A DNA stretch of 64,000 nt. Source: Ophelia neglecta (Eukaryota). The notes under the pieces are model-generated. The model ran no database searches. It saw nothing but the letters and a program-made list of their open reading frames with translations, and had not been told where the DNA came from. Shown here one piece after another: positions 1-64,000 of the stretch (within the stretch, counting starts at the first letter, position 1; every line of letters starts with the position of its first letter). The position numbers and the translations under genes were made by a program. The stretch covers positions 35,340,001 through 35,404,000 of the forward strand of contig OZ260661.1 of the NCBI GenBank assembly GCA_965285935.1, given 5' to 3'.

Positions 1-2783
1 CTGAATTTATCATCAAATAAAAACAGGAGTTGAAACCCGGCAGATTAAACAAAATAACCCATAACCCCACAAACATATATCGCCACTTCCCTAGCAGAAT
101 ATAAAAATACCAAAGAAAATAATCGGGAAATATTTAAAATTGATAGTTTTAGCAAAGAGAAGTTGTCGACTCTATCTTAAAGTCAAATTACCTTTCCCAG
201 CATCTTACAGTGCAAGATCTGATGCAAATAAGTCCTCAGAGTATATTGTAGAACATAATAGGCTTGACAATACAAATGTTGTGCTTGTCTAAAAAAGTAT
301 CTACAATCAGAAAACTAAGCTTCGGAATCCTTACATATTTACACATTTCCATGTTATGATTTTGTATAATTCTTTTCATACATTTTATCATTGTATATTC
401 ATTTAACCAATCGGATGTTAGATTCATCATTTTTATACATTGAGTTTAATATATAGGTAAAAACCACATTAAACAGATCTTTGATATATATACCCTTCCT
501 TTACACCAGTTATTATAAAGAAGACAAGTTTTATCATACTTAAAATGGTATTACCCCAGATATGTGACACTAACAAGTCATATGTATTCATGGTTAAGAA
601 GTGAATGTGAACCTTTCTACGCTGGCTGGTTAAATGCGCATACAGCATCAATAAAAAAGTTTTGCAAACAAACTAAACATTTATATTATCTTTACGTGCC
701 ACATCACCTTGAATCAAGTAATCAATACTACTAGAGTGTTTCTTTTAGATAGTTATTAACAATATTTTGCAAAGCAGAATAGTTAAAATTAATATACTTC
801 AAATCCCTGAAGCTTTTAGCGGTATGATTTTAGCAGGTGACAACTTTCGTAATCCCCGATCATAGTTCTTCTTTTAATGCGATCTTTTTATTCCGCAAAT
901 AGTTAAATAGCAACGTTTGAAACTTGTTGATGACACCTTGTGGTGTATCTAAGATATTTCATGCATATGTAATTTGGAATATTGCAAAAGTTATAATGAT
1001 ACAGAGTTTGCCTTTAAGTGATAACTATCTAGACTTCCAGATGTTCCGATACATCACTTTTTTCAACATTTACTCGTCCAATTTTGTTCGTGACAATCAA
1101 TGTAGTCATGTCCGATATAGATACCCAAAGATTTAACACCTTTAGTAGTAAATGTGTTGACTAATAATACTTGTGTTTAATGAACCTGCCTAATTAAACC
1201 ATCTGGACACTTAGTATCAAGTGTGAAATCACATTTTGAAGTCTCTTAGCTAAAACGGGCTATAACATTGTCATCATAATTTGTTAGACATGTTGGTATT
1301 TAGTACGTCTATTGTATAAGAAATGATTTGTTATTCCTTATATCTACTTGAAAGAACTTCTCAATATCATTGAGAAAAAAAGACTCACATTATTAAACAA
1401 GGCGTTTCGAAATACATGGCTCCCACCTATTGACATGGATAATAAACAAGTTTGTTGGTCTATTCACTTCCGACATAATCGAATGGAAAAAAAGTACAAA
1501 CAAATAAAGGTTGTAATTATCTCCGAAATGTATAGAAATGCAAAGAAGGAAACTAGGTTTCAATCCCTCCCCCTCCCCTCCCCCCTCTCCTTCTACCCGT
1601 AACCGTTTGCAAACAATACACAAATACAAAGCAACCTTTGTTCTCCTACACAAACAGCAAGGCTGCCGGACAACCTCAAGACCCAATACATACCCCTTTT
1701 ATTTTTAAAAAAATGTTGGGGGCAAGAATTAGTAGTAACCTGTAACCGAATTGTATAATGTCGGTGTGCACTGCTTCCTACTTTCGCCCCTAGGAAAAAA
1801 TGAAGGCAGTTTTTGTGTTTTTTACATTAATTATAATTTATTAATGTTTAACAATAAATGTACTTTATGTACAGTGTGACAAATGGTTGTACACTGTGAT
1901 ACACATACTTAACATGTTGTGGTTTACATTATAATTACACAGTACCTAATCGTCAACAAATAGCATAGCAATCACATTTTGAGCTATAGTAAACTGTATT
2001 CATTTGATCCTGAAGCCAATTCGATTTATATTCCACGATTTCCTTTTATATAATTATGTACACCTCTATTAATATATCACAAATTGCACTGCTTTTTGTA
2101 AACGATGTATATATTTGATTAAAACATCTACCATTCCATTGATAACCCGTTGAAATAAGTCATGTATAATAAACACAATGTAGATGAGAAAGCTATTTGC
2201 TTACAACATTCCAGCCATGTTTAATAAAATTAAGCAATAGTAAGAAATCACCTAAGAAAGGGAAACATTTTAAATATGATTTAAAACGGACACGGATTTG
2301 AGGATCAAGGTACCCTAAAATCGAGTTTTTAATTGAAAGAACCTTGCAATAAAAATTGACATATCACAAATTGTAAGTATGATGCACTGAGCTCCCTATC
2401 CTATTTTGCATTGACTGAAGCACAGATGTATTGTTCAACTAGTTCTGCATCAGGAGTTGCAAAACGAAAGCACAAATGAGATAATTTAACACTCTTACCA
2501 CCTGATTGATACTAAGTATTTGTTGTAGAAGTGTAAATCTTTTTGTATCATTTTACTTTATCAATGAAGCACTTCACCGCACATATCCTATATTAGTTCC
2601 GATTGTGACATAACCCGTTTTTTGGAATATGCCGGCACCTCATGGTGCATATACAGTCCAAGACAACTATAAGGAAGTGCTTCGCGTTAAGTATAATATA
2701 CCTAGTGTTAGTATCGTTATTTCCATTGTAGAGATATACACACAATGCGATTATATTACAAGTCCTATCTACGGGTTTATTCT

Positions 2784-5700
2784 TCACGTGTCGGAGGATG
2801 TTTCCCATCCCTGAAAAATGATAAGATCATAAGATATACAATGAAGCCCAAGGAATTTGGAACTAACTTTGATTTATGTAGGACTTGAGCCCATAGTTCG
2901 TTTTAAAAATATCTATTTTACTGAGGATATCAGATACAAGTGATTATCTTAAGCATTATTGAGGATGAACATGTTCATGCTTTCGTCGGGGATTTAAGCA
3001 GTAATACTACTAACCCATTCTCCAGGAATCATGGCAGGTGGCGCACTAGGTGTTCTTGGTCCGAAAAAACGATCCGCGCTATACCCATCGTTTAGATAAC
3101 CTCCGTAACTACTGTAAGGCAAAGTAGTGTACATAGTAAATAAAATGATTTAAATGACGCCAATTAGTTATGATCAAATTTAACTAGATGCATTTGAGAC
3201 ACATGCTAACGTACGAGGGTTCAAAACGGTTTTAAAATTGCACCGTTCGTCAAATGAATCAATACTTGCATGTTTTCGATAAATAACAATTAATTCCTTA
3301 AATATAAGACATATTCATCAGTAGAAAAATAAGCTAACCTGAAGCCGTGTCCGTAGGCTTGCCCGGTGAGATTATAGCGTTGGGACCGAGGAGCTGCTGG
3401 GATATAAGGAGCTGTGCCGCGGTGAAGACCCCCACCATATTGTGTCTCAGTGGGCACCCCAAAGCCGACGTTATCGACCCCGTAGTTATCAACCCCCCCG
3501 GACCGCCGGACCGCCGCGAATTGTCGGATACGTGGCCAATCCTGGAAACAGAGACAAAAAACCATTAATAGGCTACCAATCCAAGTACATGCCTCTTTTG
3601 CTAATTACATTTTTTTTTCTTCTGATTCATTAAGCAAGTTATAATGCAGGTTATTAAGACCCAGTTGGCTTTGGTGAAACAAATTGTTGTAAGTTTTGAC
3701 ATTTCTTAATATAAGCTTATATACATTTCTGTAAATTAATTACTAGTTATATTTTTATCTTCATAAAATGCAAAATAAAAAAAATACTAAAAGAAGAAGG
3801 CTATGCACTTCAGTGGCGGATCCAGGATTTCAGGAAGGGGGGGGGGGAGGGCAAAATTGTCCAAGGCTGACAAGGCAAATGTATGGATTGTCCCCCCGTT
3901 ACCAACCCCCTTGAAAGAACCTTGCGTGGGTCCAGAAATAGTCCCTGGTCCAGGCCCACTTTTTGGCGCCCCCACCCTCCCCTAAATCCGCCACTGGACT
4001 TCATAGAAAGAGATGTCACTTACGATGGGCGGTGCCCGGTCAACTGCGGAACGTATCACTCTCATTCTTTCGTCGTCCCGATTCCGGTAAGTATTATATC
4101 CGTTGCCAGGCAGCTTATTCATGCTGGCCCCATCCTGCCAAACCAAAAGACCTGGTCGTGGAAAGGAGAACGGCTGAAAGGTGGACGCGTTCGAGTACGA
4201 GTCCGTGTCGTCAGACGACACCGCGCTGCTTGTGCCACGCGAACGATACCTAGAGGAAAGAAAATTCAATTGTGACTTAGGTGCGAACAGCAACTATACT
4301 ACTAGGAGATAACAACAATTATTCTACTAGGTTAACACAGCAATTGTATCAAAGCAATTATATCAAAGCATTCATCTATAGATCTAACATCCAAGCCGGT
4401 TGAATCTATTGAGTAGGCATTATAATAATGCTCAGTTTGTTCAGTTCGTTAACTGCTTATTTATAAACTAACCCTGTATAGAAGCTGCGACAGCACATAA
4501 CCAGGATGACGGTGAGTACGAGAGCTAGCACGCAGCAGACGATAATCAGGATGAGGGCCCATTGCGGCAAACCTACAAAGTTAAAATACATACATTGTTC
4601 ATGTTAAGTCACATGTATGACTGTGCAGCGGAGCTTGTAGCAAACTACCGTGAGGCCGGGGCAATGAACCTACGGCCACCGGCGTTACCGGGTGGAAACG
4701 CAGTTTGCTGTTACGCCGTTCGCTGTAACGACGTTTGCTGAAGTAACATTGCTCTGGCCGCAAAGTAATACACCTTGCCCAAATTTCCATTGCACCACAG
4801 CGTTTGTAGCCTATATGATGGTTTTAAAAGGTGCATAACAATCCAGGAATATTGCATGACAAGCCAGTGAGTTGGTAGTTTACTTTAACAATTTAGGCAC
4901 ACGAGAGCAATGTAAATACATTATGGTCAACGTGCTGTGACGACTGCACAGCCATTAATGAAGCTTAATGTTAACCAATACATTGTATTATAAATGTATT
5001 ATAAAGCTATAACGTGTACACATAATAGGACATACCAGTGTTTTCGTCTTTATCGAAGGTGAAGGTGGTCAAATTAGTGTCCACCGTGAAGGTTAGCAGG
5101 CCAAGCTCATAAGCCTCGTTTAAGACCGTCTCCAGCACGGTCTCATTAACGGGGGAGCTCAATGTCAGGATGAAATCTGTCACAATGCCGCCGGAGGTGA
5201 ACGACAGTGAATTCACACTGACAAAAACTGGTTTGATACGCTCGTCGCATCCGTAAACTCGTTCCAACTGACAAAAAATATAGTGTATAATACGTGATGA
5301 CTTCGTAAGTAGCATGCCTATTACACTAATGCCACCTGGCGAGTGAAATTACCACCAATTAGCCAAGAAGTAGACACTTAACTGAGACGAATAAACACAA
5401 AAATCTACCAACAGCAGGTGTGACACGTGCTACTTAGGGCCTACATAGAATTACTATCGTGATTAGTAAAGAGATTTACATGAGATTTTATATAACAAGT
5501 TACCTGCGGGAAAAGCTCCACGAATAATTTTCTATATGGGAAGCTATTGATATCCGTCAACTCTACCACAAATTCTCGGTCGGGGATGGTAAAACGCCCT
5601 CTGTAGTCGTATGTAAAAGTGTAGTTCACCGGAGTAACGCTGGTACACAACGCTAAAAATAAGCAGATGACAATCAATAGAAATAAGATAAAAAAGGAGA

Positions 5701-8700
5701 AGGTCAAAGTCATATGAAACTACACTTAAGACACAAGTAAAAACGGATTCCAGAAATCTAATGAATATTACGATAGGTCAATAAGACCTTGAAGTATTTG
5801 TAAATTAAGATAATATCGATGTGATATGCCCAAAATGATTCGATTTCAAGCGAGCGAAGGCTCATTTTAGGAGGAATTTCATACTTATCTGATGATTTTG
5901 CATTATATGGTACAATGTTTAGTAGTTTACATTAGTTATAACACCATAGTGCTACGATAGGCGATATTAAAGTAGTATTACATGGTTGAGTGGTTAACTC
6001 AGTGGTGGTGGCTGCAGTGGTGGCAGTGGTGGTTGGTATGGGCTCTTGGCAGTTGATTCCAATCCACTGGTCAGTGCATGTACATCGGTACTGGTTCTCA
6101 CGGTTTACACACGTGCCACCGTTCTGACACGGGCTGGAGTCGCACTCATTTATATCTGAAATAAAACACGAACTCTGCAGGATATATTGCGGAAGGGCAT
6201 GGGCGGCCTGCATGAAAAAAAGTGGATGGTTGGGTCATCTTCCTTCCCACGAACGGAAAACCTCCAGGATAAATTATTTAAAAGCCATTCTCTCCCGAAG
6301 CTTGGAGAAGCCGTTCCGTGGCAAACCCTTCGATTCATCCCATCCCAACCTATTAATGGTAAGTACCCAAAATAAAGTACAATTAAATTCATGAAAAAAC
6401 GACGCTACTGACTATGTTAGAATGGATCTATGTCAGTGACCGGCCAACGGGAGAGAGTTATTGAACAAGATGGCTCGTTATTAAACATTTAACATTTTTG
6501 GAATGGTCTGCGCTCTCTTCGAAGGAAACACACCAACACTCACCGCTCTGGCAGTATTAAAAATTAACATTTTCGAACGATAAATAGGAGACAGTCTTTA
6601 TAGACACCAGGTGAACAAACGGTGTGATCAGTAGAATACATAGGAAAATAATTGACCAGGCAGAAGATCTGTCTGAAAATTCATACACAAATTACGGCAC
6701 GCTAATCATTTCAGAATCAATCGCATTTATCGCCAATTTCTTGGAGCTAATGGGGAGGGGGGTCTTGCCATTTATCCAGTGTTTTGCACAAACCTCCCCT
6801 AATTAAAATAACGAAGAGAATCATTCTTCCATGATGATTAGAGCCAAAATTGTAACATAAAAAGTGGAAAAATAAGCAATAATAATCGGAACAAACAATG
6901 CTTTTTCTCCTTTTAAAAGTATACGCGAACATTTACTTACCATTTTCGCAGTGAGGCCCGTCATATCCGCCTGCGCATGTGCAGTTGTAAGCGTTTATTA
7001 AGTCGTTACACTCGCCGTTGTTGATACAAGGGTTACTTTCACACTCGTTTGTTTCTGTGGGATAAGGCATTCACATTAGGAAATGTTGTGATATCATCAA
7101 AAACAGAAATTAATAATCAGAGTTATTATTTTCTACAGAAAAAAATCCTATTCAAAGAAAGCTACAACAATTAGAAGTCGTCGAAGAAATTATTATAAAT
7201 AAGTATATTGTCTTTCTATTAGGTTACTCTGAATAAATGCCTAGTAGTATGATTGTTTCATTACCAACGCAAGTAGTGAAGGCGGAGTTTTCATAGCCCT
7301 GATCGCACTCACAACGGTAGGAACCGGCCACGTTGACGCATGTGACCACATCGCCGACACAGGGATTCGTTAGGCATTCGTCTAAATCGTCCCTGTGCAA
7401 ATCAGACAAAACTAATTATTTAAAAGCAACATTAAAAGGTGTAGGAGGTCGGAATTTTAAAAAATCTGCATATTTTGACGGATTTGGGTAAAATGACTGA
7501 AAGAGAATGGATGAGTCAAAATTAGAAGTATATTCATTTCGAGTATACACTTTTCATGATTAGAAGTCACATTTAGGTCTAGGAGCTGAACTGGCCTTGA
7601 GAGGTCATCAAATTAGATGGCACTGATTATTAAATCTGTGATTGAGGAAATGCCTTCTATACTTTGTGCTTCTTGTACAAAAAGAATCGATGTTAATATA
7701 AGACTCACGTGCAGCTTCCCCCAGTAAATCCGACTGTACACTGTTCACAGCCGTAGGTAATGTTACAGCCCGTCTCCACCCCACACGTACACTCATTGAG
7801 ACAGCCTTCTCCCCATAGACCATCCTCGCAGGCTGAAAATGAAATAAGGTACCGTTGGGATTTTTCTAAGCATGTTAGGCCGAATGGGTTAAGAAAACGT
7901 CGTTGATAGATTCAATAAAGTACTACTCTTGTCGCTTTTCTTCGGGAAACAACTGAATTGTTCAACCTGTGATAATCTTCACAACAGAGGAAGATGAGTT
8001 AAGGTAGATGACCGTGAACTTAGATTGACTAAGTGGTTTGAAAATAACGACCATTTTCGGAGAAATCTCTTTGATTTTTGGTATGATAGGAGATGTCTTC
8101 TTCTTCGGCAGAGCTTGATCCCGCCCATCGAGGAGCTGACACAATGGCAGCATCTCCCCCAACTAACTCAAATGTTTTCCCTTTCCCCGAATTCTTCCCT
8201 AAAATTGTTCTATTCAACAGCAGCTCTCACCTTGACAGAGGCGTCCGTCTGATTGCAGGGTGTACCCGACGTCACAGGAACAGGAATAAGTACCAACCTC
8301 ATTCTGGCAGTTATCTGGCTGACTACACAGGTTCAGGGCCGCATCCCCACATTCATCCACATCTGTATTAAGCATCGTATCAAATGTTACTACATAACAC
8401 CAACATTCTGCATAGCAGTATAATTAGATTTGTATCATAATTAGTCGGACCTTCTACGATAAATAAATTATTATATAACCCTTCGTGATTATTATTTTTA
8501 ATCGGGAGCCTGCATGCATAATGATTTGTACAGAAAGATGCACACTTTTCCGTTCAAAAGGATCACGGTATGCAGGGTATAGTATTGAGGACGCCATCTT
8601 TTATCACATTCAAGCTCCTGCCTTCTTGGGGCTTCGAGGAGTGTCTTAGAAAATGTCACATATATGGTATAAACAAGTCCCCTACCTTGGCACGTTTGTA

Positions 8701-11700
8701 AGTCCGAGGCCAGTTCATAACCCCTAGGGCAGAAACACAAAACCACGCCTGTGCTGTTGGAACATCCATTGGTGCAGTTGAGACCCGCTCTTTCGCACGT
8801 GTTAGCAACTAAACAAGGAACATTGAATGAGTTTTTAACATACATTTTTATGGGGTAGGCCTATCTTTTGTAATTCTAGTGACTCGTTAGCGTCGTGTAT
8901 CCAATAAGCCAATCTCCGTAACCAGCAACACGTTAGATACTGGTAATACGAGACAGCTGAAACACTAACTAATGAAATTCGTACTTCTAAACCTACATCA
9001 TTTAGTCTGATAAACGATATTGTGACTTTACCCTGTCACGCAGAATCATAGTTTAGACAACAGAAATAAGGCATGAATACAAAAAAAGGTAAAGAAATTG
9101 TGTTTTGTTTGTGTTATCTGAGAACAGAATGAGTTTGGCTTGTTTGAAATATAAGATGGTTTTGCAATACGAAGTAGCATATCTGGACAATTGATCCCCC
9201 CCCCCCCCCCCTACCCTTGTTCATGACCTGACCTGTCTTTCTTTTCCCTATAAATGTTACGGGGAATCTTCCAGAAAAATTGGTTCTGATCACAATCCTA
9301 AGCATCCCCTAACATTGCTACGTGTTCATGTACAAAAGTTCACTATCAGTAGTATAGGAGAGTTGATTGTCTTACTGTCAGTACAGGTGCGGTTGTCTGT
9401 GTTGAGGTCGTAACCGTCCAGACAGGAGCAGACGTAGCCTCCTGGCACATTATTACACATCTGCTGGCAGTCGTCAAGGCGGGAAACGCATTCATCAATG
9501 TCTGAACAAAGAAACACGAAATAAAGAATAACTGGTGAAACTAATAAAAATACTAACATGCGATTACATTCCCAGACATGTGTATAATTTCAGCAACTTG
9601 TCTCTGTTAGTGTAGCATAATTTATTTTCTTCCCAGTTTTTCTCACACCTTCATCTTCCCAGAACGAGTTATCAGTTATACACCTGATATGAATGTTTGT
9701 TTAGAAGGCAAAAAATCGAGGCTGCCAAGAAACCCCGTATTTGCTTCGATGACCGATACTTGCATTTATTTATTTTATAATCGAGGTAACCTCCTAACGC
9801 CCGATGTTGTCGAGGTCAGTACAATTGTTTCCATGGAGGCAAGGAGTCCCTCTTTATCAGTGGACCCAAGCTTGTGCGTCCAAATAACTATACATCTATC
9901 ATTAATTGTGAGTTGTGTCTTACCATCACAGGTATTGTTCGCCGCATTCCGTAGGTAGCCATCTTTGCAGAGACATTTGTAGGTCGCGGGCAGGTTGATG
10001 CATTCCTGATCACAAGGGGGCGTGATTGACGTACATTCGTTGGTGTCTAAAATGTATAGCAATGTCAATAAAATATCAAATTGATTCTCCTATAAAACGC
10101 ATCAGTTTAAGTTCCTAAAACCATCGAAGAACGATGATTTGGTAGATCCCATGTTATGCCTACTACGTGAGGCTAAAGTAACCGGACATTGAAAAAGGTA
10201 AACTGCACATGGACTACAATAAAGGTAAAAAGGAACTACAAAATGGAATACAGTTGAATTGATATATGCCAAATGTTACTCCCTTGAAGTTCCTTCTGGC
10301 TATTTCCGGTGAGGTAGGCTTGTTCACCTCTGTTAAATAATTTTATTAACGAGAAAGATATGTCAGGCTGCAAACTATGTTGCTCTACTCAATGGACCTA
10401 TCTAACTTGTGCATATATATGCTTTATTTGGGACATCAGCTGTTCTTACCTACACATGCCCTTTCATTGCCGAAGGTGTCCTCGTAATAACCAGGGGGAC
10501 AACCGGTGCAGTTATAGGCGATGTCATTCGCAATCTCCTCTTCGGGGGTGAGGTCTATGCAGTTTACCATACCCAGACATGGGTTGGTACCGCATCCGTC
10601 GAAGTCACTTTCGCAAAAGTTTCCTGCAATTAAATTGTAAATGAGGTGAATAACTTATAATATACTCAAATCGAAATATTATAATCCAGAAGATAATTTT
10701 CTAATTTTTAAATATTATAATCCAGACAACAGGCATGAAACCTGAAAACTCTTACCAATGGGGAAAGTTAACATTTTAAAACATTCAGGTGGGCCCTGAC
10801 TTGTTTATTCTTGATTCAAATCGTGCACAAGAAACATCTAACTATGACTCTATTCTTGATTCTAAATTTGTTGATAATGAAAAAGGTCATTTTTGTTTAT
10901 TTGAGCATAGCTTAAATTTACACGCATGATTATGAAGTTATACGGGAGCATACTTTGGCACACATTAACTCATAAAACCAGTGTGAGGTTTCAGAGAAGA
11001 ACTGTTTCCTGTCAAAAGCAGGAGAATAGGTATTCTTATTACATACCGTCCCACCCGGTATCACAGGCGCATTCTACGATCCGGAAGGCGCTAAGCGTTG
11101 ATAGGTCAAGGAACTCTCCAAACAGACATAAACCTTGATCCGAGCAGTTACAGAAAAGGACGTTAACGGTGAAGGAAGCTGCCACGCCGCCGCGGGAGTC
11201 ACGTGCTCCAAACCTGTCAACACAAAACAAAGATTAAACGTTGATGTCTCCATGATCACTTCAAATAAACAACACCTGGAGTAAGCTCTGTTAAATAGGT
11301 TCATGTTGTTTTTCGCGCGGACTTCAACTTATTATTTGACCCAGGAGATGAATACAGGTACTATTGCGCATTGCTTATAGGCCATACGAGCATAGTATTA
11401 TTCCGCGCAGCGAGTAGTACACTAGGTGTGAAATTAGGCTACTTGCGGCGCGGAAGAATGCGCAAAATTACCGTAATTACTTAAGTATGAGCAAATTCAA
11501 TCACACGTGATCAATTTTACAGCGCAATGGTTCTCAGACATGTATATTATGAATTTTTGCTCAACCTTATACGGACTGAATGGAATTAAATATTAATACA
11601 CTGTCGGGCTTTTAAACTCACGTCAGGTCAACCGAGTTCATATTGGTCGGTGTCCAAGTGAATACACCTGTCGTATTGTCAAAAGTGGCGCCGTCTGGTA

Positions 11701-14700
11701 GAGGGTCTGTCAGTGAGTAGAGGATGATCGAGTCGCCGTCTTCGTCCGACACGCTCACGGTGTACGTCTGCGTTTGGAGGGCGGTTACGTTCCACTCCAA
11801 GTCACCAGTGATAACCGGTCGGTTGTTGGCTGGAAAATAACAAACAATCAGAGAATACACCAAGTTTGAACAGTAATTGATCAATTTGATAAATACCTAG
11901 CCGTATGCGGTAGTTCAGAAATAAACATTGATAATATGATAGTACACCCTTATAAATAAAACAAACGTTGGCAAAAATTTGATGTGCATCACATGTTTAT
12001 TTTACGTACTACCGTCTTTTATTTAATTGTTTATAGTATTATAAGAAAAACATTGAATGTTTATACGCTTGATTTGCGCGATTTAACATTTATCTTACCT
12101 AATTCTTCTGCCACGACCGTGGTTTTATCGTCAAATGAAAGGGTTTCTAGTCCAACAACATTGTTTTCTGAAGTGAATTAGATCGCTTTCCTCAAAATAT
12201 TATTGCCAAGACAGTTTAAAATCACTAAAGCAAACGTAACGCCACACGCCGGATTTCGTAACAAGAATAAACAAACGTTTAAAGAAAAATACAAGATCGT
12301 TTTGTCTCTTGGTTAGAAGAAAGTTATGACATAGTAAACACTTACTTGTGACAATTGTATCAAATATACACTGCTCGTTGTTTTGGCAGGTATCTTGGAT
12401 AGTGCTCAAAGCACTCGTGTTAACAGAGGCCAGTGCAGCATCCGTAAAAATGGGAGTAAAAGCTAGGTTGGAGTAGGAAAGGAAATTGGTGCCGTCTTCA
12501 TACACCAGGAAAGACTCTGCCGCGGACCTGATCTTCCCTACACATTCAAATAAAATATTGCATTAATCTTTGATGGGAAAAAAATTATCGTTTTAAGAAA
12601 CATGATACAGGCACCTTTTTTTATGGCATGAACTAGGTATGGCGCCCGGGCATGGCGCCTGGCTCATGATCGACACAACATGCCATCTACCGCGTTTCAT
12701 GACAAGACGGGAAGAGACACGAGGCAGACAAAACCAGTTCATAAATCAAGAATATTGGACCAAATCGGTCTGAAATAATTAGGTTCCAGCAGCCACAGGC
12801 CCACATACATCAATCTCCAGCTCCCAAACAGTAAATAAGCGTACCATGCAAAACTTGTAACGTAAAATAATGTAATGAAAAAAAAATCTGAAAACATGAA
12901 TTTGAATTCGCCTGCAATAAGAGGTAATCAAAAGTTCCATAAACTGAGTCATTACACATAACGAACGCTCGCATATATGGGTGGGACAGAGATGAATATT
13001 CCCTTGGAAAGTCTGTGCTGTCTGAGCCCTCTCAAATTTAGAGACCCAACATGCAATTGTTTCATTAGGAGGTTCCCTGCATACAATTATATTTCTTGTT
13101 TAAACAATTTCTCTTATACATGATGACTTCTATTATGTGTATGATTTGCATAGTACGATAATATAGTAAGCATAGCATACGGGTATGTAAGGGAGTTACC
13201 CTATCCTGTGGTGTGGGAAGTGTTTTGGAGCTCAACCTGGAGTCTTTCCCATTTGAAACCTTCGCAGCCATGCTCTTTATAGTGGATTCTTTTTAGGAGG
13301 AAATACGGGAAGGTGGGGATTGGGTGGGGTGGGAGTGGGGGGATCACTCTCAATCGACTCTTTAATGTTGCTATTGATCCATATTTATATATATTTATAT
13401 CAATACTCGGGCCTTATCCATGACAAACATAACATTGACTTAAAAGGTTTGAAGGGCTTACAAGTTTGTCCGAAGTTATTAAAGATGTCGCTCTCCGAGG
13501 ACGTAGGGGCGAGGACGGTACCGTCGTAGGCGGTGAGATCGTCATTGGGGTCGCCATTAAATGCTCCGACCAGGCCAGCAGTCTGGTCCAGGAATTCCAG
13601 CGGCGTGTAGAGCGTAAAGTCCAGGATACCAGCAGTTTGCAGCGTGATTAACAATGAAAATCCTGTAATCAATATAGCAAATACTTGCGATTATACACTC
13701 GGGGTATGCCTTAAAGTTCAGAAATTAATGGGGTATTAATTTGGGTTATAATAGTTAGTATTATAGTCAGTATAGTTATGTCCGAAGTTTAACTGAACAG
13801 TTCAGGTTAGAATCAGATTCAGATTTCAGGTCACATTAAAATTGATAGTATGAAATGTATGTTAAATTACAATTAAAAGAAAGACATTTCTTCTATTTTA
13901 AATGCAACAGCCTGAAAGATTAATGCCATTGAAAGAGGAACAAACCGGTGAATGAGCTAATCCTCGTGAAGCATTATTTAGGATATAGGCCTACCTAATA
14001 AAGTAATCGAACAATGCAAAATAATAAGACTCTGATAGTTTATATTACCGGTTTCTGCAAACGAGAGCACGACAATGGACGAGGTTTCCTTGACGATGGT
14101 CACCTGATCCCCGTCGTACGTATCATCGTCGGCGGCGTCCACGAACCAATCTGTGATGTTTTGTGAGTTCAGAAATACCTCTAATCCTACTCGGAACAGA
14201 AAATGTCCATCCTTTAAACATGCGCTTATCAAAGCATTATTCAGCAAAGCTGCTCTGGCAATAAATGCTGCAATGATACCTTTTTGCAACACCTAATCTC
14301 AAAAAATTGACCTTCAAACAAGTCGCTTATACTCAAAACAAAATTGCATAGGCCTATAATCAAATAGGGAGTTTATTATTGAATGTGGTATCGGAATCAA
14401 CGTGGTGAGGAATCGGATACTAATGATATAAAGATTCTATTTACCTGTCCGCTGATCATTTAGCTGAACATGGACCGGATCAGACAAAGCCTCGCGTGCG
14501 GCAAAAGCACAGAATGCCGTAGCGTCTAGCAGATTTCCGTCTATGTCTTGCGCACGCGCAGTGCGACTTTGAACCGTAAAGTTGCTTCCTATGGTTGTGA
14601 GAAGGTAATACTCTCCCAGTCCGTTGAATGTAAATTCCAGCCGGTCGAGGGAGGTGATATGAGGATCACCAAAGAACCAAGCTATAACAGGACATCATGG

Positions 14701-17700
14701 AAGTAAGTATTTACTCTCCATAGATTTAACAATGTGGGTTAACTCACCCCTGAACAGCCGCGTGCCAAATTGGCCCGGGTAATAGTTAACTAAGGCATTG
14801 TAGCTGTGCCAAATAAACACAAAAACACAGTTGTTCAAAGCTCTCGATTGTATGATTTAACTAAACACCGATCTTTAAATTATTTAGATGATTATATAAC
14901 TGTATCAAATTAAAAAATAACCTCTCATAGGAAAGCTTAGACCATCTTTAATTGTAAACTAATAACGTAAGACAACAATCCCAGACTCTGAATAATTCTC
15001 CACTCCTTTTTAAATTACTCACCTACGATTGGAGCCACGTAATTGTTGCATTTGTCGATCGGTCTCAGCTCGTAGAAGAGATTGCAGTAGGCCGACGAAT
15101 AGATGCAACACCAGAGTTTGGGTTCGATATCTTCGGTATAATGGGAGGACTTCTGTTTCGGTTTATATTTCATGAAGTTTCCGGCTCGACCCTCGGATTC
15201 CGATGTTATCAATGATCCGTCACCTTCCTCGTCGTAACAACATTCCTAAAATATGCAATATGGTGGTGTATTAAGGTTGGGAATCAAAAATAAGAGAAGC
15301 ATTATATTCAACGCCAGGGATTTTTTTTAAACCGATGAACGCGTTTTACGATTTCTTTTTCCTCTTCATAAACTATTTTTTTTCAACAGGGGAAACTTTC
15401 ACTGTTATTTATCGATGAAAATTAAATATCTATGAATATTTGTTATTGGTAGGCGTGTTTGTTTGGTTGTGTACCTGTGCTGCTTGCGACTTGGGTGCGT
15501 TTTCATAGTAGCAGTAGCGTGTATTGTCTATTTTATTTTGTTCTTTGTCAAATTTCCATTTCTTGTCAGCTTTGCTGGAAGCGACGTCACATGGGCAGGA
15601 TCTGGTCTAAAAAAGTAAAAGACACGATTTACCACCAGGCACCAGGTGTGGTGTAACACGAGGGGTGATGGGGCGGGTGGGGTAAGGGGGTGGGGGTTTG
15701 GGGGAGAGTGGAATCAGGGCTCCCCGTTATGAAAAAGAGGCTGCCAGGTTGAATGCGGACGATAGCCTCCCCAATGACTGAATTCATTTTCTTTAAACGC
15801 TCCAAATAATGTCGGACAAAATACTTTCATCGTAACTATATTATTTTGAAATACACTGTTGGAAGACAATATCTCTATTTTGTCTATAATTTATTGTGTA
15901 ATGACTAGTCTATTGATACCTTTCCCTCAAGTATTAAGCGAGAATTACTACTCTCTGAAACAGCAAAAAATAGCGCCTTGGACCATGAACCCTAGCTTGG
16001 GTAAACAGCAATGGCAATTAGAACCCAAACACTAGCGAGCTATAGGAGGGTCGTGGGCTTTGTGTAAACGGCGAACGCGAAAGCAGCGAAAGCAGCATTT
16101 CACAATACTCTAAAATATTAGTTATTTTATAACCCAACCCTAACCCTAACTCAATTTTGTTTTCGATATAAATGGGTATGGGTAGGGTTATTATTGTGTT
16201 CATATTAGCTCGATTTAAGAAGCCATGCCGCTGCTTTCGCTGCTTTCGCGTTCGCCGTTTACACAAAGCCGGGTCGTGCATCCTATAGTGACGCTTCTCC
16301 AGCCTGATAAAATCCTAAAACGATTCCACAAGTCCTCATGGCGACTAGAGAAGAGTATGATATACCTGTAGAATTAATCGGGCGATTTCCTTCTTGGCCA
16401 CTGCCTCCTCCACATGGTACCAGTCTAGACACTTCTGTTCGTAGTTTATATTTCCATCTGTAACCCCGACTCGCAATAACCACTTAGCACGCTCGCCTAG
16501 AATGAGAGTCAAAATGGCGTTTACGGTTTGGGGCAGGATAAGACGACTGTGTATAACCAGTGTATGTCGATCTGGCGCCACACATTAAAACAACAGGTAC
16601 ATGTACAAGGGTATGGTCATGAAACTGAAGATGTTCTTAAAATGCTGGGGCTAGTCCCGCATTTCCCTCTCTTGGAGGCCAACTGATGGCGGAAAAAGAG
16701 GGGAAAGCTGGAGGGCATGGCGTGGTGTTATACCCTAGATACTCAAGTGCTTAGTAAATACCTACCTGTATTGCCAGTGATGGAGTCTAGAATAAAGGAG
16801 GTGTCCGCATAATAGGCCATAAACGAGTCCTCGACGGTCTCCTTGTTGTCATTCTCACTTAGAACGTAGTAGCCAATCATAGAAGGCCGGATGTTATTGA
16901 CCGCATTCCATCCGGTCTCTTTGTATAGAAAAGTGGCATATGTGCGCAGGTACAGTCCTTCGCTCGCCAATACCAGTTGGAAGGTATTTGGCTGAAATAT
17001 GATGAACGTATTGACATGATTGATCGCTTTCTATTTGTCTTTGAAATTAGCACAGACTATATTAAAAGGTATCGCAGTCTATGTGGTAGATACAGTTGCT
17101 TATGTAGCTCGACTATTAGCACAATTAATGGCATGAAAAGCAATAATAATGTATAGCGGCGTCTCTTACAATCAAAATACGCTCCCAAACAGTTTAATTG
17201 TAACCATGTAAGGGCGTCTTAAGGCGGTGGGACTGACACAAATCGGTTTACACATGCAATACCAGAGCTAGCTATCATTTGGAAGCACAAGCAACTACTC
17301 TATTTAGTTTGCACACAAATTATATTTAGTCCGTTCGACTAAGGTTTAGCAACAGATGCTCAGTGTACAATCTTCGCTGAATAGGGGATTCAGCCCTTTG
17401 TACCGACACAGCGTAAGGGACTTTGCTTTCGCGACCAAAACTCTACTTAAACTTCCTAATTCTACAACCTGATTGTACTCTGATTAACGCATTGCCAAAC
17501 TAGTCGAAAACACTGACTTTAAAACAAATTAGTTTAAGTAGTATTTATAACTTTCGCGCCAATTTTCGCGTTCAACGCTAAACCGTGTGAGGCCGGCCAC
17601 CTTCCTTTAGTGTACAGGCTTAAATGTTATTGGCAGCTGTGCGGCGGCGGGCAGCCAGGTTTTGTGAAAATGCTTTGTTAACCGTAGTATTTACGAATTA

Positions 17701-20700
17701 TAATGCGTAGACAGAGGGCGATTGTAATATTTATTTTTGCCACACAGAACCAACGCTGATCCATTGGCTTGCACTTTAAAGTAGTTTACTGTATCTGACA
17801 GATTCTTCCCAAATAAAAACATCAAAGAGCCCGAGTTTGTCACACTTTGTAGAAGGCATAGTGATGTATGTATCTATAAAACTTTTCTACCGTACAGACG
17901 TCTTACTGTGCGACTGTAGGTCTAAATGGCATGGACATAGATCAGAATTTAATACTCTCCATGCGTGTTTTCGTACCTGATCGGTGGCTGGATCATAGTT
18001 GTTCCTTGGGTACATATCTTTCCATGTAACAACAAGAACCCATGTGGCTGAAAATGAGGTCACACCGCCATATTTGACGACGTCTGCATCAACTCTAGCA
18101 AGCAAAGACTCCAGTTGGTTGATTTCATTCACAGCTGAGGAGAAACAAGCATTGTAAATTTGTTGATCTCCCGATTAACACACCGTACGGTATTAATTTC
18201 CTATTATATATCAAGCATGCATAAGTATAGTTTACCATTCTAGGCGTATTGCAATTTTGGATACTCCAATCTTGTAAGGTTTTATCCGAATAAGTGTAAA
18301 CGTACATATATTTTAGGAATGACTACTTATAAGGTGTAACTAAAACGTTTTTAACGCGAAAATTTTAGGGTGACCAGAGAAATATACATTCATTTTTATT
18401 ACCTGTGGCTTAGACAACTATCTGAAACTATATTATTAGTGGTAATTTTACATTTAAGATCATAACTCACTTTTCTTTTTGTCAAATCTACTGTTCAAGT
18501 CGTATATTTGGTAGAAAACCCCACTGTCATTACTGTTGGCACTACTGAGCAGAAGGTCGTTGTCGGTCCACAGTGGCGCCAAAACGCCCAAGCCTTTCTT
18601 AGCAGCTTTTGCCTTCTCACTAGTTGTTAACAACGACGACCATGGTGATGGCTGCCGTTTCTCAAAGTTGGCATTTCCAAGTTTGATATAACCATTGGAG
18701 CTGATCTGCAATCCAAGAGTTTTAGATAAAAGTGCGTTCAAATTAAAATTAAATAACAACTCGATCGTCAGCTGCGTGTTATATACTCAAGGAGCTTTCC
18801 AGCTTGTTTTATTCCCTTTTGAAAAGAGTATGCCACAAGAATCTTTCTTTTTTATGGTAAACAAAATAACGTACCGTGTTAACGCAACATATATAGATTT
18901 GTATTGGAAATATTTAGCCTGTGTCTGAAATAATAGCAAGCCCGATACAACACACTTGTGCCTTATTCAAGAACAGGCTGTGTCTGCTATTTGTGCAATG
19001 ACATGTAACGAGCAAAGTCCTGTGCGGTGCTACTCACCTGCAGGCGCCTGAAATTGATGCCCTTGAAATTTAGCAGGTTAATCTTTATTTCTTTGCTGAA
19101 ACATAGTACTTCTTCGCAGTCTAGACGGGTATCTCCCACAGAAGGTCCGAACGGATACACTAAGAGAGTAAATCATGTTCTTAATGATAAATATATCATA
19201 TTGAGCCGCAGTTGCCTTTCGCTCATTAAAAATGATGGTAAATCGACGATTGATCAGAAAGTAGGAATTGGATTATTTTCCCCATCATTAAAATAGAAAC
19301 ATTTGCTTTAATGGTAAAAATATACGACAATATAGTAACTATGTTACCAATATAACTAAGGAAATAAAAGAGGTGCAGATAAACTATCAAGTAGTGACCT
19401 ATTTATGTACAGAAAAATAGCCATGGAATGGGCCATCAGTTTCTAAATTGAATCGAAATAATTAGCTATTCTAGTATTGTCTTTAAGTATAAAATCATCA
19501 CTGTGCTGACAGGCGTGCCACCTTGTATAAGTGGAAAACTAGCGAGCCCCTTTGTTCGAGGCTTCATTTAGTTAGACACCTATTACTAGGCTTAAACCAG
19601 TGTGACACCATATTCACAACTTACTGTCCAGGTTGAAGGGTGCCTCTGTTGTCGTTGTAGTGGATTCAGGCGTTGTGTTTACTAGAAGCAAAGAAGGACA
19701 TGCCGCTCTAGTTACTATACAGATTATCGATATATAACATCACTTGACAACTATGACTACATAGCAAGCAGTGCAATAGAAGCAAAAACATATTGAAAGT
19801 CACTGTAAAAACATGTACAATTATTGGTAATTGGGATACCGTTTAAATGCATGATTATATTCATAGAAGAAACGTTCAACTATACAAAATCCCACATGCA
19901 TTCCGGCTACTAAGGAGAAATAGAATGTATTTGAAAATTGTGAAATTGTGCTGGAAGCTGAAAATGAAAATTGATGCCAATGCAATCACTTCAATAAGTG
20001 TATTGTTTGGCGTAAGCCATCAAGATGACCTACACTGTTGAAAGTATGCTATTTACTAACAGCCTTGAAATAAGAAGCAGCTCCTAAACTTAAGCAAAGT
20101 GGAATGTTTAAAAAGAATATAACACAAAGAAGAAGCCGATTGTGTGAAATAAAGACGAATGTATTGAAGCAGGTTTATGTACGTTGGAAGGAAGTCATGT
20201 ACACGACGGAACCAGGAAACCGAGAAAGCTGGTCGCTTCAGGCTGATACATTGACACACTACGAAGACCTATACATTAGACGGTTGTTTCGAACTACTCA
20301 CATAATCCGTCAGTACAGATAAGTTCAAAATAGACTATGGCGCTGTCCGTTGCCTCATCCTCGGGGGAGAGTAGGCGATTACTATCTTGGAGTGCGCATT
20401 TTCCTCCCATGCTATACTCGATCGCATGGCAGTGGTTGCTGTTAAGGCATTTACGCTTGCATGCCGACTCAGTAAGTCCAGTATATGTAATTATATCATG
20501 TCCAAGGAGAAAAGTTCCTTGTATTTTTGTCCATTCATACTGGCCATCGCAGGCTGGACCTTGACACAAATTAAGTCTAGCATTATGGATAATAAACTTG
20601 AAAATTCAAGAAAACGGTTAAAATAACGGTGAAAAAAACCCAGACAAACACATTCAAACGAGCTACATTACTATGTTATCCGATTAGAAATAAATTAGAA

Positions 20701-23700
20701 TTGCAAGTACTTAACATGTATGGTATCAGGGTGTTAATGTTGAATTACCTGGGCGTGCAGATGTTTCCGGTGCTATGCTAGCGGTTGGGGATTTGAATGT
20801 GGAAGGGGCTGCCGTACCCATAATCGTTGTTAGAGACTGATTAGTAGTTAGTTTGACACTTTTGGTAGTTATTTCAGAGGTGGATGAAATATCATCTGTT
20901 GGTTCAAATGTTATTGGATGGTTGTTAGTTGATGTTAATTGGGTTGTCAGTTGTGTTTTGCTAGTTGTGGGTTGCCTCGTTGACGTCTGTCTCTTCGATG
21001 TCCTTCCTTGTGAGGCGTTTGAGACCAACCGAGTTGTTATTGTTTGTTCAGTCGTTGTGTCTGTGAGTGATGTATAATGTTGATCGCTTGTTATTTTCAC
21101 TGGAGCAATTGCAGATGTCATCGCCTTAGAAGTATGCGGCGTGATTTCTGTTTGGGAAGCAGTTGAGTCTTTACGAGATGTTACAAGATGTTCAGTCACG
21201 CTTTCTGGATGAGATGTGGTTGGTGATGCAAATTGAATAGTTTTAATACTTTCTTCACTTACGGTGATTAAGAGTGTTGTTCCATTTTGAGAAATGGTTG
21301 AGCCTCTCTGAGTTGCCGTTGGTTGTTCAGTTGTAGATTCTGCTTGGGTTGTTGTTGTTTTTGTTTCAGCTTTTAGTTTGCTAGTTGTTATTTTTGACTG
21401 CAGATTAGTTGGTTGTGTTATAATAGTGACAAGTTGAGAGGTTGATTGTTTTGAAGTGGTTGTTTCATTCCGATTGGACAATGGTTGTGCGGTTGTTGCT
21501 TCAGACAGAGACGTTGTTGGTTTTTCTGTGCTTGTTTTATACTGAGTAGTTGTTAGTTTGTCTGTTGTAGTTTTCTTCTGAGCTGTACTTTGTTTCGAAG
21601 TGGTTGTGCCCTGCAGAGTAGTTGTTGGTTCGTCACTTGAGGTGTTTGTTTGGGAAGTTGTTTGTTGTTCGTTAGTTGTTTCAGTCTGACTAGGTGTAGT
21701 TGAGTTGGCAGATGTGGTATCCACGTCGGTTGTCCTTTGTTGTGTGGTAGTTGTGACAAAGAGATTTGTTGTATTCTCAGTCGTAGTTCCCGGCCGATTT
21801 GTTGTTTGTGTTTTGTCTGTTGTTATTATTAGAGTGGTTGTAGTTGGGTTATTAGTTGTGATTTCCTTGTTAGTACTCATTTCTTGTGAAGTGAGCGTGC
21901 CATTCGTAGATGTTGTTACTTGTTCAATTGTTGTGTTTGGACGAGATGTTGTAAGGTGTTTCGTTGTTGTTTTATTATCAGTCGTTGTTATCGGTTTTAC
22001 AGTTGTAGTGTCAATCATTGTCGTCTTTGACTGTAAAGTCGTCGAGTCTTTACGAGTTGATGTTGGTTGTTCAGTAATGGTTTCTGGTTGCGAATTGGTT
22101 TGTTCTTTGGTTGTTGATTCAATTTGAGTTGTTTTGATAGCTTGTCCAATTGTAGTGGGCGATAATGTAGTCTCGGAAAGGAAAGTCGTTGAACCTTTCT
22201 GAGTTGCAGTTGGTAGTTCAGTTGTAGATTCTGCTTGGGATGTTGTCGGTTGGGGAGATATCGTTTTAGTTTCACTTTTTAGTTTGCTAGTTGTTGTTTC
22301 TGACTGCACACTTGTCGGTTGTGTTATTATGGTCACTTGTTTAGTAGTTGATTGTTTTGAATTAGACAATGGCACTGCAGTTGTTGCTTCTGACCGAGAC
22401 TTTGTTGTTTTTTCTGTGGTTGTTTTATACAGAGTAGTTTTTAGTTTGTCTGTTGTGGTTTCCGTTTCAGCTGTACTTTGTTTTGAAGTGGTTGTGTCCG
22501 GCCGAGTATTTGCTGGGTCTTCACTTGAAGCATTTGGTTTTGCAGTTGTCGGCTGTTTGTAAGTTGTTTCAATTTGAGTAGTTGAAGTTTGGGTAGCCGT
22601 TGTGGTATCTAAGTGGAATGTTGTTGCCTTGGTAGAAGTTGTGTCAATACGAGTTGTTGTATAGTTAGTTGTAATTTCCGGGCTCGTTGTTGTGTATGGT
22701 TTGTCTGAGATTACTAAATGAGTGCTTATAGTTGGTTTATTGGTTGTGGTTTCCTTCTGAAAAGTCATTGAATGTCTAGTGATCGAGCCAATCGTAGTTG
22801 TTGTTTCTTGCTCACTTGTTTTGTTTGGTTCAAATGTATGTGCCTTGGTTCTTGTAATGTAATCTGTTGTTTTTTCTCGGATTGATGTTAAGTCATCGGT
22901 TGTTGGTGCCTCCTTAGCAGAAGTCGTTTGTTTAGTTTCAGTTTCCCTCAGAGTTCCTGTTATGTGTCTAGTTATTGATTCTCCTTTGGTTGTTGAGTAA
23001 TCAGGCATTGTTTGTGTGGAAGTTGTTGTCATTAGTTCAGTACTGATTCTTGTTTGATTTGTTGGTTGATCTGTTGTGTTTTTTGTCTGAGATGTTATTA
23101 GTTGTGTAGCTGTAATATCTTTCTGTGTTGCTAACTTCACAGTTGTGGCCTTGTGGGTCATTAACAGGTCAGCTGTAGTGTCTTTCAGAATAGTGTGTTG
23201 TGTAGGTTTGGTTTCTGGTTGAGATGAGCTAGGTTGATCAGTGGTGCTTTTGGTTACAGTCGGTATATCAAGGCGACCAGTTGTTGTTGGTTGAGACGTT
23301 GTAAGCAAACTGGCAGTGTTAGTAAGCATACCGCTTGGTATTTCCGTTGTCGTGTCATCCCCAGTTGTGGTTGATATAATTTCTGTGGTTGTGTACCGTT
23401 TAGTTGAATTAATATTGGATGCTGTTGAAAAGGAGATAGTGGGTGAATCGCCTGCTGTTGTTGTTAAATGCGATATTGTATAATTCGGTGCAGATGAGTG
23501 TGTATTGCTGCTGTCTGAGTTAACACCAATCGAGGTTGGTATTTCATTAGAGGTGGTTGGGTGTGCATCCGCAGTGCTGTTAGTAATGATAGGGGCAAGT
23601 GTACTGATTTCCGTAGTAGACGATTGGGCAGCCGTAGTAGCTGTTGGTTAAACACGCAAATAAATTAAGACATAATTAACAGTGAGCAAATAAAACAGAT

Positions 23701-26463
23701 ACTATAAGTTACAAAACAAGTTGACATATTAATTGTCTAAGTTTATTGGATTAGACCTGCACCAGAGTGGCATATAAACAGGAAAATATCAAATTATTCA
23801 CAAAATTATTATAATCATTATTCTTATTACGAAAATACTACAATGTTAGCTATCATCAATCAATTGGTTAGAACCACACATTTTAACCTAAATTTTAAGT
23901 GCCCTGCCACCAAACAAAATCGTCCAATTAATTTGTACACGTGTCACAAATGTTCTTTTTTCTTGTGTCTAAATGGTTTTTTTCTTCCCACGTTTGGCCC
24001 AGTAATCTATTGACACGCATAAACCAACGAATATCCATGACATTGGATATCCTGCTCCTTCAATAGGATAAGTATGCAATAGCTGTGAACACGGGAGTGG
24101 ATAACTTGGACAAAAAGTGAGCTGAAACAAAGTAATGGACCATAACCTCCGAGTCTTTAAGAAGATGATGAATACTTATAAACAAATAGACACTTACTTT
24201 CTGTTGTCGTTTCAGTCGTGGTTTCTGTTGTCATCGGTTCTGTTGTCGTTGTTAGTGATAGATCTGAAGCATAGGAAAACGTATACTACTTAATTTACTG
24301 CTCTGTGCAAGGTACATTTAGAACATAGTCAAGTACACATTTATGACATATCATGTCATCATAAATCATCCATAAAAACGAGTATTGCTTTTTGATAGTG
24401 AGAAAAGCATTCCTATCTGTGTCAATAAAATTTGCCAACAGTGCCTAGCAATTTATTATATTTAAAATCTTATGATATAATCTTGATAACCTTTATCTGA
24501 ATATATAATTATGACAATAATCAATTCCGAACAAAAACTGTAAAAAAACGTTCGTTACCAATGGCAGTTATGTTGTCTGTGTCCAGAACGCCCAGGGGTA
24601 TTGTCCCTGCATTTTCTCTTGCCTTCTGTATTAGTTCTTCCGTTGTGAAGGGAACGTTCGTCTCTAGTATATAGTCGACCACTATACTTCCAGACCTGCA
24701 ACGGTATCGATTACATCTTAGTAGTTAGTGTAGGTAATATTCCATAGACGTTGATTCCCGAACACAAAATAATAAACATATATTTTGAAGAGAGTGCCGA
24801 GTGAAAGACCTGGCTCGTATCTTTTTGTATATCATGATAATTCAAGCAAAGTTAGTTAATACGGGTATCATGGCCAGTCGGCCATTCTCTCTAGGCTACT
24901 AAGTACTATCAATCGATACTACGTGAGGCATTTGATACATACGTGTATGCGAATCTACTTGCTATAGGCAAGCATGCAAATCCCCCGCTATCAAACGCTA
25001 ATCGACTCTGAAAAGTTGAAGCATAATTTAACTATAATATGTTGAATTGGTCAATTTATAGCTGTGTGTTATGATAAAGGAAATCCAATTGTAAAATAAA
25101 TGGTATTCTATCAAATTCTGGTGTTGTTTACAAATTTGTATCAGAGTACATACGAGGGCGTGTTTTCGTAACATATTATAAGATTTATCAAAAGTATTAA
25201 TGATTTCTCATTACTAGCGGAATGTCGATACTCCGACAAATGAAAGAGAACAAAACCCGACTATTCATAGATAATACGATGGTCAATGTTTAAAAGCGTT
25301 TTTAAAATCCACTTACCCACGCTTCAAGATCTGATGACAATTGTACGTATTCCGTCGACGTTAAAATGGCATAATTTGCAAGGAATGTTGCATCGAGCAA
25401 TCTATATATAAGTCGATATATATATAAATATGTACAGGAAGCAGTCGTCTGCTGCTCGGTTGTAGTGGACTCTGTAACGAGAGGCAGCCAAAGATATGGA
25501 TTCAGTATGTATCATTAGGTAAAAAACGGGAGAGGATACTCGGCAGACAAGCCAAATCATAAGTCGAGAATGGTCAATTAAATCAGCTCAAAATCATCAG
25601 GAACCAGCGGCCGAAGTATCACACACATCAATACAGTGAAACCTGTGAATTAAGACCACCGAGGGGACTGGATAATACTGGTCTGATTTTGAAGTGGTTT
25701 GTATAGACAGGCTATTTTACATTAAAATTGAACATCACAGTCATCATATTAGTGGTCTGAATTGACAGGTGGTCTGATTATAGAGGTGGTCTTTAAGGCA
25801 GGTTTCACTGTACATCAATATCCAGCTCCCAAACAGTAAATAAACTTGAAATGTAAATACAGTGTAACCTGTCTAATCAGGTCAGTCAAGGGACTGGAAA
25901 AAACTGACCACATTATATAGGTGGCCTTAATAGGCAGGTCAGTTAATACAGTCATAAATGGGTTGTGCTTGTATTAAGTGACCTAAGTAGGCAGGTGCCC
26001 TTATCACACAGGTGACCACAAACACAGGTTGCCATGTAATAGTTAATGAAAACATAAATTGATATACCTTGCAATGAGTATACTCACAATGAGTATATTT
26101 AAACAATATTTTAGAACAGCTGATTAGTCAAGATAAAAACCATCTAAGCGAGTCATTATTAAACAACGTGTATTGATTTGATTTGATTGATTTGATGAGA
26201 CATTAGTGAATAACCTAAATCAGGTCTTTTGTAAAAGCATTCCTAATATTTTTAATTGAAAAAGAATGTGAAAATACATGCTATGCATTTTAAACAAAAG
26301 GTCCAAGAACAGTTTTAAACATAATAGGTTTAAACACGTATTATTTACCGGTTGTGCTGGTCGTTGAGACTTGCGAGTTGACTAAGGTGATTTGAACTGA
26401 TGTGGATATCACAAGGTACAGCGTTAATAAATATCTACAGGTTTTAGGCAGGTATAACTCCAT
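2784..26463 (-). CDS. MUC4-like transmembrane mucin (SEA-PTS-PAN-NIDO-AMOP-vWD-Ig-like-EGFn-SEA-TM), ~2,811 aa, 38 coding exons
   Basis: Hand-spliced GT-AG exons with consistent phases, 8,436 nt in total: 26349-26463, 25317-25471, 24943-25007, 24559-24695, 24198-24263, 20749-23640, 20302-20559, 19625-19681, 19038-19159, 18471-18705, 17977-18134, 16766-16991, 16366-16496, 15475-15606, 15023-15245, 14445-14681, 14049-14186, 13462-13662, 12346-12537, 12099-12167, 11622-11829, 11047-11213, 10450-10623, 9924-10046, 9376-9501, 8686-8808, 8231-8362, 7709-7832, 7265-7392, 6941-7054, 5982-6155, 5504-5652, 5036-5267, 4473-4572, 4024-4249, 3339-3541, 3015-3111, 2784-2810. Begins [30 protein letters not shown] (signal-peptide-like) and ends ...[12 protein letters not shown]. 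The last exon and the exon-7 acceptor (20559 vs 20553) are the least certain. Confidence 0.88.
3811..3996. mobile_element. Non-autonomous DNA transposon (MITE) with CAGTGGCGGAT termini, copy 1
   Basis: CAGTGGCGGATCC...AAATCCGCCACTG; internal sequence shared with 46837-47032 and 60734-60932; flanks cactt/gactt (4/5 match). Confidence 0.85.
4473..4572 (-). CDS. Mucin exon 34: transmembrane helix
   Basis: [32 protein letters not shown]; not in the ORF track, read between acceptor tttgtag and donor gttagt. Confidence 0.85.
4617..4955. mobile_element. Possible MITE in a mucin intron
   Basis: ATGACTGTGCAG ... CTGCACAGCCAT inverted termini (11/12); no TSD seen. Confidence 0.4.
5982..11213 (-). CDS. 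Mucin exons 22-31: tandem EGF / Ca-binding EGF modules
   Basis: Repeated DxDEC/DxNEC...C-x-N-xx-GSY-x-C-x-C-xx-GY exons of ~114-174 nt, mostly phase 1-1. Confidence 0.92.
12760..12965 (+). repeat. Dispersed repeat family (other copies ~25550-26170, interrupted, and ~54770-54870)
   Basis: Shared blocks agg(a/t)(a/t)ccagc(g/a)g..., catcaat..tccagctcc..aa..agtaaataa and tgtaatgaa in three places; boundaries approximate. Confidence 0.65.
14445..19159 (-). CDS. Mucin exons 9-16: NIDO, AMOP and start of vWD domains
   Basis: [43 protein letters not shown] (NIDO); SCPC, ECCYD, WCCIYS..C..FYELRP (AMOP); [24 protein letters not shown] (vWD, GDPH at 14659-14670). Confidence 0.9.
16056..16270. mobile_element. 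Young MITE with perfect 41-bp TIRs and 8-bp TSD (Merlin-like)
   Basis: 16056-16096 is the exact reverse complement of 16230-16270; GGGTCGTG is duplicated at 16048-16055 and 16271-16278; GG termini; internal (CCCTAA)-like tract. Confidence 0.88.
20302..20559 (-). CDS. Mucin exon 7: PAN/apple-like domain
   Basis: [33 protein letters not shown] shows the C-x3-C-x5-C...C PAN pattern; phase 1-1 exon. Confidence 0.75.
20749..23640 (-). CDS. Mucin exon 6: 2,892-nt Thr/Ser/Pro-rich (PTS) O-glycosylation domain
   Basis: The 867-aa ORF 20726-23329 extends upstream in frame to an acceptor (ttaaccaacag) at 23640; donor CCAG|gtaatt at 20749; extremely Thr-rich. Confidence 0.93.
24559..25471 (-). CDS. 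Mucin exons 2-4: N-terminal SEA-like domain with GSIVV motif
   Basis: Spliced translation ...[64 protein letters not shown]...; GSIVV matches the SEA autoproteolysis consensus G|S[VI]VV. Confidence 0.7.
25634..25810. mobile_element. Tc1/mariner(pogo)-type MITE, TA-flanked
   Basis: TA|CAGTGAAACCTG...CAGGTTTCACTG|TA with internal AGGTGGTCT repeats. Confidence 0.85.
25860..26036. mobile_element. Second, more diverged Tc1/mariner(pogo)-type MITE, TA-flanked
   Basis: TA|CAGTGTAACCTG...CAGGTTGCCATG|TA with repeated CAGGT motifs; same length and layout as 25634-25810. Confidence 0.7.
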
Positions 26464-29400
26464 GTTTGACTGAAATAAAATAAACAGTAAAGTTAAAATC
26501 ACTTAAATTGATTATATCATAGTAAAGATTTAAAGTCAATGTTAAAGTGAGATTACTCATTTGGAACATATGTTACTAACAGAATGGCGAAAAACAAACA
26601 TTTCCACCGTACTATAATAAAACAATGCAACAAGCGCCAGACCGAAAGAAACCCCGACGAAAAGAAGCTCTGTGACATTTGTGTTAGATTTGTACTTTAT
26701 AACACAGAAATACATTCTTGGTCAGTGCTAGAATCTGATACGAGTACAAACAAAAGCACCAACAGGAGTGTTTAATGTCCACACTCTAATACCATACAAG
26801 GGATCATAGTTACTGAAATAACTATGGATTAGTACATCTCCTAGATTTAGATCCGAGGCATGAATGTTAGCACTTAGTGTAGGAGGCGAAAATTTTGTCC
26901 CCATAGCTGAGCCATTTCAGCTTAGTAGATCTGCGTTGTTTGATATTGTTCTTACTTTTATAATGAGACAGTAACAGCTCGCCAAGAGGGTGTGCCTATA
27001 ACACGCCTACCATGCAAACATAGTAAAGGTCGAGAAGACCTAAGAATAGCCAGGCAAGATTTAACGTGGATAATTTAAACCGAAAGGTATATCGTATGTG
27101 GTGTGACGAAACAACATATGTGTATTTGTAGACCACGAATTTTAATCAAGTATGTAAAGTTGTGCAATAAAATTCAAGAGTGACGGGCTCATGATAAAAG
27201 AATGTGCCAACAAAATGTTTTACAATCATTCCACCTCGTTATTATGTCGTGACTCTTTCTGATCAAGTAACACGTGCATAAATTATATGGTAATACTTAT
27301 AGTATATAGTATGACACTATTTTAAAAACATCCAGGCAGACGACAAAGAAATCTTGCCGGGCATGACGTAACCAAAGCTATGCTTTTGCGGGCTTAAGTA
27401 GTAAATAAATAAAACTATTTTTTTCCGAGTCCGACGTGGTGAAGCAATCCGCCGAATCGCTTAATATAAGGAACGCCTTTTGATTGGTGAATCACAAGGA
27501 CTCATTAATCCAGAAAGACTGCGAACTGCTTTGTTATTTATAATTCAGAAAAATAATAAACCTATTGCTGTCGATTTATTTCAAACTTCAATCTGTTCAT
27601 AAGTCATAACGAGAAAAATGTGGCTTTCATATTAAATTACTAAATGAGATCGGCTGGAGTGTTTTTCTCCGTTCAATGACAGCAGTAAAAATCCAAGATT
27701 AGAAGGTTCCCCCGCCCCTGAATATTTTTTTACTAACCTTAACCTTGTCCGGGAATGCTCCGATGTTGAAGCACGTGTAATTAAATTAGCCATCCTACAC
27801 ACTTCAGTGTAAAACCAACCGGGTTTAATTTCCTTATTAGGTCATTCGGGGGTAAAACATTGGTATACTCCATCCCCGGGGTTATGATACCCCATGGTTC
27901 AAGTCCAGGGGACTTCCCCTCCAGGGGACACAGAGTATTTTCCTCAATGCTATTTGCCAGGGAATGCCGGTTTCCTCCCCCCTTGTTAAAGAATAATCGC
28001 CCTCCCCTTATTTTTTACTTGTCCCCAAATTTATCATTCCGGTCATACCAACACTCATTACTCCCCCCCCCCCCCACAATAGCTTTATGGGTATCCTTCT
28101 AGATTTAACATGGTGAGCATATCAAGAACATGTATGCATGACACAAGGGTTTAGGGCTGCTTACTATGCTGACACAAATACTACATTGTTATATAAATGG
28201 AAAATGAACTACATGAAGGTTCAGATTTAACGGAATAGAAATAATCCTACCACGAGGACCTAAGCCATGCATTTTCCGCTTTTAATCTTTATCCCTTAGG
28301 CCTATATTAACGCGGGCAATCCCATACATTTGCCGCAAATCATTTCCACACAGACAGGGACATTTTAAAATAGTATTCTTGTACGGACAGATGAATATAC
28401 GCAAACAATTGGACAAATAAGATAACATTTAATCCAATTTTAATCTGAAGGGGATGAAAATACCAATTTACCACATTAAAATCGAATGCTCTATTTAGTT
28501 TGACAGGCTTTACAATAATCCATGCTTTGAACACGCTATGCTCTTACTATGCTATATTTTATTCATGAAAAGCAGTCATTTCTGTATACCAATATAACAG
28601 GTTTTTAATGTGTCCCTTCCTTCCGTTCGTACATTATTGTCCTAAACAATATAGATATTGTGCCAAATTTACTATACAGTATGTATGTTCAATTTAACAA
28701 TTCAATATAGCTCAAATGCAAGCCTCATGATTAGGAACTGAAGTGATCGAAGAAATATTTCAATAAAGCAAGGTTAATCCTTAAAAAGCGCAAGACTGTA
28801 ATCGGGATGGTTTTGATTAGATTTGGTGACCGCATTCTGCCCTCAATGTGCAAGCATGTAGCACAGGACCTCAGTGGATTCTGCTTGACCCAAATGCTAG
28901 GATGCACATGTTTAGGATTGTGTCAAATGCAGGCGTTTGTTTGGTTCCGCTCGCGTACTAATTTACGAACCCAATGCCTCACTACAATCGTGTTAATAGT
29001 TCAAAACCAGGGCGTTAGTTTCTAATGCCACAAAAGGCCTTTTGTCCCAGACCATTCATTCAACGCGTTCGATGTGATCTTATTCAAGGCTGATTTAAAC
29101 TGTTTGCCGTACTAAATTCCAATCAAACTTATGTATTATACGTGGGATGGAAGTCATTCCATTTAAGCTTTCAATAGAAATGGCAAATTGTGTAGCAATA
29201 CTTGTCCAAGAACGGCTTAATAGTAAGAATTGAAAGTATGCATTTTAAACACATTTGGACCTATATTTCCTAATATAATAGCGATTTCATGTTTACATTC
29301 ACATAAGTCGTTTAAGACTTACTTAAAACGTCATATGCCTTTTTGTGTCTCCTGTTATGTCATCCATTATTTTCCTGTTCTGCGTCACGTATACTTTTGA

Positions 29401-29959
29401 TCCACGGTCAGTATAATAAACGGAAAAACAACATTCATTGTATCAAATCTCAACACGTTTAAAGCGCAAATATTTTGCAGGGCAAGACTCCAAAACCCCA
29501 TAGATTATATTGGTCTCATTGCTTGGCTTTATTTGCCTTACTCGTAATCCAACCAGGAATTATAAAAAGTTAAATATATTTCAATATAAAAAATAAAAGA
29601 CTACGTAAGATATGTACATGTTTATAAAGGAAATATTCAATAAAATATTAAGAACCCTCTTAGCAATGATCGATTCATGTCAGATCTGAAAATCAGGTTT
29701 AAGTATTTATTATACTAATAGAAACGGGCGAAAATTTCCAACATTGATTTGCCTATAACTAAATAATTGTTTATGGAAAATAATTATTTTGTAGCATGGT
29801 GAAACTGCAGCCTGAAGACAAAGCCGAAGAGACAACGCATCTATTTTATCGGGGCAGGACTAGGCTACTACCAATGTTATTAGTATAACAATATATAATA
29901 GATATATGCTATATATTTGTTATTTTCAAGCAGAAATTCCCCTGCATGAATGGAGTCTT

Positions 29960-30470
29960 CGGACCCTAAATACTTCTTTAAAATTTACCCTGCCTGGAAA
30001 CGTTTTACCAGGCCTATAGTGTACTGCTTGGAAATCTCTGCCCCTGAAACTTTGTTCGACCCTAGATTGGCCCGGCTGGAATATTACCTTGGTTTCAAGT
30101 TAATAATCCTAGTATATAGAGTCTATCCTGTATGAATAGGTCATTGTATCGTTTCCCTAGTGGATGTGTACCCGGAACGTTTACTCATTCTTCAATCCCT
30201 TAGCTGAAGGTTGTACCCGAACTACTTTTACTCATCTGATATATATTTTCAAGGCTGGGGCATGTCAATGTTTTGTTTGCTGATCCTACAACAGTACTCT
30301 GGCTTGGGCATGTCCCCAAACTATTTTGACTTAGCCTACAGTTCCCGTTCGAACAGTATCTCTCCTAACTATGTATAGTCATCCTATAGTTGTGTCTCCC
30401 TACATTCATTTGGCTGAAGTCCCCATGCTCATATGGGTGTCCCCGCACTCTTTTACTTATCATATACTAT
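29960..30470 (+). repeat. Highly degenerate minisatellite-like tract
   Basis: Recurring tgt(a/c)ccc(g/c).aac...tttac motif, e.g. near 30167, 30212, 30312 and 30438. Confidence 0.45.
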
Positions 30471-33400
30471 CTTTAGAACATTAAAATATTGTGCCCACTA
30501 TTCGAGTTATTGCACTTCATTGTATTTGAAACAAACTATAGGACTATTAACGGAACTAGATGCAATGGACTACTATTCCCCCTGGATTTTTTTTTTTCGT
30601 TCACTATAATGTGATTCTTTACCTTTTCGTTTATCCAATGGTACTTTATTTTCATGCGATAGCATCGCACAATTTTTTTACCATTATCATGTGCCATACA
30701 TATATGCCCAAAAAAAATGTTGTGCTATATCGTCATGAGTTGACTCGCTGGTCAATCCTTCTCTTCTTGGTTATCTTTTCTATCTATGCGTACGTCATCA
30801 TTTGGCACTAAGAAATGTGGGCTCGCTTCATCAGATTTGGCTCCGTGTTTCCACACGCACCAGATTCTTATACTGTTTGATTGACCAATTGCCGCTTTGT
30901 AAGAAAAGCCAGGAGTATAAACCGGTTTTCTCTTGCCACGTAAGATTAAATTCGAAACGACATGTATGTAAACTTATAGAGGTAACATAACTTGTCAATG
31001 AACTTCAATGCGGTAAAATCTGGGGCAGGGTTCTTGAAGAAATGTAAGCTTAAGCGGGGAACAACACCATACAGATTATGCACGGTTATAAGCAAGAAGG
31101 CCATCCCGGGTCTACACAGTTTTAGGCCACATTAATTCCAGAGGATTACTTTCGACATTGAATATACCCCCCCCCCCCCCCCCACTCTCAATTACAGTTT
31201 TGCTTCGGTAGCTGTCGGCTTTCATAGAATGAGGTTCAAAAGGTTTAGACTATGGAGAAACTCTTCTTTTTGGCTTATTGTATAATAGCTAATAAACATT
31301 AGCTAGACTGTCGTAAGTTTTGAAGACAAGATGGCGGATGCATACTGCTGGTTTTCAGTGGAATAATAGGAACAAATTCTGCTATAAAAAAATTCTGGGA
31401 TACAGTGCCTTTAAAAAAAAAATTGGCCGTTTCAGTCGAATCAAACATCCGATCGTTGTAGTACCTGGTCAATAAACAGATATTGGAATATTTTCTAACT
31501 ATTGAACAAATAACTGAAATGCAAACAAGTTATAAATGTTTTGAAAAATTTTACCAGTGAAAAAGTTGTCAATCTTAAATGATTGATATACTGGTTCATG
31601 AATTCATTTAAATGGTTTGATATTAAGGTAAGGAATACTCTCAGTGTTATTTATTCCTTATAAAATTAGAGCGAAGGGGTAAATTGTGTGTGTCGTGATA
31701 GGGTTCAAAAACAGCAGCCTCCTGTTCTATTTTGAGTTACCTAAGATTACAATAGATAATTTACTTGCCATTAGAAAATGCAGACAATGGGCGACAAATT
31801 AAGGCAGGTCATACCACAGACAGCTTTGACACGGTACAATGATTTGATTTATTCGTCTGTTTAACATAACACCAAGTCCGTCTTTGAACGCCAGTCGTGA
31901 CGTTTGAATTATTGTGTGCATGATTTGACCACAATCAAAATACTGTTTTATATCGCCCAACATATTGTAATATTTTCTTAGCGGACAATTTCATGATTAG
32001 GCAAATCCCTTCACTTCGTCTTATATATCAAAGATTAGGCCTAACAAGACATATATAAGAACATTTGTACTTTTGGCGAGCTTCATAATTAGGCTAAACA
32101 TAATTATGCATTTATGCCAATTGCTTTAGATGTTAAATGTTTAATTTACTTGGAGTTTTTCCTAGCCGTATACTGTTTATTGAATATAATCAGCACCACT
32201 GGTCTACGTGCTCTGCTAACTTGTTTGCCCTTCCCGTCACATTACACTGCTACGCGTTCTCGGCTAGTAGGCCTACATGCGGTAAATATGAAGGAATAGT
32301 ATTCAACTCTGCTTCAAAGGACAGGGCCGAGCTAGATCTGACTGAAAGGGACAACTCACGAAAAAATACCATGCTTTCAATCATCTGAAGTTAATTAAAG
32401 CATTTGAAGAGGGTCGACGGGGGTTGAGGGTGGCTTTATCTAGCTGTAATATTAACGTTATTTGCGTCTCTCGACAAAGACCATAACAGGAAGTTCACTT
32501 TGCCGACACAAACAATCATGTTTACGTGTTTATGAAGTATTATACGTACATAATTATAAGATTGAAAGTTACGGGTACAGAGTATAGAAAGCGTAGCATA
32601 AATTTGTATTCACCCGAGAAGACAAATATAATTGTGTTAAAGAGGAATCCCCCCTCCCCCCGTCCTACTCTTACGATCCCCACCCATAACGCCTAACTTT
32701 GGTCTTCCGAGTATAGAGGAAGAAAGAATTGCGATTGAGGGCGATGGTCTTGGTCACCTGACCACGCCTATTGCCTCTAACCTTGGACACGTTTGGCGGC
32801 TTTAACAGCAAAGCGTCCCTTCCTATATACTTTATCAATTAATCAAAGTCCCTCGTGTTTACTTCTTTGCGTTCTAATGCACACAACACACGAGGTCGGG
32901 AGGTCGAGCCTATTGCTCAGAAGCTAATTTATCATTACTGTATGAGAAATACGCACGATATAACTATGCGGAATAAAGAAGTGTCGTTTTTACTGTACAC
33001 TACAACATTTCCTTTCACGCCAATATTGTCAACTGGACAAATATCTTCCTTGTGTTGTCAATGGAATATCAAAGAATGAGAATGACACGGCAAGTTACGC
33101 TAAACTCTGCATCCAAGACTTGACCTTGCTAAAGGGTTGGACACAATAAAAACATGCATAATTGGGTTTTATTCTCATGCATTAAAGCGTCCTTTTCTCA
33201 CGGAGAACGTTTGTTTGTCTTCCCCTTGTTCACCCAGCCGTGAGTTTGACCTTCGCACTTCCGTATTTCCTTTTTTCACCACGTTCCTATTTCTATTTGC
33301 AAACATGCCAAGTTTGACAGAAATTGTATCCAAAATACTCCGCGCGAACTGATAACACTGGTCAGGCTAGTTTAAATAATCAGCTATTCTCTGTTTAAGC

Positions 33401-36400
33401 TGGTTAATTTAAAGTGTCCAGTAATAAGTCCAAAGCATACAGACTACCCATTGGCACGTGGGCACCAACCGAATTTGGTCAATGATACCCTTCCTCGGGA
33501 GTTATATTACACTCCGTGACGAAAATGTCCGAGTGTGAATGATTATACCAATCACTATCATTGATGGTATATTTCAAGTATAATTTGTCGATCTTCTAAC
33601 TATAATTTGTCTGGGTAGTTTTCTTCTGAAACGTCTTTATCTGTCACAAATACCGTTGTAGTTACCGATTACCTTAAGACAATAAAGTAGCCCAGCCACG
33701 TGTTCGCTGCATTTGATCATTTTTGTACATAGCCTGCTTCTCTGCTGACTGGTAAATGTTTCGAGGAATAATCTGAACCTAGAGTTATGTCTTAATTATA
33801 TCAATTTACTTGGTATTTCATGGTTTCTATGTTGACTCACACCTTTGTAAAAAAATCAGCTGAGAGCATTAATACATTACAATAGTAATATTAGATAAAC
33901 TAACGCCGTTTAAAACGGCAACTTTTTCAACATATGTTGCACCTGTTCCATTGCTTAAACAGTAAATGATATTTGAAATGAAGCGAAATTTGTCTTCAAG
34001 CAAAACATTTTCTAGATGTTCAGTTATAAACCTGTTGAAACTAGTTACATTGAAAACAATTAAATAAGGAAAACTTGACTCTTAAATAATCAAATACTCC
34101 ACACAATGACGCAAATCCCTAGGGAATGTAGGCACGTACGGGTGTAATTTTTATCGGATTACACACATTGACTGTAAAACATGACAGCGCGCGTCTGCCC
34201 AACGTCATTGAAAGCAAGGTGCTCATTGGTTGGTGTGATTAATTGTGGTTAGAATTATATCGGGAGCCGGTCGTGAGCGTGGTGCATGAAATCGCAGTAT
34301 AGATGTAGTAACCGATTGTTTTGTACCATCTAACCTCTACGTACATAAAGATGTGAGCCATTGTCAATCTTTGTCCACTTTAGACTAGTGTGTCCATTTT
34401 AAGAACATAGATGAATAGGCTTATTGTAATCTGTCATTTAGAAAACCTATATCGGGTGAGTGACCCGCCTGACTGGGGATAACTTTATTTACCCCTATAT
34501 ATTTCACCCGAATAATATTAACATTATTCGGTTAAATTATTCACTAAAATAAATATAAAGTTTGTGGGCCGTTGTTATCCACTACAGCTTGCTGAATTTT
34601 CATCTGATTCATAACGTAGAAAATTTAAAGTCGAGTTCATGCGTCTTTGGCTAGTCAGGTGTCGATATAGGTTTCCACTGATGATCATTAAGTATTTTTG
34701 TTTTTCAATAATACCCTTACTGAGACCGAGCGTTGTAGATTTTATGTTCCTGTTCAAATATGCCTAGTGGCCTACGCGAATTATTCCTACTAGAATTTCT
34801 TAAGTAGGATTTCTAAGTTAAGTATATTTATAAAGACCCGTACAAGTTTATGCATGAGCTTAAATACCTACGGTCAAAGCCGAAACTTGTGCAACATCAA
34901 GCGTGTACATAATACTTTACGCCAGAGTCCTTGATACCATAATGAAGACATAGGCCTATTAACAAAGTTTTAATCAACTAATCAATGCGTTAATTACAAT
35001 AAGAAGAATGAAGCAAGTCATGTCATAAAAATGCGTCTGTTTCGATCCTCGGATCTATTTTCTTTCTTTCTCGGACACCCTATTGTACCTGATAACCTTC
35101 CGACATGAGTTCTGTTAGTAATCATGAAGCAGGTAGCAAAATGTACGATCAAGTTCAAATCGCCTTCCATGTTTACTGTGATTAAACATATGTGGGTTTA
35201 ATGTGATTAACTGCTGTTTGGGCAAGGCGGTCATCGCAAAAAGCAATAGACCATCACTTTAGCCTTGAGATTGACAATACTAATTTCGTCCGCGTTTCTT
35301 CTCAGGCACAATGAACTGAATGTGAACGTGCGTCATGACAGGGAATCGAAAAACAAGTTACAGTATTTGATCCCAAAAGCAACTGGGAAGTTCAAGATTT
35401 AAAATTTGATTTTACGCATAGCGTAGTTTTTAAAATATACACAACGTACATTTGGCACAATTTGTAATATCAAATTTAATACTTGTAACGTTAAAAGCTT
35501 ATATAGTGGTGCAATTTATAAATAGAATGTTTTCATCGTGTTTAATAAAAATAAAGCTTAGCTATATGTAAAGCACGTTGTTTGAATAGGCCTATAGTAT
35601 AGTGAAGTAGAACAGTATTGTCCTTTTAAAAACCTTTTATTTCTCGTATTAAGACAATGAATATTAGAACCCGACTAGTAAGCAGTTAACTTGTGGAACC
35701 TTCTCTACAAGCCAAAGAATGTTTTGGGATTTTACCAAAGCGCTAGAAATATTTTAGCTTAAAACCGCTCAATGAACAAAGTTCTAAATCACTAATACTG
35801 TGTAATGAAATGACTACAAGTGCCCCAAATAAAACGTACACTTGTCAAATACGCCAAACGACAGTTATTGTTATTGTCCTAAACTCCAAGGGCAAGAAAC
35901 AAGATATTAAATAGTTACAAATCTTTCGCTTCACGCAGAAACAAGCAAACTAAAGTACCGGTGTGTTAACCAACCAAACGACAGTTCGCCGGATACGTAC
36001 ATGTTTAAATATGTCCCTTTTACATTCATTTAAATTGATTATTATTAGTTATCGGTTTTGCTTTACGATATTCTTAGAATAACAGCCAAAGTGCCACGAC
36101 TGTCAAATTGCGAATAGTGAGGCTAATTAAAGTAACGTTAGTTAACCCATCGAATTCATATAGAAAGGGACCAGCTGAACGAGCTAGTTGCGAACACGTA
36201 ACAATTGATTCGAATTAAACGAACAACTACCCAGCCCAACATGAATGATTTTGAATAGGACCACTGCTGTAAGACAATAAAATTATTTTTAAAGATTTAT
36301 AGAACTAAGCGGCAGACTAGATTTTGACTTCCCTATACTGATAGAAATTCTGTTCTTACAGTCAGTCGGCAATTTATACTTGCAGAGAGAGGGTAAGAGG

Positions 36401-39400
36401 GGGAGAGTGGGGGGGGGGGGGGTAGACCAAAACATAGCTTTACTTGAAGGTTCAATGCATTCCAGTTTCTTACATGTTCACCTTTAAATCCAGATTTCTG
36501 TTCACAAATGATTGCATTTTCGCATTGAATCTATGGAATACGATAGTCTTCAAATAGTTTGACTAAACAACAATTTGAGTAAAGGCTATAATCTGTACAG
36601 AACCAAGAAATTGATAAGGCGAGAATTATAACCTTGTTAAAGCACATGAAACCAACTTACCTAAGGGAGTAGGCGCTTCGCGGCCGAGCCGGTTCCACCC
36701 GGAGAAAATCACCATAAAAGTATCCTCAATTAATATGAAAACACAGCAGTAATCCAATTGGTGAAGATTTTGATTCATCGATGGTACATCCAAAGTCTTC
36801 TAGGTAGAGTCCGTAATGCAGCCATAATTTCTTTGAGCACAACACTGTTGCTGCATGAAGTATGAGATAACTAAAGGTGGAGTTCACTTATTGCGCAAAT
36901 TGACATGCTCCACTGACCAGCGCTTTAAGCAAAGCCAACTTGTTACTGACCAATAGTGCGCAGCACGTAAATGTTCACAGGGGCAGATGGAAAAATAGCA
37001 CACTGCTACCAAAAATAAGTTGAACAAAATAGATACCTAATCTTTTCCACAAGACATAGTATGAAAGAAAAATTTTTCATTTTAGGTAATATATCATTTC
37101 ATATACTTTGTTATGCTATAGGCTAGATATTAAGCGTTTGCCGTCTAATGCCCCGGCAAAGACTTCTTTTGGTTGGTAAAACAATAATAGCCCCTGCCCC
37201 ACATTCCTCCAGTCGCTTAAGCAGTAGAAGACAGAGTCTTTCCCTGCCGACAATATGAATGGGGACATATTCTCATAAATCGGGGGACGAAATCGGCCTC
37301 AATAGGCCCAGGCTATAATACGCATCTACACCGACACATTGGCACCAGGGGCCCGCGAAAGCGGTATGTTTACTGTCCGTAGATATACAGTCTGTTTGGA
37401 TTATATATGTCATGAGGTGAGAGAAGTTGTGGAGTGAGGGGAGCGGAGAAAAAACAGGGACGCCAACTTTAAAACATGTTTTCAATATTTTACTAATAGT
37501 GGGGCGAGGGTGAGACATTTGGGTACTTAGGGGGTGGTCATTGATTTACGCGGCCGGGGGGGGGGGGGGGGGTTATTTGGTGTGTGGGTGAATTGTTTGG
37601 AGCCAATAACAGCAAACCTTACATGGAAGGGTATTTTTTATAAATTTTATACGATTGCTTAGATAAAATATGTTTCTTAATAACAAGGTGATTTTTGTAT
37701 TTTCATCAGTTGGTACTTTGTTAGGTAGGATTATATGGGTGGGTCTGGCGTTCAGAATCAGAAATAGCACCTGCGCGTCTAAAAAATGATGCGCTATACA
37801 ATCATTTTGTAATATTCATTGAAATGATGTTAGAATTCACTATATGGCTGCCTCATAAAACATATTTCTTATTATTTTTTTTGGAGGAGGGTGCCCTTGA
37901 CGCCCCCCCCCCCCTACAAGTCATACCCAAATGGCTCGTGTATTAAAAAATTTCCTATACTTGGAATCGGTCTTTTTAATTGACTTTGATCCGGGAATTG
38001 AAGTTTTAACTTATCGTGTCTCGGGATTTGACATTTCTCCGTTCTTCGGGAACAAGAATTTAATTCACTTTGACCTGAGAATGTTCTGTTTTATTTCCGT
38101 GAGTCGTTAGTCACTGTTTCAATATATCGGGAGTGGCGTTTAGCTTATTCCATGTGAAAAATCCAGATGTTAAAACCCTTCCTATTTCTAACCGTGAACC
38201 AGGAAGCCGAGACACCCCCCCCCCCCATCGATTCCCCTCTCATAATACCTTCATGTGTTTATATAAATTCCACATCTTAAAATATTCCAGGTTAACATGT
38301 TCAACAAAGTTTGATTACTCTTCAATGTTGCAACAGCAGATCATTTTTTCATTTACATAATTTTCTTCCGGCTACGCTGCGAATTGAAGTAACGTAACTG
38401 GTTACCATAGCCCCACGGAAACCCCTCGCCATATGTTCTAAATATAAATACATTTCTGCTTTTTATCAGGTGCCTTTTCACAAGAAGGCATTCCATGCAA
38501 TCTCTATTTCACAAATCCCTTGATCCAAGCTGAGTTCAAACTTGTTAAAATGATCTCGACTGTGAACTGGGTCAAACAGATATGACAATTAATTAAGTGT
38601 CATCCACGCTGCTAATTTATAACTCGCTTTAACCGTGATTAAACAACAATGCATATATCTTTCCAGTGTGGAACTATTTCCCGAACAATAACCCGTCCAC
38701 TTTTTGCAATTTCCGTTTAATCTCCCGGACCGTTCTCTAACTTTGTAAAGAGCACGAAATTTATAGTGCTATAGGCCATAAAGGCGATAGGTGTGAAAGA
38801 AAGCTTTAAAACGAATACAATTTTAAATTTGTAGCTAAATTGAGATGCCCATGAAGCAGTTTTTCAAATAGTGACCAAGGGCCCCGTTTCAGAAAGATCT
38901 ATTATTAAAGTTTGACTTTGAGACCAATCGTGTTGCTGCTGCTACATGTATATTATAAATGATAATATAGCAGATTTCAGCACCCATTTGCTTTCAATTG
39001 CGCGTTCAATATTTTCACCATGATATACGGAATACATGTGCAACACCCATGGGGCCCCAAAACGGCCCTCCATTTAATTTGTTTCTTTTGCTTATTTTCT
39101 GTCCAGAATTCTTGGACCCGAATAATAAACAGGTTTATTAACAAACAAACCTGACAGTTTGGGCGCGAATGCACGTGTTCTCGAAGCTTGCAGCATTCGC
39201 ACGGTGGGTGCGTACGGAATGCGAGGGTGCCGAGGCGTGTTTAGCCAAGGCCGTCTCCCTGACAGTGGCGCGCATGCTTCAAAAGGCTTCCTGTGAAGTA
39301 GGCCTGACGAGTGCATGGATACCAGTCGGTGTCGGTGGCCTGGAGGGCATCGTAAGTCTTATTTTATAAAGAGCACGTTGTCTGGTGATAGGTGTGACAA

Positions 39401-42400
39401 ATACGCTTTTAAAATGAATTAAATTCGAAAATTGATTGACACTATCTAATAATCTTGGCATTTTTAACAACACTAAATGAGCCGCGTCTTTTTCTGTTGG
39501 TTGTCCCATTTCCTGAACTTCTTGAAAAACGGTCGATTTGAGCCGTCGCTTCAACCAACACAGCGGGAAAAGTTTAAATAAATGAACGCTCTCTCCTGTC
39601 TTAACCCTAAATGAATATTCGTGACAATATTTTTAGAATATAAGTATTTATCAAAGAAACATAAATTACTGGCCATTCATAAAATACTAAACTCGTCCCT
39701 GCACCCCTCTCCCCCGTCCAAACCTCCGCTAGCACAGGTATAAGGACCCCATGAGTTAAGACATTTATAAATCAAGAATTCACCTGATCTGGTTCTCCGT
39801 GGTAACCAATTTAGGTAAGCATTATCACTTAAACCAGGGGGAGCCCTCATTATGTGAATAAGGTGGCCAAGTTGAGAGGACAATACTGTGCCCTAAAGTA
39901 ACGTGCACCCTATAAATCCTGCTTGTTTTGTTACAATTCTCGTGGGTGGGGGGGGGGGGGTAACATAGTAACAGCCAGTGGTTTTCAAAGGACTTTCACT
40001 GGACGTTAAATACACATTGTTTTTTTTACATCAATATAACCAGCAATTGCTTGAAAAGTCTTTTGCAAATGTTGATCAACCTTTTTTTCATGGATAACCT
40101 ATTTTTCCTAATTCGATTTTCGCCTTAACGCTTAAGAAGTGTTTTAACTGAAGCTATTGATGATATAAAGAAAAGTCTGGTTGATCTCCATCAAAGACGG
40201 GAATTTTTGTGCCACAGCTTTTGATGGACGATTTATTATCGTGGAACGTATAGCCAAAAAACTCAAGTTATATGTGGATTAGATCTATTTAAGTCTTTAC
40301 ATATGAAAAAATATTGTTTAAAAATATTATGAAGCTTATTTTATGGGTCGTGATACTCCCCCCCCCCCCCCCCCCCCCCCAACACACACAGGACATTCAA
40401 TAACACCCTCGTTTTCTTGAAATATAATCACAGATCAGCCAGGCGTGTTAGTTGCTAGGACCAGACGTGCAGTACGAGATTGGGTGAATTAACGAACAAG
40501 GACATTTCATGGGATTACCTACTTCATTGAATATCAAATCACGCTCTTGTCACCTTTCTTGTAGACCTAAGGACACTAATTCCTCAGTTCGTTTTAAGCG
40601 TATTTTGCACATGGCCCACATACGTTATTTATGTTGAAGCGGCCAGGGTGCTTGGAGGAGAAGTTGGGGGATGAGGGGAATGGGGGGGGGGGGGGGGGGT
40701 AAGTTCCACATCATTTAGGCGTTGAGGTACGTTGACAGTTCAAAAGACTCGCCCTACTCATAAAAAGAACCAATATCAAATATATGTCTCGATGTTTACA
40801 TGCATTCCTGGATAGATTAAAAGTGCTTCCTGGATGAATGGCAGCTATACTTTCACTTTAAATAAACGGCTATAGTGTGAATTGTAAGCAATGGTCTATT
40901 TAATGGTCTTAACCTTAAGACCGTATATGTGTTGCGGATGGGAGAACGTCAATACTAAGTTTAAAACTTATGGATTGAGATTTATGGGTTATTAGGCCTA
41001 TTATTATCATTATATCGATGTTTGACATAAAATAAGTTATCAGAGTGTCTCCTCTGTACAAACCTGGCGTTTAAATGAAAAATAAATCTAAAAAATAAAT
41101 TCAATAAGAAAAGATTTTCTAAAGCTAAACATCGGCTGAATCCTTGTATCATAATTCGACCATATTTATGCCACATATACATGTTATATGTACATTATCC
41201 TTATGAACTACTCATCGAGAGGTCAGTAGTTCATATAGATAGCTAGCTATACAAGCTCCTCAAACCTTGAAATCGGAGACACGCGTCGGTCATAGTTCAA
41301 TATTTGGCTTTAAAGATGGTGAATTCCGGCACTTAATGCTTTTCAATGAGTTTTGTCCGGCGATTCTCACACGCATGCGCACAGGTTGTAACATCAAACA
41401 TACAAGGAGCTTTTAAAAGAGGTGCATATACCAGCACGTCGTTTGTCAACTGTTTGACGCCACCGCCCAGCAGGCGATATCGCCAACCTACTATACCATC
41501 AGCGGAGCGGAAACAAACCGAGGACACCATACATTTCCGCTACCTGAAAGCTGTTGTCTTTTTATCATTAACACTTTGTCTTTTCGATGTAAAAGCCGTT
41601 TAATCAAGCAATAGATATGTTTCACAGTTATTCCTTTAACATATGACTTGCTGTACATTTTACGTCTCTTAATTTGCATCATACAGTCTTTGACTTTAAA
41701 CATCGCTTCCTAAGTTGGCTATCACACAGACAAATATATCTAAGAATAGCAATTTGGAAGTACATGTAGTTCTATCCAGTTCATAATTTGAAAAGGAAAT
41801 CAATAATATTAATGTATGGTCGATATAAGGTATTACTATGTTGTCAGCCCCAAATACAAAAGGGTGCGCTGCACTTGTCATGTGTTGTAATTAATAAGAA
41901 TCATTTAACTTTAGGCATATTTTAGAAGGCTAAGATGTCACCCATTTTAGATGTGATACTTGGCTATAGGCTTGGTCACGACAATGCTTAGTCATGGTGA
42001 ACAGGCCTAAGACAAAACAAGTCAAAACAGATCTATATGGTTGGTTGCACATCCAAACAAATTAACTCGGAACATGGATATCTAAGTAGTGTATCCAGCA
42101 AACGTCAGGAGGCGAATTACGATTATTTTAGAAAGAAGGGAGAGTTCTTGGTTGCCTTTGAGAGAGAAAGGACGTGTATAGTTTTATGCTAGTGCTTGAA
42201 TAAAACGGATTATAAAACATAGTGAAGTTTGGCTGTTTATAAGATCCCCGTGCTACATCCCCACCTAATGAGAACTCAACCTATATAGTGGTTTCTCTAA
42301 ATACTGTGAAGGAAACCAACTAAAAGTTCACAACACATGCTTGAAGAGGTTGGAGGAAGGGCTGGTGGTAGGTTTGGGGTGCATGCATGAAGGAAGGGGT

Positions 42401-45400
42401 GTATGAGTTGGCGGGTCGAGCTACCAAGGGTATAAATAGGGGAAGAAAATTGATAAATATGCATGCTTCTAAATGGCTCATTCAAACTATGGGACATAAA
42501 TAAATAAAAAGTACTTACCTTAGTTTTTTAATATAATGTAGAATGTAGCTGTGGTATGTGCGGTGTGTAAATTTACAATAGAGCCTCTCATTTTTAAAAT
42601 GTGAGTTTCCCCTTTCAAAAGACATCTAGTAATCAACCAGAAATATGGACAAGTTTGTATTAACAACGGAAAGGTTAAATTGGCCAATGAGGATGCTTTG
42701 GGCATCTGCCTTTAAGTAAAACTACATTTTTGGAGGGGTGTGTGTGGTTTATTTGGTGATGCATGATGGGACAACATAATTTCCGACATGGACGATCCTC
42801 ATGTTTAGTTAATATCTCTGGTCTCTCAAAGATTAAATAACATATATTAACGTGATAAAAATAAACAGGCAAGCTGGTTTAAAGTTTAACTGTTATTAAT
42901 CGGTTAATATTAAAGACATAAAATGGCAAATTAACCACAAACGGAAGTCAAATGAATTTGTTTGTTTACTTAATGTTGCATGCTTTCATTCCAGGCTCCA
43001 TTTGGTTATTTTTCCGAATATTGTTTAGCGTGAGATTCTTGTTTAATCCTCGTGCGAAACCAATCCAATTATTTAATTTACATATTAACACAAGACTTCG
43101 TGATACAAATTTTAATGCAACAGGTTCAACAATAACGCTCTTTTGTTCGCTCTTTTGTTCCATTGCCACCACGGTTAGGCAGAACAGCGACTCTAGGCTA
43201 TTCTTTATTTAATATAATTGGTAAGTGCGACATTGAACACTAGCTTGGAGAATGTTACGTTTATGAGCCTAGTTCAAAGCATGATCACATTCCTATGGGA
43301 CAACTATTCTTTCACAATTAACTATCCCCCCAGTTTGTCTTTACGAGGCAATCATAGATACCAAATCAGTCCAATTCCTGCCGCGATTACGCAATTTCCT
43401 TTATCAAATTGAGGGCTGACTGCACCTGCGGTGTGTGTAAGGTAAGCCTATAATATTATGTAGGCGATATGTACATGGGGCCAACGAAGAGCGTTCTAGA
43501 AAGTAACTTTAACTTCCTGTGAAACAATGTTATATTGCTTAGTCATGTCGTAGACATAATTTGGAGGGAGAATGCTGCGTGTCAAGGTACGACACTAACA
43601 ATAACGTAGACTTCGCACCATGCTTTACAAATGTGACATGCAAGAAAATGTATATGATAAAAGAGACAAGCTCTGTGAGACAGAAAGTGACAGATATACA
43701 CATGAAGTACTATGTTGCATTATGAATTGATGTTTTCTTGTTTTAAAATGATATTTTGATGGTCTATTAATATCGGTAGGGTGTGACTACAGGGAAACTT
43801 CCCTTAAACACTACCTCTATATTAGGACCACATTTTAATTCAAACCATTTATACAAAGGCTATAATATACAATTTCAATGTAAAATAACCTGTCTAGTCT
43901 AAACAAAGCAACTCCATAATCAGATTTGGATTTTTTGGCGGGGGGGATGGGGGGGGGGGCAAAGGGGGGGGTCTTAACGACACATAGGCACCATGTGGGC
44001 CATTTCGTGTCTTAAATTGGGTATAATTTATCATTTATTGTACTGTCAATTCTATTTACATGGGGACAATAGTAAACAGTAAGCGGTTATTGAGCTCCAT
44101 TTTATAAAAATCTTCTAGGTGGATGGGTCAGATGTTTTTTCTTACTTAAAAGTGTTAGTAAAGAAAGATAATCCATAATCAGACCATTATTTTCCAACCC
44201 CTTGGAAGGTCCCATTATGCAGGCTTCACAGGGACACTATATGTATATTATGGGGTAAGGGGTACAGTTATTATAATTAATGTTCTTAGGCAGCCCTAGA
44301 TGCATGGCTTCTCTTGCGGATATCTAAGCCTATATAGGCCCATCAGCTCAAATGAGTACCTGGGAGCGCAAAGTCATTTGAAAACATACCCTTTTTACCA
44401 TAAACAATTTGTTTTACCGCTCAGATTCTTAAATGTATGAAACAATACTCTACCGTTAAACAATGTTCTTCCATTAAGTGGCTATCACGTCAACTTTTTA
44501 CTATTTTTAATTCCCAAATGTCATCAAGCTATACGCAGTACATACTACTAACCGATAGAGGAATGTCAAAACGCATTATGTTTAAGCCACCATTAAACGT
44601 TTTATTTTTTAAATGATATTCAGAATATTCGTTCATTATCAAGTCTTATTTCATTTTGAAGACCAGTAACTGTCTAATTATTTGTTAAATTCACACTTTA
44701 ATGACCAATTGACTTGCACAGTATACGCGGCTCTCCAAAGCTACCCTATGTAAACACTGCCATGTGCTCTTCCCTTTTTTACTCCTTTGGTGTCAATGAA
44801 AAGACACGTAAAATAATTCGCCAGAAATGTTATCTTTTTCAAATATATCACAACCTCGCGGTCTACCAATGACCAGACTTGTATTGAAAGTCCAATTTTG
44901 TTCATTATTATTCTCCTTGAGTTCGAAAATTCGGGAAAAAAAGAATACGGATAGTTCCCAACCGAGATACTATGAAAAGTGTACTAAATATTTGGCTATT
45001 TAGGGAAAATATATCATATTTAATCTACATATAGAACCATTGAAATAATTCTGTTTTGCGGACATTCATAATCAGCTGGTATTTACAATGCTATATTTTA
45101 AATGTTAATGTATAGCGCTGATAGCCACGTGGGCAACCTCCGTCTCAAGCACACCACGTGACACACAAAATGGCCTCCCGTTGGTGGAAAAAGATGATTT
45201 CATTTTTTCTTGGCTTTAAACCGATAGTTTATCTAGGGGCATGTCTTTAAAAGTAAGGATTGTTTCGGAAAGTGAAGAACAAATCTAAAACTAATTTTCA
45301 AACCTCGTAATATTGCGATCCTGTACTTCGACTTTAATAAAGAGTTCTAATAAGGCATATACATAAAGAATTTAGTCCTTGGGGCTCTATTATCAATATA

Positions 45401-46836
45401 ACACGTTGGTTACATAGCCCAAAGGCATTCGAGTACCGAAAATAGGTTTATGGGAAGACCAGCAGCAGTCCTCAATCGGACCGTATTTTACTTTCATATA
45501 TATATATATATGGGTTTGCCTATAGGCCCATAGTAGTGTTATATATTATATGGGTGTCCGCTCCGCTCTGGGACAAACCATTATACCTGGCCAGAACGAC
45601 ACTACATGGTCCCCCAGGGCTTATTTCTTTCATGTTAATCGCCAGTAGGTAATCTACTCTTTGGGGTATATTCTCAATATAAATATTAAACATTGTTATC
45701 CTAAGGGCTTTTTCTCGGTGTCTTTCTCTGTTAGTCTTTTATCCTCCAAATTCTTCTTCCTGAACTTATTGCGCCATTAAAACATTTCCCGCATTAATTA
45801 GTTCTCTATGAACTTTGACTACATCTATGTAAAGGCCTATTATCCAAACAATTATAGCTAATTTCAAATACAAAAGATAAACATACAGGACACTTAATTT
45901 GCTATATCATTTAATTGAAAAACAGCTCTTGGACGTTGACAATGGTTACCCCGATTGAGGGTGTTGTGTTCCATTTTAAAATAAATTGCAGTGTACCTAA
46001 TCCAAACACTCAGCTTTTCTCTGTTACTGAGGAGTGTTCCTAGAGGTTTGTTGGTCTGAAATCAAACAATTACTAAATATTCCGACTAAAGTTAGTTAAT
46101 TACTCTTGTACTTTTAAAGTTCGTGCAGCACCTATACTGACGCCTACAGTATGTGGTGTGAAAATTCAGACAAAAATATTCTTTGATGTACAAGAACAAT
46201 TAAGCTATATTAAAGCATCATTTATGAACACTTCCTTGTTCTACCTTCATGTTCGAGCTGACGCCCGAATTTATTATTGACTTTATTTTTGATATTAAAA
46301 GTAATTGTTTTTGTTTCTTTTGAATGTAATTGCAATATAGTTTTGAAAGTACTGAAATGTCGCCTAATGTGAGGAACTAAGTCAGATACCGGGTAAGAGA
46401 TTTTATTGGAAAATTATTCCAAATCAAACCTTAAATCAGCGGTATTTGTGCATGAAATAACCGAAGTGACAAACTTGATATCCTAAGTCGACCTTTCAAA
46501 GAGTTAGACATTGGGGGCCGTGCTATAGGTGGGCATTTGTTCAGTCACAATCTATCTTGAAAACGAACTTTTGGAAAGAGGATGTGAATAGCCAGGTTGG
46601 CGATACATAGGCCTAGCCTATTTGTCAATTCTCGGGACAAAGCACGCGTGCTCTCATGTCAGCTGTGATTTGCGCAGAAAAAGAAAGGGACTGCTCGTGC
46701 AAACACGCTAACGGTGACGATACTGTATTAGTTTATTTGTTTCATTGATATTTCTTGTTAGTATTTCTAATTATAGGCACATTATCGTTTATGCAAAGGT
46801 AATGTCTAATATGTAAGCCTATATTATCACACGTAG

Positions 46837-47032
46837 CAGTGGCGGTCCAGGATTTCAGGAAAGGGGGGGGGGGCAAGGTTGACAAGGCTAATGTCTGGAT
46901 TGTCCCCGTTTCCTACCCTTTGAAACTTCTTTGCGTGGGTCCAGGAATAGGCCCTGGTCCGGCCCCACTTTTTGGCAAAAGTTGGGGGGCTGGCCCCCGA
47001 CCCCCCCCCCCCCTACCCTGAATCAGCCACTG
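46837..47032. mobile_element. CAGTGGCG-type MITE, copy 2
   Basis: cagtggcggtccaggatttcagg...gacaaggctaatgtctggattgtcccc...aatcagccactg; homologous to copies 1 and 3. Confidence 0.85.
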
Positions 47033-47907
47033 AGGAACAAGTAGGCCTATTATGATATTCAACGTAACATACGTGTATTTGGGGTGCTTCTTGCAGTAAT
47101 AGGCGGTAAAGATGTCATATGAACACCGCGTGTACACTATTCACTCTGTTATTGTTAAACACGTGTTCTTCTCGTGGTTAAATATATAATATGATTTGGT
47201 CAGAAGTCGGTTTAACCTGACATGGCTATGCGTGTCCTGTCTGTGTAAAAAAAACATATACTTTCAGGAACTAGCTAGGGGGAGGGATGTAGAAGGGGGT
47301 AGTTTGATGTTTACTATAGGGTATGCTCTCTCTTTCTTTCCCTGTGCATTTTTTCACCTGAAATCTTCCCGAAATTGACTCAGTATAGCTCCAAGTTGTG
47401 CAGGTAGATTTGTGACAAGGAATTAGGAACTAGTATTTGGTCCATTGCCCCCCCCCCCCCTCCCCGACGCCATCGACCGTGGTTAAATATGACTGGGTAA
47501 AAATGCCACATGATCTCCGTTTATACGCAACTCTATCCGGCCTCGAGGTAGACGATGAGGATCAAGGTCCAGGTCTCCCGGCTGTATCAACCTTCACATA
47601 GCCAGTCTACTTCGATCAGGAGGCCTATCTTATCAGGTGTATTAGGAATTTTACGAGATCAAAACCAGACGAGTTATTAAGTCCACTTAGTTAAGTTATA
47701 CGTCTGTGTATTTACTTACGGTGGAATTAATTTCACACAATAAATTTGATAAAAAAGCCCCTTATATTAAAAATCAAGTTTTACGTTCCATTTAGCCTAT
47801 TAGTGGAAAGGACAACATTGAATGTAATATCGCCGATGCCTTTACCCTTTCCGTTGATTGATCGACTTTTATCAAGTTAATCATCAAGATAAGAATTGTC
47901 AGTACGT

Positions 47908-47915
47908 TATAAATA
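47908..47915 (+). promoter_or_regulatory. Candidate TATA box for variable exon A
   Basis: TATAAATA about 80 nt upstream of ATG 47993; AT-rich context, so a chance match is possible. Confidence 0.35.
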
Positions 47916-47992
47916 CGAATGTAAATTACATTAGGCTTGCAAACGATAGATGGCAGGAGGAAGGAGGATTGCTTAAAGAAAATTTTGCCAAG

Positions 47993-50900
47993 ATGGCGGT
48001 TAAAATGTTGGGCATGGAGTTCGTTCCATTCTCTGTTCCATTTGAGCGACGACTACAGACTGCTGCTGTCGTGTTTTACACTAGTAATTTTATGGTTTTG
48101 CCGTTTTTCTTCTGCCTCCTTGCAATATTTTTGCTCTTCACTAAATTTTATTGGCTTTCGCTTGGATATTTCCTCTGGATTTATTATGATACGCGCGTGC
48201 TAAAAAGTTCTCGTGGCGGGAACAGGAGGGTTGAAGCTTTCAGACGTTCAGGATTATGGCGCTATTTCCGGGACTATTTTCCTATATACCTGGTGAAATC
48301 CGCGGACCTTCCTCCGCGCCGCAACTATTTGCTAGGCTACCATCCCCATGGTATCTTCGGCTGTGGTGCTTGGGCCAATTTTGCGACCGAAGCAACTGGG
48401 TTCAACGAGCAGTATCCAGGCATTCGACCTCATCTGGGGACTTTGGAGACGAATTTCATGTTGCCCGTCGTTCGAGAAATTTCGCTGTCTTCTGGTAAGT
48501 TTAACGCCATTGCATCTATTAACATCAAATTTGTCGATTGCAAAATAATATTTCAGACATAAAATGGACACATGAACTGCGAGGCCAAAATCCAAATGCA
48601 CAATAGTGTAAAATTGAAGGGGCTTGAATATATGGGGGTGGGGGTTGGGGGGTTGGGGGGTCGGGGGGGGGATGGCGGAGGCGGGGAGGTCCGCTATTAA
48701 AATGAGAGTGTGGGACGGGCGCCTCCCTCCGGAGAGGGTAGCTCTAGGTGTCGATCGATGTGTGTGTGTGGGGGAGGGGGGGGGGGGGCACCATATTTGG
48801 TTAGCTTTGCTGGAGACCAAAGGGTATGGACAGAGCTTCCACATACAGTCGTACATGAACATAGGTCCCATTCAGCTTTATAAATTCAATGCGCAGCCGC
48901 AGACGTAGAGCTTATTAATAACTTTAGAATGGCTTGACTTTCGAGGGACCGTGTATTGCATTGAGGCCTATGTACAGTCTCTTTTCGAGACTGCCAAGAT
49001 ATCTACTCGATCCAGCACAGGATACACGTATCGTAGCTGTATTCATGAGAGTGTCCGCTCTCAGGGATTTAAATGAACAGTTCTCACATATATGTACGCG
49101 ACATTGTACGTATCAGGGGCATCCTCACATATGACACACTTCTACATGAAGTGGTCTAACAATATCAGCATGCAGTGACCAAAACACAGTGTGTATTGAA
49201 AAGTGTGTTGTTTTCGTTTGGAAAGTAATCACGTTAAGCCTATGATCTGTTGGTCTGGTGTTTGATCAAAGTACAAGAACATGTACACAGGATATACTTG
49301 TATTTCGATCGTCTGTACAGACAGCAGTCACATCACCAGGACTGACTGGGAGCATTTCATTTATCAATAGGCGTATACATGTGTAGTGTAAAATGAAGAA
49401 TCTTCCGGGATTGGAGTTCGTTCCCCTCAGCGTCCCCATGGAGAGGAGGCTGCAGACGGCCAGTGTGGTTTTCTACACTTTGACCTTTGTCCTGTTTCCC
49501 ATTCTGTTCGTTTTGATTCTGTTTATATTGTTTTTCACGCGCCTCTTTTGGGTGCCTCTCGCTTACATAGCATGGATATCATATGACGTCATCGTGGAGG
49601 ATACTTCGAGTCGCGGTGGTAGACGCTTTGAATGGGTTCGTCGTCATTCTATTTGGCGCTTATTTCGGGACTACTTTCCTTTACATCTGATCAAAACAGC
49701 CGAATTACCACCTAGGAAGAACTATATCATTGGATATCATCCCCATGGAATAATGGGATGTGGGGCTTTTGGTAACTTCGCATTTGAGTCCACGGGATTT
49801 AGTAAACTATTTCCAGTCATTCGCCCACATCTTTTGACACTGAAACCTAATTTCCGGCTGCCACTTATTCGCGGCTTTTTATTGTGGAATGGTAAGTTTA
49901 TTACTTATACTAATTTAACACCCTATATGTAATAAGGGAGTATATGTAATGGCCATTAACCTGAGTCTTAAGTTTGCTATGCCTATAAAAGTACGGACTT
50001 GATGACCGTTAGCAATTGATTAACTATTGCTTCGAGCAAGTTGCGCTTGACTCTTAATCTTGAAACTCGATTTATCTACTTTAAGTGCGATTTTTGCACT
50101 CGAAACTCGATACATTGACTCGAAACTGATCATGTTAAAATATGTTTGCGTTATAGTAGGCATGACCAGTATTTAACTGTAAGCTCTCACAGAAACCTCG
50201 GCCACCTTAGTTCTGGATAAGGTTAAGAGTATAAAAATATGTCAAACTGCCTACTTGACTTTATTGTTGGAGAGTTAGTTAATCACAAGGCTGCCGAACT
50301 GTAGACAATTTTGCGTATACGAAGTACCTTAACCTTAACCCTTTACTTGATATATGTTTGGTTTTTAAATATTCTATATAGCCAGGCAAATATGTTAAGC
50401 ATCCCATATTTGTACGACTATTAACACTCTAGCTGGTAGTTTTAAATAGTTTTGTCATACTATATATACTATATATACCCGGGCCATGCACCCAAACTCG
50501 GAAGTGATTTGAATTTTCGCCAAGATATAATTGCGTCCTCGTTACCACGGTAACGGATTGGGTAATTACGATACAGCTTTGTCGTCCTAACTTTTCCGTC
50601 TTTTGAAGTACTAACAATAATATTTTATTTGTTTAATTGACGCCTTCATAGAATAAAGCATATCACTACAGCCATTAGTCATGTATTCCTTGTCTTCTGG
50701 GATTACTATAGGCATACAGGTTCTCGTAGAAACTGATACAAAGGCAAGTTTTATATGTTTGATTCTTATTTTCTTATTTAAATCGGAATAGTGTATGCGT
50801 GTGGGGATTGGGTTTGGGAGGGGCTGGGCATAGATATCCACCACTTCTTGTTTCAATTAAAGGTTAATACAATATGATATATGATATACATAAACTTTCT

Positions 50901-53900
50901 AACGCAAAGCTTAAGCTTAACTCCTCCTTGCAATTTGCGACTAACCTAGGTTGCCACGCATACAGTATATTTAGATATCGTAGTATTTGATATTTTGGCC
51001 CCGTGCAACTTATGTCGAGGAAACAATGAGGGTTTTGGTGGCTTTTTCGGTGGCACTTTCGCCTACTACTACTTGAGTTACGAAATGCTTTCACCGCCCA
51101 TATAAGCTACCGCAATTCAGCAAAATATATTATAGGTAGCAATACAGTCCCCAGATTTATCATGATTCCATCTGTTAAATAAACCTTCTAGACAAATAAT
51201 GATGCCTGCTACCGACCTGTAAATGACAGATATGAAGCGCCTATAAGCCAGGCCATTAATTGATTTCTTTTGGGTGAACTCCGAAAATTTTCTGTTTCCA
51301 TTGCAAGGGATATAAAGAATTACATTTTAACGCAGTCTTATCTTTTGGATATGGCTTTTACGCCTTGTATTACATTTTCAAAGATAAATTTATAAACATT
51401 GAATAACCAAGACATATTACTAACTAGACCTCGCTGCGATACGCAGAAAAACATTTTGTCATTGTTGAATTACTAAGGACTGGGAACAACAAACGGCTGT
51501 TGTCAAATCAAAAGATAAGGTACAGTTTTAGAAGATAATATACATGCTGGCGTGTTTCGCGTATATCAACATTCATGAATTATCAACCTAGATATAAATT
51601 GGACCAAAGTTTGACGTGATAAGTACTGTCGTCTGGTGTCTTCGATTATGGGTCAGGCCTAGTTAAAGCGAAGAATTATACAAGATGGCGGCAACAGGTC
51701 CATGTCGGCTGCCATCATACTAGTAGGTATCGGTCAACATCGACCATAAATAAATAACGTCCATGCTTATAGAATTTATTTATAATCAGTGTATAATGTC
51801 GGCAATGACTCAATTTATATATTTTAACAAAGTATGACGGATTGGGGGTGGGGGGGGGGGGGGTGGGGGGGTGGGGGTGGGGGGTTGCCACATTGTGGAC
51901 AAATTTGCTTGCCCAAGAGCAATTAAAGGGTGTCACCTCCTTACACTAGAAGTCACTAGAAGGTCGGTAGCAGGCATCATTATTCGTCTAGAAGGTTTAT
52001 TTTATAGATGGAATCATGATAAATCTGGGGACTGTATTGCTTTTCATTGCGTGCTTTCATCATCATGTGGACTGTTATATTAGCCTAAATGCAAATTGTA
52101 AACTTGAGTTCTGTATAGGATCGGTAAGTCCGGGAACATGCTTGGTGATATTAAGTTGTGTAGTTAAAGCTTTATTCATATGGGTTACGATGTATGTCTA
52201 CATGACACCTGAAATGATAAATAAACAGTCGTCTTGCCAATTTTTCCGGCGGTCCTCTCCAGAGGGTGCCACTTGCGATTTGACCTCAATACGCTGCCAT
52301 GTTAGATCTGTGTGTATGTACATAGGCCTACATGTATATGCTAAGGCATTATTGATGGAGTTCTATCGATTCGCAAAGTCATGAATTATATATATAAGAC
52401 ATTGTATGACACTTAATGACTCTTAAAATGATGTAGGCATAATACGAAATCCATATAGGTATTCATGGGATTTCTTTTACCAATGACAGCTTTATATCCC
52501 AAACTTTTAAATGTAATTTCACTTGCAGATCAAGGTTTCTCCGAACTTTAATTTACACTGTTCAGTTTCACACGTACACGTAGTTCTTTTTTGTGTGTGT
52601 TATTTTGTTTGCTCCATACAAGGATAAGCCGACATTCCGAATTTCCCGGGCTCAAACACACTACACCCTAATGTGCCCGAGATAATGTGTAGTCTAGATG
52701 TTATTTCGCCTTCCAAAAATGCAATTTTCACCGATAAAAACAGAAATGTATAAGTCTATTTAAAAATAAGCACATGGTCTATAATGTAGGTAAGGACCAA
52801 CCCGTGATCTTCGTTAGCCTTATTTACAAGTCAGTCATCCGAGCTGAAACTAACAGGAATATGAGAAAGAACCCCGTAATTGGCGGCTTTTGGAAGCTGA
52901 TTTAGCCTAGCCTAGGGGTGATTTTATTTTTTCACGTAGTGAGAAAATCTGAAGGTTAGGCTATATTCACGTATTGCACATATAGTCAAATATTGAGATT
53001 TGACTATAATTGATATTAGGGAGAAAACCTTGAGGATTACCGGAAAATGATAGTGATCATACGTTGGCTTAGTTTACTGCCTAAATTCATAGCGAGACTT
53101 TCAAGGAGCAACCGATGTTAAATGCCCCCCCCCCCCCTTCCAGGTGGAGACTATATCCGTTACCGAACAAAATATCCGTACAATAAATATGCGGACGGTA
53201 TAATTGGCTAGGTTAAAATGTCCGCCAGAAAGTTCAAACTGGGACAAGATGTCCAAGGACCAACCTCACAAATACGTCACAGCGTGTCAGTATATTAATA
53301 GAAAAGGGCTATCCTCACGATTCGCATTGTTCAGGTATTCCGGGATCTTGAAAACTTCCCCCGGCAAAGCGGTGAAACTTCGAAGAGCATTTACCTCTGT
53401 TACGAAGGGTACGACGGACGTGGAACTTCGTTAATATCAACAAAGTGAATCAGTCGTACTTTTATTGTGAGGGAACACGTGTTTCTACCCTAGATGGTCG
53501 GAATAGATAGAATACTCAACACAGAATTTTTCGGTTATCTAAAGCTACGCATGGACGCGCTGTATGTGCAGAGGTCACCTATGCTGCTATAGGTTGACCA
53601 ACGGACAGCACCGAAAGTTTTCGATGAGCCATTTTACATTAAAACTAAAACACATGCGGAGCAAACGATGAGAGAATGTTATAAGCGGCTATATCTAATA
53701 ATATTATCACTATATAATCTGATTTTGTTTATCAAAGAAAGAGCATATTGAACACATGATTAACGGTTATCTTTAGCGACACGTTCACGAGTAGGACGAA
53801 CTTTATATTGTAGGTGCAAAGGCCATATGTGCAGGGTTAACAACGGCCCACCCTGAGAATTGACCCTGCACATTAATACACTTGCGGAGAAAACGATGAA

Positions 53901-56900
53901 GACTTTTCTGGGACTGAAGTTCGCGCCACTCGGCGTTCCCATGGAGCGGAGGCTGCAGACGGCAAGTGTCGCAGTGTACACGTTGACCCCTACGTTATTT
54001 CTTCCGCTCTTTCTTTTCCTCCTGTTTATTTTGTTCTTCACGCGTCTATTCTGGCTTCCTCTCGCCTACGTAGCTTGGATAGCTTATGATGTCATCGTGG
54101 AGGATACTTCGAGTCGCGGAGGCCGACGCATGGAATGGTTACGTCACCATACGATTTGGAAATACTTTCGGGACTACTTTCCTTTGCATCTGGTTAAAAC
54201 TGCGGAATTACCTCCTAGAAATAACTATATTTTGGGCTACCATCCCCATGGTATAATGGGATGTGGTGCCTTTGGCAACCTTGCAACCGAGGCTTCCGGA
54301 TTCAGTCAGAAATTTCCCGTCATTCGTCCTCATCTTTTGACATTGAAACCGAACTTCCGGTTGCCAGTGATTCGAGGCTTTTTACTGTGGAATGGTAAGC
54401 TAGTTATCCTTACAGGGAAATGTGTGTCTTATCTTAATAGCTACTTATCCCAATAGATTGTGTCAGCACTAGCTCGGCCTACTTTGTATTCAACAAATTG
54501 AGGCCAATTGTGCCCAATGATAATCAAATTATCATATTTCTCGACCACTATAAAAAGGTATGCAATATATGGCCAATAATAAGTCAATAATGTTTGATTT
54601 ATATTTGTATTTGTTCATGATATAGTATCAGGTGTCTCACATATGAAGCTAATATTTTTAACAATTTAATAAGCATTGATTTAATGGGAAACTGATTATC
54701 TAAAACACAGATGTTAACAAAATAAGGTTCTTGTGAGTCAAATGATCATTAGTCGAGTATAGTCAAGTAAATCTATCCGAAATAATCAGGAACCAGCGGT
54801 CACAGCCCTACACGCATCAATATTTTAATCTCCAGCTCCTAATAAGTAAATAAAACATGTAATGAATTGCGTAACTTGCATCGAGAAGTAGTGAAGGTGG
54901 GTTTTACTTATAATTGAGATGTTCTGAAAACATGCATTATAACAGGGGTGGATCCAGGAATTTCCAGGGGGGGGGGCACTCCATGTGTAGGAATTGAAAA
55001 CCAGGAATTTCCAGGGGGGGGGGGGCACTCCATGTGGATGAATGGAAAAGCGGCCGGGGGGGGGGGGGGGTGGCAGCAGAAGTTACATACATAGGTGGGC
55101 TTGTTCAGAGTTTTAAAAAAATAATTGTTAGGGGGGGGGGGCAGGCCTATAAGCACCCTCCCCCACCCCATCCCCTTTCCCCCAGGGCGCCAGAAAGGTC
55201 TTATACAATAGTCAGTTTGAGACAAGGCTGTTCATTCTTTTCATCGACCCCTTAACAGCCATTGAACAATTCCGTCAACCAGATACACGTTTAAAGGTTT
55301 ATAATCAAAATGGTCGAGTTTGCGTCTTTCAATATAACCATGCGGAGGAGGCTCCAGACGTTAGCCGTGTTGTTTTTCAACACTTGAACGCCCCCTTTGC
55401 TCTTGTTTTTAACGATATTTTGCATAATCTTGCCATTTTCGGAGTTCTTTTGATGTCTTTGGTTTGTATCATGTGGGTTGTGTACAACGTACATATTCAA
55501 CAGACTTCTCTATAGTCGGGGGGTTAGAAGATGGGAATGGTTCCGACATTCCGACTTGTGGCGTCACTTCCGGGACTACTTTTCTGACTCGTTGGGGAAA
55601 ACTATTGAACTTGATAGCACCAAAAACTACATTTTTGGTAACCATCCGTATGGAATTATAGGGTGCGGTTCTTAAGCTAATTTTGCGTCATAATTATGAG
55701 ACTTTACAGAAAAGTGTGGAATAGAATCTAATTAAAAGCTATCTTTCAAGTGCCTGTTGCAAGAGCGTTTCTGCTGTGGTTAGGTGAGCTATTGGAAGAC
55801 AACAGGGATCTGGATCGGAGAAAACGGATTAAAACATATTTAGCACAGGTACGCGAGGCGTCTATCCGCTTCTACTTAAAATAACTAAAGGTTTGAAACT
55901 CCGCGGCTGCTGCTCTGTAAACTTGTCGGTCCTTGCCTTAGTTCGCGATATATTCACTCCAGCAGTAATTTTCGGCAGACAACGCTACTTCCCGGAGTAA
56001 AAGTATCACAAAAGCTACTAACTCAAACGTGTGTTATTTTTTATTCACAATAAAGTTGTATCGATGAAAATTAATGAAATCGGAGCTACCTATTCATATT
56101 TTACCGTGGCTATGCACGGTTCAAGCCATGGGAGACCGTCCATCATTGTCAACCAGTAGGTGACTAAATATATATAAGGGCTAGTAGCAGATAGCCGCCT
56201 CGCGTACCTGTGATATTAAGGAAGACATATTTTGATACCTGAAGTAATGGATGTTTTATGTAAATAGAACTCTTACATCCTATGTTTATCCTTGGTCACG
56301 TATTATAATGTGATCTTACATATATTACAGGAGTCTGTGACGTCAGTAAGGCGAGTCTCCGATGGATCCTCACAAAACAAGGCCCTGGGAATGCCGCCAT
56401 TATTGTAGTGGGAGGAGCCGAGGAGGCACTGAACGCTCATCCCGGGAAGTATGACCTGACCCTGAAAAACCGTAAGGGCTTTGTCAAGATGGCCATCGAA
56501 ACAGGGTAGGTGGCGAGGAAATCGGCCCACGTGTACGCCGGTATCCTCAGACCCAATGAACGTCTGATTTATCAAATATTGTTTTCAACTTTTAAGTTCT
56601 TCCTAGCACAATAGCTACACTAAGTGGTTTGCGGAAAATTATGTGCAATATGATATGCCACATATATATATGTAAGTAGTAATGCAACTGTATATAAGGA
56701 CTGTGAAGTTTAACACAATATATGAATGTACGCTAACTGTTTGACTGGACTGTTATAGGAAAGGTTTTCACTTTATTTTGTTGGTCGAAAAAACAAAAGC
56801 CCTAATGCAGCTCAGAGTTATATCAAAAATATTACACAAGATTGATCATAATCCACCACAACTATATATTTCGCCATTCGTGCCAAGTTTAAATCCAATC

Positions 56901-58545
56901 ATACCATTATTGTTACCTCTCACACTTTACAGGCACTATATTATATATGACACTTTATACCTATATAGCATTTTTAATTGTCAAACACGGATTTATGCTT
57001 TGTTTTAAAGCGTGGATTTCAAAACATAACTAATTTGGAAGCCGTGGGATTCGCCTATGTAGGTTATAATAATGCTGTTTTTAATGAAAAATGCCGATAC
57101 CAAAGGTCGGAATTGAACCTAACCGCTCTGTATAAAGTATTCGGCGGGTCTTTTTCATTTGAAATTGGTTGTTAAACATGTCAGTTTGAATGCTTTTGGC
57201 CAACGTTGGACCAACTTTAGGGCAATGCATATATATGTATACATTGGCCCAAACTTGTATGTAATGCATCATGCCGATTAAATACCCATGCATTTACATG
57301 ATTACATGCATTTAGCCAAAAATTGGCTCAATATAGGTTCATATCATATCCATATGTGTCGTCCCGATATTAAACATAACTTATCGGCCCAATATATTAT
57401 GCGTGGGTCAAACATTGTATTCAATGCAAAGAGCTGACTAATGTCTGCTAGAATTCTAGAATTGCCTTGATATATATTTGTATTCATCGGTCCAATGGTG
57501 GGATTACATTAGCTTGATGATTATCTATATGCATCGGCCCCACCTTTATCTAATGCTTCAGCCCAATGTTCGTAAACAATATGTTACATGCATCGGCCAA
57601 TACTTTATGTACAACATTTTGTACAGCCATATAACAATGTAATTTTTGTGTACATCGACCCGATATTACTTTTTTTTGCATTGGGCCGATGTTGGCAGTT
57701 TTTTGCCCACGGGTTGTGCATCGGTTTGACACGTGCTTGCTATGTGGGCAGTATTACGTCTCTCAAGTGTGTGGATTATCCTTAGACTTAAAATCAGCTA
57801 TATAACACACTGTCATTACCCTTGCAGGGCCTCCCTAGTGCCGGTGTTTTCCTTCGGAGAGAATGACTTATTCTACCAGGCAAAGAACCCTGAAGGCTCC
57901 TATCTTAGGGCGTTCCAGGAGCGATTCAAGAAGGTCATGGGGTTCTCGCCCCCTGTGTTCTACGGCAGAGGAGTCTTCAATTATACTTTTGGTATGATAC
58001 CCTTCAGAAAACCCATTCACACAGTCGGTAAGTTAACTTCCATGCTGTTTGCTGCAATAAGTAGCAGCCTGATATGTCTGTCAAAATTATTGAAACCTAG
58101 TAAGGGATAACCAGGATATATAATAAGGATCCATCACAAAAAGAATTAGACACAATCAGAATTAATTCTACAATTAAAATATTTTTCATAATACACTCCT
58201 TTATATCACTCTTATTTAAATAGATAGTAATTGGAAAGAATTACAGGATTCCAAGACGATGCGAAATGTTGATATAAAATGAATACTCGTCATATAATTT
58301 GATACTGACTGGTCGCCGAACATTTTAACAAGTACTCGACGGTATTTCTAAGCGATTGATTTAACTCTTACTTTTTTCTTTGATGACAAGTTGGAAAACC
58401 CATAGATGTAGAGCAGTCTGACAATCCCACCATAGAGGACATAGACACCATCCATCAGCGTTACATGGAAGAACTCAGCCAATTATTTGACGAACATAAA
58501 ACCAAATATGGCATTGACGAGAATAAGAAGCTTAATTTCATCTAG
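47993..58545 (+). CDS. DGAT2/MOGAT-family acyltransferase (2-acylglycerol O-acyltransferase-like), isoform A: variable exon A + constant exons, 343 aa
   Basis: Exons 47993-48494, 56331-56505, 57828-58027, 58391-58545 splice in frame (phases 1, 2, 1). Motifs [49 protein letters not shown]. Confidence 0.82.
49393..58545 (+). CDS. DGAT2/MOGAT-family acyltransferase, isoform B: variable exon B + constant exons, 342 aa
   Basis: Variable exon 49393-49891 (MKNLPG...FLLWN G|gtaagt, phase 1) joins 56331 in frame; no constant-exon homologues were seen between it and exon C. Confidence 0.82.
53896..58545 (+). CDS. DGAT2/MOGAT-family acyltransferase, isoform C: variable exon C + constant exons, 342 aa
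   Basis: Variable exon 53896-54394 (MKTFLG...FLLWN G|gtaagc, phase 1) joins 56331 in frame. Confidence 0.88.
55310..55783 (+). pseudogene. Decayed fourth variable first exon (pseudo-exon D) of the MOGAT-like locus
   Basis: [25 protein letters not shown] ... [58 protein letters not shown] ... [14 protein letters not shown]|gtgag: at least four in-frame stops, HPHG changed to HPYG, YFP to YFS, an internal deletion near the 3' end, donor retained. Confidence 0.88.
55844..56212. mobile_element. MITE with ~30-bp TIRs and near-perfect 8-bp TSD (hAT/P-like)
   Basis: CACAGGTACGCGAGGCG(T/G)CTATC at both ends in inverted orientation; flanks atatttag / atattaag (7/8). Confidence 0.82.
56331..58545 (+). 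CDS. Shared constant exons (175, 200, 155 nt) of the MOGAT-like locus
   Basis: 56331-56505 [59 protein letters not shown]; 57828-58027 [15 protein letters not shown]...PFRKPIHTV; 58391-58545 [51 protein letters not shown] (AAG acceptor). Confidence 0.93.
57190..57750. repeat. Degenerate element with many short (A/T)TCGGCCCAA / TTGGCCCAA subrepeats, probably CACTA/EnSpm-like non-autonomous
   Basis: About a dozen imperfect motif copies in both orientations, ending in TGCTATGTGGG; left end not resolved. Confidence 0.45.
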
Positions 58546-58948
58546 CATTATTAAAATTCAAATTATGCAGAATATCTTATACACTCGTTTTTAACTTTAC
58601 GTGTACAGGTATACATTTTAAAACTGGGTATACCTAGAACTGTGCATATCTTAATTTTTTTTAAACATTTTTTACCAACGTTAATTTTATAATCTTTATT
58701 TAACGTTATAATACGAGGCGGTACAAAGATGATTGTCATGCATCTATCGTTTAAGCATCAATTTATTTCATGACAGGTGAACAGTGGGATTTTTTTTCCC
58801 GATGTAAATCAGAAATATATTTAAAAATCAAATCAACCATGTATCTTATGATTTATTTCACACAATAGGATAATCCTGGTTCACAAATCAATGATTGACT
58901 CTTCGCAAATAATATTCGTATGTGTGTTAAGCGTGTAATATGAAATTA

Positions 58949-58954
58949 AATAAA
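58949..58954 (+). terminator. Candidate polyadenylation signal of the MOGAT-like gene
   Basis: AATAAA about 400 nt after the stop at 58545. Confidence 0.3.
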
Positions 58955-60733
58955 TGAAATGAATTAAAATTGGCGTTAAAAATCAACCCTTGTACAATGT
59001 ATATCAACACAATTTAAGTTAAAGGCACTCAATCTTTAGTTGGCTAAAACTTTTGAGTTAACGTATAATCATTATCTGTGGCATCATATAGTAGTATTCT
59101 CGGAGTAACCAGTGAGTGTCATGCCCGGAGTTCATTATAAGATAACCATATGTTGTATTTCGCACGCCGTCATTTATTAATGCCGTCAAACTGCAACACC
59201 TCCCGTATCTTGGAACGAGCAAAATACGAAATTCTGTTATATAGACCAAATTATGCGAAAAGCTGGTCACAACAGTGCATACTATTTGAAATTAGCAAAT
59301 CTTGATTGTCCTTGTGAAATTCGGACATGCATTTCCGGTTTCACCTGCTACAAACGACGTATTGTACAATCCTGCCAACGGCCGTAAGGTGTCGTATGCT
59401 GGGAGTATGCATTTTTGGCAGTCCTTTATAAAGGAATTACGTTGAAGAAACCCTAAAAACATGGTAAATAAATAACAGGTAAGCTAAACATAGAACTGCA
59501 AAAAAAAGTAAGTAAAAAAATACTATATTGCAGAAAAACTATAAGATTGTATGCCTTAAAATCAATTATAAAACGACACGACTCTAGGAGCGATAAGGTA
59601 GTGTATCTACATATACTGTTCTCTACTGTCTACCTGCAGGCACTCTATTAAATACTCATAGATGTACAATGAAATATATAATAGACAGCATGTACAATAA
59701 ACACAAGCACAAAGTAACTGGAAACAGTAAAATGAAACACTAAATGTATCTCACGCGAACAGTGTTTCAAACACAGACATGCCTCTCTTCGTTTATTATA
59801 GGCTTTACCACTCTTTATACCATACAAGTAATATCACAATCCCTGCGATATAGCTCTTTATCAGAAGAATCAAACTACGGGCTAAAAGGGGTCATGAAGG
59901 TTGGCGGGAACGCCGGGAAGACTTCGAGAAGACGTCCTCTACACGGGTTGAGGTCAATGTCAGTCATCCATGGAAATTTGAACACTCTTTCATGCTCACT
60001 CCTCTCTCTCCCCCTGTTCTTCGGCTGCGCTGCTCAAGCACGTTTTTTTGTAAATTTAAGAGCCGGCTACTACAGCGTTTCAAAAATGTTTGCATGTTGG
60101 CTGAGATATTGACGCCAATTTCTCAGATATCCCGCGTTGCATAATGTGCTTAAAAAAATGAGAGGCCAACATTTTAGGATGTTGTCATTTCCCACTATGA
60201 TTCCTCGCTCAAGTTTTTGGCCGAGATTTCATACTAGCAGGTAGTAGTATAAACGCTGGCCCTAACACTGGTAATGAATACACTATTTTGAAGCAGTATT
60301 GACAGGGAGGCTTTTGTTTAATTTGCCGAGGTATGGGCGCAGCACTGTCGACGAAAGTCCCGATGTTGCATATATGTCCACTCGAGAGTTATCATGTGAA
60401 CTAAAATTGTACAAGACTTATGTGTCTTTATTCGAAGTGGGGCCTAGCTGTAATGACTTAACTGTGGGCATGGCAAGTTATCGCAAAAAACTTGGACAAG
60501 AAGTTTTTTATGACAAAGAGCTTGTGTCTAGTTTGTGGGATGGGGTAGGGAATAGGGAGAAGTGCGTTATGTATATTCTGGTTTGCTGCATAAGTTACTT
60601 TGATTTATCGTGAGGCATTGCAACCGAATACAAAGGTATAAGCATGCTTAAAAGATAGGATGTTCTGGCATACTCACCATTAAACCAATTAGCGTTGATA
60701 ACTTTTCTAATAATTCCGATACCGGTACATTCT

Positions 60734-60932
60734 CAGTGGCGGATCCAGGATTGCAGGAAGGGGGGGGGGGGGGGCAATTTTTCCAAATTTGACAAGGCCA
60801 ATGTCTGGATTGTCCCCAGTACCAACCCTCCGAAACCACCTTGCGTAGGTCCGGAAAAAGGGCCTGGGCCCACTTTTTAGCAAGAGGTGGGAGGCGGGCC
60901 CCCTGCCCCCCCCCCCCCCTAATCCGCCACTG
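60734..60932. mobile_element. CAGTGGCG-type MITE, copy 3
   Basis: Same TIRs and core; flanks attct/attcc (4/5 match). Confidence 0.85.
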
Positions 60933-63451
60933 ATTCCAATATTTTTTTTTCTGAAATCTGTACTCTCCAAGTGTGCATTATGACTAAATGTCTACTAGTT
61001 CTTGCTAGACGCCTCTACTTGAATAACAGCATTAGAATAAATATAAAATCCGCCCGTATCACTGGAAGAGGACAGGACAAGTAATTGAATGATTTTTTGA
61101 CCTTTAGGTCATGATAAGCCTAAACCAGGGAACGATATTCAGTCCTACCAATATGATCTCCGCTGGTCGACCTGGAATATGAAAATCCTGTCCAAAAACA
61201 CTGCAAAGCATCATTGTAAAATCAAAGCTAGCCCTTCAAAGTTACGTGGTATTTGCCGGTATATTGCATATAAAAGTTGAAAGTTACCTATTCGCGTACA
61301 TAATTGGGAAATGGCCTTTTAATTGAACGATCAAACGGGGCTGCGGAAAAGGTAAAACTCTTCTTTGTATATTTTTTATCTCGTTTGGCAATTGTATTAT
61401 AGTGTTGTTTACCAGTACGGTGCCGATGAAGAAAGTAACATGATATATTGCCATGGCATTTATCAGTCACCTAACATGACTGTCATGCCGCTGATTTGTC
61501 TTTCTATATGTTTCTATACATAAGTGAACGAAAGCGAACTAGGTAAGCCAGGTGTTTGAAATATGATGTCTGATCACAACACTGCGACCAGACCGCAAAT
61601 GACCTTACGATCTTCTACGGCCTATTTCTTTTCCAATTGAAAGTGCCTCGCCCATCTTTTCAAAATTCTATAGGTCCACTAGATTCTTTTCAAATTGAAC
61701 ATTTGATTGTGGTCTGCGCATAACATAAACCCACGAAGGGAGGTGGCGCCGTCTGAATTTGTTTGGGACTGATTTTCATGAAAGTTTCAACCGGGTAATT
61801 TTGCACAGCGTTTAATTTCGCGCGATAAGGGGGCATTATTTCCAGCTTTGTTCGCAAAATCGTATTTGGATCAGTTAACTGAACTTGAAGGCTGTTTAAG
61901 TTCATATAAGATGAGGAATAGTCGAATTTTATATCTATACGAGTACCAGCCAAAACCACGTTCTAACTGCTTCATTTTTGACTATTGACTCAGCGTTGGC
62001 AATGTGCTCACGGGTGAGGGCACCCAGCGAAGGGTGGCATAGCTAGGGCGACATTCAGCGGCCTGACGATACTTAGCGTGACGTGGCAGCAGGCTGATAC
62101 CAGATTCATCCTGGGTTACTATCTTTGTACAATTCAGGTTTTAGCACCTCGAACCAACCGGGCCACGGTGGTTTTTACATATGATGAATGCAGGATATTC
62201 TCCTTCCTCCGAAGGACATTGGCAAACAGAAAGAAAAACAAGATGTTTATTGTTCAGTCTTCTTTGTAACTGATCACATTACCTGCATTTCTCAAGTCGT
62301 TACTTTAATATTCAATTTTCAAATTTATTTAATATAAATCACAAGCAATAACTGTACGATGTTAAAAATCCCTCCATACTGTAAACTAGCATCATTTTCC
62401 GGAGAAGGAAAATTTGGTGTATCACTTTTTCTTCTATATTTTCGACATGAAAGTCGTTCCTGAGAAATACTAGAGTGATTCCCTGTGGAATGAAGGCAAA
62501 TATAGGAAAATCGCGCGAAATGAAGACACACATACACACCACATGTGCACTCGTGCATGCAAATGTACTTATATACATTAAAATACGATACGTTACAACA
62601 GGCCCAAGTAGACCATGTAAAACATAACTGTAAATAAAATAAAATAGAATAAGATATTGGTTGATATGTCAAATGACTGTAAGGTGCTAGCAAGAAAGTT
62701 AAGACAAAAACGCCAGTTTAAGAGCTTTAAAGATTGTTAGGGTTATAGATTGTTCAGATTATTGGAGCAGGACTACCCAGCTGAGCATATCACTATGAAA
62801 CACCGAATGAAAGGTTAAGACTTTTTGGTGGTATAAGGTTTATTTACCAAATGTTGAGCAGATTTTCGATGTATGCTTTTAACATGAAGATCAATGCAAA
62901 AATACACTATGGGTCTAGTCAGGAAGGAAAACACAATTGTAGTGTGTATAATAAAATACGGTCTTACTATTTAATTTGAAATTTTTTGGTAACTAACAAA
63001 CTATGTAAATTTCACTGAAACTACAATATAATGTACAATTCTAAGTGCGAAGAATGCAAAAGGTGTACACATAAACACCACACTCTAGATACATTTTGTC
63101 ACAACAAAATCTATGGCCGGGTGTGTTCTACGCAACAGAACACATTGGCATGAATGCTAGGCATTCCATTTTTGTACACAGATAATACTCAGCCAGATTT
63201 ATTGTACAATATTTGGAACAGAGAGGGGCAAGAATAAAGATATACATAGACTTCTTCTCTTTAAATTAACCTCGTTAGTTTGTTTATTTTTCAAATCGTC
63301 ATACTCCTTTTCAGGTATGGTGTTTCTCAAATCAAATAGTAATTGTCTCAAAACAAACTGGTCCTGTACACACCAGTGTTCACATGTAAGAACTCTATCC
63401 GAGAAACTCAAATTTGCTTATGTGGTCAAGTGATAGGTGGTAAGTGTCATT

Positions 63452-63780
63452 TAATTATTATATCCGCGGAATGTGGATATTATGGTGTCGGTAGCACCGC
63501 CGCCGCCGCATATTTTAGTCGTTAACGCGATAACTCAAAAAACATTTCGTACATCTTTTACAAACTTGACACAGCCATAGAGAGGAGGAACTGATTAGAT
63601 TCTGGTGAAATTCCAATAATTATTAATAAGTTTAAACAATCATTTTATTATGTCAGAAACGCATTTTCTGCAATTACACACAAAAAATTTGATACATCTC
63701 TTTCAAATTTGACATAGCCATAGCTAGACCTTATTAAGAGGAAAAACTGGATTTATTCTGGTGAATTTCGAATTATTATT
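63452..63780 (+). mobile_element. Helentron/HINE (DINE-like) non-autonomous element fragment
   Basis: atatccgc...gtggatat short inverted repeat, (CCG)n microsatellite, then two diverged core repeats about 145-155 bp apart (tacatct..aaa(c/t)ttgaca.agccatag...ttctggtgaa). Confidence 0.55.
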
Positions 63781-64000
63781 CGCCGAAGCTTTCGCTTTCG
63801 CCGTTAACACAGAGCCGTTGTATACAGTGTGTTAAGCTTGTGAACTGTCTACAGATGTTCAACACGTGTGCTGTCTGTGTCCTTCCAGCTCTTTCCAGAA
63901 CTCCATCCCTGGCGTATTTCAAACTGTACGACATGATACCATTGGTATGGGGGGGGGGGGATCTGAAGAGTACTGTATTTAAGCGAGAAAGCACGAGTAG

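Follow-up and report, generated by a model that had tools for sequence, protein, structure and literature searches.

Whether one locus can encode several acyltransferases, by setting alternative first coding exons ahead of a single copy of the remaining exons, is the question raised by the 64,000-nucleotide stretch of Ophelia neglecta DNA analyzed here (the window). An earlier note had described in it three intact first exons (cassettes A, B and C), a decayed fourth (cassette D) and one set of constant exons, and this array was found at the coordinates given there (Table 1). Database searches were made with single exons rather than with a joined protein, and the joined reading frames were built locally only, for frame checks and two local tblastn runs.

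Exon array and family membership

Cassettes A, B and C are intact open reading frames of 166–167 codons by translation, each of which starts at an ATG with an A at position -3 and carries the RDYFP and YHPHG motifs, which do not vary among 12 first exons. The coding part of each breaks off after the first base of a codon, at a phase-1 donor. An AG acceptor precedes each of the three constant exons, and a GT donor follows all but the last. Joined in frame to exons 2–4, A yields 343 amino acids and B and C 342 each, and the in-frame products of 342–343 amino acids claimed previously were thus borne out by translation and phase checks. The cassettes, which lie 7.8 (A), 6.4 (B) and 1.9 kb (C) upstream of the constant exons, encode the N-terminal 166–167 residues, and the constant exons encode the C-terminal 176. 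Cassette D contains in-frame stops and indels of -1, +4 and -13 nt, and its HPHG and YFP motifs are changed to HPYG and YFS, respectively; it illustrates how a disused cassette looks, with stops, frameshifts and the catalytic His gone.

Table 1. Exons, pseudo-exon and upstream blocks of the array (positions in the window).
Feature	Position	Strand	Remarks
Variable first exon A, coding part	47993-48494	+	502 nt, 167 codons + 1 base; donor GTAAGT
Variable first exon B	49393-49891	+	499 nt; donor GTAAGT
Variable first exon C	53896-54394	+	499 nt; donor GTAAGC; of the intact cassettes, closest to the constant exons
Decayed cassette D (pseudo-exon)	55310-55785	+	stops, indels; donor GTGAGC retained
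Constant exon 2	56331-56505	+	175 nt; GGAEE and RKGF motifs
Constant exon 3	57828-58027	+	200 nt; VPVFSFGEN motif
Constant exon 4, including stop codon	58391-58545	+	155 nt
15-nt block (ATCAAAG...)	49265-49279	+	128 nt upstream of the ATG of B
Same 15-nt block	53731-53745	+	165 nt upstream of the ATG of C

Against the Pfam DAGAT profile (PF03982; cut-off 22 bits), A, B and C scored 127–134 bits over profile positions 1–119, and exons 2, 3 and 4 scored 68, 98 and 64 bits over positions 122–178, 180–246 and 247–296, respectively, so that the six pieces are collinear along the profile. An N-terminal hydrophobic membrane hairpin was found by hydropathy in A, B and C, where 19-residue windows starting at about residues 20–45 exceed 1.6, with maxima of 2.4–3.1. 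The roles of HPHG, which is catalytic, and of the YFP motif are known from mutagenesis of mouse DGAT2. Judged by its sequence, the locus is a DGAT2/MOGAT-family acyltransferase gene, for which an acyl-CoA-dependent acylation of diacylglycerol, monoacylglycerol or fatty alcohol is predicted. Relatives are labelled '2-acylglycerol O-acyltransferase 1/2' in their source databases, in which the labels are automatic.

Copy number of the constant exons and integrity of the assembly

That the three downstream exons exist in a single copy, as had been stated from the sequence, was borne out by three kinds of search. No further exons 2–4, and hence no hidden copies following A and B, were found by tblastn between the cassettes or in the sequence around them. 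Searches of the six-frame translation of positions 40000–64000 with a profile HMM for each of exons 2, 3 and 4 gave one match each (E 1e-36, 6e-42 and 6e-30, respectively), the next best having an E of at least 0.78; no other copy, whether intact or decayed, was detected. A whole-genome Pfam search (762 Mb) found DAGAT at two loci only, the present array and one on contig C2; the latter is an ordinary gene of four exons, structured alike but with a single first exon. Weak tblastn matches at 41.3–42.3 kb (E 0.45–3.5) are noise, and that interval contains no open frame of the family.

An array of this layout could also be an assembly artefact, in which tandem whole genes were collapsed or mis-joined and exons 2–4 of A and B were dropped. 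Such a possibility is raised by two poly-G tracts (48632–48794 and 51836–52026), the only places at which the short-read contigs break, so that continuity across both tracts rests on the long-read assembly alone. The DNA contigs of three sequencing runs, all from one sample, however, tile positions 48400–54399 at an even depth of about 15–30, over B, C and the spacers alike, and no doubling of depth over B or C was seen in them; tiled in this way, the array is not collapsed, and the collapse of tandem gene copies that the earlier note had considered was not observed. An artefact is also opposed by the genome-wide Pfam search, which recovered no spare exons 2–4, and by an unrelated assembly (L022, described below) that has the same layout, with spacers of 1.1–1.2 kb and without assembly gaps. 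We find this explanation hardly credible.

Selection on the first exons and the layout in a second species

Cassettes B and C differ from each other with a dN of 0.13, a dS of 0.67–0.92 and a dN/dS of 0.14–0.21, whereas A differs from either with a dN of about 0.39 and a saturated dS. Third-position identity is 63% for B and C and 37–45% for A–B and A–C, and no conversion tract between cassettes A, B and C was found. Changes specific to B number 2 nonsynonymous vs. 10 synonymous (p = 2e-5 against neutrality) and those specific to C 2 vs. 17, and B is the shortest branch in the trio of B, C and L023, the first exon of a related species (run ERR14113986). In a neutral simulation of 166 codons that modelled substitutions alone, the ATG and the open frame survived in 0.2–0.7% of cases at 0.33–0.46 substitutions per site and in 0.04% or less at 0.8 substitutions per site. 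By these substitution patterns, B and C are old duplicates under purifying selection. Cassette A, which keeps the common residue at 40 of the 43 columns without variation among 11 other first exons, appears to be maintained as coding sequence as well, for which the basis is its open frame, its motifs and these columns only, and it may have lost its use recently. Polymorphisms within B (two synonymous and three conservative) are too low in number for use.

These results bear on the possibility that the locus is a standard gene of four exons in which C alone is used, with A and B as orphan relics of partial duplications that are never joined to the constant exons. The position of C, the intact cassette closest to the constant exons, would agree with such a history, and D shows that cassettes of this locus can die. 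Yet A and B, despite the age indicated by the dS between B and C and by the saturation of A, remain open with intact ATGs, motifs and donors; the lineage of B shows the excess of synonymous changes and the short branch given above; neutral survival of such a frame has a probability of at most 0.7%; and a second species retains four intact cassettes. We regard use of C only as unlikely.

In that second species, the independent contig ctg10869_4x_l of ENA assembly ERZ25069296 (L022) contains four intact first exons, which start at 2998, 4229, 5396 and 6507 and each end at a phase-1 GT donor, followed by one set of exons 2, 3 and 4. Its exons 2 and 3 (175 and 200 nt) have the same lengths and phases as those of the window, and all four cassettes join in frame to give 341–353 amino acids. 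A tree of 17 loci places the constant exons of the window next to those of L022 as sister sequences (79% identity, support 95/94), and the comparison with related genomes for which the earlier note had called thus revealed the same architecture at a sister locus. Trees gave no clear pairing of individual cassettes between the window and L022, and independent expansion in each species was not rejected by AU tests (p 0.41 and 0.07). The L023 first exon is 79% identical to C. On whether the duplication of B and C preceded the divergence of the L023 species, the signals differ: C pairs with L023 in the protein tree, whereas B and C are slightly closer to each other in nucleotide identity.

Outside the window, the array layout was found in one contig only, L022, and a JGI scan of 80 loci found no further arrays. 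Within 5–10 kb upstream, only one first exon is present at five loci (L015, L016, L019, L024 and L025), and tandem whole genes, in which every first exon comes with exons 2–4 of its own, make up L017, L018 and L037; L026, L028 and L032 begin too near a contig end for an array to be judged. Proteins that match a cassette twice (from Darwinula, Trichinella, chytrids and Hypsibius) proved to be fused or tandem whole genes and not arrays. A search with a full-length relative, P0295, as query returned rotifer and fungal proteins and no isoform annotation.

A further possibility is that A and B are translated alone or spliced elsewhere, giving truncated proteins of hairpin plus HPHG that would be regulatory or dominant-negative, for the signature of selection speaks to the translation of the cassettes only and not to their joining partner. 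In both species, however, the cassettes all terminate at an equivalent codon with a phase-1 GT donor matching the acceptor of exon 2, and no other coding exon was detected downstream. We know of no function that half a DAGAT domain performs independently. Truncated products of this kind seem very improbable to us.

Proposed mechanism and comparison with known systems

We propose, with a probability of about 0.78, that the locus is a single DGAT2/MOGAT-family gene on a multiple-variable-first-exon plan, and that it probably gives rise to several forms of the enzyme. Paralogous first coding exons, arranged in tandem and each with its own start codon, stand ahead of one constant set, and the donor of every variable exon, in the window as in the four L022 cassettes, is in the phase that exon 2 requires. 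The variable/constant reading first put forward in the earlier note is supported by selection on the cassettes, the decay of D, the finding of no other back half nearby, L022 and the single-copy assembly; from these we infer the splicing. Each cassette would be transcribed from its own promoter, and its phase-1 donor would be joined to the exon 2 acceptor, any downstream cassettes being removed with the intron. The products would be three isoenzymes of 342–343 amino acids with a common back half and different front halves. In each front half, a short cytosolic start and the membrane hairpin would be combined with the YFP motif and the catalytic HPHG, and the front halves would differ mostly in the hairpin and in the loop before YFP. 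A fourth cassette, adjoining the constant exons, has been lost through decay.

More tentatively, and with considerable doubt, we suggest that the gene may represent a conserved lophotrochozoan device, in which swapping of the half with the hairpin and the catalytic His would give isoenzymes with different acyl acceptors or membrane destinations. Monoacylglycerol, diacylglycerol and fatty alcohol could be such acceptors, although a difference in preference among them is pure conjecture. If true, the device would do within one gene what in vertebrates falls to separate DGAT2, MOGAT and AWAT genes. If the isoforms are real, they would be a natural domain-swap experiment, with enzymes that differ only in residues 1–167, and their comparison could map the part of DGAT2-type enzymes that governs acceptor choice or membrane targeting.

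Arrays in which large paralogous first coding exons have constant exons in common are textbook in vertebrates, in which UGT1A, the protocadherins and GCNT2 are examples, and GCNT2, the I-branching enzyme, has three alternative first exons. To our knowledge, few such arrays are known from invertebrates. The impression in the earlier note that this architecture had not been described for the DGAT2/MOGAT family held in literature searches, which found no report of a variable-first-exon cluster in that family, the kind of cluster itself being known. In vertebrate UGT1A, variable first exons are combined with shared exons 2–5, and pseudo-exons and lineage-specific expansion occur (PMC1885805, PMC3325998, PMC2819257). 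The present array resembles UGT1A in its tandem paralogous first coding exons, which have their own ATGs and supply the N-terminal half of the protein, a membrane enzyme in either case, in its one constant set for the C-terminal half and in the pseudo-exon inside the array. It differs in that it encodes an acyl-CoA acyltransferase instead of a glycosyltransferase, occurs in an invertebrate, is smaller (three cassettes and one pseudo-exon here and four cassettes in L022) and holds the catalytic HPHG in addition to the hairpin in its variable half; its promoters and splicing are also putative. GCNT2, which is listed among the multiple-variable-first-exon clusters (PMC1885805), likewise is an enzyme gene with few alternative first coding exons and shared downstream exons, but its fold and reaction are unrelated and it is a vertebrate gene with documented tissue-specific use of isoforms, whereas the isoforms of the present locus are predicted. 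In the clustered protocadherins, variable first exons have their own promoters and are cis-spliced to constant exons (PMC3333863, PMC7811963). The order of variable first exons ahead of constant exons is shared with the alpha and gamma clusters; unlike the present enzymes, however, protocadherins are receptors for adhesion, with a stochastic choice of promoter and with CTCF/enhancer looping, and there is no hint of such choice here. The vertebrate DGAT2/MOGAT/AWAT genes and invertebrate tandem DGAT2-like genes share the Pfam DAGAT domain, the four-exon structure and local duplication with this locus, but in the vertebrate genes and in L017, L018 and L037 it is whole genes that are multiplied, whereas here it is the first exon alone. 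Loci of this type are easily mis-modelled during annotation, either as one gene with orphan fragments or as fused proteins.

Upstream of the cassettes, no motif common to all nine exceeded the expectation from shuffled sequences. The 15-nt block listed in Table 1 is common to B, C and L023, in which it lies at -168, and is a possible, if weak, candidate for a promoter element.

Organization of the acyltransferase locus

The window is AT-rich animal DNA in which translation confirmed, as the earlier note had described, three intact alternative first coding exons (cassettes A, B and C) and a decayed fourth (D) ahead of constant exons 2, 3 and 4. Each intact cassette starts with an ATG with A at -3, encodes 166-167 residues, contains a hydrophobic hairpin in hydropathy analysis as well as the RDYFP and YHPHG motifs, and ends one base into a codon at a GTAAGT or GTAAGC donor, so that the start codon, hairpin, motifs and phase-1 donor claimed for each were all found. 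Joined in frame to exons 2-4 with a local script, A, B and C yield proteins of 343, 342 and 342 residues, respectively, which agrees with the 342-343 residues claimed. In D, indels of -1, +4 and -13 nt are found, and HPHG and YFP are changed to HPYG and YFS. All pieces of the locus match Pfam DAGAT (PF03982) collinearly, and profile, motifs and hairpin are all positive for the DGAT2/MOGAT family. The predicted protein is thus a member of this family with a substrate that is not readable from sequence; the "2-acylglycerol O-acyltransferase" labels on its relatives are automatic names.

Coordinates of the cassette locus, of its counterpart in a second species (contig L022) and of the other DAGAT-family locus of the genome (contig C2)
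Feature	Sequence	Position	Strand	Remark
First exon A	window	47993-48494	+	open frame, translation
First exon B	window	49393-49891	+	open frame, translation
First exon C	window	53896-54394	+	open frame, translation
Cassette D, dead fourth copy	window	55310-55785	+	several in-frame stops, indels
Constant exon 2	window	56331-56505	+	AG acceptor, GT donor
Constant exon 3	window	57828-58027	+	AG acceptor, GT donor
Constant exon 4	window	58391-58545	+	AG acceptor; closes with stop codon
Four intact first exons	L022	starts 2998, 4229, 5396, 6507		spacing 1.1-1.2 kb
Constant exon 2	L022	7525-7699		single set
Constant exon 3	L022	8357-8556		single set, followed by exon 4
DAGAT locus (L012/L013)	C2	G000:C2:99907244-99913440		sole other DAGAT-family locus of genome

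The back half is single by three tests. Tblastn with the gene model detected exons 2-4 only once in the window. Profile Hidden Markov Models (HMMs) of exons 2, 3 and 4, built from 12 loci and run unfiltered against 40000-64000 translated in all six frames, gave one match each (E 1e-36, 6e-42 and 6e-30, respectively), no second match better than E 0.78 and no decayed copies between the cassettes. In the 762-Mb assembly, DAGAT was found by Pfam search only at the cassette locus and at one locus on C2. The latter is an ordinary gene that has a single first exon, shares the four-exon structure and the exon boundaries, and is 43-54% identical to the cassette locus. The claim of one downstream copy was thereby borne out, and the hidden copies of exons 2-4 that might have followed A and B were not found by tblastn or HMMs.

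A collapsed assembly of tandem whole genes was also considered. The only public runs that contain the locus are three from one sample, identified as DNA by the genome-wide size of their contig sets. These short-read contigs, aligned on 48400-54399, cover this region evenly at a depth of ~15-30 without doubling over B and C; raised depth is confined to repeats at 52.4-52.6 and 53.0-53.4 kb, and the contigs end at poly-G tracts (48632-48794 and 51836-52026). This even depth argues against collapsed whole-gene copies, although the runs come from the assembled sample and are not independent of it.

Long poly-G or GGGGT-type tracts are found in the introns at 48632-48794, 51836-51889 and 54960-55180. 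The B-C intron also contains an inverted repeat (51138-52041) with 90-nt arms (51138-51227 and 51952-52041) that are 92% complementary and separated by 724 nt, which resembles a small non-autonomous DNA transposon. A variant lacking 51155-51286 at the left arm is present in all three DNA runs.

Age and constraint of the cassettes

By sequence comparison the three cassettes are old duplicates. DNA identity is 78.5% between B and C, falling to 63% when third codon positions are taken alone, and 58-61% between A and either of them, where third positions approach saturation; no near-identity tract hinting at recent gene conversion was found among the three. For B and C, dN is 0.13, dS 0.67-0.92 and dN/dS 0.14-0.21. 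With L023, a first exon of a related species (77-79% identity to B and C), as the third sequence, the unique changes were 2 nonsynonymous and 10 synonymous in the B lineage (neutral expectation 77% nonsynonymous; p=2e-5) and 2 and 17, respectively, in the C lineage; B has the shortest branch of this trio in the protein tree. Judged from these counts, protein change in B and C is held back. A, which has no orthologue for the lineage test, retains 40 of 43 columns invariant across 11 other first exons, and scores as high as B and C against Pfam. In simulations of neutral drift counting substitutions alone, the ATG and open frame survived in 0.2-0.7% of runs at 0.33-0.46 substitutions per site and in <=0.04% at 0.8.

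As D shows, cassettes that fall out of use at this locus do decay. Together with the age, constraint and open frames of A, B and C, this suggests that all three are translated. A product consisting of half a DAGAT domain is implausible, and since the shared exons 2-4 are the only exons able to complete the cassettes, we infer that A, B and C are spliced to them.

A second species and other relatives

Through a match in exon-by-exon database searches we reached L022, a contig of 12 kb from another organism (ENA ERZ25069296). Here, in the comparison with another genome that the earlier note had proposed, four intact first exons precede a single set of exons 2-4. All four have an ATG and a phase-1 GT donor and can be joined in frame into proteins of 341-353 residues; exons 2 and 3 are 175 and 200 nt in both species. 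A tree built from the constant parts of 17 loci places the window as sister to L022 (support 95/94, identity 79%), and the first exons of the two share only 53-59% identity. The L022 locus looks like an orthologue, and the shared layout with sister constant exons indicates that a rather distant relative has this architecture at a seemingly orthologous locus. In the first-exon tree, B, C and L023 form a well-supported clade, as do L022a and L022b, and A, L022c and L022d lie in a polytomy; separate expansions in the two species are not rejected by AU tests (p 0.41 and 0.07).

Five other loci (L015, L016, L019, L024 and L025) have one first exon and nothing similar 5-10 kb upstream, and three (L017, L018 and L037) are tandem complete genes. 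Four tandem complete DGAT2-like genes of another organism (L084:7858-18254), whose first exons are interrupted by additional introns, are an example of the usual whole-gene expansion. L021:61-1268 has the same four exons with introns of just 65-72 nt (a compact genome or a transcript), and L035:177-1190 and L036 are apparently intronless or cDNA-like.

Selection, the single back half, the L022 layout and DNA-contig depth converge on the variable-constant reading of the earlier note, to which we assign a probability of nearly 0.8. This organization is of the known kind with multiple variable first exons, described in the full-text literature for UGT1, PCDH, GCNT2 and others. As the earlier note had supposed, full-text searches of incomplete coverage found no paper on DGAT2/MOGAT with alternative first coding exons or a variable/constant layout.

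Proposed expression and neighboring features

By analogy with UGT1A, protocadherins and GCNT2, the models for a promoter-per-cassette plan (PMC1885805, PMC3325998, PMC3333863), we propose that every cassette may have a separate promoter. Splicing would connect the cap-proximal cassette, through its donor, to exon 2 over a distance of 7.8, 6.4 or 1.9 kb, and any intervening cassettes would be discarded as part of the intron. Upstream sequences hint thinly at such promoters: a 15-nt block (ATCAAAG...) lies at -128 nt from the ATG in B, -165 in C and -168 in L023, with flanks otherwise unalignable among the three, and TATAAATA, which could be there by chance, lies 78-85 nt 5' of the ATG of A (47908-47915). 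No upstream motif common to all nine cassettes was found beyond shuffled expectation.

Divergence between old cassettes is concentrated in the membrane hairpin (27-45% identity) and the loop before YFP (38-58%), while the YFP-HPHG core keeps 60-80% identity. We conjecture that this pattern would be compatible with isoforms that differ in membrane context or in access of the acceptor; proof of a difference between them in substrate or location would make the locus more interesting.

Elsewhere in the window, an extremely Thr/Ser-rich, mucin-like open frame of 867 residues (20726-23329, minus strand) has no Pfam match, coincides with a strong anomaly of GC/AT skew at 20-24 kb and probably represents one large exon encoding a secreted, O-glycosylated protein. 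A 115-residue open frame (8498-8845, minus strand) with weak EGF-type matches (cEGF and FXa_inhibition, both under Pfam cut-offs) may be an exon of a neighboring extracellular-protein gene.
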